From a virus (taxonomy: Duplodnaviria > Caudoviricetes), in the IMG/VR virus record IMGVR_UViG_3300013947_000019, positions 96,001 through 160,000 of that record: DNA of 64,000 bases, one strand, 5' to 3'. The notes beneath the pieces were generated by a model. The model searched no databases and was not told the origin of the DNA. It saw only the letters and a program-made list of their open reading frames with translations. This document shows positions 1 to 64,000 of this stretch, piece by piece; within the stretch, counting starts at the first letter, position 1; every line of letters starts with the position of its first letter. The position numbers and the translations under genes were made by a program.

Positions 1-921
1 TCTATTGATGAATCATTGAATGCTCCTGATAGTGATATCTTTGTTCTCACTGAAGCTAAAGGTAAGGATGAAGATGATGACGATGCTGTTATCATGACCG
101 TACGCGATAAGAAGCGTCTTGCTCAGTATGATGCAGATGCTGAAAAGCGTAAGGAAGATGATGATAAGATCAAGAAGTGGAAGAAGGATTCCGAAGATCT
201 GGAGAATCGTAAGAAGAATCAGAAGAGATCTCCTCTTGCTACTACTCCTTTCTCTGAAAGATCAGTCTTTACTGATATGGATGTAAAGAAAGCCAATGAT
301 GCTATGCCGATGTTTGCAAAAGCAAGTATCAACTTTGTCATTGACGATACTGGTGAGACGATGCAGAGAGATCTGCTCGTTGGTATCAAGGCTTATATTC
401 ATTTGGCTCCTGCTGCTGATCTGATCAATGATATTTATAACTGTATCATTAATAAGAGAAAGTTCCTTCGCTTTGTAAAGTTTGTTACTGGTGAAGAGAG
501 ATCTCTGACTGATCTGTTATTTGGTATCCGTGAGCTGAAGACTGATGCTCTCTCCAATAGATCTGAATCTGGTAAGTGGAGAAGTGCATTCCGTTCTCGT
601 CGTCGTTGGGCCAAGATCTCTGTGCCTACCCTGATGAAGGAGTATACTCCTAATGGTACCCTGGTAATTACTATGAATGAAGTGAATTATCTGAAGGATC
701 ATTATGGTATTGATATCATGCGTCCTGATCATGTCAAGATGTTAATGGATGCTGATTTCCTTCTGGGCTTTGTTGTTATCGATCAGGCCAATGAGATGGT
801 CCATGTTACCTATGATGGGCACGGATATGGATTCCAGCAGTATACGTATGCTATGCTTGAGCGTTCTGCTGAAATGTCTCAGCGAGAAGTAATGCAATTA
901 TATCGTGCTTTTAAATCATAA
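1..921 (+). CDS. Probable virion structural protein, 5'-truncated by the window edge
   Basis: Frame is open from base 1 (tct att gat gaa tca ttg...). Lies at the head of a + strand structural cluster and contains an LTEA processing-like site. Function inferred from context. Confidence 0.5.
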   Translation, partial: SIDESLNAPDSDIFVLTEAKGKDEDDDDAVIMTVRDKKRLAQYDADAEKRKEDDDKIKKWKKDSEDLENRKKNQKRSPLATTPFSERSVFTDMDVKKANDAMPMFAKASINFVIDDTGETMQRDLLVGIKAYIHLAPAADLINDIYNCIINKRKFLRFVKFVTGEERSLTDLLFGIRELKTDALSNRSESGKWRSAFRSRRRWAKISVPTLMKEYTPNGTLVITMNEVNYLKDHYGIDIMRPDHVKMLMDADFLLGFVVIDQANEMVHVTYDGHGYGFQQYTYAMLERSAEMSQREVMQLYRAFKS

Positions 922-927
922 TGATTG

Positions 928-997
928 AATACCCTAACATGATAATATGATAGAGTAATTATATATCTTTGTCATATTATCATGAAAATGGGGTATT
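928..997 (+). promoter_or_regulatory. Hairpin covering the HNH gene RBS, with an AACA-N6-TA motif in its 5' arm
   Basis: catgataatatga (938-950) pairs with tcatattatcatg (972-984), and aataccc (928-934) with gggtatt (991-997). AACA-tgataa-TA at 936-947. Confidence 0.6.
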
Positions 998-1003
998 TAA
1001 ATT

Positions 1004-2047
1004 ATGGGTAACAATACGGATTTAACTGGACAGACATTTGATAAGTTAAAAGTAATTAGTTTCTATAAATCAATTAAAGGGTCTAAATATTGGTTGTGCC
1101 AATGCGATTGCGGAAATACTAAAATCGTAAGCACTTCTAGCTTAAGATCTAAATATGTTAGATCTTGTGGGTGTTTAGTAAAAGATAGTCACCCATATGA
1201 AGATTTAACGGGAAAAACTTTCAATATGTTAACAGTTAAACAATATGATCATACTGATAATAATGGTCATATTTATTGGTTGTGCCAATGCGATTGCGGA
1301 AACTATACAATTGTCCCATCTGGTAGATTAAAATATGGATATACTAAATCTTGTGGTTGTTTAAGACGTATTATTAGTAAACATCCGAGAATGCAATATG
1401 GTATTTATACTAAATATGGTAGATTTATAAAACAGTCGCCAATTGTAGAAACATATAGAAGCATGGTTGATCGATGTTATAACCCTAATAATGACTCATA
1501 TGAGCGTTATAAAAATATAGGAATTGACACAAGATGGTATGATAATAATAAAAAACATAATCCATGGTATTATGATTTAACCGGCTTAGTTAATTTTATC
1601 AATGATATGTATCCAAGCTATGAAGAACATATTGCTAAGTATGGACAGCATAATACATCATTAGATAGAATTAATGGAAAAAATAGGTATTCTAAAGAAA
1701 ATTGTAGATGGGCAACTTCTATTGTTCAAAATAATAATTTATCTTCAAATCGTCATGTGTTTGACGGTGAAGAAATACTCACTTTTTCCGAATGTGTTAG
1801 AAAATATATACCGATGAATTTATTATCTGAAGCATACCAAAAAGCCCCTGGAAATGTGTTCACTGTAAAATTAAATCGTGGATGGTCTGTTAATCAAATT
1901 TTAGCAATGTTTAAACATGCTAAAACTGATAATAGACTTTTGAAAAAATCTGAATTAAAAAATATTATGATTTGGAAAATTGATCAAAAATTAGTATATG
2001 AAAAATATCCAGATGAAGTTAGATTGCCTGGATATGAAAATTCATAA
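1004..2047 (+). CDS. Free-standing HNH-type homing endonuclease
   Basis: Two DLTGxTF...WLCQCDCG...SCGC repeats and SLDRINGKNRYSKENCRWAT..QNNN nuclease core. More AT-rich than its neighbours. Confidence 0.8.
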   Translation: MGNNTDLTGQTFDKLKVISFYKSIKGSKYWLCQCDCGNTKIVSTSSLRSKYVRSCGCLVKDSHPYEDLTGKTFNMLTVKQYDHTDNNGHIYWLCQCDCGNYTIVPSGRLKYGYTKSCGCLRRIISKHPRMQYGIYTKYGRFIKQSPIVETYRSMVDRCYNPNNDSYERYKNIGIDTRWYDNNKKHNPWYYDLTGLVNFINDMYPSYEEHIAKYGQHNTSLDRINGKNRYSKENCRWATSIVQNNNLSSNRHVFDGEEILTFSECVRKYIPMNLLSEAYQKAPGNVFTVKLNRGWSVNQILAMFKHAKTDNRLLKKSELKNIMIWKIDQKLVYEKYPDEVRLPGYENS

Positions 2048-2058
2048 TAGAAAGTGGG

Positions 2059-3084
2059 GTGAAACCCATTATGGCTAATTCTACATATGCTAATTTCTTA
2101 GTCGAATGTGGCTTTGAAGTCAATAAACCTGACTTCATCTTCTTAGATGAAGCTAATCAGGTACAGATTACTGATGAAGCACTCACTGGTATGATGAAGT
2201 TCATTACTGATAAATACAATAGTATTGATTTCAGTGAAATTGAGAAATCTGCTGGTGATTATAGTCGCTTTAAGTATAACAAGATGCTTGATGCTAATAT
2301 CAGAACTCTGAGAGATATTTATGAAGTAGCAGCTGAGACCGATAAGGGTGCTGCAAAGTATCTGGAAGTTATTGAAACCTGCTATGGTGTCATTAACTTA
2401 TTGACTGGATATCGCTCTGAGTTTACTACTCTGTACAAGGCTGGTAATGGTATCGTTCAGCTCCTCTATACATCATTGGTTGCAGGCCTGATTTATTGTA
2501 TCGGTATTTTGGTCAGTAATACAATTCGATTTGTTACTACCGAGAAAGATACAGATTGTGAAGTCCTGTTTGATGAGATTCCTGGCACGATTCGCAATTG
2601 TCATATTAAGAATATTCAGTTTGCAGCTAAGTCTGCTCCTGATTTCAGAAAATATTTGGATGACTGTATGATGAGATTGGAAAAGAGATCCAATATGTCT
2701 GAGAGTATTACTCTTGGTGCCACTCTTATTGGCATTGGTATCGGATTATATATGCTTCCCAAGGTGATCGTATTAATCCGTGAGATTATCTATTCGATCT
2801 ATTGTACTCGTACCAAGATCTCTGATATGCTTGCCGTTCAGCAGGATCTGATTAAGACGAATATTGAGTCTTTGGAAGCAGGTCGTGGTGATAAGAAGGT
2901 TATTGCTCGTCAGCGTAAGTGGGCAGAGTGGTTAGAGAAGTGGAAGAACCGTTTTGCTATGAAGGCTGATACTGTTGATAACTTAAAGCGAGCTCAGATG
3001 AAGAAAGAGAATGCTGCTCTTCGGATTGATAAGAATAGTCCGCTTATGAATCCGGATGAGTCCACCTCTGGAATTCTGCTGTAA
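2059..3084 (+). CDS. Probable virion protein
   Basis: 341-aa ORF in the structural cluster, with an MSES site followed by a hydrophobic helix. Confidence 0.5.
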   Translation: MKPIMANSTYANFLVECGFEVNKPDFIFLDEANQVQITDEALTGMMKFITDKYNSIDFSEIEKSAGDYSRFKYNKMLDANIRTLRDIYEVAAETDKGAAKYLEVIETCYGVINLLTGYRSEFTTLYKAGNGIVQLLYTSLVAGLIYCIGILVSNTIRFVTTEKDTDCEVLFDEIPGTIRNCHIKNIQFAAKSAPDFRKYLDDCMMRLEKRSNMSESITLGATLIGIGIGLYMLPKVIVLIREIIYSIYCTRTKISDMLAVQQDLIKTNIESLEAGRGDKKVIARQRKWAEWLEKWKNRFAMKADTVDNLKRAQMKKENAALRIDKNSPLMNPDESTSGILL

Positions 3085-3101
3085 GAAAGGGGTAATGAAA
3101 G

Positions 3102-4136
3102 ATGTTTGATAACTTCACTCTCTGCCCCGGTGGAGCATTCATGCTTCATGAATCCGTAGCAGAGTTCGATGCTAATGTTGCTCAGGCTCCTGTTGAAGCT
3201 AGTCCAGCTGATACACAGGTAGTTGAGAATATAAAGACTGAGCTTGCCAAAGCTCCTCAGGATTATTGTCCAGTTGGAGCTTTAGTTGAAAAGCTTCGTC
3301 CTACGTATCAGATGATTATGAATATTCGTCGTGAATATCTTGATCCTGATACTTCTGAGGAACAGATTGCTTTGTTAAATAAGATCTCCAATGCTGCTAC
3401 TGAAATTGCAGATTTAATGAGATGTATTTTGGTTAAGCAGAGTTCATTTGTTAATTTCGCTGATAGAGATTATACATGGAGGTTTGAACCTCTTCACAAT
3501 CATTTAGGTTGGTTCATCAAGAACTATAGTAGGATCCTTGGCGCAGGATATGGAACATATACACGCAGTATGATCTATGTCCCTGGCCTGAGTCCATATG
3601 AAGTTAACAGAGCATGTTCCATGTATATTGCGAGTTGTGACTCTTTACAGTCTACTACATTTGATATCAATACGCTGTATAAGATCACGAACTATAATAA
3701 GAATGATCAAGTCTTTGAGTCTACTGAAGATCTGTTCAATGTCTTATTCAATGATCCTGAGCGTATGGGTAGATTAACTCGCACTACTACTGATTCATAT
3801 GATCTGGAAGGTATTATTAATTCCACTGCTAATACTTGCCCAATCGCAAGATGTGAAGGTGATGGAAATATGTATCATGCAGATCTGATAAGATGGATCA
3901 GTAAAACTTTACGTATGGTTAAATGTGGATGCTATGACTGCCAGTGTGATATTATGGATAACAACCTTGATGGTTCTTTCATGAGTCACGTTCGTCCCCT
4001 GGTGGCTGGAGTACTCAACATTTTCTACATCAGTGCGATTACATTATTCGCCGATGCATATACCATTAAGTCTATTATGGATAATCGTAAGTCTCTTGAG
4101 GCTTATGTGAATGAAGTAATAACGAATGTTAAGTAA
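3102..4136 (+). CDS. Hypothetical protein, probably virion-associated
   Basis: RBS gaaaggggt; N-terminal LHES site; structural context. Confidence 0.5.
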   Translation: MFDNFTLCPGGAFMLHESVAEFDANVAQAPVEASPADTQVVENIKTELAKAPQDYCPVGALVEKLRPTYQMIMNIRREYLDPDTSEEQIALLNKISNAATEIADLMRCILVKQSSFVNFADRDYTWRFEPLHNHLGWFIKNYSRILGAGYGTYTRSMIYVPGLSPYEVNRACSMYIASCDSLQSTTFDINTLYKITNYNKNDQVFESTEDLFNVLFNDPERMGRLTRTTTDSYDLEGIINSTANTCPIARCEGDGNMYHADLIRWISKTLRMVKCGCYDCQCDIMDNNLDGSFMSHVRPLVAGVLNIFYISAITLFADAYTIKSIMDNRKSLEAYVNEVITNVK

Positions 4137-4163
4137 TATCCGATGTAAATCGTGATATAAATA

Positions 4164-4175
4164 AACAATGATATA
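4164..4175 (+). promoter_or_regulatory. Putative late promoter AACA-N6-TA (representative copy)
   Basis: AACA-atgata-TA. The same motif occurs at 936+, 8118+, 41240+, 61639+, 28722-, 48828-, 56984- and 58369-. It matches the late-promoter consensus known for the AR9 non-virion RNAP. Confidence 0.6.
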
Positions 4176-4267
4176 ATACCCTTTATGCTGGATAATACCC
4201 TAAAATATCCTGTAAATTGAAATATCTGTTTTCATGAAAACTTTCTATGTAAGGAGGTACTTCCAAG

Positions 4268-5332
4268 ATGGTTGATTTTTCTAAGATCATGGCACTGTCT
4301 GAGGCCACCAATGGCTTCAATGGCGGTTCTTTTGTGGATGAAATGCCCAACTATACTTTGGATGAGGCCGTTTGCTATCTGCCCATGATGATCATGGAAT
4401 CTCAGATGGAGCAGTATGATACCGTTGCTGCTCAGAATGAGCTGATTGTTGAGGCTGTTGTGTCCAGTGTTCAGACTGGTGATAACTCCAATTTTGAGTC
4501 CATCACTGAGGCTGGTATTAAGAGCCTGTGGGAGAAGGCTAAGGCAACTTTCGAGAAGATCGGTAAGTTCCTGTCTACGATCATTGCTAAGATTAAGGCT
4601 TTTATCGTTGCACGTAAGGCTAAGTCTGAAGAGTTTTATAAGAAGTATGCTGAGAAGATCGATCCTTCTAAGTGTGAGGGTAAGACTTTTACTGGTTATA
4701 GCTTCGATAAGGATATCAAGCTGAATGCTGATATCGATAAGATTCTGAGTGATGTATATGGCTCTGCCTATGCTCACTTTGATGCCAATAAGACTTCTGG
4801 TGTTGAGGCTCTGACCGATGATCATGCTGGTCGTATGCGTCAGGTTGCTTCCAAGGCTACTGGTATTGAGCTCGCTAACCAGGATTGGAGCAATGAGCTG
4901 ACTGGTAAGCTGTATGATGATAATAAGAAATCTGAGATGAAGTATGGTGAGAAGTGCTTCAAGCTCGAGGAGATCAAGAAGACTCTGACTGATATGGGTC
5001 CTGTCAATGAGCTCTCCAAGGGCTATGAGAAGATGCTGACCGATGTTAAGTCCAAGCTCAATCAGGTTGGTACGTATGAGCGTGCTGAGGAGAATGAGAA
5101 GGATTCCGATCGCTATAAGTATCTGAATAACTACATCACTGCTTACTCTGAGGTTCATAATGCTCTGGCTAGTGTTCAGGCTATTGCTAAGAAGTATTAT
5201 GATGCTAAGTGGACTCAGGCTACCCAGATGCTGATGGTTCTGGCTGGTAGTGCTAAGAAGGCCAAGGAAGAGAAGCCTGCTGAGGAAAAGCCCGAGGATA
5301 ATAAGCCTGAAGAGAAGAAGGAGGAGAAGTAA
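4268..5332 (+). CDS. Putative internal head protein, paralog family
   Basis: Acidic N-terminal region ending ITEA, then amphipathic GIKSLWEKAKATFEKIGKFLSTIIAKIKAFI. Strong RBS and strongly biased codon usage. Confidence 0.6.
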   Translation: MVDFSKIMALSEATNGFNGGSFVDEMPNYTLDEAVCYLPMMIMESQMEQYDTVAAQNELIVEAVVSSVQTGDNSNFESITEAGIKSLWEKAKATFEKIGKFLSTIIAKIKAFIVARKAKSEEFYKKYAEKIDPSKCEGKTFTGYSFDKDIKLNADIDKILSDVYGSAYAHFDANKTSGVEALTDDHAGRMRQVASKATGIELANQDWSNELTGKLYDDNKKSEMKYGEKCFKLEEIKKTLTDMGPVNELSKGYEKMLTDVKSKLNQVGTYERAEENEKDSDRYKYLNNYITAYSEVHNALASVQAIAKKYYDAKWTQATQMLMVLAGSAKKAKEEKPAEEKPEDNKPEEKKEEK

Positions 5333-5334
5333 TC

Positions 5335-6630
5335 ATGCTTAACGTATTTACTCTTTCCGCCTCTATCAATGAGTCTATCAACACTGCTCCTAAGGCTGTT
5401 GAGGAGCCTATCGTTGAAGAGGCTCTGCCCTGCTATGATTTTGCTGGTACTATCGATGAGGCTACTCAGAACCTGGATTATATGGTTATGATGGAATCTC
5501 TGGAAGCCAAGGCTTATTCTGTTGGTGCTGACGAGATTATGGTTGAGTGCGCTATCTCTCATCCTGAGAATTTTGATGCTCTGTGTGAGGCTGCTGGTGA
5601 AAGCTTCATTAAGAAGATTGGTGCTGCCATTCAGAAGGCTATTGCTTTTGTTGGTGGTTTGATGAAGAAGCTGGCTGATTGGATTGTTTCTATTACCACT
5701 AAGACTGGTGCTTATAAGAAGCAGATGAAGGCCGCTATTAGCAAGTGCCATGCCGATAGCAGAGTTGAGTTAGATGCATATGATTATGATCTGTCCAAGC
5801 TGAATGTCATTGATGATGCCACTAAGACTCTCGTTGAGAAGTATGTTGGTAAGCTGAATGATGACTGTGATGGTCTGGCTGATGCCGCTGAGTATTGCTA
5901 CATTGCTAGCAAGTATAATCGTGAAGTTGATATCGGTGGTTCTTTCGATCATACTAAGGTCGAGGATATCAATAAGGTTCTCGATTCTCGTCTGGAAGAT
6001 GCTAAGAAGGCTATTGATGAGGACTCTCCCATCTATAAGGAGTTCCAGGAGCTGCTTAAGGTCTCTGGTGACTATGATAATGTGAAGGGTGTTCTGTCTG
6101 GTCTGGCTGATGCTGTTCGCGGCGAGAAGACCAAGGTTAAGATCGAGACCAATTCTGATGCTTTTACTATTGTCGAAGGTATGGATGAGGCTCATAAATC
6201 CATGAGTGGTTTCATCGATGCTCTGAAGGGTTATCAGAAGGCTCTTAATGGTGCTCTGAAGCAGCTGAATCGCATCAAGGTTGATGATAAGGATGCCTTC
6301 ACGAAGGGTACTGCTAGTGCTGCATCTAAGGTTGCTGAGGATAAGGCTGGCGAAGAGGGTGCATCTAAGGCTGATGCCAAGAAGGCTGCTTCTGCTATTC
6401 TTACTAAGGCTAGCCAGCTGTATGGTGCACTGTATTCTCGTTATGTTGGTGTTATTAATCAGATGACGATGATGATCAATGCATCTCAGACGACGATTCG
6501 TACTCTGGTGAATGAGAAGATTGCTGCTGATGTCTCTCTGCTGAATGCTTATATTCGTGCAGATAAGTCTGCTAAGAAGAATAGCACTGCTCTTAAGGGC
6601 GAAGTTCTTCCCGCAGGTAAGACTGAGTAA
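5335..6630 (+). CDS. Putative internal head protein, paralog family
   Basis: Same architecture: LCEAAGESFIKKIGAAIQKAIAFVGGLMKKLADWI. Confidence 0.6.
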   Translation: MLNVFTLSASINESINTAPKAVEEPIVEEALPCYDFAGTIDEATQNLDYMVMMESLEAKAYSVGADEIMVECAISHPENFDALCEAAGESFIKKIGAAIQKAIAFVGGLMKKLADWIVSITTKTGAYKKQMKAAISKCHADSRVELDAYDYDLSKLNVIDDATKTLVEKYVGKLNDDCDGLADAAEYCYIASKYNREVDIGGSFDHTKVEDINKVLDSRLEDAKKAIDEDSPIYKEFQELLKVSGDYDNVKGVLSGLADAVRGEKTKVKIETNSDAFTIVEGMDEAHKSMSGFIDALKGYQKALNGALKQLNRIKVDDKDAFTKGTASAASKVAEDKAGEEGASKADAKKAASAILTKASQLYGALYSRYVGVINQMTMMINASQTTIRTLVNEKIAADVSLLNAYIRADKSAKKNSTALKGEVLPAGKTE

Positions 6631-6657
6631 TTTCTCATATAACCGCACTAAATAAAA

Positions 6658-6697
6658 TAGGGGGGGGGGGCAAAATGCCCTCCTCCCTTTTATTTTT
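6658..6697 (+). terminator. Intrinsic terminator
   Basis: G-run pairs with ccctcctccc, followed by a T tract. Confidence 0.6.
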
Positions 6698-6801
6698 TCA
6701 TATAACATTTTTGCTGTAATTTTACCCATATAATAAAATACCCTATTTGATACAATTTTGTGATAATATAAATAAAATAAAAAAGAAAAGGGGTTAAATA
6801 T

Positions 6802-8073
6802 ATGATTGATATTAGCAAATTGATTTCAATCAGTGAATCTGCTGGTGCAGCTGTTCAGTTACAGGAACCTATTATTGAGTGTCCTGAAGAGTATAAAAAT
6901 TTATCTATGACTGAATCTTCTCTGTATTTTGAGAATCAGATGCTTAAGTGTGAACTTGAGTATAGAGATATCATGGATGAATCTGTGAATACTATGATTC
7001 AGGATATGCTGGATCGCCAGAATGGTATTGTGAATGAGGCTGCTGGTAGCTTTAAAGATAAAATTAAGAAAATAAAAGATTATATTGTTAAATTCTTTAC
7101 TACAATTTTTAATGCTATCAAAAACTTTATAGTAAAAGTTGGAGAAAAATTAAAAATTATTAATAAGACATTAGATGTATCAGTTCTGGATAATGCTTCT
7201 ATTATGAAGCCAAAAACTTTTATTCTTGACGATGATGATAAAACGTATAGCTTTATTATTAAGCTTAGACCATTCAGTATCACTGATCCAAATTGTTCTA
7301 ATGAAATTTCGGATAAAATTAATACAACATTTGATAAATTATATGATATAATTGAAAAAGTTGTATTAGATAAGCAAACGTTGGATAGGGATAATGTCAA
7401 AGAAGTACTTAATAATATAAAAGATAATAGACTTGATTTCGATGATGATGTTGTTGATATATTTGATAATTGTAGTAAAGATGGTCAATATAAAAATCAT
7501 AGCAAATATGGTAGTGCAAGTAAAAGCGGTGAAGTTAAATCCCGTTTTGATGTATCAGAAGACTCAGTCGAAATAACTTTTAAATTATCGGATTATATGA
7601 AAATCGATGATTCCAAATCTGATGATTTCTTTATTGATCTTGTTAAGAAATCAACAGGAGTAGATTATCAGAATATACTGCCCGGCATTAATAAATATCT
7701 GAAAGATATGGAAACATTATCTAAAAAGTTACTTGTGAATAAAGAAAAACTTGAGCAACTTGTAGATAAAATTAATTTCACAGATAATAATAAGGATGCT
7801 GGTAAGGTTGATGCAAAAACGAATTTAATGTTTGAAATTGCAAGAGCAACTTATCACTTATATGACTATACTACTGGTTTATGTATTAGTAATATTTATA
7901 GCATCCTGGCTAATAAGGCAGCTTTTACAAAAGCTTTTATTGCAGCTAAGCATGACTATATCATGTGGAGCAATAATAATGGCAAGAAGAAAAGATATAC
8001 TAATAAAAATGAAGAAGAAGATGCAAAATCTCGTAAGAAGAATAGCGATGATTTTGATGCTGACGATGATTAA
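6802..8073 (+). CDS. Putative internal head protein paralog, mosaic gene
   Basis: MIDISKLISISES resembles MVDFSKIMALSEA of 4268. Contains VNEAAGSFKDKIKKIKDYIVKFF. Abruptly AT-rich after about 7050. Confidence 0.6.
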   Translation: MIDISKLISISESAGAAVQLQEPIIECPEEYKNLSMTESSLYFENQMLKCELEYRDIMDESVNTMIQDMLDRQNGIVNEAAGSFKDKIKKIKDYIVKFFTTIFNAIKNFIVKVGEKLKIINKTLDVSVLDNASIMKPKTFILDDDDKTYSFIIKLRPFSITDPNCSNEISDKINTTFDKLYDIIEKVVLDKQTLDRDNVKEVLNNIKDNRLDFDDDVVDIFDNCSKDGQYKNHSKYGSASKSGEVKSRFDVSEDSVEITFKLSDYMKIDDSKSDDFFIDLVKKSTGVDYQNILPGINKYLKDMETLSKKLLVNKEKLEQLVDKINFTDNNKDAGKVDAKTNLMFEIARATYHLYDYTTGLCISNIYSILANKAAFTKAFIAAKHDYIMWSNNNGKKKRYTNKNEEEDAKSRKKNSDDFDADDD

Positions 8074-8152
8074 TATAAAAGTCCTCCATTTATTTGGAGG
8101 ACTTTTTCTATTTCCAGAACATATTAATAATCTGAAGAAAGGTGGGATATCT

Positions 8153-9172
8153 ATGATTAAATCCCCTTCTGAATTTCTGATCGAACAGGTATCCTCACCA
8201 GAGGATTTAAATACGTTGCAGATTATTGATTCTTGCTATACTGCCCTCTCTGAGGGTGTGAATGATAGTTTTGTGATCAATACAACTAAATCTTCTACAT
8301 ATAAGTTCTTAGATGAACTTCTTGATCGAGTCTATAAATTTCTTACTGATCTGTATGTACAAGTATTGAATTACATGAATAATTATTTTATGAATAGTGC
8401 ACGGTTATTAGATAAGTATCGAAATATTATCATGGCTCGATATGTAAAAGATAAGACAAATCTTATCTATAAAACTCATACTTATCCAGGATTATATGAT
8501 AAGAATTATCCTAATATAGTAAGCCCTTCTGACATTCAAGATTCACTTGAAGCGTTTCAGAATAAGATTACAGATGAGTTTGTGACATCTGATACTGTAG
8601 CAGAACAAACTGCTATCTATGTATCTAATTTTGCAGTAGATACTATTGGTGCTCGTATCGATCCTTATGATTTAAAACCTCAAGTAGAAAAGATTGTTCG
8701 TAAAAAGTGTCAGGGTATGGAAGTTGTTAAGAGTCTTAATGCTTCTGACTTAGATACAATGATCAATGAGATTGTTAAATATAAACCAATGAAAGATGCA
8801 ATTCTTGCTACCAAGAAATCTATGGAAGCTGAATATAAAGCATTGAAATCTGCTATGTTGGTACAGATGAGACAGAAGACTGCAGAAAAAGTTGGTATTA
8901 ATAATATTTCAAATCCAGATGCTGCAGATTTGAAGAATGCTGAATATAATCGATTTGCTGCAATTAATATGTCTTTAACGCAGATGTATAACTCTTTCAT
9001 TATGATTTATAATGTAGCTTATACAACTAAGTTAAAAGTCTTAGCTGAAAAGATTGATGAGAATAGACAAGTAATCAATGATCTCTTAGTCAAGACTTCT
9101 GTATTCGCTGCAGCTAATCCTTCTAAACCAAGAGCATATAGAGCTCCACAGAAGTTTGAAGCAAAAATTTAA
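8153..9172 (+). CDS. Putative internal head protein, distant paralog
   Basis: Start reassigned to ATG 8153 (RBS gaaaggtgg, after a terminator-like hairpin near 8077-8106 and AACA-N6-TA at 8118). LSEG site followed by an amphipathic helix. Confidence 0.5.
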   Translation: MIKSPSEFLIEQVSSPEDLNTLQIIDSCYTALSEGVNDSFVINTTKSSTYKFLDELLDRVYKFLTDLYVQVLNYMNNYFMNSARLLDKYRNIIMARYVKDKTNLIYKTHTYPGLYDKNYPNIVSPSDIQDSLEAFQNKITDEFVTSDTVAEQTAIYVSNFAVDTIGARIDPYDLKPQVEKIVRKKCQGMEVVKSLNASDLDTMINEIVKYKPMKDAILATKKSMEAEYKALKSAMLVQMRQKTAEKVGINNISNPDAADLKNAEYNRFAAINMSLTQMYNSFIMIYNVAYTTKLKVLAEKIDENRQVINDLLVKTSVFAAANPSKPRAYRAPQKFEAKI

Positions 9173-9184
9173 TAAAAAGAAAAT

Positions 9185-9208
9185 ACCCCAGGGGATATCC
9201 CCTGGGGT
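9185..9208. terminator. Bidirectional terminator between convergent genes
   Basis: accccagggg/cccctggggt palindrome flanked by A and T tracts. Confidence 0.75.
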
Positions 9209-9213
9209 TTCTT

Positions 9214-10440
9214 TTATCCAATTTGTTGTAATTGGAAAGATGTACTATGTATATAAGAAGTATCTTGGCCAGTACCCTGTCGATATATTTCAGTAGTCCA
9301 TCTCATTAATCGATATGTATCACCACTATCCAAACCAAGATCAGTAAACATGGATCCGCACTGGAATGTGATAGTTTTAAAAGGTTTAATAAAACTTAAA
9401 GCTGTATTATTAACGCTCACTGTTACGCATCGATTGTATATTGACTCATTTATATATTGTGCACTAGTCTGCTCATTTTCATTATATACATAAATTGAAC
9501 TTGTAGACTTTGTATCAAATGTTTCTTTAGTAACAGAACCATCTTTATTTACAGTAGTTACTGTACCAAATTTTTGTGTACTACTTTCAGGACGTAAATC
9601 ACTAATAGTAGGTTGTTGATCAAAATTGATATAGTGTGTTTTAGTATTAGGGTCACTACAGCTACCATTCAGATCTCTGTCAGGTATATTTAAGTTTTGA
9701 TAAATAAATGTGATATTACCAAAATCTTTCGCTCGTTGTAATGTAACATTTGGGTTATATCTATCAATTAAATATACTTTATCGAAATCATAGAATAGCA
9801 ATGGATCACTACTATATAAGCCGTATCGTTTATTCAATTCTTTTATATTATCAGATAATGTACCAAAACTTAATACACAACTAGTCATAATATAATCTTG
9901 AACAGGAGGAGTAGCGATAATATTTTGACTTGGGAAGTTTCTCATCTGGAATAATGCATGAAGAACTGCAGCTTTAGATACGTTACTGTAGATAGCTGTA
10001 TTCTTTTGAGTAAATTTCTTAATTACTTCCATATCAACCAGATACAGTTCAACTTCCTGTAAACTTTTCATCGGGTCAGTATTACTTTGAGTAATAGTGT
10101 CTTGACTCGTAATGAAGTTTGCCATATCTTTTGCTGGTATTGCTCTGAATGAATGCTGGAACCATAAACTAGTACCAACAACTCGATCTTTTAAATCATA
10201 TTGATATTCGTACATATCAAATTTGATCATAGCTGTTTCTTGGTATTCATAAAACTTCTGTATCATTTTCGATGGCATTTCCATCTTAATGTTGATCATA
10301 GGATGGAATCGACTCATATAATCAGTTTCCATCTGCATGTAAGTGATACATCCATTTCTAAAATGATAATTAGCATCTAATGTCATAACAACATTCCTGA
10401 TACTATATCGATATTTATATAATTGAATCATTCTGTTCAC
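9214..10440 (-). CDS. Hypothetical protein, possibly tail/baseplate
   Basis: 408-aa ORF with RBS. Function is a weak guess. Confidence 0.4.
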   Translation of the reverse strand: MNRMIQLYKYRYSIRNVVMTLDANYHFRNGCITYMQMETDYMSRFHPMINIKMEMPSKMIQKFYEYQETAMIKFDMYEYQYDLKDRVVGTSLWFQHSFRAIPAKDMANFITSQDTITQSNTDPMKSLQEVELYLVDMEVIKKFTQKNTAIYSNVSKAAVLHALFQMRNFPSQNIIATPPVQDYIMTSCVLSFGTLSDNIKELNKRYGLYSSDPLLFYDFDKVYLIDRYNPNVTLQRAKDFGNITFIYQNLNIPDRDLNGSCSDPNTKTHYINFDQQPTISDLRPESSTQKFGTVTTVNKDGSVTKETFDTKSTSSIYVYNENEQTSAQYINESIYNRCVTVSVNNTALSFIKPFKTITFQCGSMFTDLGLDSGDTYRLMRWTTEIYRQGTGQDTSYIHSTSFQLQQIG

Positions 10441-10448
10441 TCCTTTAC

Positions 10449-11654
10449 TCAGAATGAATAGTTGAAGAAACCGCCAAAACCATCAGTATAGTCATTACTC
10501 ATAGATCCCCACGGAGTATCCCAATTATTATATGGTTCTGACATATTTAGATTTGTGATATCCAGTAGTTGTTCACTTGCATTAATATCTGATAATTTAT
10601 CGTTGATTTCTTCTAACCCAGTTTGATCATATAAATCAATATGACTCTTCCATAGATTAATTTTCTGTGCATCAGTCATAGCCGCCTCACAGAGATCTAA
10701 ATTTAAAATACGATAACGATTAATCATATTTTCGGGGAGCATCTTTAATTCAGCACTACTACCTTTCTTGATATACTTACCAAACTCTTTTAAGAAAGAC
10801 TGAATACTTACTTGCCCAGAAAAGAACCCACTATCAGCCATCGGGTTGATAAGTTTAACTGCATCTACTATTCCATTGGCAAATTTTGACGCTTTTAAAT
10901 CAATATCCGAGCATCCACCCACACACCATATAAATGGAAGATTCTGCGCATGTAAATTTTCACTAGCCCCCGTTTTACGGCCTTTCAGAATACCATTTTT
11001 GAAAACTGTACCATTTGAGATTAAATATGAATCATCTCTTTTATTATATAACACAGAGCAATTCGGATCTATTAATTGTGTAGTCAGTAAGTTTCTACTA
11101 AAAATCAAATGATAACAATCCCGATATTTATTACTTTTCATGACATGGGTCATTGCAGTATAATCATCTACTCCATCACTTGAGATTAAATAGATCCCAT
11201 CAAAGTATGGTACTAATCCGGCAATAAAATTCATTGCATCCATAATTAAATGATTTATTCCATCAAATGCTGGATTTTTACCTTTTAGTAAATTATACCA
11301 ACTTTTGCGATAATCTTCAAATATCATAGTTTGGTATGCTGGTTGTGAATGATTAAAATAAATCATAATACTATTACCCATACCAAGACGAGTAATAAAA
11401 TACCTCCGATAATGTCCAATTGTGTTCATAAAAGAGATTACCAAATCTTTTACAGCTACATCATATGGGACATTTTGGATTACATCAAGATCTTTTTCTC
11501 GATACAATCTATATAATATAGAACTGGCATCCACGTGAAATACCAGATGATTTTCTCTTGGGATATAAACAGAATGGAATATCTCATCTAGGACAGTATA
11601 TTTAATACGAGATCTTCCAATTAAATAATGAATCATTGAGAATACAGTATCCAT
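10449..11654 (-). CDS. PIN/5'-3' exonuclease-like protein, possibly degenerate
   Basis: VFHVDASSILY N-terminal strand, GVDDYT, and GGCSD H3TH-like segment. Confidence 0.4.
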   Translation of the reverse strand: MDTVFSMIHYLIGRSRIKYTVLDEIFHSVYIPRENHLVFHVDASSILYRLYREKDLDVIQNVPYDVAVKDLVISFMNTIGHYRRYFITRLGMGNSIMIYFNHSQPAYQTMIFEDYRKSWYNLLKGKNPAFDGINHLIMDAMNFIAGLVPYFDGIYLISSDGVDDYTAMTHVMKSNKYRDCYHLIFSRNLLTTQLIDPNCSVLYNKRDDSYLISNGTVFKNGILKGRKTGASENLHAQNLPFIWCVGGCSDIDLKASKFANGIVDAVKLINPMADSGFFSGQVSIQSFLKEFGKYIKKGSSAELKMLPENMINRYRILNLDLCEAAMTDAQKINLWKSHIDLYDQTGLEEINDKLSDINASEQLLDITNLNMSEPYNNWDTPWGSMSNDYTDGFGGFFNYSF

Positions 11655-11753
11655 ATAATAAGATATTCCTCCTTTCTAAACAGTGTCTATATAGTGTTGT
11701 CGACAAAAATGGAGAAAAAGAAAAGCCCAGGGAAACCCCTGGGCGATTCCTAT

Positions 11754-12032
11754 TTAGCCAAGATCTTCCAAGCGCTCCAACAGAAGCTTCGTGTGAATGA
11801 TCTTAGCAACCTGGAAAGTATTATACTCTCCAGAAAACTGCTTCTTGATAGACTCCTTATAGGTATTCATCCAAGCAGCCAGCTTATCGTACGTATCGAA
11901 ATGTTGGCACTTGTTAATATCAGAAGTCATAACCAGCTCAGCATTATATTCATCGAATGCCAGATAGCTGGGAGTATTGGTAGTAATGCTGATTGCCTCA
12001 ATCACATAAAATTCCTGCATGTTGCTTACCAT
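11754..12032 (-). CDS. Small hypothetical protein
   Basis: RBS gggagag; followed by terminator gcccaggg/ccctgggc near 11725-11744. Confidence 0.6.
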   Translation of the reverse strand: MVSNMQEFYVIEAISITTNTPSYLAFDEYNAELVMTSDINKCQHFDTYDKLAAWMNTYKESIKKQFSGEYNTFQVAKIIHTKLLLERLEDLG

Positions 12033-12055
12033 ATTTATTCTCTCCCTTCAGATAT

Positions 12056-12328
12056 TTACTGGATTAATTGTTTTACTGTTTCAGTTGTTCTGACTTTAAT
12101 GATAGCAAAATCAGTATAGCTTTCCTGATTAGCTAGAAAAGATTTAACTGATTCCCAATTACGTTGTGCAGATTCAAGATCTACATAACAATATCCTTGA
12201 GATCTATAAGGAACCCATTTAGGTTCATCAATATCTCCACCAACATAGTACTTACAATGATCCAGTGTGTTAGTTGCAATGATCATCCAGTATATATTAT
12301 CGAATATAACATCACTTTCTCTGATCAT
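12056..12328 (-). CDS. Small hypothetical protein, loosely similar to 11754-12032
   Basis: Coupled start/stop with the upstream ORF; similar length and pattern. Confidence 0.6.
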   Translation of the reverse strand: MIRESDVIFDNIYWMIIATNTLDHCKYYVGGDIDEPKWVPYRSQGYCYVDLESAQRNWESVKSFLANQESYTDFAIIKVRTTETVKQLIQ

Positions 12329-12654
12329 ATGAAACTCCTTGTCTTAAATGGGTCCAGAACTCCAGATTCCATCCCTGCTTCATCCACTACTACAAGACTG
12401 TAATTAATACAAGCCTTGTTGCTGGGTTGCTTAACAGGAATAGCCAGAATCCAGTATCCATCCTTAACTATTATATCTGTGTCCTGTCCAGAATGGATCT
12501 TAATCTTATTATTGATATACATAACAGTAGCATCAGGATATACCTTATGTACAATACCTTTTGTGAAATCCACAATACCAAGAGTAGGGCTAACCTGCAC
12601 ACCTCTGGTTGCTCGAGGGAGCTTATACTTTCTGATGATATCATTAATACTCAT
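12325..12654 (-). CDS. Small hypothetical protein
   Basis: RBS ggagagg. Confidence 0.6.
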   Translation of the reverse strand: MSINDIIRKYKLPRATRGVQVSPTLGIVDFTKGIVHKVYPDATVMYINNKIKIHSGQDTDIIVKDGYWILAIPVKQPSNKACINYSLVVVDEAGMESGVLDPFKTRSFI

Positions 12655-12721
12655 CTTTATACCTCTCCTTCTTTAGGTTTAATTAAAGAAAGGGAGAGGT
12701 ATAAGTCCTCTCCCAATCTTT

Positions 12722-13195
12722 TTACTTCTTGTCTTTCTTGTTCTTCTTTTTCTCCAGTTCATCAACAGGTGCACAGTTTTGATCAATCCAATCAAGATAT
12801 TTTGATACACTGTCCTTAGGAAGATTGAAGATCTTACGGATCCTATCAACCGTATCCTCAAAACCAGTAAAATCTTTCTCATTGAATAGATCACTACGAT
12901 CCTTGATTATTTTCTGGTAAGCTTTGATAAATCTATCGATTGTCTTCTCCTTATAGTTTGCACCATCGATGCCAAGGATGGTTTCAGGAGAAGTCTCTGC
13001 TTCAGGATTAGAAAGATATTGTGCATATATCTTATCAATTTCCCAAGCAGCAGATACTAATGCCGAATACTCACGCTTAAAGCTCATATTCGAATTAAAC
13101 TTACCATTGGCTCTATCAATGAAAGTATAGGTTGGGCACATTGTCATGAACATAGGATGGAACGCTGGATCATTAACCGCCATAAAACTAAGTTG
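12722..13195 (-). CDS. RNA polymerase beta-prime N subunit, exon 2
   Basis: Begins CAA CTT AGT (QLSF) immediately after the intron terminal G. Splicing gives ADFDGD-QLSFM, matching the NADFDGDQM motif. Confidence 0.85.
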   Translation of the reverse strand, partial: QLSFMAVNDPAFHPMFMTMCPTYTFIDRANGKFNSNMSFKREYSALVSAAWEIDKIYAQYLSNPEAETSPETILGIDGANYKEKTIDRFIKAYQKIIKDRSDLFNEKDFTGFEDTVDRIRKIFNLPKDSVSKYLDWIDQNCAPVDELEKKKNKKDKK

Positions 13196-13623
13196 CAAAA
13201 TCTTAACCTCTATACCATAACATAGAGTAACTCATCAGAGTTCTCTGGGAATTTACCCAGATGTTGAGACTATATCTCCACCCACTTATTTCAGTTGGGG
13301 TGCTGGCCGCTTCGAAACTCATGGATTTCGAGTTTCTACTCTACTCACTTCGTGTATATTTCTATACCTTATTTTCAACCCTGCTAATTTATATTAGCTC
13401 TTATGGATTTATAGCTTTCGATAGTCGTTGAACCTTCCTTAAGAAAATTAAGGCTTGGCTGCTAAGATTATACATTGTTAATGAATACTTAGGATTTAAC
13501 CATATATTCATCCTATCACTTGTTTCTACTTTCGTAACCATATAGGCTGATAGGCATTAGCATTTCCCAGCAATTCAACCAGTTTATACACGCACATTCC
13601 TGTACGCTGAGACCATATTGTTA
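13196..13623 (-). mobile_element. ORF-less group I intron (428 nt) in the RNAP active-site motif
   Basis: P1 GAGAU/GUCUC with U-G at the 5' splice site. Core motifs aattgctgggaa, agcagcc, gttcaacgacta, agatatagtct. Ends in G and restores the reading frame. Confidence 0.9.
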
Positions 13624-14889
13624 ATCTCCATCAAAGTCTGCAGCCAATAAAGGTAGAATATCAGGTGGCAGATGCATCGTCATATCATATCCATCATCAT
13701 GAATCTTTCTGACTCGTACGTACAAGATAGAAGATTCACTAATAGTAGGATTTCGATTGATCAGTGCCCAGACACCATGTCCATCCTTTAAAATTTGATT
13801 AATGATCTTGGCAAATTTCTCATTTCGTTGAACAGCATTCTCTTGCACAAGAGAGATTGCTTTAGAAATGGGAATATTATCTAACATCGATAACCGCTTT
13901 GCGATCTTTTCCTCATACAGAACCATCATGGTTTGATAAGGAATATCAACTTCATGAGGCATCAGATCTGTGCCAAGAGAGATAACCATTCGAGAGGTAT
14001 AATCGATTCGACCAGATGCCAAACTTTTGCGATATACGCCACCCTTACCATTCACCTGTTCTTCAACAAAGGCAGTAATATCATTCCAGTCTTTCTGGAT
14101 CTGGTTCAAAGTACGCTGTACCTCAGTGATACGTTTCTTGGCAAAGATTGGTCCAGTAATCAACGCATTGCGATTATTAACGATAGACAGATACTTTTTA
14201 TTCACATCCAGAATTGTCATATTCATACCAAACGTCATCAGCGGACGAAGTCTGGCAGAATAGACAGGAATCTTAGACATGAATGCATACTTCTTTGGTA
14301 ATCCAGTCAGAGGTTCATATTTCTCCTCATATTCCTCATATACTGTTTCGATAGTAGGCTTACCATCATCGATAATTTTACCAGAAGTATTGATACGTTT
14401 CACAGAGTTGACAAGATCATTCATCACATCCTTCTTCAGGACACGATACAATGCATTCCATCCGTGATACGTAAGAATATGATAAGGAGCAATGTCAATA
14501 TAACCAGTAGTCCGAAGATCTCCATCGGTCACAGCGACAACCTTCTTACCGCACACTGGGCAGATCTCACCAAGATGAGCACCACCCACAAGAGATTGAC
14601 ACTCACAAGAATAATACGGACGATCCTGTGTAGTATCAGAACCAAATCGAGAGGAAAAGATACCATCGATCGGTTTCTGTGTACCATTTACAAAAATCTC
14701 CGGATTAGAGATATCAATCTGCTGTCCACGTTTTCTCTGTTTCTCGTACTCAGCATCATGATCCACCATAACAAGTCGTACTGCATTGATTCTCTTCTTT
14801 GTTTTATATTCAAACAAAGGAGAAGGCTTGAATGTAGTAAACTTATCACGGTTCACGATATTGAGTCTTCCAGGAGTAGACTTAGCCAT
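13624..14889 (-). CDS. Phage RNA polymerase beta-prime N subunit, exon 1 (spliced product about 579 aa)
   Basis: DGIFSSRFG, zinc finger CEC...CPVC, GRIDYTSRMVI, NRNPTI, ADFDGD. Confidence 0.92.
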
Positions 14890-14901
14890 ATCCTATCCTC
14901 C

Positions 14902-15531
14902 TTAGTGTTCAATAACTGTAATAGGAAATACTCCAGGTACATCCATGTTCAGTTCCTTTGCAGATTTTACCTTCATGAACTCCAGGTATCTCTTCTGTGC
15001 TTCAGGAGTCAGGTCTTCGTAGTAAATTTCAAAGATCTCAGAATCTTCTTTAGGAATTTCAATATCAGAGATCTTCATAAGAACAATTTCAGTCTCATAG
15101 GGAGGATGCTCTCCAACTCGGACTTCCTGGAACTCATACTCTTCTCCATCACCAAAGTTAATGGAGTCATGAATATCGATACAATGCCCTGCAACCGTTG
15201 CAAGCTTGTTGGTGATCTCACGACCAAGAGGATTCGTTCTAACAAGAACATGTCCCCAGTAATTTACCACGGGTTCCATTCTCTCCAAATCATACGGGTT
15301 ACCATAACCATCCTCACGGATATAGAATACAGTATATCCGATAGGGGCAGTTCGGATACGATCTCCCGCGCAGATCAGACATTCCATACCAAGGATAGAC
15401 CCCTTGGTATATTTGCACTTCTTAAAATCTACATGCTCGCTCATTTGTAATATCCTCCTTTCAAATCTCCACCTCACTGATTTTTGCAAACCAGTGATTA
15501 TACAGGTCAGGATCTTTTCGATTCTCGACAA
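14902..15531 (-). CDS. Hypothetical protein; true start probably near 15444 (MSEHVDF)
   Basis: aaggagg RBS precedes the internal ATG. Confidence 0.55.
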   Translation of the reverse strand: MSRIEKILTCIITGLQKSVRWRFERRILQMSEHVDFKKCKYTKGSILGMECLICAGDRIRTAPIGYTVFYIREDGYGNPYDLERMEPVVNYWGHVLVRTNPLGREITNKLATVAGHCIDIHDSINFGDGEEYEFQEVRVGEHPPYETEIVLMKISDIEIPKEDSEIFEIYYEDLTPEAQKRYLEFMKVKSAKELNMDVPGVFPITVIEH

Positions 15532-15763
15532 TACAGAATGCAGTATTATGATCGAAATACGTAGATCCCATACCCGTTAAAACAGACGTACTGGAAATTG
15601 CGCCAGTTTTATGCGCAGATTTAATTTTTTCTCTATTTTCAGGACCGAGTTTTGATGCAAGTTTTTGCACCATGTATTCTTTTGCTGCAATGTGATTGTC
15701 GAAAACAATCGGATCAAAGATCCTATCTCTAATAGCCTCCATGTAAATATATTTCTTACCCAT
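15461..15763 (-). CDS. Small hypothetical protein
   Basis: RBS aaggagg; downstream of an AT-rich promoter motif. Confidence 0.6.
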   Translation of the reverse strand: MGKKYIYMEAIRDRIFDPIVFDNHIAAKEYMVQKLASKLGPENREKIKSAHKTGAISSTSVLTGMGSTYFDHNTAFCIVENRKDPDLYNHWFAKISEVEI

Positions 15764-15792
15764 ATAAATAACCTCCTTTAATATACTACATG

Positions 15793-15806
15793 TATAGTAT
15801 ATATCT
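15793..15806 (-). promoter_or_regulatory. Putative early promoter AGATATATACTATA (representative copy)
   Basis: Identical 14-mer at 15793, 21225, 33526 and 42964. Variants at 25836, 27770, 54234 and 61609. All are intergenic and upstream of minus-strand genes. Confidence 0.65.
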
Positions 15807-15853
15807 GAAATTGAGTTCCCCGGCAGTGGTAGCCGGGGAATCTCTTTTTCATT

Positions 15854-18625
15854 TTAGGATACTTCCAGAATATCATTTGTTTTGGTATTAAGTCCAGTAT
15901 GCTTATATCCAGGAAATCCGATAAAGCTTACGTTCTCTAAGCTTTCATAAAATTCTACACTATGTGTAATAATAAAAGCTTGACTAATACCAATCAGCGA
16001 CATCTGTTTAGAAAGGATATCTACAAATAATGCTTTATTAGCTGGAGATAAAGTTTGATCACTTTCATCGAATGTTACAATAGAATATCGATCAATTAAC
16101 TTACTGATAATTGCTAGACTGATAGCAGTAGCAATAGTAGCTCTCTGAGAAGAAGAAGCAAAAGCTACATCACTACCAACTTCACCTGCATACTCAAATG
16201 GAATTGTGAACTCTTTATCCGTAATGATAAATTCATGAAGTCGGAGTTTACCATCAAACGTATTCAATAACAATTCATTTGCAGTCTGATAAATATCATA
16301 AAAATAGATATTCAGTAACTCTTTACGAATACCCTTACCAGGCTGTACCAAACTTCTCATGATATCTACAATCAAGAAGTCTTGATCGATTTGAGTCTTT
16401 TCTGCTTTCAGTTTTAACAACTCAGCAAGTTCAATTTCAATCTCTCTTTTCATTGGAGATAACTCATTGATCATGCTATCCAGTCGAATCAGATCAGCAT
16501 CCAGATCCTTGCACTTGGTCACCAAATCTCTAATAGAAGTAATCTCTTTCTCTTGAGCTGATGCTTTTGTTGTCAAATCTGTATTCTTTGTGATAATCTC
16601 TCGATACTTCTCAAGACCAGAGTTAATCTCATTCCAATATCCAAGTTTAGCTTTATATATACCAAGAATGCTACTAGTTGAAATTAAACTCATACTGATA
16701 CGATCTCGTTCTTCTACTAGCTGATTACGAGATTCCATAAGTCGTTCAATATGATTCTTCATCATCTCACGATTGGAACCATATACTTTTGCAATCTCGA
16801 GTGCTCGATCAATATCTGGTATCAATTGAGTAGTAATTCGAATATACAGATCTTTTTCGGACAGAATAGCTGCTAATTGCTTCAACTTTAAAACATCAAG
16901 AAGATTACCCCATGTACCATTCGCAATACTCTTATAAATATCATTTAAGGTAATCCCCAGATATTTCTTCAGACCATCTTCATGCTCATGGAGATATGTA
17001 ATTAAATTCTGTGCACTCTCCATAAGTTTCATACGATCTTTCCAACTATTTAAATCTTTCTCAGAAGTTTCAATCTCTAAACAGATCTTACTATACTCTT
17101 CTTTTAATTCAGCAATCTCTGCAGAGATATGACTCCATTTAAGAGCATTCGCAATAAATGGACAAGTATCAATTCGGCAATCAGTAGGCCTCTGTGTCAG
17201 TATATCTTGGAACTTCCGATATTGTTCTTTCTCGATAATCTGTCGATATAAAACATCTTTATTTCGTTCATCATCCTCAATCTTAATAGATAACCATTCT
17301 GCACTAGCAATATATTGATCTGATAATACTTTTTGATCTTGATTAATTTGTGCAAAATATTCGCTGACCAGATTGTTATACTCATCATATAAACTCTGGA
17401 TCATGAAGTTCATAGTAGAAACTGCTTTAATCAATGCTACACATGCATCATATGACATGGACTCATACTTCTCTTTATCTTTTGTATAGCGAAGTTCTTT
17501 GAGCTGCATCTCATAACTAATCTTAGTTTCTTCTAATTCCTTTGCATCCTGTGTTTGAATACTGAATAATACTGATTCAGATTCAGAGATTTCATTTTCT
17601 GCTTTAGCTATACTATTCTTCAGATTATCAAGTCTGGAACTAGCTGATTGAATATTAGATTCTGCAGTAGCTACTTTGCGCTCCAGTCTGGATATCATTC
17701 TAGGAGCAGGATCTGCACCAGTATATAAAATATCATTATCAGGATCAATCCCAAGACTCAGTTTATCGTATAGTCTATGAAGGTTTCGTTTTATCTGTGT
17801 GATTTGATTATCATTCTGTGCAATATCCATAACCATTTGGTTATAATTATCCACCAGAACTTTGATATCTTTACCATGAGATAATTCACGAACCCGGCCT
17901 TCGATTTTACTAAGTTTCTTCAAAGTTTCATCTCGATCAATCTGTGCATCAGTTAATGCTTTTGCTACACGCTTATAATCGCTATCTAAAGAATCTTCAT
18001 CTCTGATACTCATAATCTTCTGAGAAATATTACGCATCAAATTTCGAAGTTCTTTATACTTATCATTGATTGTATTATAAGCCAGTTCAAATCGACCTGT
18101 ATTTGGAATCAATGAAGCTACATTTGCTTTGCGTTCACCATCTGTCATACTGACAATACCAGCTACAGCATCACTATAGGAAGCAAAGTTTACATAGTCT
18201 TTTGTGATACCAAAATATGTCATCAGTAATGCATTATATGAGGTTACATTACCATTAGGGTTTAATTCAATCGCATCTTCATCTGGATGTTTCTGTAATG
18301 CAAGATAACATTTGGCCAGATGACTTCCATCTGGCCTTGGCATATAAACACACTTACTGATCAAAAATGATCCGTCATCCCCCTTATATGACCGGATGAG
18401 AGAACCTTCCTTTCCAGGAACAACGAATTTGGTCCTACCATCGGATGGTGTATGGAGGGGATGAATTAAAGACAAAAATGTGGATTTACCACTTGCATTA
18501 TCGCCACATACGACTAAGATACTTTTATCTTGCATATCGGATAGATCTATGGTTAAATTCTTTTTACCAAGACCTGACATAAATCCGATAATATTTGTTG
18601 CTTGAAAACGGATAAGCCTGTACAT
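15854..18625 (-). CDS. SbcC/Rad50-like SMC ATPase
   Basis: Walker A GDNASGKST, long coiled coil with central CRIDTCP, signature-like SSSQR, Walker B VTFDES, IITH. Confidence 0.88.
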   Translation of the reverse strand: MYRLIRFQATNIIGFMSGLGKKNLTIDLSDMQDKSILVVCGDNASGKSTFLSLIHPLHTPSDGRTKFVVPGKEGSLIRSYKGDDGSFLISKCVYMPRPDGSHLAKCYLALQKHPDEDAIELNPNGNVTSYNALLMTYFGITKDYVNFASYSDAVAGIVSMTDGERKANVASLIPNTGRFELAYNTINDKYKELRNLMRNISQKIMSIRDEDSLDSDYKRVAKALTDAQIDRDETLKKLSKIEGRVRELSHGKDIKVLVDNYNQMVMDIAQNDNQITQIKRNLHRLYDKLSLGIDPDNDILYTGADPAPRMISRLERKVATAESNIQSASSRLDNLKNSIAKAENEISESESVLFSIQTQDAKELEETKISYEMQLKELRYTKDKEKYESMSYDACVALIKAVSTMNFMIQSLYDEYNNLVSEYFAQINQDQKVLSDQYIASAEWLSIKIEDDERNKDVLYRQIIEKEQYRKFQDILTQRPTDCRIDTCPFIANALKWSHISAEIAELKEEYSKICLEIETSEKDLNSWKDRMKLMESAQNLITYLHEHEDGLKKYLGITLNDIYKSIANGTWGNLLDVLKLKQLAAILSEKDLYIRITTQLIPDIDRALEIAKVYGSNREMMKNHIERLMESRNQLVEERDRISMSLISTSSILGIYKAKLGYWNEINSGLEKYREIITKNTDLTTKASAQEKEITSIRDLVTKCKDLDADLIRLDSMINELSPMKREIEIELAELLKLKAEKTQIDQDFLIVDIMRSLVQPGKGIRKELLNIYFYDIYQTANELLLNTFDGKLRLHEFIITDKEFTIPFEYAGEVGSDVAFASSSQRATIATAISLAIISKLIDRYSIVTFDESDQTLSPANKALFVDILSKQMSLIGISQAFIITHSVEFYESLENVSFIGFPGYKHTGLNTKTNDILEVS

Positions 18626-18690
18626 ATACTCACCTCATAGAGATGTCGTGTGATATGGTAAAAAAGAAAGGGCCCGAAGGCCCCATCTTT

Positions 18691-19356
18691 TTACACAAGA
18701 GTCGGTACAGACTTATTCGTAAACAAGTCTGCAGCTCTTTCAGAGAGGTGTGTAAGGTTCTTCATATTCAGTTCCTCACGCACCTGCTTCAGTTTATTAT
18801 CTTTAGCAACTTCCCAGTTGTGAGAACCCTCAGCCTTCATAACAGTTTTCTGCTCATCAGCCAGAGCGATCATAGCTTCCCGATAATCAGCAAATGCTTT
18901 ATTAAAGTTATCAGATGCAACACCATCCAACTTGTCGATCATCTCTTCAACCAGATTACGAATCTTATTAATATCAGGTTCATCCATAACAGAGAGCATT
19001 GCATTCAACCGATATGGATCCATATCCTTCATAGTAGTCAGATCCATCACAGGAAGATTTGTACGAATAAAGTCCAGAATCAACTGTGCCTCTTCAGGCT
19101 TACTCATACAGAGTTCATATACAAGAGAAAGGAGCATGACAGAATTGTTCATGCTCATCTTTTCATTCACTTTGGCAGTCTGCATACGAGCTGTATTACG
19201 TGCAGTCAGCTTATGAAGCTTATATACACGATTCATCAGATTACCAAGACCAATCATAGTGGTCACAGTAATCAGTACTGCACAAATCACTACGATCAGA
19301 ACTACCAGATAATTATCAGAGATAAAACTCTGCAAAGTTCTCCACATGTCATTCAT
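18691..19356 (-). CDS. Membrane-anchored hypothetical protein
   Basis: N-terminal hydrophobic helix followed by a helical domain. Confidence 0.6.
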   Translation of the reverse strand: MNDMWRTLQSFISDNYLVVLIVVICAVLITVTTMIGLGNLMNRVYKLHKLTARNTARMQTAKVNEKMSMNNSVMLLSLVYELCMSKPEEAQLILDFIRTNLPVMDLTTMKDMDPYRLNAMLSVMDEPDINKIRNLVEEMIDKLDGVASDNFNKAFADYREAMIALADEQKTVMKAEGSHNWEVAKDNKLKQVREELNMKNLTHLSERAADLFTNKSVPTLV

Positions 19357-20185
19357 CGTTCATATCCTCCTCATTATTGTTAGAGTTTTTATTAGTTTCG
19401 AGAATCGCTTCATTGATCATATCTTCTGCATCAATCAATTTGTCAGGATCAATATCATAAGGTTCACCATTTGGATAGATAACCAACATTGATCCATCTT
19501 CAAACATCGGATTAGATACACCAGGTTTATCACGAATAATAAGAGCCATTTCCATTTCCCATGTGTCTGTACAAGCCATAGCTCGAGAAGGACTCATAGC
19601 CTTATTAATAAGAATACCACGTTTGATGTTATTCATCATATTGGTACCCTCAATACCACTTGCTTTATTCATTGCAAGAGCTTTCAATCTCTTACCATAA
19701 GGAGCAAATGGAGCATCCTTCAAACGAATTCCCATCTTGACAAGTTTATTCAAGAAATCATCATTCGTTCGCAGAGGAGGCATAAAGCTATCACCTTTAG
19801 ATACATCAACAGTCAGCTCTTTGAACTCATCTGGTTCAATATCATTTCCGATAATTGCGGAGACCATGTTCTTTACTTTATCGGGCTTATAATGCTGCGC
19901 TTCATCCCGACGAGGATAGATCATCTTTACATGCCACCTGTTATATTCATCACGCTTCAGATAAATACCAGGTTTACGATGACCCCATGGTTCTCCTTTC
20001 TTAATCACGCCTCGATATGGAAAGATACCTTTTGTCATATCGGTATTGATTCGATATGCCATATTTAACCGGAATAGATCCGGCCCATCCTCTTCAATAT
20101 CTACCAAGTCAGGCATATCTGCTACAGTATACATTGTAGAGTCAATAAAGATGGCATCAAAATCAAGTTTTGATTTGCTGCTCAT
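19349..20185 (-). CDS. Hypothetical protein
   Basis: 278-aa ORF, translationally coupled to neighbours. Confidence 0.6.
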   Translation of the reverse strand: MSSKSKLDFDAIFIDSTMYTVADMPDLVDIEEDGPDLFRLNMAYRINTDMTKGIFPYRGVIKKGEPWGHRKPGIYLKRDEYNRWHVKMIYPRRDEAQHYKPDKVKNMVSAIIGNDIEPDEFKELTVDVSKGDSFMPPLRTNDDFLNKLVKMGIRLKDAPFAPYGKRLKALAMNKASGIEGTNMMNNIKRGILINKAMSPSRAMACTDTWEMEMALIIRDKPGVSNPMFEDGSMLVIYPNGEPYDIDPDKLIDAEDMINEAILETNKNSNNNEEDMNDE

Positions 20186-20955
20186 ATAATTACTCCTTGA
20201 TTATTCATTGGTAAGTTATTCCATTGAAACTGTTGTGTTACTGGAGGTTGTTGATTGATTTCATTCTGCTGACTAGTAAACTTATTGATATCTTTCCCAG
20301 TTAATATAGTTAAGAAGTTACGGATATCTCTGATATCTTCACTCACTCGATCAAGTTTATTGTTGATATCGAAATTTTGTTCAACGATATTCAATAATAA
20401 ACTATACACTTGAATGTCCAAATGATGAATGATCTCACAAAATTCCCGTACTTCTTTATGGGTCATACTACCAACAAATATTCCTTTATGCACAATTGTA
20501 ACACCAAATGATTCTGTAGAACCAAAAGCAAATACTGCAGGACTAACCACGATATCACCACTATAGAGTTTCATTTTACGACTGCACTCTTTAGCTACAT
20601 TTTTGTCCATCATGATATATCCATTTGGATCCTTTGTAAATAGCTTTGGGTTCGATAGTTCTTTATAAACTTTCTCTAGTAGATTTATAAAGATATATAT
20701 ACTATCGATTGGTATTGGAAGGAATCCACGTTCCTTCTTTTCTCGGTTATACTGTGGATATGTCATCCCTTTATGAATAACCATACTTGGAATCACTGAT
20801 ATCTTTGGTGCATAGATTAGAACTTTGGCATTTTCTCCAGGAGGAGCCCATTGTCTAAATATATCTAACTCTTCTTTATTTGTATTTGTTTTTGGCGATA
20901 CGACAACAGACCATTCCAGATCAAACCCCTGAAACACCGATGACTTCAGTCTCAT
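20182..20955 (-). CDS. Hypothetical protein
   Basis: 257-aa ORF within the operon. Confidence 0.55.
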   Translation of the reverse strand: MRLKSSVFQGFDLEWSVVVSPKTNTNKEELDIFRQWAPPGENAKVLIYAPKISVIPSMVIHKGMTYPQYNREKKERGFLPIPIDSIYIFINLLEKVYKELSNPKLFTKDPNGYIMMDKNVAKECSRKMKLYSGDIVVSPAVFAFGSTESFGVTIVHKGIFVGSMTHKEVREFCEIIHHLDIQVYSLLLNIVEQNFDINNKLDRVSEDIRDIRNFLTILTGKDINKFTSQQNEINQQPPVTQQFQWNNLPMNNQGVII

Positions 20956-21193
20956 CTTCTGTATCCTCTACTTCCTCATCCAACTCTTCTGTTTCTTCAA
21001 CATTATCTGTTACTTCATCATCAACAGCTTCAGGAATAGTTGGAACAGGAGTAAATTCACTCTTATAAATCATACGGATGATATTATCATCTACTTTACC
21101 GATCATACGAATAAAGGTAGTGATTACCAATGCCCATACGACCAGGAATACGATACCTACAACAATGCAGGTAATAATTGTTGATGTGTTCAT
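20921..21193 (-). CDS. Small membrane protein with acidic tail
   Basis: N-terminal transmembrane-like helix; RBS aaggagg. Confidence 0.6.
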   Translation of the reverse strand: MNTSTIITCIVVGIVFLVVWALVITTFIRMIGKVDDNIIRMIYKSEFTPVPTIPEAVDDEVTDNVEETEELDEEVEDTEDETEVIGVSGV

Positions 21194-21238
21194 TTGTATA
21201 ATTCCTCCTTATTAGTTTCACTTATATAGTATATATCT

Positions 21239-22828
21239 CTAATCAACGAAGAATAATTTACCTGTTTTGCTTCTATTGATTAGTTCAGCTTTACGCTTAT
21301 CAAACTGCCTCATGGTTTTCATATAACCAGTATTTAATAGTTCGATATATACTACTTGTGATCCATCTTTGAGTTCACGAAGACGACCAGAGATTTGTCT
21401 TGCTGTCAACCAATTACTATATGTACTACAGTAAATGAGCACTTGCAAATTTGGTATATTTGCACCAGTACCAAGACTACTATCCGTAGCAACAATGATA
21501 CGTTTCTCCAGTGCAGCTTCTTTATCAGCTTTCTTCATTCCTCCATAATACACTGATGTTTCTCCAGGAAATACTTCTTCAGCGAGTTTCTGAATATAAT
21601 AAAGAGTATCAATCGACTGAGCCATAAGCATTAGTCGTTTATCTTTACCCATAATCCCTTTAGCCCACTTTAAAAGTACCATAATAGCATCATTATAACT
21701 TTGCCTTTGCCATTCAGGAGAGTTGATCAATTCGCGCTCATACGACTTAGTATTTAATCCAGTCTTATTATTAACCATAGCTCTGATCTGTTGAGGAGTA
21801 GGAGTCCATCGGAACTTCTTAATCATTATTGTAATATGTCTCTCTTCTTTGGTATTAAAGTCTCCACCAAAATGAGGAACATTCTTAAATAATGTTTTAA
21901 AGATCCAGTTCTCTTTCTGCTCTGCTCGACCAGGACTAGCTGACATATAGTAATTGGTATGAAAATTACTGAGTGCTTCGATCATAGATACGGCTCGAAT
22001 ATCACGATGAATTTCATCTATGATTTTGATATATGCACCAGTAGCTCTGAGCATCTCAATTGTTTGAATATTGCCATATCGTTTCTGATAACTTGCAATA
22101 GTATCAGTACTACAGATAAAGACTTGAATATCTTTACATTTTCCTTCTAAGATTTTATTGCAAGCATCAGAACCTTGGATGATCATAATATCATCTTTAT
22201 TAAGTGAAGTAAAGCTTGTAAAAGCATCTAACCATTCACCTAATAGTTTACTAAATGGAACAAAGACAATAACTTTCTTTTTCCAATAAGCTGTTGTAGC
22301 TACACCACAATACGTTTTCCCGAAACCTGTGGGGATATCAATTAGTTGCTGGGACTGTTTAATTGTTGCATACATGCCTTGCCGAGTCATAAACGTTAAT
22401 GCAACCTTTTGAATATCACTCCGAGGAGGAGCATATAATTCAATAGTAGATTCCTGACCAACAAAGGCATCATTCATAACTCGCATTGGATGATTAGGAA
22501 AGAAATTTTTAAGGCGATATAGATCATATCCACGATTGATACGAAACTCTTTATATTCAGGAACATAATACCCTCCGATAAGTTCATATCGGAAGGTCAT
22601 CTTATTCCAAATACTCAGAGATTTTTCGAACTCTCTATTATCGCCCATCTTATAGTCACAAATACTAATGTGGCCATGATGCAAAACAATTTCTTTTGTT
22701 CCTGTATGAATAAATCGATTTTGAATATCGACAGTTTTTCCTATGGGATGTTTGGGTATCAGTCGGATAAACCCATCCTCATCCCGGGGCATGTCTTTGA
22801 GTCTGGGATATGACTCCTGATAATCCAT
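21239..22828 (-). CDS. Superfamily 2 (DExH) helicase
   Basis: PTGFGKT, IIDEIH, MSASP, SLGTGANIP, QISGRLR. Confidence 0.9.
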   Translation of the reverse strand: MDYQESYPRLKDMPRDEDGFIRLIPKHPIGKTVDIQNRFIHTGTKEIVLHHGHISICDYKMGDNREFEKSLSIWNKMTFRYELIGGYYVPEYKEFRINRGYDLYRLKNFFPNHPMRVMNDAFVGQESTIELYAPPRSDIQKVALTFMTRQGMYATIKQSQQLIDIPTGFGKTYCGVATTAYWKKKVIVFVPFSKLLGEWLDAFTSFTSLNKDDIMIIQGSDACNKILEGKCKDIQVFICSTDTIASYQKRYGNIQTIEMLRATGAYIKIIDEIHRDIRAVSMIEALSNFHTNYYMSASPGRAEQKENWIFKTLFKNVPHFGGDFNTKEERHITIMIKKFRWTPTPQQIRAMVNNKTGLNTKSYERELINSPEWQRQSYNDAIMVLLKWAKGIMGKDKRLMLMAQSIDTLYYIQKLAEEVFPGETSVYYGGMKKADKEAALEKRIIVATDSSLGTGANIPNLQVLIYCSTYSNWLTARQISGRLRELKDGSQVVYIELLNTGYMKTMRQFDKRKAELINRSKTGKLFFVD

Positions 22829-22839
22829 TTGTATTCACC

Positions 22840-23049
22840 TCATTTGTTTAATTCCGTATGATCGCTATATCTTAATTCACTCTGTTCTTCCAAATATGGA
22901 TATCGAATTGTGCATCTTCTTTGACAAAAGAAATTAGTACAATTATACACATTAGATGAAACATTCTCACGCATACCACAACTTACTGCATAACAACTAT
23001 TGCTTGTATTATATGTACTATAAGTTTGAGAATAATTAGGCGTGTTCAT
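22840..23049 (-). CDS. Small Cys-containing hypothetical protein
   Basis: RBS ggaggtg. Confidence 0.5.
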   Translation of the reverse strand: MNTPNYSQTYSTYNTSNSCYAVSCGMRENVSSNVYNCTNFFCQRRCTIRYPYLEEQSELRYSDHTELNK

Positions 23050-23134
23050 TCACGTCACCTCCTGTTGTATAATGTAGTTAATGAAATTGTAGAAAAAGAA
23101 GAGGGAGGAGCCGAAGCCCCTCCCTAATCTTCTA

Positions 23135-23626
23135 TTACTCAACAGAGCTAGACTCCGACTCCACAGTTTCAGTAGGCTCCTCAACCGTAGCCTTGATGTT
23201 CTGGGTCCAGGTATTACGACCAATGGGACCCTTGTCACCCATAGGAGTCACAGAGATGCGACCACCCTTCAGGGACAGATAAGCATTGATGAAATACGCG
23301 GGAGTATTGGTCTCCGTATTCAGGACCACGATAGAAGCAGTAGCACGAATCAGATCATGAGTCTCACGATCAGTACGCACAAAACGCTCCACAGTATACA
23401 GGTCCAGATTGGGATAGTCCTCGCCAGCATGCAGAGGATAGGAGCCCAGCTGGAACAGCTGATTCTCCAGCTCACGACGATCGTTAGCAGTAGCATAATT
23501 GTCCAGGTAGTTACGGGCCTGGACCTCCAGATCAGCAGCGATCTCCTTCTGGAAAGCATCGTACACGGGCTCGGGCTTGGTCTTGTTGTTCCCCTTCTTG
23601 AAATTCTTCTTCTTGTTCAGTTCCAT
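23135..23626 (-). CDS. Hypothetical protein, likely highly expressed
   Basis: aaggag RBS before MELNKKK, biased codons, and terminator at 23102-23126. Confidence 0.6.
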   Translation of the reverse strand: MELNKKKNFKKGNNKTKPEPVYDAFQKEIAADLEVQARNYLDNYATANDRRELENQLFQLGSYPLHAGEDYPNLDLYTVERFVRTDRETHDLIRATASIVVLNTETNTPAYFINAYLSLKGGRISVTPMGDKGPIGRNTWTQNIKATVEEPTETVESESSSVE

Positions 23627-23662
23627 CAGTTTCGTCTCCTTCATGTCAGTAAAGATTTTTAT

Positions 23663-25819
23663 TTAGCAGATAAACCAGTCATATTGACTGGTACCGCACT
23701 TGAGATAGGTACCATATTTACCAGATAACTGTCCACTGGATTCATGGTACAGAATAGATGTGATCGGAGAATGATTTGCAAAGATTGCAGTATCTACCGT
23801 CATAAATTTATATTCAGGTTTTTCCAAACTCCAATCAACAGGTTTACCCTTCGGGTTACAGATCAATTGAGATACCAGCAATTCCTGCTGGAACTCAGGA
23901 AGATGAATACCACCAGCAACAAACAGAGGAATCAGTGTATTCAGAAGATCATCATAATTGGTGAACTCATTAATACGACTAGTACCTTTTAGTATATCCT
24001 GCATAGTATTCAGAGGTTTCGCAATACCGTTGTTCATATACTGATATTCAAACAGAATCTCAGGTTCAGAAATTCCATTATTAATAATATCAGTAAATTT
24101 GATGAGTACAGGTTCATCCGGATTATGATGTGCAATTGCCGGAAGAAATACTTTTAATACGAAGTCAGGAGACAAACAGATAGGAACACCATTCTCCTCA
24201 TGAATAGATACACGAGTATCAGCATTCTTATCATATACAATGATTTCAGAGGTGGATCGGTCGAAGTGTCTACCTTCACCATCCAGTACTTTCTTCATAG
24301 TTGTCAGATGGAACTCAAGATACAGATCATTAATATGCTCTTCTCCATTTAACGAAGCTTCAAGAAGTGCATCATTGAAACGGATCTGTCCAGCTGCCTT
24401 TGTGAAATAAGCATCGAACAGATCATTGAACTCGATATCATTCGTATTAGTATTCAGTGCATGCTTTGCAGACAACAATTTCTGTTCAATCTCGTCAGCA
24501 GAATTCAATCCAGCCAATCTGCCGATATGAATATCTCGATTCAAATTGGCCATCAGTTTTCCATAACAAGCTGAACAAATATACCCTTCATTTCTACGAG
24601 GATGCGTACAAGTAATTGGCGTCTTTATATATAAACGTTTACCAATTAAATTTGTATCATCTGGAGAAATAATAAAGTACTCATCTTCTTTTGGATCCAG
24701 AGTTGCAACTCGTCCTTCCAGTTTTTCAAGCATATCCAAACCAGCAATATCACGAATACGGAAATGCTTAGAATCACACTCCCAATCAGGATCTACATAT
24801 CGAACACCAGATAGAAGCATGGTCAAAGAACGTTCAAATGCACCTGCATCAGAAACGTTCAGTTTCAACACTTCAGCCTTTCGTCCACCATAAGCATCTA
24901 CCATAAATGCTACAGGATGTTTCAATCCTTTAATGATATTAGTATGGTGTGTCATGGGAATCGTATGATCATTTAGGTCAGGTTTATATCCTTGTAAGAC
25001 AAAGAACTCACCAGCTTGACCAGGATTAAACAAACCATTACGAGCATACACAGAAATAGGAAGGTCAGTCTGTTCACCCATGATATTCAGAAGTTTTGCA
25101 GTTTCTTTCTTCTTCAGTTGCTCCAACTCACTCGGTTCGATATCATCAGGGATATCAAAATCACAGTCCATCAGTTTACGAGCATGTTCAGAACGATTTG
25201 CAACTTCCAAGAAATCGTTATTAGAAATAGATAAAGATAACCGATCTCCTGCTTCTGCACACCACAAATTGGTCAGATACTTAGCCCACTCGATCAGTTC
25301 ACTCAGATAACGCATATTACAATTACCACGAGCTTTTGTAATATAGACATTCATCTGCTTATCCCAACCAGAGGCAGTCCACTTCTCAGGAACCCAAGGA
25401 GTCCAGTTCTTCATATCGCACTGCGTCAGGATTGGAATAATGAGCATTGTGTAATTGATAAAGAACTGGAATAAAGGAAGATCAATAGGAACTTGACCAG
25501 GATATACACGAAAACGAATACATTGGCCAAGACCAATATGAGAGATATCACTTCCATACATATTCCGGAAGTGTTTAATCATAGCTCTGGCATTAAATTC
25601 AAAATCTTCCAGAGAATGTTCATAGACATTGACAACTTGATACAGTTGATCAAACATCTCCTGATCCAATTTATCTTCCGTAGAATAGATAAAGATTGGA
25701 TGTGTAAATTTCTTTTTTCTTACTTTCTTTGGGATTAAGTCTTCGACGTGATACCCGAGATAGTCAGCGCTTAATTCCTTTCTCGGTTCTTTGGACATAT
25801 CGAATTTCCTCCAATACAA
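23663..25819 (-). CDS. Phage RNA polymerase beta-prime C subunit
   Basis: Bridge-helix-like AYGGRKAE..SDAGAFERSL, KTPITC...ICSACYG zinc site, trigger-loop-like EQKLLSAKH. Confidence 0.88.
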   Translation of the reverse strand: MYWRKFDMSKEPRKELSADYLGYHVEDLIPKKVRKKKFTHPIFIYSTEDKLDQEMFDQLYQVVNVYEHSLEDFEFNARAMIKHFRNMYGSDISHIGLGQCIRFRVYPGQVPIDLPLFQFFINYTMLIIPILTQCDMKNWTPWVPEKWTASGWDKQMNVYITKARGNCNMRYLSELIEWAKYLTNLWCAEAGDRLSLSISNNDFLEVANRSEHARKLMDCDFDIPDDIEPSELEQLKKKETAKLLNIMGEQTDLPISVYARNGLFNPGQAGEFFVLQGYKPDLNDHTIPMTHHTNIIKGLKHPVAFMVDAYGGRKAEVLKLNVSDAGAFERSLTMLLSGVRYVDPDWECDSKHFRIRDIAGLDMLEKLEGRVATLDPKEDEYFIISPDDTNLIGKRLYIKTPITCTHPRRNEGYICSACYGKLMANLNRDIHIGRLAGLNSADEIEQKLLSAKHALNTNTNDIEFNDLFDAYFTKAAGQIRFNDALLEASLNGEEHINDLYLEFHLTTMKKVLDGEGRHFDRSTSEIIVYDKNADTRVSIHEENGVPICLSPDFVLKVFLPAIAHHNPDEPVLIKFTDIINNGISEPEILFEYQYMNNGIAKPLNTMQDILKGTSRINEFTNYDDLLNTLIPLFVAGGIHLPEFQQELLVSQLICNPKGKPVDWSLEKPEYKFMTVDTAIFANHSPITSILYHESSGQLSGKYGTYLKCGTSQYDWFIC

Positions 25820-25917
25820 TAGTATACTTCACATCTATAGTATATAGATGTAAACTGTTTATTCAAAATTAAAGTAGCCAGGGAGTGTTTATATGCTCCC
25901 CAGCTACTCTATTTGAA

Positions 25918-27738
25918 TTACAGTTCGCACATGAATCTACACCATTCATCGATTAGAGATAAGTCAGTAGGACGAATCGATAAACCATTCATCTCACTGT
26001 CATACTCTACAACGATAATAGGACAAGATAATGCATTATTCAGTTCTCCATAGAACTTACTCATATTAATCTGATTAATTGTATCTTTAAACTGATCCAC
26101 CCAGTCTTTATAGAGAGGATTATTCTCAAAAGTCTTCGCAACGGCCTTAGGGTTCTTCTTATGCATCTGAGATATCTTGATGGTTCCAGAAATATAATAA
26201 GGAAGATAGTTATAATTACGACGACGTAAGTCACGTTTCATGATCATAATGATCTTAATAATATCTTCAAATTCCATCATCTTGACATCTTCAGATGTTC
26301 CCAAGCTATTACTACAATACAAAGATATCAGATAAAGCTGCGTATCAAACAAGGGCTTCTTGATATTCTTCTGATAAAATTCAAATTCAGCCTGAGTTTC
26401 TTTATCAGGAGAAACTTTATTTGCATCAATAGGATCAGGAACTCGATAGAAGTCCAGACCCACATCTTGTCCTAACATCCAGATCATATGTTTGATAGAA
26501 GCATATGCCCTCAATCGGTCACGCTCTGAATGTTGAGTGCGATCCATCTGCCATCGATCAAATCGACTGATCGATTCATTGACACTATCAGAAGGTTCCA
26601 TCTTCATGTCAGACATCTCATATTTATCAGGTTGAATCAATTCATTTCGAATCGATTTATCAAAACAAACATGAATAAAGATAATAGCTGACTGATTAAA
26701 TACAACCTTCTGAACAATATCATTCATATAATCTCGCATCAGCGTATAGGTAAAGTTTGTTGTTCCTTTACCAAAACGTTCACGACGTTTCCACATCAGA
26801 ACCTCACGATTCTCAGTCTTACTGATACGAGTGGTAGCAGTATGATACAGCTTCTCATAGAGATTAATATCATAATGCTTATCGAACAAATCAGTGAATG
26901 TCTGGAATACCTGGAAATAGAGATCCTTATCAGACATACCAGCCTCTTCTACTTCTTTTCTTCTAATTGCATAATAATGAGATGCAATCGGGATTACAAA
27001 ACGAGTAAAGATACTGGTACCCATGATAGCCTTCAAATGTTCTACTGTTAACTGAATAGATTCATCATACTGACGATCTGTTTTCTTAATCAATGTCTCA
27101 TCAGTATTATACTCCACCATTGCAATTACCTTCTGAACCATTGATTTACTTGCTAAAGTTGCATAGATAGAATCAATGAATTCAGTAACGGGTAATTCGA
27201 CAGACTGTAAGTGGAGTTGAATCATAAACTTAAAATACGCCTGCATAAGCTCATCATCGTCATCAAAATATTCAATGAAATAGTTTATGTAGCGTATGGT
27301 CAGATTCATATTATTGATGAACGATTTTTTGCTAATTTCTGCATAAGATAGTTTACGAATAGTAGGATTCTCTCCATTGTCATCGGTATACATGCGATAA
27401 CCATCCAACATCTCTCCAAAGTTGAATTTCACATATTTACCTGCATTCACTGATTTGATATATTCTCCAACTCTACAATGTTCATAGAATCGCTGCAAAG
27501 CTTCTGGACTTAAGTCATTCTTCTTAAACCCATCATCCACAAGAGGAATTGTCCTCTCCTTTAATCGCCTCGCAATAATATCGGGAGGTAGTTTGCCGCT
27601 AGTAGTTAACTCGATCTTCTCAATCGAACTCTTCTTATCATCTCCTGGTACAATAATTTTCTTTTTTGGTGATACATCAACTGTATCATCATTTTGCGCA
27701 AAGAGGGTTTGGGCAAGGTTCTTTATTTTCTTTGCCAT
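25918..27738 (-). CDS. Probable promoter-specificity (sigma-like) subunit of non-virion RNAP, AR9 gp226/phiKZ gp68 type
   Basis: Large helical protein directly upstream of beta-prime C and the helicase, resembling phiKZ-like gene order. No diagnostic motif verified. Confidence 0.45.
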   Translation of the reverse strand: MAKKIKNLAQTLFAQNDDTVDVSPKKKIIVPGDDKKSSIEKIELTTSGKLPPDIIARRLKERTIPLVDDGFKKNDLSPEALQRFYEHCRVGEYIKSVNAGKYVKFNFGEMLDGYRMYTDDNGENPTIRKLSYAEISKKSFINNMNLTIRYINYFIEYFDDDDELMQAYFKFMIQLHLQSVELPVTEFIDSIYATLASKSMVQKVIAMVEYNTDETLIKKTDRQYDESIQLTVEHLKAIMGTSIFTRFVIPIASHYYAIRRKEVEEAGMSDKDLYFQVFQTFTDLFDKHYDINLYEKLYHTATTRISKTENREVLMWKRRERFGKGTTNFTYTLMRDYMNDIVQKVVFNQSAIIFIHVCFDKSIRNELIQPDKYEMSDMKMEPSDSVNESISRFDRWQMDRTQHSERDRLRAYASIKHMIWMLGQDVGLDFYRVPDPIDANKVSPDKETQAEFEFYQKNIKKPLFDTQLYLISLYCSNSLGTSEDVKMMEFEDIIKIIMIMKRDLRRRNYNYLPYYISGTIKISQMHKKNPKAVAKTFENNPLYKDWVDQFKDTINQINMSKFYGELNNALSCPIIVVEYDSEMNGLSIRPTDLSLIDEWCRFMCEL

Positions 27739-27812
27739 AGTATCTTACTCCTCCTATTTAATTCATATCTATAATATATAGATAAAAAGTTGTCGCCAAA
27801 AGTTAGTACATG

Positions 27813-28661
27813 TTATTTTCCAGTAGATCTCGGTTTCCTCATACCACTGGGTTTACGTGCACTAATCGGGGCTTTTGGTTTCAACACATTTCGCGTATTA
27901 TTCAAACGACGAAGCTTAGTTTCATGCTCTTTGAAAATAGCTTGCTCTTTTGCTTTTTCGCGCTTCTTTTTATCTGCTTCTTTTCGAGCAATCTTTTTCC
28001 GTTCTTCCATGAGTTTATCGAACTCAGGAATAGAAGTCATCAACTGATTCTCAGTAATTCTTTTAGCTTGTCTCTGTAACTGAGGAAGGGTAGTGACATC
28101 TTCCAGATAAATAATTGCCAGATAGATAGATGAATCAAATAAAGGTAAGTTATGTGGGTTACGAACAACAGGAGGATTTTTAAGTACTTCATCTCCAAGC
28201 TTCTTTTCAGCAGCTGGAATGAGGAGCCGATCTGCAGGGATCTTCCCCTGCAGTTTATTAATAAGTAAACCAGGACCTTTTCTGGATTTCTTAGGATCGA
28301 TTGTCTGTCCTTCTGGATCTAAGTGATAGAATACATATGCGTATGAATATACAAAAGATGGACTATCACTAAAGATCTTAACATGACAATCTCTGATAGT
28401 AACTGCATTCTTCAAAGGTTCTAATTCGAGCAGTACATCATAATAGAATTTTGTAGCCAAGCTACGAGAGGGAACTTTCACATGAACAATCATTCGATCT
28501 CCAGGAGTAACAGTATATACTGCATGTAAAAAAGGTTTCACATTATTCTTAGACATCTCATCATATCGCTCACGCATTTCTTCGATAAAACCTTTCATAG
28601 GGATCTTAATAGATCCTTTCCCCACTGAAACATTATCGAGCATGAATTCTTTCAGTAACAT
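27813..28661 (-). CDS. Hypothetical protein with basic C-terminus
   Basis: Strong RBS; 282 aa. Confidence 0.6.
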   Translation of the reverse strand: MLLKEFMLDNVSVGKGSIKIPMKGFIEEMRERYDEMSKNNVKPFLHAVYTVTPGDRMIVHVKVPSRSLATKFYYDVLLELEPLKNAVTIRDCHVKIFSDSPSFVYSYAYVFYHLDPEGQTIDPKKSRKGPGLLINKLQGKIPADRLLIPAAEKKLGDEVLKNPPVVRNPHNLPLFDSSIYLAIIYLEDVTTLPQLQRQAKRITENQLMTSIPEFDKLMEERKKIARKEADKKKREKAKEQAIFKEHETKLRRLNNTRNVLKPKAPISARKPSGMRKPRSTGK

Positions 28662-28799
28662 CCTCTACCCTCCTTCTCCGATAACAAAAAGAACCGTACT
28701 ATTAAGACATAATAGTACTGTTATTAATCTGTTAGTTACATTTTCAAAAAATAATGGAAACATATAAGGGGTACCCAATGAAGGGTACCCCTTATTTTA

Positions 28800-30068
28800 T
28801 TATTCATCTTCTTTGAATGATTTCCTTACCATCATTTCACGCTTGATGATTTTATCAATTGTATTTGCACACTGTACAAAATTATGCTCATTCCACCCTC
28901 TGGTAGTCATAGCAGGTGTACCAATCCGAACACCAGAACACTGAGAAGGAGAAAGAGTATCATTAGGAATCATATTCTTATTCAATGTAATACCCTTCTT
29001 ATCAAGAAGTTCTTGTACTTCTTTACCAGTCAACCCAGTAGTAGAATATACATCCAGCAAGAACATATGGTTATCCGTTCCATCAGTGATTACATGATAT
29101 CCCAACTGACTAAACCAATCAGCCATTACTCTTGCATTAGCTCGGACTTCTTGAACATACTCTCGATACTCTTTCGTTAACATTTCATTTGCACAGACAG
29201 CTTTGGCCGCAATCATATTCTCAAGAGGACCACCCTGAATACCAGGAAACAATGCAGAGTTAACCTTTTTAGTCCACTCGGGCTTAGTAAAGATAATACC
29301 ACCACGAGGACCACGAGCTAACTTCTGAGAAGTCATGGTAATAATATCAGCATACCCGAAAGGAGACTCTAACAGATCGGTTGAGATTAGACCAGATACA
29401 TGTGCAATATCCGCCAGTACAGGGATATCATATCCCTCAGGAGAATACTCTTTTACAAGATTACACATTCTGATATAATGAATCTGACGACTATAAGCAG
29501 AAGCTCCAATAATGACAAGTTTGATCTTATCACTATATTTGCGAAGCTGCTGCTCAAAGTCATTCATATCAATATATCCTTCGGTGTCCAAACCATATTC
29601 AATGATATTATACAGTTTACCACTGAAAGATACTTTAGCACCATGAGAAAGATGACCACCAGAATTCAGACTCATAGAGAGAATAGTATCACCAGGATTA
29701 CAAGTAGCCATAATAGCTGCCATGTTAGCCTGTGTACCAGAATGAGGCTGTACATTCACATCATAGGTATCTTCGCAATTGAATACCTTCTGCCAACGCT
29801 GCTGGCAATATGTTTCCAGTGCATCAGTAGGACCACAACCTCCATAGTAACGCTTACCAGGATATCCTTCTGCATATTTACTGGTAAGGCTACAAGCCAT
29901 AGCAGCTCTTACTGCAGATGAAGGATAGTTTTCAGATGCGATCAATTCAATATTTTTGAACTGACGATCATCCTCCATTTTAATAATCTTAGCTAATTCT
30001 GCCATACCATTGCCGTTACCATCTTTAAGCATTACCTGGATATATTTATTCAGTTCAAAATAATCCAT
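28800..30068 (-). CDS. glyA: Serine hydroxymethyltransferase
   Basis: LIASENY, KYAEGYPGKRYYGG, NVQPHSG, GGHLSHG, KLARGPRGG, GVRIGTPAMTTRG. Start set at ATG 30068 after gaggag. Confidence 0.93.
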   Translation of the reverse strand: MDYFELNKYIQVMLKDGNGNGMAELAKIIKMEDDRQFKNIELIASENYPSSAVRAAMACSLTSKYAEGYPGKRYYGGCGPTDALETYCQQRWQKVFNCEDTYDVNVQPHSGTQANMAAIMATCNPGDTILSMSLNSGGHLSHGAKVSFSGKLYNIIEYGLDTEGYIDMNDFEQQLRKYSDKIKLVIIGASAYSRQIHYIRMCNLVKEYSPEGYDIPVLADIAHVSGLISTDLLESPFGYADIITMTSQKLARGPRGGIIFTKPEWTKKVNSALFPGIQGGPLENMIAAKAVCANEMLTKEYREYVQEVRANARVMADWFSQLGYHVITDGTDNHMFLLDVYSTTGLTGKEVQELLDKKGITLNKNMIPNDTLSPSQCSGVRIGTPAMTTRGWNEHNFVQCANTIDKIIKREMMVRKSFKEDE

Positions 30069-30072
30069 TTTA

Positions 30073-31425
30073 TTAATTCTCCTCTTTAATAATTTTTTCA
30101 GCACGATTAAGAATATTTACTGTATTAGTAGGATTTGTAATAGGAGTCGATACACAAGCCAGACTCTTATTAGAGAATTGAGAAATATTTGTGATATCAT
30201 ATGAGATACCTTTAATAACTTTAATCGGGTCTATTTCGATATTCTGTTTGCGAAGTAAATTAACAATATCACGAGAATTAATAATAGTCATTATACTTGG
30301 ATCATGATATTCGATTTCCATAATATCACAATCCCATTTATCATATGGTTCAGTGAAATAATGATCAATAGAAATCGTATATCTTTCAGTATTCTCTGCA
30401 CCCACTATAAAGTTAGTTCTTAATTTTCTAATAATACGACTACCAGGAATTCGCCAAGCTTTTAAGGTAATGTACGTTTCCTCAGAGATTTCAATTTCAT
30501 TCTCTTCTCTTACACCTCGATCAACAGCAGGACTTTTCTGTGTAAGATAATACTTAACAGAATCTTCTAAAATTGAAGACACTGCTGGAGAAGTAATCTT
30601 TCGTATACGAGTTGTCTTTTTCTTATCAGGATAAGATAAATAAATCTGCTCAATATTCTCTACTGTTTTATATACATTTGTAGCAGAATGTACAATACAG
30701 TTAGATAAATAACCGCAGAACCAGGATCTGACTAAATACCGATTTTCACCTTCCATTGTAGTAGAGTATTCAATGGGTAATCCAATATTCTTTGCTTCAC
30801 TGATGACATTTTGAAGTCTGGCCCAATTATGGCTTGTTTTATCATAATCATAATTATCCAGATCAATATACAATTTACAACAATGACACATTGCCGTTTT
30901 AATCTTTTCCATATCAGCAAATTGAGAACCATTATGTGTGCTTAATACCATATATTTAGCAGACATCTCAATTCTCTTATTGAAAATCTGTTCACTGTTG
31001 TTATTTGCTACATGAAGCATAAGGATGTTGCTGGGAGTTTCTTCTATTAATGGTAGTGATGAAGTTGGTATAAATTTATCAGCGGGATATACCATACGAA
31101 CAAATTCAATATGATATTTATCTTTTGCGTATTCTCTCAGCTTTGTATCTCTCATATTTTGAGAAAGTGTATTTTGATAAATATCATTACATATATAAAC
31201 GATTTTATCCACACATATACCACCAGTAGCATCATTTAAATGATCAAATTCACCCTGAATGATATATTCTTTTTTATCATATGCAGATTTTAGCTGCACA
31301 TAGGTAATTATAAAACTATTAGATGGGTCATCGTAATAACCACCCATAAAGACTAGACCAAGCATACTGACACCAGTATAGTAAGTCATATCATCATTCA
31401 TTGACATAAATATTTCCTCCACCAA
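30073..31425 (-). CDS. Protein with C-terminal CYTH-like domain
   Basis: IEQIYL..RIRK..YLTQK..REENEIEIS..IRKLR..MEIEY pattern. Confidence 0.65.
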   Translation of the reverse strand: MVEEIFMSMNDDMTYYTGVSMLGLVFMGGYYDDPSNSFIITYVQLKSAYDKKEYIIQGEFDHLNDATGGICVDKIVYICNDIYQNTLSQNMRDTKLREYAKDKYHIEFVRMVYPADKFIPTSSLPLIEETPSNILMLHVANNNSEQIFNKRIEMSAKYMVLSTHNGSQFADMEKIKTAMCHCCKLYIDLDNYDYDKTSHNWARLQNVISEAKNIGLPIEYSTTMEGENRYLVRSWFCGYLSNCIVHSATNVYKTVENIEQIYLSYPDKKKTTRIRKITSPAVSSILEDSVKYYLTQKSPAVDRGVREENEIEISEETYITLKAWRIPGSRIIRKLRTNFIVGAENTERYTISIDHYFTEPYDKWDCDIMEIEYHDPSIMTIINSRDIVNLLRKQNIEIDPIKVIKGISYDITNISQFSNKSLACVSTPITNPTNTVNILNRAEKIIKEEN

Positions 31426-31481
31426 AAAATATTTTTATGAAAAGAGAGGGAGCGAGATTTCTCCCGCTCCCTTTATCTTTA

Positions 31482-31880
31482 TCATCGCGTTACATAAGCA
31501 GCATAAGGAGATTTAACCTTTTGTTGTGCTTTTATATAACGCTTATAATTAGTTCCATTATACCGGAACCCTGTATGACCTTTGAACCAAATGTGACGAG
31601 TTTTATTTCTAAAAACGTCCCATTGGTCACCAAGGTCTTTTTCAAGAAAAGGATAATACATACCATAGTTGTTATTATCCCATTTAATAAACTCTTCAAT
31701 TGAATTGAAGGTTTTCTTGAAATGATAATACTCAGGATACTCATCATATTTTTCCTGAGTAATTCGACCAGCCGATAAAGACATATTTCTGTCAAACTGA
31801 TCTCTTGCTTTTCTATCCACTGGCCTAGCTATTAAACCGCGCTTGTGACGATGTGTTCTTACGCACCTTACAGTAAACAT
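31482..31880 (-). CDS. Basic hypothetical protein
   Basis: RBS gaaaggag; terminator near 31446-31473. Confidence 0.6.
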   Translation of the reverse strand: MFTVRCVRTHRHKRGLIARPVDRKARDQFDRNMSLSAGRITQEKYDEYPEYYHFKKTFNSIEEFIKWDNNNYGMYYPFLEKDLGDQWDVFRNKTRHIWFKGHTGFRYNGTNYKRYIKAQQKVKSPYAAYVTR

Positions 31881-31908
31881 TGACTTTCTCCTTTCGTATT
31901 TATTATTT

Positions 31909-32243
31909 AATCAGAACTAAGCCTACACGATGCCCACTATGGTATAAGCCCATGTGACACCCATTCGAGACAATTCATTAAGTCTCATCCAACCAATCCA
32001 ATATCTAGCAAGATATTGTTTTGCTCCATCGGAACGAACCAACATAGAGTAAGTAGCGGGTCAAGTCACCCATCCTCTAGATGATTCTCTTATATGTTCT
32101 GATTCCTGCCCTCCACTTAGCTTAAGCAATATTACATCGTTGTGGACAGGTGCCCTCATGAGCAGGCGTATTCATGAAGCATAATACCTTGAGCCCAGAG
32201 CTAATTGCTATTCTCCAAGCTTGCCGTGTCACTCAAGACACTA
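31909..32243 (-). ncRNA. Candidate structured ncRNA downstream of tRNA-Leu
   Basis: No listed ORF, GC-richer than other spacers, many hairpins. aatcagaac/gttctgatt closes 31909-32104. Confidence 0.4.
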
Positions 32244-32244
32244 C

Positions 32245-32329
32245 TGGTGGGGATAAGAAGATTTGAACTTCCACGCCTTTTGACACGAGAACCTAAATCT
32301 CGCGCGTCTACCAATTCCGCCATATCCCC
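32245..32329 (-). tRNA. tRNA-Leu(TAG)
   Basis: GGGGATA..TATCCCC acceptor, CGAGA-TT-TAG-GT-TCTCG anticodon arm, long variable arm, GTTCAAATC, encoded CCA. Confidence 0.95.
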
Positions 32330-32334
32330 ATAAT

Positions 32335-32763
32335 TTAATTTTTAATTCGCCCCAATTGTACTTGACGTGTATATGCACCACAGCAATGCTTAGAACAAAA
32401 TGGACCCATAATATGTTTGTTTTTCTTATCTTTTCGATTACTGTTTCGTCTTGCTTCTGATTGTTGTTTTTGTGTCCAAATAAATGTACATCCGCACCAT
32501 GGGCATTTCATAAATTTATTCTTATATTTTGAATTCTCTATAGCATGTTGTTTAAGATGATATTTTTTAAGTATAACTTCTAAATTATCCGGATCATTAT
32601 TATCTGGATTATGGTCTTTATGGTGAACATCTTCATCTAATTTGAGTTTACGACCAAGTTTTTCTTCCATAATAATTCTCGGATATGATCTTGTTGTATA
32701 TGTACCATCAGGTTTGCGACAAGAAACTATCAATCGCCCATAATTATTTCGATATGTTTTCAT
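32335..32763 (-). CDS. HNH homing endonuclease with C-terminal zinc finger
   Basis: VHHKDHNPDNNDPDNLEV; CPWC...FCSKHC. Confidence 0.85.
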   Translation of the reverse strand: MKTYRNNYGRLIVSCRKPDGTYTTRSYPRIIMEEKLGRKLKLDEDVHHKDHNPDNNDPDNLEVILKKYHLKQHAIENSKYKNKFMKCPWCGCTFIWTQKQQSEARRNSNRKDKKNKHIMGPFCSKHCCGAYTRQVQLGRIKN

Positions 32764-32790
32764 TATTTTAATAGACTCTTTATTAATTTG

Positions 32791-32835
32791 TATTGATTAT
32801 TGGGGTATAAAATTATAATACCCCAATAATCAATA
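32791..32835. repeat. 18-bp perfect inverted repeat upstream of the HNH gene
   Basis: tattgattattggggtat / ataccccaataatcaata. Confidence 0.8.
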
Positions 32836-32845
32836 AAGTTTTTGC

Positions 32846-33139
32846 TTAATAAGACATCATCATTCCAAAGATGCCAACTGCTGCAATGGCAATAATAAAG
32901 GCCAGGCCAGCAATCACAGTGCCAACAACACTGCAGATGAACCCAGCCTTACGGATACCCTCATTGTTACCGGCAGCCTTAGCCTTGTTGGACATCACGA
33001 TGCCGATGATGCCACAGACCAGACCGACGACTGCTCCAATACCGAAGAAGCAGGAAGCTGCTGCTACGATACCCAGAATCAGCGCGGCCAATGCCTGGCC
33101 ATGATTGTTAGTGTTGATGTTGTTGTTCTCCATGATCAT
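32846..33139 (-). CDS. DUF4190-like small membrane protein
   Basis: ALAALILGIV..GLVCGIIGIV..K..AGFICSVVG pattern with hydrophobic helices. Confidence 0.65.
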   Translation of the reverse strand: MIMENNNINTNNHGQALAALILGIVAAASCFFGIGAVVGLVCGIIGIVMSNKAKAAGNNEGIRKAGFICSVVGTVIAGLAFIIAIAAVGIFGMMMSY

Positions 33140-33188
33140 TTTCTCCTTTTAAGTATTTTATTAGTTGCACTTCAGGTTTATGTCCTGA

Positions 33189-33263
33189 TGGTCCGAGCGG
33201 GGAATTCCGAGATCCCGGCCTCTTGTGCCCAAGACAAGCGCTCTGCCTCTGAGCTACGCCCGG
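33189..33263 (-). tRNA. tRNA-Pro(TGG) with non-canonical T arm
   Basis: CCGGGCG/CGCTCGG acceptor, CTTGT-CT-TGG-GC-ACAAG anticodon arm, CCA. T loop reads CTCGGAA. Confidence 0.85.
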
Positions 33264-33279
33264 ATATGAAAGAGAGGAG

Positions 33280-33446
33280 AGGGGTACTGAAGAATACAAG
33301 TGGGGGAACTTATATACTCCAGTACCCCTTTGGGGAGGATAGATCCTTTGCAGGGGGTAATACAAAGGATCATTTATATTAATATGCAGAACAGAAGGTT
33401 TATAAACAGGAGGTTTACAATGCAAGGTGCATACTGCATATTAATA
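33280..33446 (-). ncRNA. Candidate three-hairpin small RNA or leader with C-rich loops
   Basis: Stems at 33280-33329, 33342-33371 and 33377-33446; downstream of the promoter motif at 33526. Confidence 0.45.
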
Positions 33447-33563
33447 CCATAAGGAATTTAATCTATATTATAAGAATGTATGTAAGATTGTAATTTTATA
33501 ATTACTCATTCATTCTTTCTACTAATATAGTATATATCTCAAATTCCTTCGTGTTCAGATACC

Positions 33564-35429
33564 TCAGATGTAATTCTGAATGAAACCTTCCAAGTGTACA
33601 GTACGAGCAGTGGCCAATTCATAAACTAGTGTGCTATTCTCAATCATAGTGGTGATAATAGATACTGGTTCAATGATTTGATTGTTAAATCGCGTTGTGA
33701 CTTCTTCGCCATTCGCTGCAGTATACTTACCAAACTCTTCATAATGTGAATCTACACCATTGATTTCATCAGCCGCAAAGATATCATTCAGATCCGTAAT
33801 ACCTTTCAGATTAAAATTCTTAATAGAAAATTCAGAATCCGAAATATGAACATTTGCGATATATTCAGTGACCATATTGTGAAGATCAACTATATCTACA
33901 TCAAAAGGACCATTATGAATCATATCAACTAAAGTATCAATAAATGAGTATTCAAAGATTGTACCTATGATCTGATTCTTATAATTATTCTCATGACGAG
34001 CTTTCTCTACATATTCATGAGAAATCAATGCAGCAAGTGCAAGAGAGTTACAATTAAGTACACCCTTCTCTACAGCTTCGGATGCAGACAACACTGCATC
34101 CAGAATCAATTCATATTTACGTTGAGAATCCTTCATTAACTTAGAGCCAATCTCAACTTCAATAAACTGGCCATAAGAAGTACGAAGACGTTTATTAAGT
34201 TCTAGTTTCTTGACTTCAGATTTTTCTTCATCCTGTTCTTTGCGCAGTTCATCATAACGAGCCTGTGCAACAGGACCAAGTTTCTTATGAATACGAATAC
34301 CCTTTACTTCATCAATATCAACTTGATATGAATCAGTAAACATCTCTTGAATCTTAGCCAGATGCCGTACATCACAATCAAATGTACAAAGTTCTGGGAT
34401 CATATCCTTATTAGATGCAATAGCTTGCCAGATAAGAGTTTCAAAGGTCAGCTGATTAACTAAACCACCAATACCTTTTTCATCAGTAATAATTGTACTA
34501 ATATCCTCCATAACCTCAGAGCTATAGGTTCGATAATCATCTAATGTAAAGATAGCTAAATTATTATAATCCTTGAAAAACTCTTCTACAGGAGTATTCC
34601 CTCGCATACTATTCAATTCAGCAATCAGAGATTTAAGAGTTCGTCTAGAAGCCTCACTGAGGCCATTACAGAGCACAATAATTGTCTTCGGATAAAATTT
34701 GCCGTTTGTATCCTGAGCTACATATCCCATCATAGCACGAATAACTTCTTCGTGTGCAATATCCAAAACACCATTACAGTGAAAAATTACACATTCTTTT
34801 TCCTCTGCTTTCATGGGACGAATAGAGAACTGTTTTGTAGCTTTAAAGAGCGGACTATTATGTACTGTCATGTTGAAATCTGTTGCAAGATTAGATTTAG
34901 CAATGGTGATATATGCACCATTCATCATCGCATCAGCCAGATTATATTCAATAGTAGCAGCCCAATCCGGATCTTGTACACATGTATAGAGCATTTGATG
35001 TAGATACTCACGTGTCATAGGAGCCTTATATGATTCAATAGCTTTGATAATATCATGAATGGTATTTTCCCAATCACGACGAGTAACAGTGCTGCAAGTA
35101 CGAGGAATCATCCCACGGATATTCTTATACATATTGGTATACAGAACACCAAGAGAAGTAGTACCATCTCCCACTTTATTGCCCTGCTGCTGAACTGCCT
35201 GATAAAGAATCTTCAGTACATACATAGAAAGCTCATTATCGAAACGAGTTAAACGCAGAGTTTCTTTACCATCTCGAGTATAGTAGGGAAGTCCATTCTG
35301 TGTCAGATAAGCATCTTTCGCATAGGGACCAAAAACAGTGACGATATCATCATGTAATTCTTTCATGGTTTTATCCATGATATCATAAAGATAATCGCCA
35401 CGAATCGCATTAGACTGGATGTTGATCAT
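33564..35429 (-). CDS. Phage GroEL-like chaperonin
   Basis: VFGPYA, YTRDGK, VGDGTTS, DAVLSASEAVEKG, IIEP. Start set at ATG 35429 after agagga. Confidence 0.85.
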   Translation of the reverse strand: MINIQSNAIRGDYLYDIMDKTMKELHDDIVTVFGPYAKDAYLTQNGLPYYTRDGKETLRLTRFDNELSMYVLKILYQAVQQQGNKVGDGTTSLGVLYTNMYKNIRGMIPRTCSTVTRRDWENTIHDIIKAIESYKAPMTREYLHQMLYTCVQDPDWAATIEYNLADAMMNGAYITIAKSNLATDFNMTVHNSPLFKATKQFSIRPMKAEEKECVIFHCNGVLDIAHEEVIRAMMGYVAQDTNGKFYPKTIIVLCNGLSEASRRTLKSLIAELNSMRGNTPVEEFFKDYNNLAIFTLDDYRTYSSEVMEDISTIITDEKGIGGLVNQLTFETLIWQAIASNKDMIPELCTFDCDVRHLAKIQEMFTDSYQVDIDEVKGIRIHKKLGPVAQARYDELRKEQDEEKSEVKKLELNKRLRTSYGQFIEVEIGSKLMKDSQRKYELILDAVLSASEAVEKGVLNCNSLALAALISHEYVEKARHENNYKNQIIGTIFEYSFIDTLVDMIHNGPFDVDIVDLHNMVTEYIANVHISDSEFSIKNFNLKGITDLNDIFAADEINGVDSHYEEFGKYTAANGEEVTTRFNNQIIEPVSIITTMIENSTLVYELATARTVHLEGFIQNYI

Positions 35430-36231
35430 CAGTTGTTTCCTCTTTTCTTCTATTGGGAATCTGAAGATTTGCAAATGGGGTAAATGTACCAAACTCGTAT
35501 TTCTTCTCTAATGTATAATAATACATCATCTCAGTCATCCTCATAATGCTTGGGTATTCTGGTTCATAGTTATACATATATCTTCCTACAATGAATGTGA
35601 TTGGGCCATTGTATTTAATACTATGTAATCTATTTGCCAAGAGTATAGCACATTCAATACTGGAACACATGACAGCATTTATTTGATATTGTTGAACAAT
35701 AGCACTTGCCATACGCATATCTAATATACGATCTGAAGTAAATACCTTTACTTTATCGATCCATGGTATAGGGAACTTATCACATTCATAACGCAAAAGA
35801 TAACCAGTTATAGTCTTCTTAGAAAAACATACACCGAACTGATCCATAATATCAGTTGGGCTAATTTTTATGATATCATTATTCAATAGGTTTGGAATCT
35901 GTTCTTCATATTGAATAATATCTATCTTATCTTTTGTATGAATAAATAAGTCCAATGGATTTAGACTATATGCACGTTGAATATAATATGCTAATTGTTC
36001 TTCATAATCATGAGAAGTAAGTATTGGATAAAATCGTTTATCTACCTGCACTGCAAAATCTTTATCAAGTAACATCATACGGAAGATATCAAAGCTATGT
36101 ACACGTGTCACATCATAATCGATAATTAACATACGTGTACTTGACATCATTTGAGGGAAAAGATCCAAACTAGGTCTACTTGCTTGAATCTCCTCTCGTG
36201 TCAATGTTTTCTTAGAATCTTCCATACTCAA
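35410..36231 (-). CDS. Hypothetical protein
   Basis: 273-aa ORF, coupled to neighbours. Confidence 0.6.
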   Translation of the reverse strand: MSMEDSKKTLTREEIQASRPSLDLFPQMMSSTRMLIIDYDVTRVHSFDIFRMMLLDKDFAVQVDKRFYPILTSHDYEEQLAYYIQRAYSLNPLDLFIHTKDKIDIIQYEEQIPNLLNNDIIKISPTDIMDQFGVCFSKKTITGYLLRYECDKFPIPWIDKVKVFTSDRILDMRMASAIVQQYQINAVMCSSIECAILLANRLHSIKYNGPITFIVGRYMYNYEPEYPSIMRMTEMMYYYTLEKKYEFGTFTPFANLQIPNRRKEETTDDQHPV

Positions 36232-37287
36232 TTAAGTGAAATCATCCAAGGTGACCTGCTGAAGAGTGGCAGCAGACAAAGTCACATCTACATTATCAGT
36301 AGGAGTAGAAGGAGTACCAGCATTTGCCATATTAGCCTGGGTCTGCTGATAGGAATTACGATTACCGGTACTGTTACCACCATACTGACCACCACGACTC
36401 CACTGACCACCCTGAGAAGTACGACGATAGTTATTGGGGTTAGGACCAGTACCATTGTTGTTATTACCATAACTATTCCCACGGCTATAAGAAGACTGAC
36501 CAGTCGTGCGAGCACCACCAGTAGTAGCTGCAGTAACAGTCTTCATCTGATCAATACCCATAGAAGCGCTAATAGCCGTCAGAGCATTAATACCAGCCAT
36601 ACGATCCATCTTAGTGGCTTCCTTCACAGCATGTGCCTGAGCCATAGTAAATGCCTTACAAGCTTCATTTATAATCGTATAAAACTTCTTGAATTCACCA
36701 ATAGACTTGATATCATCCTTAGAAGAACCAGTATTATGATCATACCCGCGCATAACCTTCATTCCACTGAAAGGATATACTTCAAAGGTATTCGTTCTCT
36801 TACCAGCATCCACGTTCTTATAGATAACCAGATACAGACCCATCGGCTGATTAATATTGGAACCATTGGAAATCTCAACGATGACGTCCTTCTTCTGATT
36901 ACCTTCAACAGCAACAGACTCAAAAGTATTCGTCTGCTTCAGAGACTCCATAACTTCTTCCATAATATTGCGAAGAGCAAACATCGTACTGAAAGAGCAG
37001 ACCGCATTAAATACCTGTGCATTACGTATTGCATTAAAATCCAGAAGAGTACCGGGCTGATACGTACCGATTTCAATTGTCAGGAAACGATTCCAATAAC
37101 GAGTACGAAGGAACTTACCAACCTTATCATTGGTCATCATGACGCCTTCCGTCTGGCTATCAGTATTAGCTGGACGATTAAAAGCCTGACTATTACCACC
37201 AGCAGGACGATTATAACTATTGCGGGGAGGATAGTTGCCAGCAGGCTTAGGGCCAGAATTATACTGGGAATAGTTATTCATAGGCAT
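36232..37287 (-). CDS. Putative nucleic-acid-binding (SSB-like) protein with low-complexity tails
   Basis: N/G/Q/R/Y-rich termini, acidic-aromatic end LDDFT, located near the polymerase. Function inferred. Confidence 0.4.
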   Translation of the reverse strand: MPMNNYSQYNSGPKPAGNYPPRNSYNRPAGGNSQAFNRPANTDSQTEGVMMTNDKVGKFLRTRYWNRFLTIEIGTYQPGTLLDFNAIRNAQVFNAVCSFSTMFALRNIMEEVMESLKQTNTFESVAVEGNQKKDVIVEISNGSNINQPMGLYLVIYKNVDAGKRTNTFEVYPFSGMKVMRGYDHNTGSSKDDIKSIGEFKKFYTIINEACKAFTMAQAHAVKEATKMDRMAGINALTAISASMGIDQMKTVTAATTGGARTTGQSSYSRGNSYGNNNNGTGPNPNNYRRTSQGGQWSRGGQYGGNSTGNRNSYQQTQANMANAGTPSTPTDNVDVTLSAATLQQVTLDDFT

Positions 37288-37544
37288 ATTATATTACCAA
37301 CCTTTCTTTGAGAAAGAATCATCCTCTCAGCCCGAGATACTGAGAGGAATCATCTTTTCTATTTATTGTTATTATTCTTGTTTTACTCTCGGTATATTAT
37401 ATTGTCAATGAAATATTCTTTTACTACTATGCCGAGGTTGATTTCTTCTTAAAATATTTCTCATATAAGAAAACTCGAAAAGAAGAAAATGATAATCTTA
37501 TTAATAAGATAATCAATAATACCTGTCCAGGTATATTGGTTAAC

Positions 37545-38465
37545 TTAAGCAAGGTCAGCAGGATCCACGTCGGTATGAAACCCGGCGATATTTGGTACCT
37601 CCTCATCTGCTGCAGTCTTTACTGCATTCACAATCTCATGGATCTTATCATCTGTAACTGCATTAGTCTGCACTTTAGTGAGATCAGTTGCATCAGCATT
37701 AGATACATTATGAGAATGATCATAACAACAAGGAATACCATTTGTCTTATTTACATTTTCCAAACGAGCAGCAAAGAACATAGCCTGGATCTTCAGAATC
37801 TCCAGATCAGTATTGGTAATATACAGATCATAAGAATACTTATCTACATTCTTATCACACTCATTTTCATATGCAGCAGGATCAACAAGACCCTGCACAC
37901 ACATAGTCAAACAAGCAATGCCGAAGTATCTTTCAATATCTTTCTTCAGATTTGCAATCTCTTCGGGTTCGCGTACATGAATGAAAATAACATCATAACG
38001 CTCACGCTCATCTTCATGCATTGTCAGTACATGACGAGTCTCTTCAAGCATATTGATATTCGGCCCATCGTTAAAATTAGACCAAGCCATCTTTAACTCA
38101 TGAAGAAACTCACGATATTTATCACTCTTATCATCCATTTCTTTCTTACTATCGACTGTACTATAGTCACTGCTTACAGTCAAATTGATCAGAGTAGAAG
38201 CAACTTCTTTAATTGGATCGATTGTAGAGATATTATATACTGCCAGACTTTGATTTACGAAGTTAATGAAAGTATCTTTACCATTACCACCAGCACCACT
38301 GATCAGAATAACAACGGGCAGAGGATCATCCATCCAATTCTCATCAGTGATAACCTCTTCGATACCCTTCTGATTACTGATCGTGATATCTTTGGAGAGG
38401 CTCTCTTTCAGAGCCTTCTCCAGTTCAATAATCTTATTGAAATCTGCACCACTATATTTAAACAT
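37545..38465 (-). CDS. P-loop nucleotide kinase (dNMP kinase-like)
   Basis: ISGAGGNGKDT, IDPIKEVA, FIHVREPEE. Start set at ATG 38465 after aaaggagg. Confidence 0.7.
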   Translation of the reverse strand: MFKYSGADFNKIIELEKALKESLSKDITISNQKGIEEVITDENWMDDPLPVVILISGAGGNGKDTFINFVNQSLAVYNISTIDPIKEVASTLINLTVSSDYSTVDSKKEMDDKSDKYREFLHELKMAWSNFNDGPNINMLEETRHVLTMHEDERERYDVIFIHVREPEEIANLKKDIERYFGIACLTMCVQGLVDPAAYENECDKNVDKYSYDLYITNTDLEILKIQAMFFAARLENVNKTNGIPCCYDHSHNVSNADATDLTKVQTNAVTDDKIHEIVNAVKTAADEEVPNIAGFHTDVDPADLA

Positions 38466-38478
38466 AAGATTACCTCCT

Positions 38479-39468
38479 TTAAATTCGAACAATGTTCGTA
38501 TAATAAGTCATTGTTGCTCCATTATGAGTTGTTTTTCCAGGACTCATCCCAAGAGGTTTGAAAATTTGCCCAAACAGTTTCATATTATCAGATACCAGAG
38601 TTTCTACATCGATAATAGATAACAACCATTCTGGAACTTCTTCTAACTCACTTGGCATAGCAATTGCTTTGATACCCTTACCCTTCTTAACTTTACCAGT
38701 TGCAGGATCAATGGTATCTCCTACTTCATCATTCTCATCAAATAACTTACAAATCTTCTTATAAATATCTGGCCATCTTTCTAATGGAGCTGCATCTTGT
38801 TTATTTCTTAACTGTACTTTGACCAAAGTAACAGTTGCTGGTAAATCAATTCGTTCTTTATCCGGCATTACATAATTCCAAATAAAGACTGCTTTATACT
38901 GACCAATTCGCATTGGATCTGCATATCCATCAGGAGTCTTTACTCGAATAGATCTCTTCAGATATCCAGTATTACCAGAACGAATTTCATTACCCATTTG
39001 TCTCTGGAAATCATTAATTGTCTTATACGTTCTTCTCAAAGATATCTTTTCATCGGGAGGATCAAGTAATTCACCCATCAATACTTTATCGTAGATAAAC
39101 TTACTTGTATCTTCAGACGCTGTACTCTTAAAGAAGTTAACACCTTTCACATCGATCTTTGGTTCTTTAAAGACAACCTCTTCCTGTCGTTTCTGAAGCC
39201 CAACATAGGACTTCTTGGCAAACGTAACCATAACTCGAGAATAATAAAACTCATTCTTCATATTAATATGCTGTCTATCTTCTTCAGCAATATTTGCAGT
39301 TCCACAATAAAACCACAAACGCTCCATAATTGCTTTTGTACTGAAGTTCGACAATACGTTTAATACACGAAGTTTATACGCTTCTCGATCTGATTTCTTT
39401 CTGAAAAGTTTTCCTTGAAGAACATTTTCGATCAGATATTTATAAAGTGAACCATAATGAAGAAAGTT
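38479..39468 (-). CDS. Family B DNA polymerase subunit, exon 3
   Basis: Begins AAC TTT (NF), in frame with ORF 38479-39354. Contains MKNEF, KKSYVG, DVKGV. Confidence 0.88.
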   Translation of the reverse strand, partial: NFLHYGSLYKYLIENVLQGKLFRKKSDREAYKLRVLNVLSNFSTKAIMERLWFYCGTANIAEEDRQHINMKNEFYYSRVMVTFAKKSYVGLQKRQEEVVFKEPKIDVKGVNFFKSTASEDTSKFIYDKVLMGELLDPPDEKISLRRTYKTINDFQRQMGNEIRSGNTGYLKRSIRVKTPDGYADPMRIGQYKAVFIWNYVMPDKERIDLPATVTLVKVQLRNKQDAAPLERWPDIYKKICKLFDENDEVGDTIDPATGKVKKGKGIKAIAMPSELEEVPEWLLSIIDVETLVSDNMKLFGQIFKPLGMSPGKTTHNGATMTYYTNIVRI

Positions 39469-39851
39469 CCTTGTTTTCAGATAGGGTCGTTATTCCTATC
39501 CCGTTCATAATGAACCGCTTACGGATTTCCCGTAAGAGAAGACTATATCATTCAACCACGCATTGGTGTGGTATATATTCTGCGCTTTGAGCTCACTTAA
39601 GCCCTCACTTACTCACGCTACCCATTACCATGCTAATGGACGCTTTCAATTAGTCGTTGAACCTTCATCCGTTCTGGATGCTTGGCTGCGGGTTAACCAA
39701 TCCTTATCTCTTTTACGATACATCTGGTCTTTCTCCAGATCCATAATCTACATTCCTGTGATTACTTCGTGTATAAGGCTCTAAGGTATAACTTATCATA
39801 AGTTACTTACGTTCCCGTCAATTCACAGAATTTAGAGATTCCCACTTCTTA
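39469..39851 (-). mobile_element. ORF-less group I intron B (383 nt) in the DNA polymerase gene
   Basis: P1 AGAUUCU/GGAAUCU with U-G. Core gaattgacgggaa, aacccgcagcc, gttcaacgacta, gatatagtct. Terminal G. Confidence 0.9.
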
Positions 39852-39860
39852 AGAATCTGT
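39852..39860 (-). CDS. 9-nt micro-exon encoding Thr-Asp-Ser of polymerase motif C
   Basis: ACA GAT TCT lies between the terminal G of intron A and the initial TAA of intron B, giving VID-TDS-NF. Confidence 0.88.
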
Positions 39861-40153
39861 CCTATAGTACCCCTAGTTTCCTAGTATTTAAAAGGGAGTG
39901 GACTATACAATCTCATATGAGTCGGTATTATAGTCTCTGAACGTCTACCACCGGCACTACCCGCTGAGGTATTTCGATGCGTCTGAGTGACTTGCACACT
40001 CGGTTACCCCTGACTTGATTGTTTTTATGGTTTCTGATCTTTTAAAGATATACCGCATTCACGCTTACCGTTTCCGGTTACGTTGTAGCCTATCAAGGTT
40101 ATGGGGGCTTTCCCGCAATTTAACCGATTTTACATCGACTAGATTTCAAGTTA
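39861..40153 (-). mobile_element. ORF-less group I intron A (293 nt) in the DNA polymerase gene
   Basis: P1 AUCGAU/GUCGAU with U-G. Core aaattgcgggaa, gttcagagacta, tgtatagtcc. Terminal G. Confidence 0.88.
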
Positions 40154-41158
40154 ATCGATAACAATGGTACATTTTCTTTTCTGATATCGAGTTCTATCTT
40201 CATATCGGAAGATACCATGTTTATAAGCTACAAATTCCAAAACCCAATCTGTTAACTTATCAATCATCGGTTTAATCTCTTCCGGCATAATATTTGGATC
40301 GATAAACTCTACATCAGCACATGCTATATCAGAATATAAATAAGCAGGTTTCTTCAAAGATAAAAACTCTCTGATATTTGCTTTATAATATACTCTGATT
40401 CGCATCTCATCACTTAAACTATCATATACCTGACCAATCTCTTCTGGATTACACAATGATTCATGACCAAACTTCTTCGTATATCGATCTATGAACTGTT
40501 GTCGACTTGGACTAATCCCCACAACATCCCATACATCATATTTCCAATCCGGTTCTTCATGAATGATATTATATACCCAGTTATAGAATTCAGTCATATG
40601 GAAGAATAATACATTATCTTCCAATAGATTTTCAAAACATTGACAAGCTGTACTGATCTGTCCACGACCACAGGATGTAACACTCATTGCTGAATGAATG
40701 TTATATAAAAAAGAAGAAGACTGACCTTCTGCACCATATCCTGAGTTTGCGGCCTTTTTATCGTTTGCTTGCTGAAGATCCTTAACCGCTGCTAAGAATT
40801 CATCACCAGCCTGCATTGCTTTAAACTTTTCTTTCTTATGAATCTTACGAATATCAAGCATATCATCCTTGATAATTTCGACATTCACATTACGCTTTTG
40901 CGACTTTGGATAAAAATAAACACCCGACTCAGCAATCAATGGTTTAGAATTCCTAAACCAATCCACTAAACTTAATAGTGTTGCTGATGCCAAAGTGTTT
41001 TCATAATTATTAAAAATCTTTACCTCTGTATCCTTTACGCGTTTTGCATATATCTGTGCAACCATCTCTTCTATCTTACTCTTCTCTACCTCTGGATGAG
41101 TTGCACACATTGCCATTGTCATACGAGAGATCCATTCGTGCTTCATTATCTCTTTCAT
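40154..41158 (-). CDS. Family B DNA polymerase subunit (motifs B and C), exon 1; spliced product about 667 aa
   Basis: Q...KKAANSGYG (motif B), VTSCGR, and ends IVID at the start of motif C. Confidence 0.9.
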
Positions 41159-41376
41159 ATCAAGGCCTCACCTCCATAATATATAGAAGTTAGTGAAAAT
41201 GTGGAAAAAGAAACGGTTCTATATACAATTAAATATTCAAACATTAATATAAGCATTGTAGTCTGATAAACTGGACACTTATCAGACCGAGAGATGACTG
41301 AATAATGCTAAAAATGCTTGCGCAAGTATTTTTGTCTGTTCAAAAGAATAATCAACATAAGGAGGATTATTGAATT

Positions 41377-41940
41377 ATGAGTAAGTTCCTGAATGACCTC
41401 CGTGCATTTGCCAATCGTGAGGATGATGTGTTCACCAATGAGTCCACTGAGATCGATGGTTTCGATTTCGAGAACGATGAGCAGTTCATGCAGGAGTGCT
41501 ATGCTGCTTGCCTTCCTTCTATTATCCAGAATGAGCTCCTGGGTGAGTCCGCTGAGATGATGGATGAGGCTACCCGTGAGGCTTTTGTTCGTGTTGCTGA
41601 TTACCTGGAAGGCCAGGGTTATCTGCCCATGAGCGAGTCCACTAGTGTCACGCTGAACCAGAAGACCAATGTTATCCATATGGGTAAGGCTGCTACGATC
41701 GCTCGTCTGAAGTCTATTATCACCCTGAAGATGGCTCGTAAGGCTGGTGATCGTAAGTTCACCAAGTATAAGATGGGCTGCAAGATCAAGAAGGATAACA
41801 TGGCTGAGATGAAGAAGAAGTATGGTGATAAGGCTGAGCGCATTGCTAAGAAGCTGTATGCTCAGACTCAGAAGAACCATAAGGTTTCTGGTGCTGTTTC
41901 CGAGAAGAAGGAAGAGATCAAGGCTAATAAGAAGAAGTAA
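41377..41940 (+). CDS. Probable head protein with acidic N-terminus and basic C-terminus
   Basis: TNES, LGES and MSES sites; AACA-N6-TA at 41240; strong RBS. Confidence 0.55.
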   Translation: MSKFLNDLRAFANREDDVFTNESTEIDGFDFENDEQFMQECYAACLPSIIQNELLGESAEMMDEATREAFVRVADYLEGQGYLPMSESTSVTLNQKTNVIHMGKAATIARLKSIITLKMARKAGDRKFTKYKMGCKIKKDNMAEMKKKYGDKAERIAKKLYAQTQKNHKVSGAVSEKKEEIKANKKK

Positions 41941-42070
41941 TTAAATACTCCCGGGGTTATTCCTCGGGAGTTCTTCTTTTAGAAAAAAAAAGAAAATATC
42001 ATTGGAAAGGATGGGAGAGTAGAGGCGGGGGAACCTCTACTCTCCCTATACACGAGAGGCAATCGATTGA

Positions 42071-42862
42071 TTACTCCTCGGTATTCTTGTTATGATACTT
42101 CTTCTCGAGCTCAGCTTCCTTATCCTGCTCGATACTCTTCATGGTGACATTATCGTAGTGATTGATGACACGCTTGAAGATCTCGGTAGTGATCTCAACA
42201 GCATCATCGAGATCGACATTGGTCAGAGAACTGACAACAATGTCACCTACATGATGCATATACTCTTCAGGATCATCTGCAGTATCCAGACCAGCGATAA
42301 TCTTATCACTGATCTCATCCATGATTGCATCGGCATCGATGTCTTCCTTCTCTTCGACAGGATTCATCATATCCTTGAAGCAACCCCATGCGGAGTTCTG
42401 CAGAGCATCCAGATCGAAGTCTTCGATCATCTCCATCAGCGCTTCAGACATAGCCTCAGCACGAGAGCTGAGAAGCGCGGTCAGATCATCCAGCTCATCC
42501 TCATGCTTCTTGCAGAAAGCAACGATGTAGGGCAGGATGTCAGCCAGGAACTTCTTGTAGAAAGACAGAACCTTCAGAATGAGCTTGGTATCCATCTCCA
42601 CATTTACGGTGATATCATCCTTGCGGGCGATATACTCCATAGTGAAGTCCTTGTTGCCCATACCGCCAGAGGTTTCCAGCTTGTCCATAAAGGAGTCAAA
42701 GCTGGAGGACATGTTGAACATTTCAGCATATTCCTCATCGATCTGAGGCAGGACGGCATTCAGCACAGTCTTGGACAGGGCATTGAAAGAATCGCACAGG
42801 GACTTGATCTCGCTCTTGGTCATAGTAACAGAGTATTTCATAGTAATTCCTTTCCGGCTCAT
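42071..42862 (-). CDS. Acidic hypothetical protein, probably early
   Basis: GC-richer biased codons; promoter motif at 42964. Start may be MKYSV. Confidence 0.6.
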   Translation of the reverse strand: MSRKGITMKYSVTMTKSEIKSLCDSFNALSKTVLNAVLPQIDEEYAEMFNMSSSFDSFMDKLETSGGMGNKDFTMEYIARKDDITVNVEMDTKLILKVLSFYKKFLADILPYIVAFCKKHEDELDDLTALLSSRAEAMSEALMEMIEDFDLDALQNSAWGCFKDMMNPVEEKEDIDADAIMDEISDKIIAGLDTADDPEEYMHHVGDIVVSSLTNVDLDDAVEITTEIFKRVINHYDNVTMKSIEQDKEAELEKKYHNKNTEE

Positions 42863-43068
42863 TGGCCTAACCCTTTCGGGCTCTTTTGTTTATTTATCCA
42901 TCACAGGTAAATTTGATGGACTGATTATGTATTTTGATAGGTATTCTTTGTTCCTATCACAATTATAGTATATATCTCCACACCCTGTTAAAATCGGATT
43001 TTTAAATATGTATAAAATGATGCTTTTAAAGACAATATAATATAGTATTACAGTGGAGGTAATATGGT

Positions 43069-45234
43069 ATGAGTATGAATGGTATTCTGCCGATTAAAGA
43101 AGGTGGAATTGCAACAGTATTTAATGTGCTGGAATATAATCAATTTAAGCATCATGGTGATCATAAAGATAATGAACTTTTTATCACATATAGAGATGAA
43201 ACAGGAAAGAAAAATGTCCATCGGATTACAGAACCTCCGATGGAAATCTTTTTTGTAAAACCTGAATATAGAAAAACATTTTTAACACCAAGAGAATATT
43301 ATCCGATTGATAATGTATATCCTGCGAAGGTTCCTGCTCGAATGGTATTACGTAGAATTTATGATGAAATGAAAGTAATACCAGATCCAGTTGGTCAGAA
43401 GTTAGTTCAGGTATATAATAATGGAGTTACAACTGGTAATTCTCGAGTAAAGAAAGAAATCTTCAAATGGCCGTATGCATTATTTGGCGATATGTCAGTT
43501 GAAGATTATTATTGGGTTCAATTGGGTGTTCATTATGATTTATCTCATGGTGGTGTAATTGATAAAGTATTTGCCGATATCGAGAATGATATCTATGGAT
43601 TGAATTCATCTGAACAAGCAATGAATCTAGATCCGGTAAATGCTGTAACATTGATTTTTAATTTTGATCAAAAGAGTCAATGGTCGAAACTTGGCATTCA
43701 AGTATTCACTTTTTTATTAAAGGATTTTAAGAGATATCCTCAACAAGAAAAGTTTGTAAAGAACTTGGATGATTTTTATGCAGAATGTCATAAGTGTTTT
43801 GATGTTCAGACTGTTATTAAGAAAGGTAAGAAGAAAGATGTTCACACAAAAGCTGAATATCATATTGTAATGTGTGAAACAGAAGATGATCTTTTGAAGA
43901 ATGTATTTAATACAATTAATAAATTTAAACCTGATTTGTGTGAATTCTGGAATATGCCGTACGATATGCCGAAGATGAAAGCTCGTATGGAGATTCTTGG
44001 AATGGATCCGGTAGAAATTATGTCTGATAAGGATTTCTTTCCAAGAGATTGTCAGTATGTAGACTTTCATATGGATAATCGTCCGATTGATATTGCAGAG
44101 CGTAATAGTTATATTCGTATGACTTCTACAACTCAGTATATCGATCAGATGCAGAATTATGCGGGTATTCGTAAAGGACGTAAAGCATATGGTTCAAATA
44201 AGTTAGATAATATTGCAAACATTGAACTTGGTATGGGTAAGTGGGATTTCCAAAAAGGCATCGATGTGACAAATGCTGCAATCTTGGATTATTGGAACTT
44301 TGTTCTGTATAATATTCGAGATGTTTGGTGTCAATATTTGATTGACTTTGTGACCAATGATACGATGTCTCTTGTATACGATATGAATCAGCATAATTGT
44401 CCGCTTCATCATCTGGTAAAGCAGACAAAGTATCAGAAACAAATTTATTATGCTGGATATCTGAGAAGAGGATTTGTTCCAGGTCATAATATCAATGTAA
44501 ACTATACAGAGTTTGCAAATGAGGAAGAAGCTGAGAAAGTAGAAGAAGCTCGTAAACGGAAAGCTCTTCGAATGGCTTTGGATAAGTTAAATCTGGATGA
44601 AGACGATATTGATGTTTCTTTGTTAGAAGGTATTGAGTCAGTAGATGATTTGGTTACCAGTATTGGTGAAGATAGTATATCTAATTCCGATAATAATGAT
44701 GATGAAACATCTGAAGCAGCTAAAACGGAAGCAGCAAATGCATATGATGAAAATCTAGCAATCTTTGAAGATAGTCCAAATCGTAAGTTACCATTACCTG
44801 GTGGTCTAGTTGGTAATCCAGATAATAACTTTGCAAATGGTGCAGAGTTAATTGATGGTATTCCGAGTAAGCATGTTTTTGATGAGGTAATGGATGAAGA
44901 CTACGCATCTGAGTATCCTTGGGCAAAGTTTACAAGATCACTATCTCGTTCTACTCAGATTGGTAGGTTAATTATTCCTCATAAAGTCAGTAAATATCAG
45001 AATCTGTTACCACTTGGTCAGATTAAACGAAAGGAAGATACAAAGTATTATATCTCTGGTGCAGAATTTACTGGAGATTATCTTTCTCAGGATTATCTAT
45101 CTCTTGGTGCAGCATGGTTTAATCTTCCATTGTCAGATGAATGTGGTGATATTGTTGACATGATGTTGGAAGGTAATTCTCTTGATGAAGCTTTGAAGAA
45201 AGTTGAAGAAAAAGACGGACAGGACTCGAAATGA
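43069..45234 (+). CDS. Family B DNA polymerase subunit with 3'-5' exonuclease and motif A
   Basis: ExoI FADIEND, ExoII WNMPYD, SNKLDNIA, ExoIII YNIRDV, and motif A-like DEDYASEYP. Confidence 0.85.
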   Translation: MSMNGILPIKEGGIATVFNVLEYNQFKHHGDHKDNELFITYRDETGKKNVHRITEPPMEIFFVKPEYRKTFLTPREYYPIDNVYPAKVPARMVLRRIYDEMKVIPDPVGQKLVQVYNNGVTTGNSRVKKEIFKWPYALFGDMSVEDYYWVQLGVHYDLSHGGVIDKVFADIENDIYGLNSSEQAMNLDPVNAVTLIFNFDQKSQWSKLGIQVFTFLLKDFKRYPQQEKFVKNLDDFYAECHKCFDVQTVIKKGKKKDVHTKAEYHIVMCETEDDLLKNVFNTINKFKPDLCEFWNMPYDMPKMKARMEILGMDPVEIMSDKDFFPRDCQYVDFHMDNRPIDIAERNSYIRMTSTTQYIDQMQNYAGIRKGRKAYGSNKLDNIANIELGMGKWDFQKGIDVTNAAILDYWNFVLYNIRDVWCQYLIDFVTNDTMSLVYDMNQHNCPLHHLVKQTKYQKQIYYAGYLRRGFVPGHNINVNYTEFANEEEAEKVEEARKRKALRMALDKLNLDEDDIDVSLLEGIESVDDLVTSIGEDSISNSDNNDDETSEAAKTEAANAYDENLAIFEDSPNRKLPLPGGLVGNPDNNFANGAELIDGIPSKHVFDEVMDEDYASEYPWAKFTRSLSRSTQIGRLIIPHKVSKYQNLLPLGQIKRKEDTKYYISGAEFTGDYLSQDYLSLGAAWFNLPLSDECGDIVDMMLEGNSLDEALKKVEEKDGQDSK

Positions 45235-45272
45235 GTCCTGTCTATCTTTAAAAAGGAGGAAAGCAAACAGCT

Positions 45273-46007
45273 ATGAAGCTGAAACCATTTATAGAGTTGT
45301 TACGCAGAGCGACTAAGTCAAAGTATACAAAGTTTCTGATGAGAGATAGAATGATCATGGGTTGTTATTCTGTAGATGATGATTCTGATATTGGGTTGCA
45401 TTATATTCTATATATACCAGAAGCAGAAGAGTATAATGATTCATTCTATGACATGACTTTGATCATAGAACCAAAAGAATTATTAGCCATGTATACTCGT
45501 GGTCATGCTGGGTTATTAGAAGCAAAAAAGAAAGTAAAAGCAAAACCAAAAGATGTAAAAGAAGAACTTCATATACGTGAAACATCAGATGGATTACGTT
45601 TGTGTATGATGTTTACTTGTTGTGATGAAGTGATAGGTACTGAGGTGATTAATCTTGAATATCCAGTGAGTAGTCAGTCTCCTGTGGTAGAAAATATTTG
45701 TACTACATATCAGAGAATGCTGGAATATATTAATGCTGGGGGTGTAGGAATAGCTTTTGACGCAAATCGATATAATTTATATCAGATTGCTGTAAAGTCT
45801 CCACAGATTTATTTCTTTAAGATTGACATTCGCGGAGAACGAATTAAGATACCTATTTATAAATCAATGCTTCAAAGTATGTCAGACCCAGATGAATTTT
45901 ATCTATTGGTAGAGCAAACTTGTATTGATCATTTATGGGTATATGCTATCCAGCTAACTAATAAAGGACTAACTGAGCAATACATTGGGTATATTCAGAA
46001 TTTCTAA
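45273..46007 (+). CDS. Hypothetical protein
   Basis: RBS aaggagg. Confidence 0.6.
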   Translation: MKLKPFIELLRRATKSKYTKFLMRDRMIMGCYSVDDDSDIGLHYILYIPEAEEYNDSFYDMTLIIEPKELLAMYTRGHAGLLEAKKKVKAKPKDVKEELHIRETSDGLRLCMMFTCCDEVIGTEVINLEYPVSSQSPVVENICTTYQRMLEYINAGGVGIAFDANRYNLYQIAVKSPQIYFFKIDIRGERIKIPIYKSMLQSMSDPDEFYLLVEQTCIDHLWVYAIQLTNKGLTEQYIGYIQNF

Positions 46008-46021
46008 ATGGAGTAAAGTTT

Positions 46022-46114
46022 ATGGATAATAATGAATTTAAATTTATTGCTATAGTAGCATTCTTTATTACTGGATTTCTGTTATGTATCTATCGGATCT
46101 CTAATATTATTTAA
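46022..46114 (+). CDS. 30-aa membrane peptide, not in the ORF track
   Basis: ggag RBS; MDNNEFKFIAIVAFFITGFLLCIYRISNII. Confidence 0.5.
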   Translation: MDNNEFKFIAIVAFFITGFLLCIYRISNII

Positions 46115-46128
46115 GAAAGGAGATACAT

Positions 46129-46422
46129 ATGCCACAGTTATCATTTGATGCTCGATGTAAAAATTTTGAGCCTATTTGTGAGTCAAAGTCTCCAGATATT
46201 CGAGAAGCTATCACAAACTACTGTAAAGAAAATGATATTACAATATCAGCATTCGCTAAACTTACTTATGTAAATCTTGTTCGACTTCAATCTTTTATGA
46301 AAGGATTGATCAATATTGATAAGTTTGAGTTTGGTGAATTGATGAGAATCTTAATAATCTGCGAGAGAAATAGAGGTTTATTTTTAGATTTATATCATGC
46401 TGGAAGTACTGGTATATTATAA
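46129..46422 (+). CDS. Small protein, possible helix-turn-helix
   Basis: ITISAFAKLTYVNLVRLQSFMKG resembles an XRE-type HTH. Confidence 0.45.
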   Translation: MPQLSFDARCKNFEPICESKSPDIREAITNYCKENDITISAFAKLTYVNLVRLQSFMKGLINIDKFEFGELMRILIICERNRGLFLDLYHAGSTGIL

Positions 46423-46568
46423 AAAGAAAAGGAAGACGGGAGAGGCAATATGCCTCTCCCATCTTCTTCCACTTTAAAAGGAGTAATACGTATGGAAAAC
46501 AACATCCATTCCGTCATCACTGAACGCAAACTTCCGTTCCCCAGCAAAAGTATGCATCTATATACATG

Positions 46569-48812
46569 TTACCAACTGTAGAGATTACTCCAATCATCTC
46601 CACCACCAACATTAACACCCATCTGGCCATATGCAGGATCTACAAAGGTATTAAGTAAATTTTCATTCATATCAGTGGAACGCATGGAGTAATAGTTCTT
46701 CATAATAAGACGTTGCGTAGAATCGGGTATACTCTCAATAGCTGATAAAGTTGGATCTTCATCCAGATCAATACCTTCTATTTGATCTAGTGCTCGATAA
46801 TATTCAGCACGTTCACGTTCTGCAAGAGAAGAACTTGTTTCACAAGGTTGTTCAGTACTCAAGAAGTCAACGAGTCGATCTTCTTCATTTTCTTCTCTAT
46901 GATCAATAATGATTCGTTTAGCATTTCTCCAGGAATCACGAGTATCATATTTCTCAACATCATCATCTTCACCTTCAGTGATTGTCCAATAGATACCCTT
47001 ATTCTTTAAACCAGTACCATAACGTACCACCCACAGAATACCAAGATATGCCATTGTACAGTCATCGTGTGTAGAAGCAGAGTGATCAATACGACCATTC
47101 CGGAGTTCCATATACCGAATCTCTTCATAGAGTTCAGGGAATGCTACATGAGATGGAGAATTATGAACAATATTCTCCAACATTTCCATCATCTGTGCAC
47201 GAGAAGTAGGATTGGTATTATGACCATATTCCAATACTTCTTTATGCTTCTTCTTGGTAGCAGCATTGACACCCATGTCAATCTCTTTCTTCTTACGTTC
47301 CTTATACAGAACTCGTCCAACGGCTGTATCTCGTAGATGATCAATTAATGGTTTACCAACCGAGTTATTTTCGATCGTTAAGACACAGTTAGGATATACC
47401 TTCGTAACCAATGTAATTAATAGTTTCTTTAATTGGTCAGAAGGGATCATATTGGATTTAAAGAAAGCAATGGGCATTAATGTTTCAGGATGTACCACAA
47501 CCACTGCAGTACTATCTCGACCAAGACCACCAGAAACGTCGACACCGATTAACACTGGCTTACGACCATGATATTCTTGATAGATATTCAGATTGAAGTA
47601 TTTATTGATCTTGACTACTTCTGCAGTACCACGACGCTGCATAGACAGATCACCAATAACTTCAATATCATCTGGGTCAAATGGAGAGTTACCATTAGAG
47701 TTAATCCACTCAAGCAGATACTCACGACGTGCACGAATCGGATTATTCATCTTCTTAGCACGATCTAAATACCAATCATCAGTTTCACCGAGCTGTAGGT
47801 GCGAGAACTGAATAAATACGAAACCAGTTTTATCCGGTGTATTATAAATAATATCATAGAGTTTCTTTCTCTTCCAAGTATACATCTCTTCCTGGAAAGG
47901 AATAGAATCTTCCATCATCTTATATGCAAATGCTCCATGTGGTGTAGCTAAATCGCCAGGAGTGGTGGTAATACTAATTGCATATGGTGTCTGGTTCTTT
48001 TCAGAAATTTCTCGAGCTTTTTCGTATGCAGGCGTAGATGCACCATACATCGCTTCATTAAAGAATATGAAGGCCAACTCGTCCCACCAAATCTTAGATG
48101 CAGTTTTACCACGGGCCATAGAGTCTGCTTTGGCTTCGTTACCGGCAGATGCCATAGCTTCAATCGTTGCATTAATGGTGTTTCGAATTGTCTTTTCATT
48201 ATTCTTCACTCGGCGTTTTTCAGAAGGATCAAGTTGATCGATATTAGAGTGCTGCATGTACATAGGCAGCATCTTAATAGCATCAGAAATACGTCTGACG
48301 TTCATATTAGCATCAGATTGGTTTTTATTAAAGTGTAAGATATTAGAACCACGTACAAACTGATGTGTCCATACACAGTCAGCAATAGCAGCCCAAGTTT
48401 TACCAGTCTGTCGAGGCATAATTAAATAGGCAGAAATATTTAAACTCATTGCCCATAGGTATGCCAGGTTACCACGGTTCAATAAGAAAGGAGAACCACC
48501 ACCAACTTCAGTGGAGGCACCAGATTCAGAGACTCTGAATATTTCTCGATAGAAGTACCATCTGTTTTCTGCACATTCCCGGAATATCATGAAGCGTTCT
48601 TCGTCTGTGATATCCGGATCATAGGGATCTACTCCCTGCAGCTTTTTATTATTTAATCCAAGGAAAAAGAAATTATCAATACCTTCCTGATAAAGCACTG
48701 CAGCGATCTTAATAAACGATTTATTTTTCGTTTTAAGGTCGACATAGTACTCAGTCAAGTATTGATTGTTTGACTGTTTAACCATGCCCATATGGAGTCT
48801 CACCCCTATCAT
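46569..48812 (-). CDS. Terminase large subunit
   Basis: MPRQTGKT, WWDELAF, ITTTP, IGVDVSGG, IENNSVG, HDDCTMA. Confidence 0.92.
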   Translation of the reverse strand: MIGVRLHMGMVKQSNNQYLTEYYVDLKTKNKSFIKIAAVLYQEGIDNFFFLGLNNKKLQGVDPYDPDITDEERFMIFRECAENRWYFYREIFRVSESGASTEVGGGSPFLLNRGNLAYLWAMSLNISAYLIMPRQTGKTWAAIADCVWTHQFVRGSNILHFNKNQSDANMNVRRISDAIKMLPMYMQHSNIDQLDPSEKRRVKNNEKTIRNTINATIEAMASAGNEAKADSMARGKTASKIWWDELAFIFFNEAMYGASTPAYEKAREISEKNQTPYAISITTTPGDLATPHGAFAYKMMEDSIPFQEEMYTWKRKKLYDIIYNTPDKTGFVFIQFSHLQLGETDDWYLDRAKKMNNPIRARREYLLEWINSNGNSPFDPDDIEVIGDLSMQRRGTAEVVKINKYFNLNIYQEYHGRKPVLIGVDVSGGLGRDSTAVVVVHPETLMPIAFFKSNMIPSDQLKKLLITLVTKVYPNCVLTIENNSVGKPLIDHLRDTAVGRVLYKERKKKEIDMGVNAATKKKHKEVLEYGHNTNPTSRAQMMEMLENIVHNSPSHVAFPELYEEIRYMELRNGRIDHSASTHDDCTMAYLGILWVVRYGTGLKNKGIYWTITEGEDDDVEKYDTRDSWRNAKRIIIDHREENEEDRLVDFLSTEQPCETSSSLAERERAEYYRALDQIEGIDLDEDPTLSAIESIPDSTQRLIMKNYYSMRSTDMNENLLNTFVDPAYGQMGVNVGGGDDWSNLYSW

Positions 48813-48892
48813 AGGTTATTACTTAATTATAGTTATGTTTCAGATAAATAAAAAGAAGCTTCCCTCTCCAATTAAGGAGAGGGTTGTATAAA

Positions 48893-50200
48893 TTACATTA
48901 TAGACAATAATTCCATTGATTTATTTATGGATTTTGTACAATTATACTTTTTGTTTTTCTTATCTATATATGGAAATGGGTTACTACGTTTAATTCTTTT
49001 CTTTAATATAATAAATCCGTCTTTATCTCTATTTTGTTTAGGTCTCAATTGAATAAATCCATTCTTATCTCGTTGTGTTGAATCATATGAACTTAATTTC
49101 ATAGATTCTTCTTTATTGATCTTTTTCAATGCTTTCTGATGAGCATTCTCTCCATTATGCGATGTTGCATATTGGCTATAAGCATACCATGATTGATGTG
49201 ATTCAAATGCTTTAATCATTTCTAATTTTCCGAATTTTACTAGCTGTAGTATCTTATTGGTTTTCTTTAGCATTCGATTGATATTCTTTTTCAATAACGA
49301 TATATCTACATCATGGGTTATATTATTATAAGTAAAATGAAATCCTAAATAAACTAATCCTTGTGAAAATGGATGAATATTTGATTTTGGGTTTAGCTTT
49401 AAGTTCAAATTATCTTCAATAAATTTTCTAATCTCTTTTATACAATATTGTAAATAATTCTTATCCTTATGTATAATATAAAAATTATCCATATATCTCC
49501 CATAATATTTTATATGTAATTTTTCTTTTATAAAATGATCAAGTGAGTTTAAATAATAAACAGCTAGCCATTGAGATGTTTGAAACCCTATACAGATTCC
49601 CTTATCTGATCCATCATATTCACCAATAGCATATACTTGTTTTCTAATGAGTTCTATGCACTGATCATCAATTGGAAGTTTCTTTATTTGATTCATACAG
49701 ATCTCTCTGTCTATCTCATAGAAATAATGATGTATATCACCTGAAAATATCCAACCATCATTATTCCAATTACATTCTGTTGCTGCGTAAGATCTCATAA
49801 AATGTGATAATCTATCTAATGCTAATTTAGACCCTTTACCAGGTTGACTAGCGTAATTATCATATATTAATTTTGGGCTTATAATAGGCTCTAATATTTT
49901 AGTGCAAGCAACTCGATGTATAATTTTATCTTCAAACTGATTTGCAGTAATATTTCTTTTCTTAGGTTCATAAATTATAAAAGAATATAGTTTCTTAATT
50001 TTATAAGTATTCTCCATAAGTTGTTTACAGATATCATATGATTTAGAAAATATATCAGTATGAAATTCTGCAGTAGTATGCTGACCTTTCTTTCCATTCT
50101 CTACATAATATGCACTACTTAATATATTAGAAAACCTCATAGCATCACTGAAGTCTATAAATTTTTTATCTTTATTCTTTTTCTTTTTATTCTTACTCAT
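48893..50200 (-). CDS. DGR reverse transcriptase with YMDN in place of YMDD
   Basis: YEPKKR, DKIIHR, GDIHHYF, GICIGFQTSQ (DGR-type SQ), YGRYMDNF, YLGF; adjacent to TR and avd. Confidence 0.9.
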   Translation of the reverse strand: MSKNKKKKNKDKKFIDFSDAMRFSNILSSAYYVENGKKGQHTTAEFHTDIFSKSYDICKQLMENTYKIKKLYSFIIYEPKKRNITANQFEDKIIHRVACTKILEPIISPKLIYDNYASQPGKGSKLALDRLSHFMRSYAATECNWNNDGWIFSGDIHHYFYEIDREICMNQIKKLPIDDQCIELIRKQVYAIGEYDGSDKGICIGFQTSQWLAVYYLNSLDHFIKEKLHIKYYGRYMDNFYIIHKDKNYLQYCIKEIRKFIEDNLNLKLNPKSNIHPFSQGLVYLGFHFTYNNITHDVDISLLKKNINRMLKKTNKILQLVKFGKLEMIKAFESHQSWYAYSQYATSHNGENAHQKALKKINKEESMKLSSYDSTQRDKNGFIQLRPKQNRDKDGFIILKKRIKRSNPFPYIDKKNKKYNCTKSINKSMELLSIM

Positions 50201-50452
50201 TAGGTTTTATAACTCCTTAAAACTGTTTTTGAAAAAGAATTGCCCACCCTGGTCCACAGGGTGAGTGTCTCTAATCAGATAAATTACTCTAAGTTTTAAT
50301 TAAATAAAACTACGATACATCTATCTGTGCCGGGTACATTCTCCGAATATGAAATTCGGATAGGATGTAGTCTCCTTAGTTCTTTCGGACGCATTTCATC
50401 TTAACCAGCAATGGGTTTCAATTACTTTTTCTGCCTACTTAAATGAACCAAT

Positions 50453-50545
50453 CGGGCGAAACCCATTGCTATTGCTAGGGTTGTTGTTGTTGATCGTTCC
50501 ATCACTGTTCACATTGTAAACATTGCTGCTACTGTTAGGAGACGA
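50453..50545 (-). repeat. DGR template repeat (TR)
   Basis: 93-bp match to 51325-51417 with 15 mismatches, all at TR adenines; AAC/AAT-rich. Confidence 0.97.
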
Positions 50546-50576
50546 AACTAACAGACTACATCCTTTATTACAATGT

Positions 50577-51122
50577 TTACAACTTCTTTATTAATGTATA
50601 AAACCCTTCAGAATCTCTATAGTAATCACCTAAGGAAACAATTTCATTAAGTTTAGTTATTTTATATTGAAGCATATCATGTTTACGCTTCTTATAGTAT
50701 TCTTTCTTAGTTGGATAACTATTAAATTTAGATTTTATATTGCTATAGTATGCTTGTAAACTTTTAGTTAATTCGCTATATAATCTAGCATATTCTTCAG
50801 GATTTTTAAGTGTAATAATACTATTCGTAACAATCATCAATGCTCCTAAATGTCTAGCCATATCTATAGAATATTCTATCTTCTTAAGTTTCTTTTTTAA
50901 TTCTTTAAGATAATTAGGATGCATATTTGCTGCTTCAATTATACTTGTTTCTAACTCAAGTGCAGTATTATGAAGTTTCTGAACTAAATCATATCTATAT
51001 CTTTTTGGAAATACATTATCATTATTTGTAATTAAAAAGATATACTTTGTTAATGCTTCTGCTTTAAATACAACTGCAATTGGATTTTTCTTTCTTTTCA
51101 TTTGTATACTAGATCTTCCCAT
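50577..51122 (-). CDS. avd: DGR accessory variability determinant (Avd-like)
   Basis: FPKRYRYDLVQKLHNTALEL..IIEAAN helical-bundle pattern, basic, located between target gene and TR. Confidence 0.85.
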   Translation of the reverse strand: MGRSSIQMKRKKNPIAVVFKAEALTKYIFLITNNDNVFPKRYRYDLVQKLHNTALELETSIIEAANMHPNYLKELKKKLKKIEYSIDMARHLGALMIVTNSIITLKNPEEYARLYSELTKSLQAYYSNIKSKFNSYPTKKEYYKKRKHDMLQYKITKLNEIVSLGDYYRDSEGFYTLIKKL

Positions 51123-51152
51123 AAAAATTACTCCTTTTAAAAATATTTAAAT

Positions 51153-51289
51153 AATATATGATAGACGATATACAGGATTTTTAATATCCTATATAAACGT
51201 CTATCATATATTCAAAAATAAATTATAGCTTCAATTAACGATTATTACGCTATCTGGCGGGCAATGACTTACGCATTTGCCTTGATAGC
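51153..51289. repeat. Two hairpins downstream of the DGR target gene
   Basis: 15-bp perfect arms 51153-51167/51198-51212; imperfect GC-richer stem 51249-51289. Confidence 0.65.
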
Positions 51290-51294
51290 TTCAT

Positions 51295-52368
51295 TTACGT
51301 TAATTGAAGAGTTATACACACATGCGGGCGAAACCCACCGCTAGAGCTAGGGCGGTTGTAGTCGATCGTACCATCACTGATCACACCGTAAACATAGCTG
51401 CTACCGTAAGGAGACGATGTCCACCAATACTTAGCTGAACCATTTAAATTACAAATTCTGTTAGTATTACTATTGTAATAACTAAATCCTCCATTAACCT
51501 GTTCATATGAAGGAATAAATACTTTATTAGTAACATTATTAACTGTAACATCATTACAGTATTCCAATGCAGTAGCAGACAAATTAGAACTTTGCCAACT
51601 CACACATTTATTAGCTAAAGTGGAACCCTTATATGTATTATTACTACCAAAAGAAGTAGTTTCTGTCATTTCAGCTAATCCTAAATACCAATGTGTACCT
51701 TCCTGATGAACAACTCTCCATTCTTTATTGTCAAAGGTGACTATATTACCGACCGCAACAGTTCCACTAATAGGAATAAATACAAGTTCGACAAAATAGT
51801 CATTGGTATCTTCCGTTACTGTAACTTGTTTACTATCAGTTTTTCCGTTAAATGTACCAGATATGGTCCAAGTACCAGTATAATCGCTTCCAGGTAATTC
51901 AATTTTTGCTTTTCCTAAGGAACTGACATACGAACTATATACAGTAATACTACCTTTTGTTGCACTAAAAGTTGTATTATATGCAACACTTGGAACAGTA
52001 ACCCATATACTTTTACCAGATCCAGTAGATACTACAATTGAATCAATATTAGATGCCATTGTTTCAAATGATGCATCAGATGCTGTAGGAACACCTTTAC
52101 CGGTAATAGAGGTAGCTATCATTCTCTTACCATAAAGAATTAATTCATTAGCATTCATATCGTAATCAGTCAGCTCCTCTTTTGTTACAAATTTTTCCAT
52201 TTGTGTATTTACATTTTGAAAACTAATATCTACTGCATCTAATTTAGTTTTTACAGTTGTTTCATCAGTTTCTGATAATGATACATTATCAGCATCTGTT
52301 TTTAAATGAATTTCATCATAAGTGCCACTATCATTTTTACGATTAAGTTTCTGTTTTAAAATAGCCAT
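51295..52368 (-). CDS. DGR target: tail-fibre/receptor-binding-like protein with C-terminal CLec (DUF6273-like) domain
   Basis: VGNIVTF..EWRVV..WWTSSP..GFRP; VR at the 3' end. Confidence 0.85.
   Translation of the reverse strand: MAILKQKLNRKNDSGTYDEIHLKTDADNVSLSETDETTVKTKLDAVDISFQNVNTQMEKFVTKEELTDYDMNANELILYGKRMIATSITGKGVPTASDASFETMASNIDSIVVSTGSGKSIWVTVPSVAYNTTFSATKGSITVYSSYVSSLGKAKIELPGSDYTGTWTISGTFNGKTDSKQVTVTEDTNDYFVELVFIPISGTVAVGNIVTFDNKEWRVVHQEGTHWYLGLAEMTETTSFGSNNTYKGSTLANKCVSWQSSNLSATALEYCNDVTVNNVTNKVFIPSYEQVNGGFSYYNSNTNRICNLNGSAKYWWTSSPYGSSYVYGVISDGTIDYNRPSSSGGFRPHVCITLQLT
51325..51417 (-). repeat. DGR variable repeat (VR)
   Basis: Encodes SSPYGSSYVYGVISDGTIDYNRPSSSGGFRP; TR would encode SSPNSSSNVYNVNSDGTINNNNPSNSNGFRP. 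Confidence 0.97.
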
Positions 52369-52416
52369 AATATTGTTTTAAACTCCTTTCTTATTATAAA
52401 AAGATGAATGTTAAAA

Positions 52417-52456
52417 TAGGCCCAACTTCAGAAATCCGGGTCTAGGTCAAATAAAG
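52417..52456 (-). repeat. Conserved upstream element, copy 1
   Basis: tcagaaatc-N5-ctaggtcaaataaag (+ strand), also at 59152-59180. Confidence 0.75.
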
Positions 52457-52506
52457 AAAAAAAAAGAAAATATAGGGAGGAGCCGAAGCCCCTCCCTATT
52501 ATTTAT

Positions 52507-54159
52507 TTAATTTTCTTTTGTTTCAACCATTGTATTAATTCTGTTTACAGGAAATCCTGCAGCACCAGGATGACCGCCACCACCATTCAATACAGCAACA
52601 TCATAACAGTTGATATTGTTTGTATTATTGGGATTAACAGTCAGTTGGCAGATCATTTTCCCTTCATCATTTGGTTGGAAGATCATACTCATATCAATAT
52701 GCCTTCCCTGTGCATCCATATTCTTCATTGCCAACTTAGCAAAAGTATGAACATTTACTTCCTCAGGAAGCTTATTACGATGAACCTGATAAAGGATATG
52801 ATAATTCTTATCCTCAGGGAAATCTACCAGCATAGTAGCGGGTTCACCCGCAGTATCATATCCCATAAAGATATAATTCTTATGCGGTTTAGTTTCATCA
52901 ATAAGTTCTTCGCAGTAAGAGTGCAGAAAACCGGTATACTCGACATTCATACTATAGATCATCTGTACGACATTATTGACAAAAGAATATACAATATTGG
53001 GCTGCTCAACAAACTGTCTAATTTCTTTTTCTACACTATTATCTATCAAATTCTTAGATCCACAGATCGGACATCTGATATATTCTGTATCTGTAGCATA
53101 ATCATATATTCTCTGGGGAATGATTTGTCCACAGTTAATACATGTATGTGTATTATGATCCTCCATCTGTGAATCAGTATAATATATCTGAAGGATAATA
53201 GCTTCGAAAACATTCTCAATAAAATATCGATACGCAACACCAGGATCTAGCTTTTTGACATGTCGATACAGTTCAGCGTTCAGAATAATCTGAGGACTTA
53301 CATGTTGAATAATAGCCTTAATATAATCGATTTTGGGACTATTCGCCAATTCATCCAGATCAATAAGGAAATTGCCCTGTCGTCCAAGATCATATTCATT
53401 TACGTAGTAGAAATAATCTTTTACGATAGAACTATCCGACAGCCTGTCACATATATTTTTGTCTGTCCAATCGATCTTATTGGCCAGAATGAACCACAAC
53501 ATGCTAGCACAATAGCTGTTACAGATGAACATATCGACAGAAACATGCGAATTATATTTATTGGTAAATTCCTGATGGGCTGTAGTCGCAGTAACAGCGA
53601 TATCATTCTTAGGTTTGAACTCAAAGCTACCACAGCTCAGCTTATATGGATCATCACCAAGGCTAAATCTATTATAATAATCTACAGAAGATTCAGCAGG
53701 TGCAAATGGAGAGGTATCAATCTTCGTATACTTAGACTGATGATGATCAATGACGATAAAATGAATATTCTTTGGATTAAATTCACAGTACTCATCTGAG
53801 CATAGAAGAGAGTTTTCTGCGATATCATTCAATTTCTCGATTTCGATAGAACCAAAATCAGTAATCAGAATCCAGAGATCTTCGATTTTAGTTTTATACA
53901 TTTTTTGCATGCGTACCCATTTCTGGATAGTACTGTTAATGACATCATACAGCTCAGGAACCATCTTGGATGTATACACAGTATCAACATACTGTGTTCT
54001 GATGATACGTTCAGGACCAAGGTGATCTACCAAAGCGCAGGATACTCCATCCAGATCAGTATGTGTAATATGGATGAAGTTTCGATAATACTCTTTTTCA
54101 ACACCTTTCTTCATGTCTCGCAGGGAATTTACAAAGCGAATAGAATTGACAATAGACAT
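52507..54159 (-). CDS. DHH-family phosphoesterase with zinc-ribbon insert
   Basis: HTDLDG, ITDFG, IDHH, GGGHPGAAG; CINC...CPIC insertion. Confidence 0.85.
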   Translation of the reverse strand: MSIVNSIRFVNSLRDMKKGVEKEYYRNFIHITHTDLDGVSCALVDHLGPERIIRTQYVDTVYTSKMVPELYDVINSTIQKWVRMQKMYKTKIEDLWILITDFGSIEIEKLNDIAENSLLCSDEYCEFNPKNIHFIVIDHHQSKYTKIDTSPFAPAESSVDYYNRFSLGDDPYKLSCGSFEFKPKNDIAVTATTAHQEFTNKYNSHVSVDMFICNSYCASMLWFILANKIDWTDKNICDRLSDSSIVKDYFYYVNEYDLGRQGNFLIDLDELANSPKIDYIKAIIQHVSPQIILNAELYRHVKKLDPGVAYRYFIENVFEAIILQIYYTDSQMEDHNTHTCINCGQIIPQRIYDYATDTEYIRCPICGSKNLIDNSVEKEIRQFVEQPNIVYSFVNNVVQMIYSMNVEYTGFLHSYCEELIDETKPHKNYIFMGYDTAGEPATMLVDFPEDKNYHILYQVHRNKLPEEVNVHTFAKLAMKNMDAQGRHIDMSMIFQPNDEGKMICQLTVNPNNTNNINCYDVAVLNGGGGHPGAAGFPVNRINTMVETKEN

Positions 54160-54270
54160 AATATTATTCTCCTTTTAAAGTATTTTTATGGAAAAGAAAG
54201 TAGACAGGAGATTTAATTTCTCCTGTCTACTATTATAATATATACTTCAAATATTGTTCAAAAATGGAAC

Positions 54271-54792
54271 TCAGTTTAATCCCTTGGTAATATCATCGAG
54301 TACCAGATCACCCTCATCGGGACCCTGTACATCATCGGCATCATCTACCAAAGGAATGTTGCCCATCTCATTGGTATCCATCTGAGCAGGGAATCCACGA
54401 GATGCCCAGACATCCAGGAAATGCAGCTCATCGATATAAGATGTCAGAACCACTTCATCCTGATAATAGGGATAGCAAGCACGACGAGTACCAGTATGGC
54501 CCATGCTAGCACCATAGAAGATAAACTCCTTCAGGATATTCTCACAGCAAGGCAGATACAGAGTACTGGTAGTATCATACTTACCGCTCTTGATAGCAAG
54601 CTCCTGAGGAACCAGCATCTCATACTGAGAAACGGTACCAAGAGTCTGATGGCGCATCTGAACCTTCAGATCCAAACTACGACGCAGACAGGCACTAGCC
54701 TCTTCGATAAACTTCAAACCAGCCAAAGGTTTCTCACTCTTAATCAGAAACTTATCAGGCGTTTCCGGAATAAGAATAAGTTTAAACTCCAT
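54271..54792 (-). CDS. Hypothetical protein
   Basis: 173-aa ORF with RBS. Confidence 0.6.
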   Translation of the reverse strand: MEFKLILIPETPDKFLIKSEKPLAGLKFIEEASACLRRSLDLKVQMRHQTLGTVSQYEMLVPQELAIKSGKYDTTSTLYLPCCENILKEFIFYGASMGHTGTRRACYPYYQDEVVLTSYIDELHFLDVWASRGFPAQMDTNEMGNIPLVDDADDVQGPDEGDLVLDDITKGLN

Positions 54793-54866
54793 AAATTCAC
54801 CCCATTCCTATAGGAAAGTATTGGAAAGAAATAATCATTACCCTTATATGTATGTCCAATGTTAAA

Positions 54867-55094
54867 TCAGTCATACTTACTAGATGGTCCTTGTGCAGCT
54901 AAGAAGTTGCGCATTAATTTATCTATAATACGACCTTCTGAAGTATTACAAGCAATTGCCATCTGTGTAATATGATAAGCAGTTTGCGATGTTACATGAT
55001 AATTCTTTCTGATGATCCTAGGTTTATGTGGATCGAAAGTAGTATCTGAACCCTGCTTATTGGTAGGTTTATGATTATGGGGTTTCGTTTTCAT
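54867..55094 (-). CDS. Ribbon-helix-helix-like small protein
   Basis: RKNYHVT strand followed by two helices (SEGRIIDKLMRNFL). Confidence 0.5.
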   Translation of the reverse strand: MKTKPHNHKPTNKQGSDTTFDPHKPRIIRKNYHVTSQTAYHITQMAIACNTSEGRIIDKLMRNFLAAQGPSSKYD

Positions 55095-55142
55095 ATCAAC
55101 AAATCTCCTTGTCCGATATGATACTCGAAGATGAATTAATTA

Positions 55143-55796
55143 TTACTCTTCAGAATCGTTAATAGGCTCATCTTCGAAAGTAGTAGCACTAGACTGGGCA
55201 GCCTTTTCAGCAGCCTCAGCTGCAGCAGCTCTACGAGCAGCACGACGTTCAGCCTTAGTCATCCCAGCATAGGGATTGGGAGTAGACTCAGTTTTAACTT
55301 CAACGGTTTCTGTATCAACGACAGGAGTCTCAGTCTCTGGAATTTCATCCACGGGATCAGCAATAGGAGCAACCTCCTCTTCCTTGATCTCAGTATTTGT
55401 ATTATCTTCAGTAGTCTCCACCACCGAGTTTTCAGGCTCTTCAACAACCGGGGAACTCGGAACCACAACAGGATCAGTTACTACAGGAGTAACAGGAATG
55501 GGCTCTTTCATAACAATCGTCTTTCCTTCGTCAGCAGGATCCATACCAGCAATCTCTTCATAAGAGAGACGATAGTTCTCAAGAGTCAAACGAACAGGAT
55601 CACTAAAGACCTTGGGTTTGTCAGTCGGAATAACCTCATATACAGTAACCTTCTCACGACCGGTCTGCTGCAGCAGACCTCCAATTACATCAATTGGAGT
55701 ACGAGTAGGCTGAGTCAGAGGACCATGTTCCGGACCGAAACAACTATGCATAGCATACAGGGGAGCATATTCCGGAATCAGAATATATTTGGTCAT
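55143..55796 (-). CDS. Hypothetical protein with acidic P/E/T/V-rich tail
   Basis: Low-complexity C-terminal half. Confidence 0.6.
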   Translation of the reverse strand: MTKYILIPEYAPLYAMHSCFGPEHGPLTQPTRTPIDVIGGLLQQTGREKVTVYEVIPTDKPKVFSDPVRLTLENYRLSYEEIAGMDPADEGKTIVMKEPIPVTPVVTDPVVVPSSPVVEEPENSVVETTEDNTNTEIKEEEVAPIADPVDEIPETETPVVDTETVEVKTESTPNPYAGMTKAERRAARRAAAAEAAEKAAQSSATTFEDEPINDSEE

Positions 55797-55898
55797 GTTG
55801 TTTTCACCTCATACATATTAGAGTTTATAAACCATATCCTGGATCTCATTACAAGACCCAGGATATTAATGGTTATTCAAGTTTCTTGTATTAGAAAA

Positions 55899-56501
55899 TT
55901 ACTTATCTTCCTTCTTATCAGGCATATTATCAACTTTCTCCTTGAGTTTTTCGATTTCCTTAGTCATCTTATCATAACCAGCTAAGATTTGTGCACGAGA
56001 ATAGCCAGCACCACGAGCAATACCAAACATCAACTCAAGGAAAGCATTCTTCTTACGTTCAGGATGTTTATTAGAATACTGAGCACCCTTATCCACCTGA
56101 TTTCTAAGAGTGAGCCAGTTGGAAATGAAACCAACCCGGTATGCAATAATACCGAAATAAGGAATAATGGACATGACCATACTGATTACAATATGCTCAA
56201 GGAATCCATCATCTTCAATTTCTTCAGCTTCTTTGCGACCCTTTTTAATAAGTTCTAATGCTTTATCCAAATGCTTTTTAGCATTTTTCTTATCGCCATC
56301 TTTAATAGCAGAAGAAGCAGCCTTAGCCTCATCACGAACATCTTTTGCAGTACCCATCAGTGCATGTTTAATGGACTGAAATGCACCCTTATTGACTTCA
56401 TTCATAACATCAGCACACTCGAGCATAGCAGTGCCACCAAACATACGTACAGCTTCAACATCACAGCCCTCAGAAATAGCTCTCAGATCAACAAGTTCCA
56501 T
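55899..56501 (-). CDS. Probable virion protein
   Basis: ISEG, MLEC and MNEV sites plus a hydrophobic helix. Confidence 0.5.
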   Translation of the reverse strand: MELVDLRAISEGCDVEAVRMFGGTAMLECADVMNEVNKGAFQSIKHALMGTAKDVRDEAKAASSAIKDGDKKNAKKHLDKALELIKKGRKEAEEIEDDGFLEHIVISMVMSIIPYFGIIAYRVGFISNWLTLRNQVDKGAQYSNKHPERKKNAFLELMFGIARGAGYSRAQILAGYDKMTKEIEKLKEKVDNMPDKKEDK

Positions 56502-56520
56502 ATTATTTTACCCCATTTCT

Positions 56521-56952
56521 TTACATATTTTCAAGATCTTCCATCATTTCGCAAGACAGATCCAGACCCTCATCACTCATAAAGCGAGGCTGATCCTTCA
56601 CACCATCACGAATATCCTTATTCGGATGACCAATCTTCTCATCATCATACCAAGGACCCTTACAAGCCTCAGTAATCACAACATTAATCTCATTCTCCTC
56701 GGAATCATCATCCAGCATCTCATCGATCGTCTCATCATCGATACCATCGCCGATGATCTTATCAAGAGCACTGTCGACTTTATTCATGACCTCAGGAGGA
56801 ATGGAATCCACATCGATCTCGGCATCCAGATCATCTTCATCTTCCGGATCCAGATACTCTTCCTCAGCATTCAGCACGGATTCCAGGATCAATTCATTCT
56901 CCTGCTCTTCACGCTTAGCCTTGTTAAAAGCTTCATTCAAGCCTTGCAGCAT
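56521..56952 (-). CDS. Very acidic protein, possibly head scaffold-like
   Basis: LNEA, ILES and ITEA sites; AACA-N6-TA at 56984. Confidence 0.5.
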   Translation of the reverse strand: MLQGLNEAFNKAKREEQENELILESVLNAEEEYLDPEDEDDLDAEIDVDSIPPEVMNKVDSALDKIIGDGIDDETIDEMLDDDSEENEINVVITEACKGPWYDDEKIGHPNKDIRDGVKDQPRFMSDEGLDLSCEMMEDLENM

Positions 56953-57002
56953 TATGTCATACCACCTTTCTATAGTGTCGTATTATATGTTTGTTCTCAT
57001 GT

Positions 57003-58319
57003 TTATTTCTGAAGCCCCTGAATATACTTCTTATATGCACCTAAAATAATAGGAATCAAGAAATAGTTTTCACAAGTCTTCTTATCTTCAACGACCAGGT
57101 TTTCCCAGTCGATATCTTCTTTATTCCACCAAGCAATGATTGCATTTCTTAAATGGGGGTTATAATCACTTTTAACCTCTTCACCGTTGATATATTCACA
57201 TCCAGTGCATTGGCAGTTCATCTTTTCGTCAAACCATTCGGTTTCATACTTGTCATTATTCACAATCCGCTGCATGAATTCATCATCCCATTCAGGGCAC
57301 GTCGTACACATCAGATTGCAATCACAAGTAGTACCATAGTTTTCAAAGTAGATTAAATGCTTACCTTTCCATTTACCAATTCGAGGATCCATACTATAAG
57401 ATTGTGGATATTTAAACTCATCAATCTTATTCTTATGATCCTGCGAGTATAACCGATACAGAATTGATCTGCGATAGGTATAATCATCGATATAAATATC
57501 GGGACAACTCATATAGATTGGTTGGATATTCATCTTATAGTTATTGATTGCATAGAAGATCAAGCTATCATAAATAACAATACCTTCATCAAACATCATT
57601 TTCCATAAGGTAATATCCAGGAAAGCATATGTAGCATCAGTTTCTTTATCATATATTCCGTCATAGATAAATGCAGAACGAGTACGATCATAGAAAAGCA
57701 TACGATACATATCTGCCAGGTTCACATAGTTCTTGACATGATCTTGAATTTGGAAATAAGATTCTTTCTTGATCACTAAGTTCTTATCAGCACCCAGAGC
57801 AGACACTGTCATCATATAATTATCTTTTACTTGTTTCTTAAGTAAAGCAATTTGATTAACATCTCGACTAAATAATCTGAAAGAAACTTCTACAAAGGGA
57901 TTACTCCGTGCAGTCGTCATGGTTACCCCATCTACAATATATAAAGCAGGAACTTGTGACCCATTAATGGTAAACATATCTCCTTCTTTAGGTACAATTG
58001 TATTTGGGAAAATAATACCCTGACTCTGCAGGTTTTCCTCATGACCAAGCTCTTCATCAAACTCAGACTGTGTTACCAGATTATCGATACCCGACATAGG
58101 AAGGTTTTCAATCTCATTATATACAAGATTAGAAGTCGGTCCAATATAATCTTCAATATTACGGAATCCACCAATGGTAGTGGATAGATCTGCATCTACC
58201 GAGAAGTAGTCTACAAAAAGTTGTGGTGTCTGTAATACGGTTGCAGCATTGGATAATTCATTGGCAATATAATTATCCGACTGCCGTTGAATGATATCCT
58301 GCTGACTGATAATTTTCAT
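57003..58319 (-). CDS. Probable virion structural protein
   Basis: 438 aa; late-type motif at 58369; strong RBS. Confidence 0.45.
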   Translation of the reverse strand: MKIISQQDIIQRQSDNYIANELSNAATVLQTPQLFVDYFSVDADLSTTIGGFRNIEDYIGPTSNLVYNEIENLPMSGIDNLVTQSEFDEELGHEENLQSQGIIFPNTIVPKEGDMFTINGSQVPALYIVDGVTMTTARSNPFVEVSFRLFSRDVNQIALLKKQVKDNYMMTVSALGADKNLVIKKESYFQIQDHVKNYVNLADMYRMLFYDRTRSAFIYDGIYDKETDATYAFLDITLWKMMFDEGIVIYDSLIFYAINNYKMNIQPIYMSCPDIYIDDYTYRRSILYRLYSQDHKNKIDEFKYPQSYSMDPRIGKWKGKHLIYFENYGTTCDCNLMCTTCPEWDDEFMQRIVNNDKYETEWFDEKMNCQCTGCEYINGEEVKSDYNPHLRNAIIAWWNKEDIDWENLVVEDKKTCENYFLIPIILGAYKKYIQGLQK

Positions 58320-58441
58320 AGACTATTTCACCTCCTATTTTTACCGGATTTTCTCGGATATCTCTTTATATAGTAATGTTTTCTGTATCCTTTAGTATAA
58401 AAGATCCCTCTCCTGAGAAAGGAGAGGGAAGATTTATTTTA

Positions 58442-59137
58442 TTAAGAGAATGTAATTTCATTAGTAGAATAATCAAAATAAAAAGTAATTGAATATACAT
58501 TATCATTTATCATAGTAAATCCTAAATCTTTAGTATTACCCACACCAACATCAATTGTAGCTAGGTTTTCATAAAATAATAAATCATTTTTAAATACCAT
58601 TTTAGATATATTTAATGTTAATTTATGATAATTGGTATTTGCTGATACATATACTTTACTATACCCAGAACCAGTAATATTATTTATTGAATACGATCTA
58701 TCAGTTGATAGGTTTGTACCAGCTGTGTATATAGTATTACCGTTTATTACCGGTAATGTGGCAATACTATTTTTAAGCAATGCTCCATTAACAGAATTTA
58801 AATTTATAACTGGTAAGCTACTAATATTTCTTATATTATCAGCCATAGTTTGGAAAGTCGCCGAACTGGCAGTGCTAACACCCTTGTCAGTAATCGCACT
58901 AGCTATAAGCGACTTTCCATTACTGACAGATATTTTTACCTCATTTAATTGTGCAGTAGTAGCATAGCTACCTACTGGTTGATATACACCACTATGATTG
59001 TGGTTAGCAGCAGCGTATGAACCAGCAGGTTGGTATATTCCATTATGGTTATGATTGGCTGCTGCATAGTTTGATGGATTGATAGATCTAGATGTACCAT
59101 CATTTCCTTTATATATTAAACTCGTCTGGCCAGTCAC
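58442..59137 (-). CDS. Tail-fibre-like protein or 5'-truncated fragment
   Basis: Two YAAANHNHxGxYQPxGS repeats; shares a segment with the DGR target; GTG start without an evident RBS. Confidence 0.6.
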   Translation of the reverse strand: MTGQTSLIYKGNDGTSRSINPSNYAAANHNHNGIYQPAGSYAAANHNHSGVYQPVGSYATTAQLNEVKISVSNGKSLIASAITDKGVSTASSATFQTMADNIRNISSLPVINLNSVNGALLKNSIATLPVINGNTIYTAGTNLSTDRSYSINNITGSGYSKVYVSANTNYHKLTLNISKMVFKNDLLFYENLATIDVGVGNTKDLGFTMINDNVYSITFYFDYSTNEITFS

Positions 59138-59140
59138 GAG

Positions 59141-59180
59141 CTGGCCGGAACTCAGAAATCACGGCCTAGGTCAAATAAAG
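59141..59180 (-). repeat. Conserved upstream element, copy 2
   Basis: Matches 52417-52456. Confidence 0.75.
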
Positions 59181-59229
59181 GAAAAAAAAAAGAATACTCC
59201 CGAGGATCAACCCCCGGGAGTATCTTTTC

Positions 59230-60273
59230 TTATACCAATGTGACTGTATCCATCTTAATATCTTCAGCAGCATGACCAAAGTCTTCCGCTTTTGTATTAT
59301 AATGAATATACACGTGAATTAAATTCATATGAGTTTCCAGATCTTTTACTAGTTTCTCATACTTGCTTACTTTAACTTCACTATCAGACCATATATGCAA
59401 CTCGACATCCAATAATCCCCACTGTTTTACGATATGTTGGATTGTATTCTTATATTCAGAACCACAGTTGGCTAACCAGAGAATATTCTGTTTATCTTTC
59501 TGATCTTTATAGATCTTTCCACAATGCAGATATGCTCCTAATATACTGAATGCACCTTCTGCTACATTAATAATAGCCGGTTTTGGATTCAGTATATCTA
59601 TTGTGGAAGGAATACCATAAATCTTTGTATCATTAGGATCAGGTTTACCGCTAGCTCGATATTGCGTATATCGTTTACCAGTCTTTTGATTTTTAGATAC
59701 ATCACGAAGAATTAGATAATCAGAATATAAACTGACAAATCCGATCGTATAACTATTCAGAGTATCACAATAGTTTTCATTGAATGCAAGTCGTTGAATA
59801 TTATTGATTGATAGAAAGTCATATAAACTTAATTGGATCTTTAAATCTCGAAGTTGGTATGGTTCAAGATTTACTCCAAGGCGTTTATTGATATAAGCAA
59901 GTTTTCGACGGTTTACGTTGGTATCCAGATTAACTAGTTCATAGTCTCTTTTCTTTCTTGCTATAAACTTTTTATCTGATTTAAGATTGATCGTTTTATT
60001 GTAGTTTTCAAGTTCTAATAAAGTTTCAGCATCTCTACACCCAGCTGCTTCCAGATCTTTTGGTTTCAGGAATCCTTTAGCTCCACAAGACATTCTGAAA
60101 CAGCAGAACTTAATAGGTTCTCCAATATCTGGATCAATCTTGATACTCATGGATCCACCACCGTCTTTGTATCCTCCACAGATCCAACATTCACAGGTGG
60201 CTTGTTGACCATCACTGGATTCTACAAATTTAGGTAATGATCGAAGAAACTCCTTCGTCAATTCCAGGCTCAT
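59230..60273 (-). CDS. DNA primase (zinc finger plus TOPRIM)
   Basis: CWIC...CFRMSC, NVAEGAFS, IWSDSE, EDFG. Confidence 0.8.
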   Translation of the reverse strand: MSLELTKEFLRSLPKFVESSDGQQATCECWICGGYKDGGGSMSIKIDPDIGEPIKFCCFRMSCGAKGFLKPKDLEAAGCRDAETLLELENYNKTINLKSDKKFIARKKRDYELVNLDTNVNRRKLAYINKRLGVNLEPYQLRDLKIQLSLYDFLSINNIQRLAFNENYCDTLNSYTIGFVSLYSDYLILRDVSKNQKTGKRYTQYRASGKPDPNDTKIYGIPSTIDILNPKPAIINVAEGAFSILGAYLHCGKIYKDQKDKQNILWLANCGSEYKNTIQHIVKQWGLLDVELHIWSDSEVKVSKYEKLVKDLETHMNLIHVYIHYNTKAEDFGHAAEDIKMDTVTLV

Positions 60274-60847
60274 GATTACTTACTCCTTTATTAAACTTCT
60301 TCTCTCGTTCCTCTGCTTCTCTTATCAGTTTATCAATCTGTTCCTGACCTTCTCTTTTGATACGATCAGTATATGTCTTGATATCTTCTTCAGTAATAGA
60401 TCGAAGAAATTGTAAAGTTTCAGTATCACTATTTAGTTTTTCTCGTCTGTTCTTCTCTTGTTTAACTTTCAATCTCCAAAATCGATATTTAATACAATCC
60501 CAACAGCTGAAAGCTAATTCAATATCCTTATCAGTATATTTATAATACTTATCAGTAACCGGATCGTATTCTGCATCAGTCATATCACCTGTAGCATTCC
60601 TACATCTTATTCCACCGCTCGATATAACTGGAATTACTTCATATCTTTCTCTAATGTTTCTATATACCGAAGCAGAATATAATTTCCAGCTATCTGGATT
60701 AATTGCATATATCTTCTTAAAAGACTTCAACGGAATTTTAGTAATATTTCTACAACTATCTCTCCAGGAATTTATATTAATAATGATAATAGCAATCAGC
60801 GGAGATAGAAGCATTAATATTATAAAAAGTGTATTATCGTTTCCCAT
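60230..60847 (-). CDS. Membrane-anchored hypothetical protein
   Basis: N-terminal hydrophobic helix. Confidence 0.55.
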   Translation of the reverse strand: MGNDNTLFIILMLLSPLIAIIIININSWRDSCRNITKIPLKSFKKIYAINPDSWKLYSASVYRNIRERYEVIPVISSGGIRCRNATGDMTDAEYDPVTDKYYKYTDKDIELAFSCWDCIKYRFWRLKVKQEKNRREKLNSDTETLQFLRSITEEDIKTYTDRIKREGQEQIDKLIREAEEREKKFNKGVSNHEPGIDEGVSSIIT

Positions 60848-60849
60848 AT

Positions 60850-61167
60850 TTAATTCATCTCCATATGATCAAATAGATTTTCGAGTCGGTAGCCAGATTT
60901 CGGATTATACATTGTAATCGTACCTCGTGTACTAGTTATATCTGATTTTTCAGAATAATTTGCATTAGTTGTGATAGTACAGTTAGTATCACCACAATAA
61001 TCATTAGATAATGCTAGATAAAATGAGGCACTCAGAATTGCCAATTTCTTTGCTTTCTCAAGACTATAACTATCATCGCCACTATCGCAAATCTCCATTA
61101 TCTTTCTCTGGATTTCTTGTACTTCAGCTTCATCTATAGGAGTTTTAAACCGATCAAATAATCCCAT
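60850..61167 (-). CDS. Small hypothetical protein
   Basis: RBS ggagg. Confidence 0.55.
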   Translation of the reverse strand: MGLFDRFKTPIDEAEVQEIQRKIMEICDSGDDSYSLEKAKKLAILSASFYLALSNDYCGDTNCTITTNANYSEKSDITSTRGTITMYNPKSGYRLENLFDHMEMN

Positions 61168-61562
61168 TAATTTCTTTCCTCCACCGTATAAATCTTACCA
61201 TCGATACTAATAATATTATATTTTTCAGTAAATTCATTCATAGTTACAGAATCATCTACTGATACTTGATACTGAGTTTTATATGCAGTCGGTTTATCCT
61301 GTAAATAAAAACATAGAGTACTAGTAAGACCGACACTTATCATAGTAGCAACTAAGATAATAACTGGTGTTCTACACCACCAACAAGATTCTTCAACATC
61401 ATCATATTTCTTAATAGAATGTATGATAATAACTAATGAAATAATACCGAGAATAAGCACAATAAGAGATATAGTACACTTAATATCCCAAATATGTCCT
61501 GTTTCTGCTACTATTTCCATAGAATTAAGAATTGTTACGCCCTTCATAAATAAAGCCTCCAT
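61167..61562 (-). CDS. Two-TM membrane protein
   Basis: Two hydrophobic helices. Confidence 0.55.
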   Translation of the reverse strand: MEALFMKGVTILNSMEIVAETGHIWDIKCTISLIVLILGIISLVIIIHSIKKYDDVEESCWWCRTPVIILVATMISVGLTSTLCFYLQDKPTAYKTQYQVSVDDSVTMNEFTEKYNIISIDGKIYTVEERN

Positions 61563-61712
61563 AATGTTATTATAGTTTGGTTAGTATAATATTCCTTTTA
61601 TACACTAATATAATATATATTTAGAATTTCACTACTCGAACAAACCTATAATATGACAAGGTGATTTAAAAGAAACACCACTAAGCTCACTACGAAGGGG
61701 TGTGTATAAAAT

Positions 61713-64000
61713 ATGAATGAAAAACTCTTGTCCACTCTTGTAAATGGGTTGGATGATTCACTGCCCCGCGCAGCGAAAGATAAGATTACACAGAGTATCA
61801 CTTCAGTTTCTCGTACATTGAATGATGCTAAAATGAATAGTACCAAAACTACGCTTCTTGGTTATGGTACAAAGAATGATAAAGTAAAGGGGACAAAGCT
61901 CCCTGATATTTCTACTGATGCTCAAATTTATACAAATATTTCTGATATGATCAATGGATCCAATAATAATGATGTAGCCGGATTTGGTACATTAATGGAT
62001 TCATTAGTCATGAAGAACAAGAAATACTACACGATTATCAAGGACTATGAAATCATGCCGATTTTGATTCCTCAGATTAATCGTGTACTGATGTTCTTGG
62101 TAAATGAATGTCTATCTCCCGATATTCAGAATGATGCTACTTTCTTGATCAAATATAAAGGATCTACTGCAGTAAATGCTATTCAGTCTGATATTGAACA
62201 GATTAAGAAAGAGATGAAGCTTGATAACACTCTTCGTGATGTTTATATGAATCGATATAAGCTTGGTCATGAATACATGCTTGTGATTGATTATAATGAA
62301 ACATTTGATCATATGCTTCAAATGATCAAACAGAAGGGTCTGAATGAATCTACTCGTAATATGACAGATATGGATTTTCTTGATCAGTCCTATACTGATC
62401 TTTCCAGTTCTATTAATGAGTGTTCTGTTGATATGAAGATCCTATCTCTTCGTGAATCTCATGGAATGACTGCAGATGGTACTGTACTTCGTCAACAGTC
62501 CAGTGATGAAGGATTCATTGATGAGAATACAATTAAGCTTTCTTTTGATAATATGAATATTGTGGTAGAGAAATCTCCCATTGCTCATATGATGAAGGAG
62601 GCCCATGGTGAATTGTTATCTGAAGCTTATTCTGAGTTTAAGCTTGAGAATGTCATGAAGAGATCTACGAATGGAACTCTGAATGAAGCTGTGGTCGATA
62701 CGTCTAAATTAACTATGATTGTTCAAAAGATGAAGCAGAAGCAGCTTCGTCGGTGTATGTTAGAAAGACTTGATCCTGCTAGAGTTTTCTGTTTGAAGAT
62801 TGGTGGTCGTGTAATTGGTTACTTTGTTGTAAATGATATTACAATGGATACAGGTACGACAAATGTAATCAACTTTGCACAAGCATTAAAAGATCAGCTG
62901 CTGAAGTCTCGTGCTACGAATCTGCAGCAGTCTACGAAGACTGCAGAAGAGATTATCTCTAAAACTCTTGCAGAAAAGATCATTAATACCTTTGATCCAA
63001 ATATTGGTATTAATCGTGTTGAAGATATTGATCTGATGCATGATTTTGTTCTCAATAATGAAATCTATAAAGGTAATAAGAGAATCACTTTCTATTATGC
63101 AGATGAGATCTTTGATCTTTCTAGAGCAGATGATTCTATTCTGACAAATGCCGTATTCTTTACTAAATTATATTCTACCCTACTGATGAATAATATCATG
63201 ACCAAGGTTCTTCGTGGACGTGGCAGACAGATTCATACAGTTCATATGGGTGCATCTCCCAATGTTCAGCGTTATCTGCAGAATGCGATGGCTTCTCTCA
63301 CAATGCCTGAAAATAACTTAGGTACATTACATGGGTCATTTGAACAAATTTTGAACCCGTTTAATGCTTCTTCGGATATTATAATTCCAACAGACGATGG
63401 AACAGAAAAATATATCGAAACAGATTATATTCCTGGACAGGATGTCGATATGAACGATGACTTCCTGCGAACTCTATTGAATGCAATTGTGTCTTCGTTT
63501 GGTTTAGACTCTGCTGTTATTGATGCTACAAATGGTAATCTCCAGTTTGCTCGTACATTATCTATGGAGTCTTTGCAAATCTGTAATGCTATTCGTAATG
63601 AACAGCAGGATCTTCATGATAACTGGGAAGCTATGTGTTTACGTATCCTGGAAATTTGTGGCTCTGACCAGACACGAGAAGCAATTGATCAGGGATTGAT
63701 TGAAGTTCAGTTCTTTACTCCGAAATCTCTTGTTATGCAGAATACAATTGAAGACTTGAATAATGCAAAATCTTATGCAGAAAGTATTGCAGATATTATT
63801 CCTGAATTCAATGTAGATAATGCAGAGCAGAAGAGAACGAAGTTTATCTATTCTCGTATTAAATCTATGGTAAATCTGGATTGGTCTAAGATTGATGAGG
63901 ATGTTAAGAACGCTGGTATTGATGCAATTGCTGATGATATTGAAGCTAAGATCCAGCAGACAATCCAGGAATACAAAGACAATACTGTCGAGCAGAAATA
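61713..64000 (+). CDS. Portal protein, runs off the window end; absent from the ORF track
   Basis: MNEKLLSTL...KDYEIMPILIPQINRVLMFLVNECLSPD...LERLDPARV resembles T4 gp20-type portal motifs; AACA-N6-TA at 61639. Confidence 0.7.
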   Translation, partial: MNEKLLSTLVNGLDDSLPRAAKDKITQSITSVSRTLNDAKMNSTKTTLLGYGTKNDKVKGTKLPDISTDAQIYTNISDMINGSNNNDVAGFGTLMDSLVMKNKKYYTIIKDYEIMPILIPQINRVLMFLVNECLSPDIQNDATFLIKYKGSTAVNAIQSDIEQIKKEMKLDNTLRDVYMNRYKLGHEYMLVIDYNETFDHMLQMIKQKGLNESTRNMTDMDFLDQSYTDLSSSINECSVDMKILSLRESHGMTADGTVLRQQSSDEGFIDENTIKLSFDNMNIVVEKSPIAHMMKEAHGELLSEAYSEFKLENVMKRSTNGTLNEAVVDTSKLTMIVQKMKQKQLRRCMLERLDPARVFCLKIGGRVIGYFVVNDITMDTGTTNVINFAQALKDQLLKSRATNLQQSTKTAEEIISKTLAEKIINTFDPNIGINRVEDIDLMHDFVLNNEIYKGNKRITFYYADEIFDLSRADDSILTNAVFFTKLYSTLLMNNIMTKVLRGRGRQIHTVHMGASPNVQRYLQNAMASLTMPENNLGTLHGSFEQILNPFNASSDIIIPTDDGTEKYIETDYIPGQDVDMNDDFLRTLLNAIVSSFGLDSAVIDATNGNLQFARTLSMESLQICNAIRNEQQDLHDNWEAMCLRILEICGSDQTREAIDQGLIEVQFFTPKSLVMQNTIEDLNNAKSYAESIADIIPEFNVDNAEQKRTKFIYSRIKSMVNLDWSKIDEDVKNAGIDAIADDIEAKIQQTIQEYKDNTVEQK

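Follow-up and report, generated by a model that had tools for sequence, protein, structure and literature searches.

The DTDS motif of a predicted family-B DNA polymerase in an uncultured jumbo phage is split by two unrelated group I introns nine nucleotides apart

Group I introns placed close together within one phage gene are best known from orf142 of the Staphylococcus phage Twort, which is reported to have three group I introns and an internal exon of 23 nt (Landthaler and Shub 1999, summarised in PMC10136302 and PMC11878797). Skipping of an exon enclosed by such introns is a known phenomenon, documented for this 23-nt exon as well as for a 34-nt exon in the 23S rRNA of Coxiella, and in a gene of the Bacillus phage SIOphi about 47% of the transcripts skip the exon (PMC10136302, PMC11878797). 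Phage polymerase genes are themselves recurrent targets: family A polymerase genes, including that of phiNIT1, hold up to three introns each, which carry phrog_59 HNH endonucleases and of which ORF-less derivatives are common. Group I introns have likewise been described in the AR9-like jumbo phages, namely AR9 and the Staphylococcus phages MarsHill, Madawaska and Machias (bioRxiv 10.1101/2020.12.14.422802). Outside phages, side-by-side group I introns and micro-exons are found in organelles, with examples in fungal mitogenomes (PMC6279837, PMC12308204) and in placozoan cox1 (PMC5436844); here too adjoining introns are separated by few exon bases, or by none at all, and are missed by gene callers.

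The locus described here is a real, extreme and unusually compact case of this kind of mobile-intron invasion, the splicing and homing mechanisms of which are well known. It shares with orf142 a phage protein-coding gene with tandem group I introns and a very short exon between them, so that skipping is the obvious alternative outcome; it differs in that the exon measures 9 nt instead of 23, the introns are unrelated whereas those of Twort are close IA2 paralogues, exon bases are common to the P10 helix of one intron and the P1 helix of the other, and splicing is predicted. In contrast to the family A polymerase cases, the gene struck here encodes a divergent family-B catalytic subunit and is hit inside motif C. 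The AR9-like phages belong to the same lineage and have the same genes invaded (RNAP subunits, DNA polymerase, gyrase and terminase), but the polymerase gene of AR9 itself is uninterrupted, and neither a double insertion in motif C nor a micro-exon was seen in the annotated AR9-like records examined. Unlike the organellar introns, which are often maturase-dependent and usually carry LAGLIDADG ORFs, those considered here lie in an essential phage gene and are either ORF-less or associated with HNH endonucleases.

The DNA comes from an uncultured, AR9/PBS1-like jumbo phage with a complete genome of 259.9 kb, of which a stretch of 64,000 nt (the window) was analysed. The tandem arrangement of two introns around a micro-exon, proposed in a first-pass annotation, is confirmed, and the coordinates and sequence strings given there for exons and introns all proved right on the minus strand (Table 1). 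Gene calling had been expected to overlook the micro-exon; indeed, the polymerase is called as two ORFs with the TDS tripeptide left out.

Table 1. Exons, introns and intron elements of the split polymerase gene, in window coordinates.
Feature	Position	Strand	Details
Exon 1, DNA polymerase catalytic subunit (predicted)	40154..41158	minus	335 codons; motif B KKAANSGYG; ends ..TIVID (..ATC GAT at 40154)
Intron A	39861..40153	minus	293 nt; group I, ORF-less; 5' TAAC (in-frame UAA), 3' ..ATAGG
Intron A guide GUCGAU	40134..40139	minus	P1 with exon-1 AUCGAU, U.G at splice site; -5.8 kcal/mol
Intron A AAUCU, P10-like	40141..40145	minus	directly 5' of guide; pairs with micro-exon AGAUU, -2.9 kcal/mol
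Intron A R / P7 5' strand	39929..39942	minus	GUUCAGAGACUAUA; covariance-model alignment; P7 compensatory changes in nrdD relative
Intron A P8 hairpin	39912..39921	minus	CUCAUAUGAG; place of HNH ORF in L027 and L028
Intron A S / P7 3' strand	39900-39909	minus	pairs with R element
Micro-exon	39852..39860	minus	9 nt; ACAGATTCT / ACAGAUUCU; TDS (Thr-Asp-Ser), motif C
Intron B	39469..39851	minus	383 nt; group I, ORF-less; 5' TAAG (in-frame UAA), 3' ..ACAAGG
Intron B guide GAAGU-G-GGAAUCU	39836..39848	minus	GAAGU forms P10 with exon-3 ACUUU, -3.2 kcal/mol
Intron B GGAAUCU	39842-39836	minus	P1 with micro-exon AGAUUCU, U.G at splice site; -6.6 kcal/mol
Intron B R / P7 5' strand	39651..39662	minus	GUUCAACGACUA; covariance-model alignment
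Intron B S / P7 3' strand	39540-39549	minus	pairs with R element
Exon 3	38479..39468	minus	329 codons + stop; begins AAC TTT; NFLHYGSLYK

Judged from its sequence, the interrupted gene encodes the catalytic subunit of the divergent family-B DNA polymerase of the jumbo-phage clade. Exon 1 matches the Pfam families PF20286 (divDNApol; 1.9e-14, 53.2 bits) and PF00136 (5.5e-10, 39 bits), and exon 3 matches PF20286 more strongly still (3.2e-28, 98.8 bits, with a cut-off of 25.7 bits for this family); both large exons also match phrog_2927, exon 3 at 3.3e-39. The motif B of exon 1 aligns with that of poxvirus polymerases and pol-delta (KxxxNSxYG), while a sequence search of the PDB with the polymerase returned weak motif-B matches and nothing more. 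The end of exon 1 supplies the first Asp of motif C, and DTDS is present only once the three exons are joined. As the first-pass annotation had proposed, motif C is built from three exons: the joined product reads ..TIVID-TDS-NFLHYG.. and fits the catalytic subunits of AR9 (g152) and SA1 (VVDTDSNFL) without gaps. In tblastn comparisons with four uninterrupted homologues (AR9, PBS1, Internexus and SA1), the gap between the exon-1 and exon-3 matches is exactly 9 nt. The exons are under strong purifying selection: compared with the relative L011, 121 of the codon differences are synonymous and 11 nonsynonymous.

The boundaries of both introns are fixed, since seven close relatives carry both, one or neither of them. 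No intron is present in L029 and L012, intron A alone is found in L011 and L030, intron A with an HNH endonuclease ORF in L027, both introns in L026, and both introns, with the HNH ORF in A, in L028; every allele encodes TDSNF. Intron A is missing at its exact site in L029 and L012, and intron B at its exact site in these two and in L011, L027 and L030. In the latter three, intron A runs straight into ACAGAYTCA and exon 3, the micro-exon thus being directly joined to exon 3, and in L029 and L012 it is joined to both flanking exons. Precise removal of both introns restores the reading frame and the conserved protein, and the alleles join at the same bases. Three independent assemblies (the window, L026 and L028) contain the double-intron allele, and L026, which comes from a different metagenome, is 96% identical to the window over all 2680 nt. 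Within IMG/VR, the exact string across the junctions, ACAGATTCTTAAGAAGTGGGAATCT, occurs in its own record only, L026 and L028 differing from it by one base, and a megablast search of the locus against GenBank phages returned only two intron-core matches of about 45 nt.

Both inserts show the hallmarks that had been attributed to them: each begins with TAA, ends in G (..AUAGG|ACAG in A, ..ACAAGG|AACU in B; the 3' end of A in L011 is ..AAAUG) and has a P1 with a U.G pair at the splice site. Run in E-value mode, the Rfam group I model RF00028 yields two separate cores. Neither reaches the Rfam gathering score of 50 bits (45 for B and 13.7 for A), and at gathering thresholds the window returns two tRNAs only; genome-wide, RF00028 has seven matches. 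Each of the two different group I introns flanking the 9-nt exon is supported by model or homology evidence, and A and B have no significant similarity to each other. Taken with the 9-nt gap in tblastn and the joins of the natural alleles, the two cores put the arrangement far outside what chance would produce.

Intron B is the more readily recognized of the two, aligning to the full model (1-253) at 39518-39876 with 45 bits and an E value of 5.1e-10 (3.2e-11 genome-wide); its copy in L028 scores 44 bits. Its fold is more stable than expected (MFE z-score -2.88), with P1, P3, P8, P9, P9.1 and P9.2 recovered and P1 present in both the MFE and the centroid folds. The R-element region is common to many phage group I introns. 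Extra hairpins P9.1/P9.2 are accompanied by an insertion of about 64 nt between P7 and P3', where introns of the IA type have P7.1/P7.2. No ORF is found in any copy of intron B seen. Another split of this intron (..TTC | ..AAG | GAAC) gives the same protein and was rejected, as it puts C instead of U at the cleavage site and so breaks the U.G rule.

Intron A is matched by RF00028 at 39879-40180 with 13.7 bits and an E value of 1.2, or 0.07 in a single-family search of the genome, and the alignment places J3/4-P4 AAUUGCGGGAAA, R GUUCAGAGACUA and S (UAUAGUC) correctly. An nhmmer profile built from two relatives in other genes (RNAP and nrdD) matches 39864-40144 at 6e-36 and nothing else in the 64 kb; one of these relatives, RNAP intron 2, itself scores 27.4 bits against RF00028 (E 5.7e-6). 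The family of intron A is thus represented in this phage by a further member, in an RNAP beta' gene, and in a gut phage by one in an nrdD gene. In an alignment of four sequences, three of them independent, with the structure taken from one of the four, 93% of the cells of the family helices are paired, compared with 34-40% when the partners are slid, and 16 of 37 pairs show a compensatory change; P3 and P8 are excluded from this count, since MAFFT mis-registers P3'/P8 of RNAP intron 2, and were read by eye. RNAalifold mis-paired P5 with P9, and the P3/P7 pseudoknot is not representable there; folded alone, intron A is no better than shuffled sequences (z -0.41). It has an extended P5 region and no P7.1/7.2 insertion. 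Its P1 covaries with the host exon, the relatives having AUGGAU/GUCCAU and GUGGAU/GUCCAC, while the U.G pair is invariant. In the relatives, P10 is also well formed at this position, with 8 bp in the nrdD intron and 6 bp in RNAP intron 2; that of intron A is weak, and its register is shifted by two bases of the exon.

Several features of the allele series are those of mobile group I introns, namely presence or absence at a fixed site, an HNH ORF in A and co-conversion of the flanks. In L027 and L028, P8 of intron A holds an ORF for an HNH endonuclease of 252 aa (L028:1297-2052), which matches Pfam HNH_3 (1.5e-12) and phrog_59 (2.7e-24), the same PHROG as in the family A polymerase introns; intron A in the window is an ORF-less derivative. 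A haplotype block linked to intron B covers about 45 nt at the 3' end of A, the TCT, and a stretch of exon 3 that measures 12 to 21 nt or more, the tract in L028 being shorter than in the other B alleles, as expected for co-conversion. Motif C has also been struck elsewhere in the group: AR9-like phages have three insertion sites within 14 nt, at GT|T GAT in LPJP1, at GAT|ACA in the window, L011 and PB50, and at TCT|AAC for the second intron of the window. In PB50, a jumbo phage of Staphylococcus that resembles Machias in its tblastn matches, an insert of about 190 nt with R and S occupies the exact site of intron A. RF00028 does not match the inserts of PB50 and LPJP1 at E <= 0.1, and these appear group-I-like from R/S motifs, the splice-site U and the terminal G alone. 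At the RNAP locus of G002, the genome carrying L012, no clear-cut allele free of introns was obtained for the second tandem pair.

Most probably, then, the polymerase gene was invaded twice, 9 bp apart, within the motif C codons V-I-D | T-D-S | N-F, by unrelated mobile introns whose independent self-excision would retain the micro-exon. Each intron has its own guide, that of A pairing in P1 with the last bases of exon 1 and that of B with seven of the nine micro-exon bases, so that each ribozyme most likely excises independently through two transesterifications. In each reaction, an exogenous G would attack just 3' of the uridine in the U.G pair, and the exons would then be ligated after the terminal G. 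The mature mRNA would keep the 9-nt exon and thereby an intact DTDS, and in unspliced RNA the in-frame UAA at the head of each intron would act as a stop. The guide positions noted in the first pass (40139-40134, 40145-40141 and 39842-39836) match the sequence, as does the dual pairing suggested for AGAUU, with the guide of B on the one hand and with AAUCU of A on the other: bases 3-9 of the micro-exon belong to P1 of B, five of them (3-7) also being able to form P10 of A. The two helices would compete for the same five bases, which counts against the explanation proposed here. Since some phage group I introns splice in vivo only (PMC11878797), genuine self-splicing cannot be taken for granted in this case.

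This competition is the starting point of the alternative that survives best, although it is itself unlikely, according to which the sharing of AGAUU by P10 of A and P1 of B couples the two reactions in an obligatory order, B before A. An order of splicing had already been suggested in the first pass; here B would need to complete its reaction, or let go of P1, for A to be able to align its 3' exon. Both pairings are encoded and mutually exclusive, and the competition should be won by P1 of B (-6.6 kcal/mol) over P10 of A (-2.9 kcal/mol). The strong P10 helices of the A relatives lie at the same guide position, and the distinct 3' end of A in all B alleles, attributed above to co-conversion, might instead be co-adaptation. 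However, P10 is dispensable in many group I ribozymes, and that of A comprises just 5 bp besides being off register; moreover, the same weak P10 is found in the A-only allele L011, where it has no competitor.

Still less probable is a significant level of exon skipping, in which exon 1 would be joined to exon 3 to give an in-frame polymerase lacking Thr-Asp-Ser, dead or dominant-negative, that might tune replication. Loss of 9 nt preserves the frame, and the outcome has the precedents of Twort, Coxiella and SIOphi (PMC10136302, PMC11878797). Since the two introns here are unrelated, one chimeric ribozyme cannot arise from them. Neither guide recognizes the splice site of the other intron, cross-pairing being weak (-0.6 and -0.7 kcal/mol), which favours inclusion of the exon, and the pairing of exon 3 with the P10 guide of A is poor (-1.6 kcal/mol). 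Tandem introns whose splice-site recognition elements are distinct are reported to favour inclusion of the exon exclusively (PMC10136302), and the strong purifying selection on the exons argues against leakiness in an essential gene.

It is very improbable that the locus is a decaying pseudogene, or that its inserts do not splice, with another polymerase replicating the phage. The RF00028 scores of both introns, which fall under the gathering threshold, would fit such decay, but the large exons are intact and show the excess of synonymous changes given above, the same double-intron allele recurs in the three assemblies, and both introns are conserved in their cores, in the U.G pair and in the final G. 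Nor is a second polymerase catalytic subunit present within the window, in which only a separate exonuclease subunit was found (43069-45234). Finally, a single composite intervening sequence of 685 nt, either a twintron or one intron containing TDS by chance, is refuted by the allele series: although the two Rfam matches abut (39876 and 39879), the A-only alleles L011, L027 and L030 exist, the 9 nt are ordinary coding sequence in L029 and L012, the profile of intron A relatives ends at 39864, and TDS is needed by all homologues.

The arrangement matters both for annotation and for the biology of these phages. The tripeptide holding a catalytic Asp is invisible to gene callers, and the same applies to the GenBank records of PB50 and LPJP1. 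The three insertion sites in motif C show homing elements strongly converging on those codons of essential genes that are conserved best. There is also a slim chance that 9 nt lies near the lower size limit of an exon that has to act at once as 3' exon for one group I ribozyme and as 5' exon, or P1 substrate, for another, and that the overlap of P10 of A with P1 of B, together with the B-specific 3' end of A, reflects a co-adaptation enforcing the order of splicing or allowing a tunable fraction of dead, in-frame polymerase lacking TDS; if so, phage replication would depend on a two-ribozyme checkpoint. The allele series itself (no intron, A, A with HNH, A and B, and A with HNH and B, at 82-96% nucleotide identity and with co-conversion tracts) constitutes a natural experiment, which could address the minimum exon between two ribozymes, a possible ordering of splicing by the competition between P1 and P10, and possible hitch-hiking of an ORF-less intron on the endonuclease of its neighbour.

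Both large exons of the interrupted gene match the divergent family B DNA polymerases of Pfam (PF20286; 53 and 99 bits, cut-off 25.7) and phrog_2927, and exon 1 also matches PF00136 and carries KKAANSGYG, a motif B alignable with the structures of poxvirus and pol-delta polymerases. By tblastn, the closest named relatives (24-30% identity) are genes for the "DNA polymerase catalytic subunit" in Bacillus phages AR9/PBS1 and in jumbo phages of Staphylococcus, Listeria and Yersinia. As in AR9, the polymerase is split at the gene level into exonuclease-domain and catalytic subunits: the former (721 aa; phrog_3011, weak PF03104) is encoded by a separate, divergent gene at 43069-45234 (+), ~1.9 kb upstream, with a small virion-protein gene (41377-41940 (+), phrog_26909) between the two. 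The upstream gene order, with the virion protein gene on the opposite strand, is that of AR9, whereas the downstream neighbour is a dNMP kinase-like gene here and a 5'(3')-deoxyribonucleotidase in AR9. The IMG/VR record (259,863 bp, the window being bases 96001-160000) is rated complete by CheckV. Elsewhere in the window, a 642-aa ORF at 33564-35492 (-) has a GroEL/Cpn60-like N-terminal region (PF00118, 3.6e-9; phrog_5725) and may encode a phage chaperonin.

The first-pass annotation had proposed that motif C (DTDS) of this polymerase is assembled from three exons, and the coordinates, lengths and strings that it gave were all right on re-reading, including AAUCU at 40141-40145 and the guide GGAAUCU at 39842-39836. 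In tblastn comparisons with AR9, PBS1, Internexus and SA1, the exon-1 match runs through residue 335 and the exon-3 match starts at residue 1, leaving a gap of exactly 9 nt; moreover, the joined exons align by MAFFT to AR9 g152 and the SA1 protein without gaps over the junctions (TIVIDTDSNFLHYG versus VLVVDTDSNFLML and VLTVDTDSNFVHL). Thus, the nine bases provide T-D-S of motif C, and the three-exon model is borne out by intron-less homologues as well as by natural alleles.

Exons and introns of the polymerase catalytic subunit gene, read on the minus strand from 40220 down to 39400
Feature	Position	Strand	Details
Exon 1	ends 40154	minus	last codons ..ACC ATT GTT ATC GAT; ORF of 335 residues
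Intron A	40153-39861, 293 nt	minus	starts UAAC, ends AUAGG
Micro-exon ACAGAUUCU	39860-39852, nine bases	minus	sequence reading
Intron B	39851-39469, 383 nt	minus	starts UAAG, ends ACAAGG
Exon 3	from 39468	minus	begins AAC UUU CUU CAU..; ORF of 329 residues

Seven close relatives of the allele, found by exon-3 scans of IMG/VR and metagenome contigs (introns called by blastn and junction reading)
Locus	Exon-3 aa identity	Introns	Details
L029	88%	none	ATCGAT ACCGACTCT AACTTC uninterrupted
L012	72%	none	
L011	98%	A only	ACAGAYTCA AAT.. directly after intron A
L030	90%	A only	junction type as in L011
L027	98%	A only	P8 of intron A with extra ~750 nt
L026	100%	A and B	other metagenome; 96% nt identity across all 2680 nt
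L028	98%	A (with insertion) and B	258-kb contig

TDSNF is encoded by all eight alleles (8/8, the window and its seven relatives), and the series fixes both intron boundaries to the base, ruling out both a single composite intron and an assembly artefact. Moving both cuts of intron B one base to the left would leave the protein unchanged, but the cleavage site would then carry C, not U, and this version was rejected. The original observation is therefore confirmed and its main interpretation supported, it being highly probable that two functional group I introns surround an included 9-nt exon. At 42.7% and 41.3%, G+C is higher in the two introns than in the exons (34.8%) or in the window as a whole (36.1%).

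Infernal searches with RF00028, the Rfam group I intron covariance model, returned two separate matches, of unequal strength. Intron B matches end to end at 45 bits (E 5.1e-10 in the window, 3.2e-11 in a genome search; curated cut-off 50 bits), and its minimum free energy fold (z -2.88) recovers P1, P3, P6a, P8, P9 and two more 3' hairpins. In the model alignment, 64 nt are inserted between P7 and P3', where P7.1/P7.2 of IA-type introns sit. A relative of intron B in the crAss-like phage cr271_1 (L025, MT774394, ~660-1020) splits a DNA polymerase between ..LHHD and ..SYYPSIMI; the site looks like motif A (DxxSLYPS), so that the intron B family would there target another catalytic motif of another polymerase.

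Intron A matches the model weakly (13.7 bits, E 1.2), and its fold is no more stable than those of shuffled sequences (z -0.41); its group I identity is carried not by this score but by homology, a profile match and covariation. Homology over the full length links it to the second intron of an RNAP beta' gene in this genome (L006:1532-1871; 27.4 bits versus RF00028); it is homologous, too, to a 275-nt intron splitting nrdD in a contig of an unrelated phage from the human gut (L018:1487-1761, MT835556), which sits within the C-G-Y-I-G glycyl-radical motif (..RRTCG Y|IG..) and has an 8-bp P10 (ACCGAUAU/AUAUCGGU) and a 6-bp P1. An HMM built from these RNAP and nrdD introns alone has 39864-40144 as its sole match in the window (E 6e-36). 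In a four-member alignment, which holds three independent sequences only and takes its structure from one of them, helices P1, P4, P5, P5b, P5c, P6, P7 and P9 have 93% of cells paired versus 34-40% with partners slid, with compensatory changes at 16 of the 37 pairs. P1 varies with the host exon (AUCGAU/GUCGAU, AUGGAU/GUCCAU, GUGGAU/GUCCAC) while the cleavage-site U.G is invariant, and P3 covaries by eye (UCGGU/ACCGA, UCUACC/GGUAGA, UCGAU/AUCGA). Core segments are common to both introns and many known phage introns (Staphylococcus Twort-like and K-like, Bacillus SPO1-like, E. coli rV5 terminase, crAss-like polymerase); comparing A and B directly revealed no relationship, in keeping with the proposal of two different introns.

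The U-G splice pair predicted for P1 of both introns was seen: AUCGAU/GUCGAU for intron A (guide 5'-AAUCU-A-GUCGAU, P1 -5.8 kcal/mol), and the guide GGAAUCU on the micro-exon for intron B (5'-GAAGU-G-GGAAUCU, P1 -6.6 kcal/mol, P10 with exon-3 ACUUU -3.2 kcal/mol). P1 of A lies in exon 1 and P1 of B entirely within the micro-exon (bases 3-9), so that intron B can find its own 5' splice site before or after removal of A. Likeliest are two independent self-splicing reactions that would include the micro-exon, since the guides are separate and the only overlap between the exon pairings is P10 of A on micro-exon bases 3-7, which is weak at -2.9 kcal/mol and two exon bases out of register, its relatives having clean P10s of 6 and 8 bp at the same guide position. 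The same micro-exon bases can indeed pair with both AAUCU and GGAAUCU, as first noted, and such competition could impose an order of splicing; ordered splicing is rather unlikely. If anything, the pairings would favour B acting first, or A ligating without P10. Skipping of the micro-exon, on record for other tandem introns, is less probable still: neither guide recognises the other intron's splice site (-0.6 and -0.7 kcal/mol), and distinct guides with unrelated ribozymes, as here, favour inclusion over skipping in an engineering study (PMC10136302).

The alleles also bear on mobility. The extra P8 DNA in intron A of L027 (~1114-1833) and L028 (1297-2052) is a 252-codon ORF matching Pfam HNH_3 (1.5e-12) and phrog_59 (2.7e-24), a family of endonucleases also reported from the polymerase introns of Bastillevirinae (PMC11878797). 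In the window, P8 of intron A is instead a hairpin of 10 nt, which suggests loss or gain of the ORF within one intron lineage; every copy of intron B seen (window, L026, L028) lacks an ORF. HNH proteins elsewhere in the window's genome are distant relatives only. A free-standing 142-aa ORF at 32335-32763 (-), adjoined by two tRNA genes (32248-32329 and 33192-33263, minus), matches the intron A endonuclease weakly (35% identity over 51 aa, E 8.9e-5).

Between the window and L011, identity is about 98% over the first ~250 nt of intron A and 92-94% in the exons. The last ~45 nt of intron A exist in one version common to all alleles with intron B, their P9 hairpin being CUAG-GAAA-CUAG versus UCGG-GAAUA-CCGA in alleles without it, a difference that is itself compensatory. 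Alleles with intron B also have TCT, not TCA, as the last micro-exon codon, thus supplying the U of the U.G pair, and exon 3 opens in all of them with shared synonymous differences (8 of the first 21 nt versus L011), a run that in L028 stops between nt 12 and nt 18. Such a linked block is the pattern expected of co-conversion in homing or recombination; alternatively, the 3' end of intron A may have co-adapted to its new neighbour. Exon codons differ from L011 at 121 synonymous and 11 nonsynonymous positions, so the polymerase gene is functional in both intron states, which would imply efficient splicing.

In Staphylococcus phage PB50 (L003, OR770614, 2332-2520), an insert of ~190 nt that has R and S elements occupies exactly the intron A site (..ATCGAT | .. 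| ACAGATAGTAAC), and in Listeria phage LPJP1 (L017, MZ422438, ~1317-1880) a ~560-nt insert lies 4 nt upstream of it (GTGGT | UAAUG..GAAAG | TGATACCGAC); GenBank annotates these polymerases as two CDS and two hypothetical proteins, respectively. RF00028 detected neither insert, and both are group-I-like by motifs only. With three insertion sites within 14 nt (intron A/PB50, LPJP1, intron B), motif C is, judging from these sequences, an insertion hot spot. A second tandem pair, located outside the window and with abutting RF00028 matches of 16.8 and 27.4 bits, interrupts G-A-D-x-D-G-D in the RNAP beta'-like gene (G000:C1:207670-208390 (+), L006:1151-1871), its second intron being the paralogue of intron A. 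The flanking exons end GCG GAC T and start GAC GGT GAT, which leaves room for only 2 (or 2+3n) exon bases between the introns; a relative's genome (G001) is interrupted at the same place, with ~750 nt more. Another ORF-less group I intron (13196-13623 (-); RF00028 47.7 bits, E 4.6e-12), with a UAA start and guide GUCUC for exon GAGAU, directly follows ..GAC TTT GAT GGA GAT (DFDGD) of another RNAP beta'-like gene.

Phage polymerase genes with several introns, ORF-less derivatives and an in-frame UAA start are classical in SPO1, Bastille, Twort-like and T4-like phages (PMC11878797, PMC3984707), in AR9-like jumbo phages introns are on record in the genes for RNAP, polymerase, gyrase and terminase (bioRxiv 10.1101/2020.12.14.422802), and the genomes of gut jumbo phages hold 18 introns on average (PMC12880540). 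Short exons between natural tandem group I introns, and skipping of exons, are known from Twort orf142 (23 nt) and Coxiella 23S rRNA (34 nt), with further tandem-intron or skipping cases in SIOphi and in the RNR of phiNIT1, whose "small exon" is given without a size (PMC10136302, PMC11878797), and side-by-side introns and micro-exons are on record in organelles (PMC6279837, PMC5436844). At only 9 nt, the exon described here is smaller than those of phages and bacteria found in our literature search. The tandem pair is an unusually compact case of a known kind, placed within the catalytic motif of a family-B polymerase from a jumbo phage.

Follow-up and report, generated by a model that had tools for sequence, protein, structure and literature searches.

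A short peptide tag shared by a diversity-generating retroelement and other nucleic-acid proteins of an AR9-like jumbo phage, with a clamp-fold protein as its candidate reader

The window examined here, a stretch of 64,000 nucleotides, belongs to the 260-kb genome of an AR9-like gut jumbo phage (complete according to CheckV) and carries a diversity-generating retroelement (DGR) on its minus strand. The reverse transcriptase (RT; 435 aa, Pfam RVT_1) is encoded at 48893..50200, and the accessory variability determinant (Avd; 181 aa) at 50577..51122, the latter with a Pfam bAvd-like match below the family cut-off. Avd is placed between the target gene and the template repeat (TR), a position that fits a DGR. 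The TR (50453..50545) is a direct repeat of 93 nt that shares 84% identity with the variable repeat (VR; 51325..51417), and all mismatches within the repeat fall on TR adenines of the coding strand. The target gene (357 aa; 51295..52368) has the VR at its 3' end, in the C-terminal region of its product. An RT, an accessory protein, and an adenine-specific TR/VR pair with the VR so placed in a target gene make this locus a DGR.

Both proteins of the retroelement end in extensions that carry a short peptide, referred to here as the tag; the target protein is untagged. In the AlphaFold2 model of the RT (mean pLDDT 85.6; 692 homologues), the fold ends near residue 342 and is followed by a thumb helix (349-369) and a 66-residue tail, modeled at middling to low confidence, in which the tags stand. 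Copy 1 (profile residues 376-388, 49037..49075, minus strand; strict motif 377-385 at 49046-49072) was modeled as a beta-hairpin, its strands (372-377 and 383-387) flanking a D-K-N-G turn, at a pLDDT of ~70. Copy 2 (residues 390-402, 48995..49033, minus strand; strict motif 391-399 at 49004-49030) is followed by a disordered stretch (402-414) and a conserved C-terminal helix (417-434), for which a scan for other proteins sharing its motif gave no convincing family. In Avd, a helical-bundle region is followed by a variable linker and then by the tag, which spans residues 168-180 of 181 (50583..50621, minus strand) and whose strict motif (50592-50618) ends 4 residues before the stop. When this tail was aligned with those of four jumbo-phage Avds, only R, G, F, and L of the tag were invariant. 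The remaining copy lies at the N terminus of an SF2 (ResIII/DEAD) helicase (529 aa; 21239..22828, minus strand; Pfam ResIII, DEAD, and Helicase_C), at residues 14-26 (22751..22789, minus strand; strict motif residues 15-23 at 22760-22786). The tag probably forms a small beta-hairpin.

Previously, an earlier note on this DNA had listed these four strong copies and had held that they lie outside the catalytic folds. Both statements stand: the window has four copies of the strict motif, all on the minus strand, in real open reading frames (ORFs) and at the coordinates first given, and the RT copies follow the end of the fold and thumb helix (~369) in the AlphaFold model. The same note had offered a weaker fifth copy, KDPNGYIMM (20605..20631, minus strand), midway through ORF 20182-20955. 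The two orthologues do not conserve this internal stretch, and we do not regard it as a tag.

In a six-frame translation of the whole 259,863-bp genome, the strict pattern occurs 10 times, always within long ORFs. A scan of the 275 ORFs with a 13-column profile returned 23 copies scoring 24 bits or more, spread over 20 proteins, whereas shuffled proteomes gave 0.05; no match fell between 15 and 24 bits. A chance origin of the tag is therefore excluded. The consensus of the 23 copies, R-D-x-[DE]-G-F-I-x-L-x-P-K, contains neither Q nor an aromatic pair; a wider form of ~12 residues reads (Y)-R-D-x-[DE]-G-F-[IVL]-x-L-x-[PK]-[KR]. A DNA-level repeat was considered and rejected, as synonymous positions vary among the copies; thus, conservation acts on the peptide and not on the DNA. 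One to three copies occur per protein, mostly C-terminal, also N-terminal, and in some cases internal. Of 24 regex-matched copies, 88% lie at most 60 residues from a protein end, compared with 41% under uniform placement, and disorder-promoting residues are over-represented in their flanks (64% versus 55%). The tags sit on flexible N- or C-terminal tails, rarely linkers, of proteins acting on phage DNA or RNA.

The proteins that carry the tag are nucleic-acid proteins. Pfam identified a DnaB-like helicase, the SF2 helicase, the RT, and one HNH endonuclease. Two more HNH endonucleases are tagged (three in total), as are Avd, a PC4-like single-stranded DNA binder, a MerR-type HTH protein, a Bro-N/ANT protein, and an NAD ligase. 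RNase H (G000 62278-62910; Pfam RNase_H) has a degenerate copy at its C terminus. A piece of the beta subunit of the non-virion RNA polymerase (nvRNAP; G000 244007-245899), which matches PDB 7S00 chain c (E 8e-41), bears three tags within a 125-residue tail past the part aligned with the AR9 protein (PMC9209446). The enrichment for DNA/RNA-acting and mobile-element proteins, for which the earlier note had proposed a test, is strong. Several core DNA enzymes are untagged, namely, both polymerase subunits, primase, a Dda-like helicase, SbcCD, exonuclease, and topoisomerase II. The tag is also absent from most RNA polymerase pieces examined and from all 12 proteins with matches to virion, head, or packaging families.

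This distribution bears on two other readings of the tag. Since jumbo phages package many proteins, the tag could be a capsid-targeting signal that loads its carriers into the virion for injection, as in T4. The tag stands at either terminus and internally, and its carriers include replication and repair enzymes. Furthermore, it is missing from every virion-family match. Most of the RNA polymerase pieces examined lack it too, and any virion polymerase subunits among them are thus untagged; loading into the capsid is hence scarcely plausible. The tag could also be a proteostasis signal: its carriers could dock through it on the phage chaperonin or on a host chaperone, or it could be a degron that sets when DNA enzymes are removed. 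The phage core does encode a Cpn60-type chaperonin (621 aa; 33564..35429, minus strand; Pfam Cpn60_TCP1), with no co-chaperonin visible. The tag core G-F-I-x-L-x-P may loosely resemble the G-I-V-L-P-type mobile loop of GroES; a GroEL-binding peptide looked for in the literature as a comparison was not found. However, a need for folding fits neither the nucleic-acid bias of the tag, nor its absence from large virion proteins, nor its presence on proteins as small as 108-181 aa, and we consider this reading very unlikely. Co-folding of the chaperonin (alignment A4) with RT residues 366-410 scored 0.00 in a run without controls and speaks neither for nor against binding.

The tag is kept at the ends of orthologous proteins in distant relatives, with ~17 copies in G002 (51% GC) and ~12 in G003 (41% GC), where the sequence flanking the tags is not alignable. 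The tag of the SF2 helicase, for example, is kept in the G002 orthologue and degenerate in that of G003. A sister clade (G004 and G006) has a dialect, R-N-x-x-G-Y-I-x-V, which stands on DnaB and the polymerase piece at corresponding ends; the DnaB tail of AR9 has no such tag. A search of IMG/VR with the helicase alone as the query returned only a near-identical genome. By sequence comparison, the tag is common to the whole clade and not private to one phage, and the sister clade has a dialect of it. No paper describing the tag was found.

Such constancy weighs on whether the tag needs a reader at all. It might be a homotypic sticker, whose hairpins pair across proteins to build a condensate or replication factory. 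The tag is multivalent (the RNA polymerase piece has three copies, the RT two), has beta-hairpin character, and stands on disordered tails. Likely oligomers such as DnaB and Avd are tagged, and Avd is a pentamer in Bordetella phage. On the other hand, D-G-F and the basic end are strictly kept in genomes ranging from 37 to 51% GC, as would be expected if a fixed pocket recognized them, and self-association is quite unlikely.

The retroelement itself gives a comparison between DGRs with and without the tag. Tags were found in the RT tails of 45 of 79 closer homologues, many of them on contigs of 200-330 kb, versus 1 of 41 more distant homologues of ordinary length, and none was found in 78 non-jumbo DGR loci (~600 kb). 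In this set, the tag is no ordinary part of RT or Avd. As far as our literature searches show, no DGR with such a tail has been reported. The checks proposed in the earlier note on enrichment, on conservation in relatives, and on ordinary DGRs all came out in favor of its reading. That note had suggested a phage-specific motif that an acquired retroelement may have adopted on both of its proteins. The motif is indeed absent from the ordinary DGRs examined; it is, however, shared by a clade and has a dialect in another. Likewise, Avd is tagged in every tagged lineage examined, but the RT only in most, and in two lineages with an untagged RT, Avd is tagged all the same. The DGR has probably been taken into the tag system, with Avd, and mostly the RT too, gaining a tail with the local tag.

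A tag on three HNH endonucleases and a DGR, elements that need only access to phage DNA, and on regulators such as the HTH and Bro/ANT proteins, would also be expected of a signal for import into, or localization at, a phage-made DNA compartment, nucleus-like but not built of chimallin. The other carriers (helicases, ligase, RNase, and nvRNAP) resemble the cargo of the chimallivirus nucleus (PMC13282480). However, neither the chimallin family (PF25677) nor phiKZ gp54 has a match in this CheckV-complete genome, and the PBS1/AR9 group has been reported to be without chimallin (10.1101/2023.02.24.529968). Many enzymes that would likewise need entry are untagged, including both DNA polymerase subunits, primase, SbcCD, the Dda-like helicase, and the other RNA polymerase subunits. 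Besides, the known import into phage nuclei reads patches on folded surfaces and not terminal peptides (PMC12908238), whereas the tag is linear and terminal. Import is therefore improbable.

We favor, at a probability of roughly 60%, the reading that the tag is a short linear docking motif bringing DNA and RNA proteins to one shared phage partner, for which a clamp-fold protein is the best candidate. The tag would draw otherwise unrelated proteins to this partner at replicating and transcribing DNA and would be this phage's counterpart of the PIP box, or of the tails that bind gp45 in phage T4. The clamp had been among the possible readers listed in the earlier note, and a cryptic PCNA-fold protein was found beside the polymerase. 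The N-terminal subunit of a divergent B-family DNA polymerase (721 aa; 43069..45234, plus strand; PHROG DNA polymerase; untagged here) is followed by the gene of an untagged 244-aa protein (45273..46007, plus strand), and the overlap or abutment of the two genes is kept in distant relatives. In one relative (L202), the orthologous polymerase subunit ends in a tag directly before the clamp gene.

The AlphaFold2 model of the 244-aa protein (mean pLDDT 91.7) is a two-domain sliding-clamp fold of the PCNA family. In a Foldseek search of the PDB, all matches listed were clamps (PCNA, 9-1-1, gp45, and beta clamps). VIA-align gave Z scores of 10-11.5, with ~200 of the 244 residues aligned over PCNA chain ranges of 5-255. 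Matches in BFVD were phage clamps, viral PCNAs, and proteins of 508-526 aa, among them one of 508 aa with the name 'ribonuclease H' and one of 526 aa without a name. As modeled, the protein is a PCNA-type clamp fold across its whole chain. Pfam models of the classical clamps (PF00712, PF02916, and PF00705) had no match in the genome, and the candidate clamp is recognizable by its fold only. No clamp had been recognized earlier in this phage group, and the PCNA fold of the 244-aa protein had likewise gone unrecognized.

We infer that the tag probably binds a partner and that this partner may be the 244-aa protein; of the candidates for reader, this PCNA-fold protein leads, at somewhat short of an even chance. 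In sequence, its family is detectable only in genomes with the G-F-I-x-L form of the tag. A further hint comes from RNase H. In chimalliviruses an RNase H is fused to a clamp-derived domain. Our phage has a free-standing RNase H that ends in the tag and is encoded ~79 kb from the clamp-fold protein, which amounts to a Rosetta-stone hint for the clamp as reader.

Several observations stand against the clamp in this role. The tag is unlike both the PIP box, Q-x-x-[LIM]-x-x-[FY]-[FY], and the bacterial Q-L-[SD]-L-F, and the Bro/ANT protein, the HTH protein, and the PC4-like binder are not classical clamp partners. Several core DNA enzymes, including both polymerase subunits, are untagged, and a loader ATPase is not detectable: PF13177 (DNA_pol3_delta2) and PF00004 (AAA) are without a match in the genome. 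Monomeric clamp-fold factors do exist, HSV UL42 being one. The clamp-derived domain of chimalliviruses is likewise a monomer, bound to the polymerase and not a free multi-client ring (PMC13648687). Furthermore, the 244-aa protein had no homologue in G004 and G006 by HMM and profile-profile searching, although both have the tag in its dialect form; G005, G007, AR9, and phiKZ gave none either. Nor was one found in two 21-kb pieces (L199 and L200), which are partial and thus uninformative on this point. Some 15 untagged core proteins of unknown function are alternative candidate readers. Two untagged core proteins suspected as hubs look like enzymes instead, one an SbcD-type metallophosphoesterase and the other an HNH/nicking-endonuclease-like protein.

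If docking on a shared partner holds, the RT-Avd complex would be delivered to the same place as the helicases, ligase, RNase H, and nvRNAP. For the route by which DGR cDNA reaches and replaces the VR, a tagged RT and Avd point to delivery to the replisome or a clamp-like factor. The tag would offer a way, from sequence alone, to list the proteins sent to jumbo-phage DNA, including unknown ones and selfish elements, and the peptide and its reader could serve in engineering as an orthogonal recruitment pair. A wider version, tentative enough that we would sooner bet against it, makes the stand-alone PCNA-fold protein a general hub and the tag a private client code that ties replication (DnaB, ligase, RNase H, and the single-stranded DNA binder), nvRNAP transcription, repair, homing endonucleases, and DGR retrohoming to one moving platform. 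An nvRNAP subunit with three tags would then recall the late transcription of T4 via gp45, and retrohoming with its mutagenesis would be in physical contact with the replisome.

Two known systems of phage protein sorting do not match the tag. The capsid-targeting sequence of T4 is an N-terminal peptide cut by the prohead protease, whereas the tag is mostly C-terminal and stands on no virion-family protein; as for the nuclear import cargo of chimalliviruses, chimallin was not found here and the tag is terminal and linear. Other systems come closer. The T7 gp4 helicase and gp2.5 SSB have acidic aromatic C-terminal tails that both dock on T7 DNA polymerase, comparable to the C-terminal tip of bacterial SSB. 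There, as in our phage, a helicase and a single-strand binder share one short peptide at their ends, after an acidic linker; it serves replisome assembly, as the tag may do. However, those tails occur on two or three proteins and need a free C-terminal carboxylate, whereas the tag is found on ~20 proteins and at either end. Mobile elements, too, use the replisome docking of their hosts to get to replicating DNA, as seen in the PIP box of LINE-1 ORF2p and the clamp targeting of Tn7 TnsE. Similarly, the DGR RT, Avd, and the three HNH endonucleases would carry a host replisome-type docking peptide, with the difference that the host is a phage and that tag and reader would be specific to phages.

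The PIP box of PCNA clients and the gp45-binding tails of T4 and RB69 (polymerase, ligase, gp33, and gp55) are likewise short peptides on the flexible ends of unrelated DNA enzymes, sometimes in several copies. The clients correspond as well (polymerase, ligase, RNase H, helicases, and a transcription component), and the clamp-fold gene adjoins the polymerase gene. Specifically, T4 ligase binds gp45 by a peptide (entry 6DRT), and RB69 polymerase has a C-terminal clamp-binding tail (entry 1B77), a classical arrangement with which the tagged L202 subunit may be compared. In contrast, the sequence of the tag fits no known clamp motif, and the clients here include a retroelement, homing endonucleases, and regulators.

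The chimalliviruses have a split B-family DNA polymerase (PMC13648687), one subunit of which is Rhc, an RNase H fused to a clamp-derived domain (PMC13648687 and PMC13648698; preprints of October 2026). Rhc combines an N-terminal RNase H1 domain with a C-terminal clamp-derived domain, whereas our phage has a stand-alone 244-aa clamp fold and a separate, tagged RNase H; no sequence similarity to phiKZ was detected, and a shared peptide tag is not described in PMC13648687 or PMC13648698. The two nonetheless agree in belonging to the same broad phage group, in a split B-family polymerase, in lacking a classical clamp, and in a PCNA/9-1-1-like domain that works with the polymerase in chimalliviruses; the BFVD match named 'ribonuclease H' may be set beside this. 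The stand-alone protein would carry the very recent discovery of such a polymerase subunit in chimalliviruses over to the AR9-like group. Moreover, Rhc supports late transcription, and an nvRNAP piece is a tagged client here.

Previously, a reading of the window alone claimed that a short peptide, R-D-x-[DNE]-G-[FY]-[IY]-x-L, recurs twice in the tail of the reverse transcriptase (RT; 48893-50200, minus strand) of a diversity-generating retroelement (DGR), at the C-terminus of its accessory variability determinant (Avd; 50577-51122, minus) and near the N-terminus of an SF2 helicase. All four strict copies are present there; a weaker match in ORF 20182-20955 is dropped, being internal to the ORF and not kept in orthologues. 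Across the whole genome, the motif lies far above background. The strict pattern occurs 10 times, always within a long ORF, and a 13-column profile made from regex-matched copies and scanned over 275 crude ORFs yields 23 copies scoring 24 bits or more, spread over 20 ORFs, against 0.05 from shuffled proteomes. The next-best real match, at the RNase H C-terminus, reaches only 15 bits; it is probably genuine but degenerate, because the orthologue in the relative G003 carries an unmistakable copy at that position. Since codons vary from copy to copy, the tag is conserved as a peptide. Of the 24 copies matched by regex, 88% fall no more than 60 residues from a protein end (uniform placement predicts 41%), with flanks enriched for disorder-promoting residues. 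A sticker by which tagged proteins self-associate has lower odds than the docking peptide proposed below. Two overlapping ORFs in different frames (G000:C1:65506-66216 and 66149-66898, both plus, in the whole genome G000:C1) carry one tag each, 90 nt apart, C-terminal in one and near the N-terminus in the other; they could be two genes, or one frameshifted gene whose tag is doubled in tandem, like that of the RT.

The source contig, of which the window spans bases 96001-160000, is single, 259,863 bp long, 37% GC and complete by CheckV. Its large terminase (~33% identity with the enzymes of Bacillus phages AR9/PBS1 and of Staphylococcus jumbo phages) and its split multisubunit RNA polymerases mark the source as an uncultured jumbo phage of AR9-like type. 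A full-length polyphosphate kinase 1 (G000:C1:166985-168847, minus; domains PP_kinase, PP_kinase_C_1 and PP_kinase_C) is common to all five jumbo phages compared and is present on a related contig (L199).

As the earlier note had suspected, the tag is enriched in DNA/RNA-acting and mobile-element proteins. Pfam, PHROG and PDB sequence searches identified as carriers a divergent DnaB-like helicase, the SF2 helicase, an NAD-dependent ligase, RNase H, a PC4-like single-strand binder, three HNH homing-type endonucleases, a Bro-N/ANT protein, a MerR-type HTH protein, the RT (two copies) and Avd; 8 further carriers have no assigned function. A 630-residue carrier matches PDB 7S00 chain c (E 8e-41), a beta-subunit piece of the AR9 non-virion RNA polymerase (PMC9209446), and bears three tags within a 125-residue tail past the part aligned to the AR9 chain. 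The tag is absent from 12 of 12 proteins matching virion, head, protease or terminase families, and a packaging signal is given lower odds. It is likewise missing in this genome from both DNA polymerase subunits, primase, a Dda-like helicase, SbcC, an SbcD-like phosphoesterase, exonuclease, RusA, topoisomerase II and other RNA polymerase pieces. The topoisomerase II subunit has an N-terminal tag in the relative G002 (contig L104, 5895-8537, plus) and none here (G000:C1:4533-7106, minus), and some tags of this genome are degenerate or absent in G003; by sequence comparison, individual proteins gain and lose tags.

The whole genomes of G002 (287,660 bp, 51% GC) and G003 (230,855 bp, 41% GC) encode terminases 63-73% identical to that of this phage. 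The same tag occurs ~17 times in G002 and ~12 times in G003, placed at the ends where the orthologous proteins of this phage carry it; the tails around it cannot be aligned. The more distant G004 and G006, of a sister clade whose terminases are 37-38% identical to this one and which have no DGR, use a dialect, Y-V-R-N-x-x-G-Y-I-x-[VL], at the DnaB C-terminus and in three or four copies at the C-terminus of the RNA polymerase piece. Orthologous placement in relatives and a dialect in distant genomes together indicate an old, clade-wide and drifting system. The AR9 DnaB tail has neither tag nor dialect. This helicase (contig L198, 3583-5268) ends in an acidic stretch, G-I-P-F and the stop, reminiscent of the bacterial SSB C-terminal tip; this end may be AR9's own docking tail.

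The DGR cassette is regular, with the target gene, Avd, a 93-nt template repeat and the RT in minus-strand order, a variable repeat at the 3′ end of the target gene and all mismatches within the repeat at template adenines. AlphaFold2 models the RT at a mean pLDDT of 85.6, with the fold stopping at about residue 342; the thumb helix (349-369) precedes the first tag, so both copies lie outside the catalytic fold, as had been claimed. Copy 1 is modelled as a hairpin (strands 372-377 and 383-387 around a D-K-N-G turn); confidence is low for copy 2 and for residues 402-414, and a C-terminal helix comes last. This conserved amphipathic helix (48893-48950, minus; residues 417-434) follows a basic stretch and is common to jumbo-phage DGR RTs, including lineages with an untagged RT; ordinary DGR RTs lack it, and no other protein of this genome clearly has it. 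Among 120 RT homologues compared, 45 of the 79 closer ones have tail tags, many on 200-330 kb contigs, versus 1 of 41 more distant ones, whose chains (median 364 residues) stop just past the RT fold. None of 78 DGR loci from ordinary-sized viral contigs (~600 kb in total) has a tag, and the tails of five jumbo-phage Avds are invariant solely at the tag R, G, F and L. The tag is therefore foreign to the RT and Avd families and was added inside this phage group. In two lineages, the RT has no tag and Avd is still tagged, which fits an RT-Avd complex being delivered whole.

The most parsimonious reading is that the tag is a docking peptide, which a single phage partner at the DNA would read. The search for a reader covered 103 proteins that this genome shares with G002 and G003, 58 of them shared also with G004 and G006; most were annotated. 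This genome has no chimallin, and a compartment import signal has lower odds, as has a chaperone or degradation signal. The Cpn60-type chaperonin (33564-35429, minus) was the reader first considered: we take the tag core to be loosely like co-chaperonin mobile loops, and the protein is present in all five genomes with its GDGTT motif intact. It is 16-23% identical between the tag and dialect clades, and no co-chaperonin is visible.

The leading candidate, at about 40%, is the untagged 244-residue product of 45273-46007 (plus), the gene after the polymerase N-subunit. Neither Pfam nor PHROG places it in a family, and its 21 homologues are all unnamed. Its model (mean pLDDT 91.7, from a 17-sequence alignment) matches sliding clamps in every Foldseek PDB hit listed (PCNA, 9-1-1, T4 and RB69 gp45, beta); VIA-align gives Z 10-11.5 over ~200 of 244 residues, covering whole PCNA subunits. 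BFVD matches are phage clamps and viral PCNAs, together with a herpesvirus processivity factor and two longer proteins, one of 508 residues named 'ribonuclease H' and an unnamed one of 526. In relatives only 37-43% identical, the gene still abuts or overlaps that of the polymerase N-subunit, which in one of them is itself tag-terminated. Against the clamp-fold protein as reader, however, the tag fits no known clamp-motif consensus, a clamp loader is absent (no RFC-type or AAA ATPase in this genome), and a clamp was not detected in the dialect clade.

The polymerase N- and C-subunit genes are split on opposite strands in this clade (40151-41158, minus; orthologues in the L112/L128 region), and G004 (197726-201547) and G006 have a single gene for 1265-1273 residues; every C-subunit ends with Y-x-[ST]-N-I-V-x-[IV]. 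A second peptide, [GDE]-[FY]-[IM]-x-[NQ]-[FY] with at most two residues (0-2) between it and the stop, is shared by the chaperonin, the clamp-fold protein (within its final beta-strand in the model) and the NAD ligase (G000:C1:248028-250271, minus) and kept in G002 and G003 orthologues (rough chance expectation 0.07 in 275 ORFs).

Our literature search found no published description of such a shared tag in jumbo phages. Iyer and colleagues (PMC7824862) reported that this group lacks a classical sliding clamp, and no Pfam-detectable clamp exists in this genome. In chimalliviruses, the polymerase comprises the N-subunit, the C-subunit and Rhc, in which RNase H is joined to a clamp-derived domain; Rhc binds emerging duplex as a monomer and also supports late transcription (PMC13648687, PMC13648698; October 2026 preprints). 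Its monomeric behaviour is a further point against a clamp reader. The clamp-fold protein here stands alone and RNase H is separate and tag-terminated. That one lineage has a fusion where another has a tag is a classical hint of interaction. The clients closely parallel those of T4 gp45 (polymerase, ligase, RNase H and late-transcription factors) and also parallel those of PCNA, whose motif is likewise borrowed by mobile elements.
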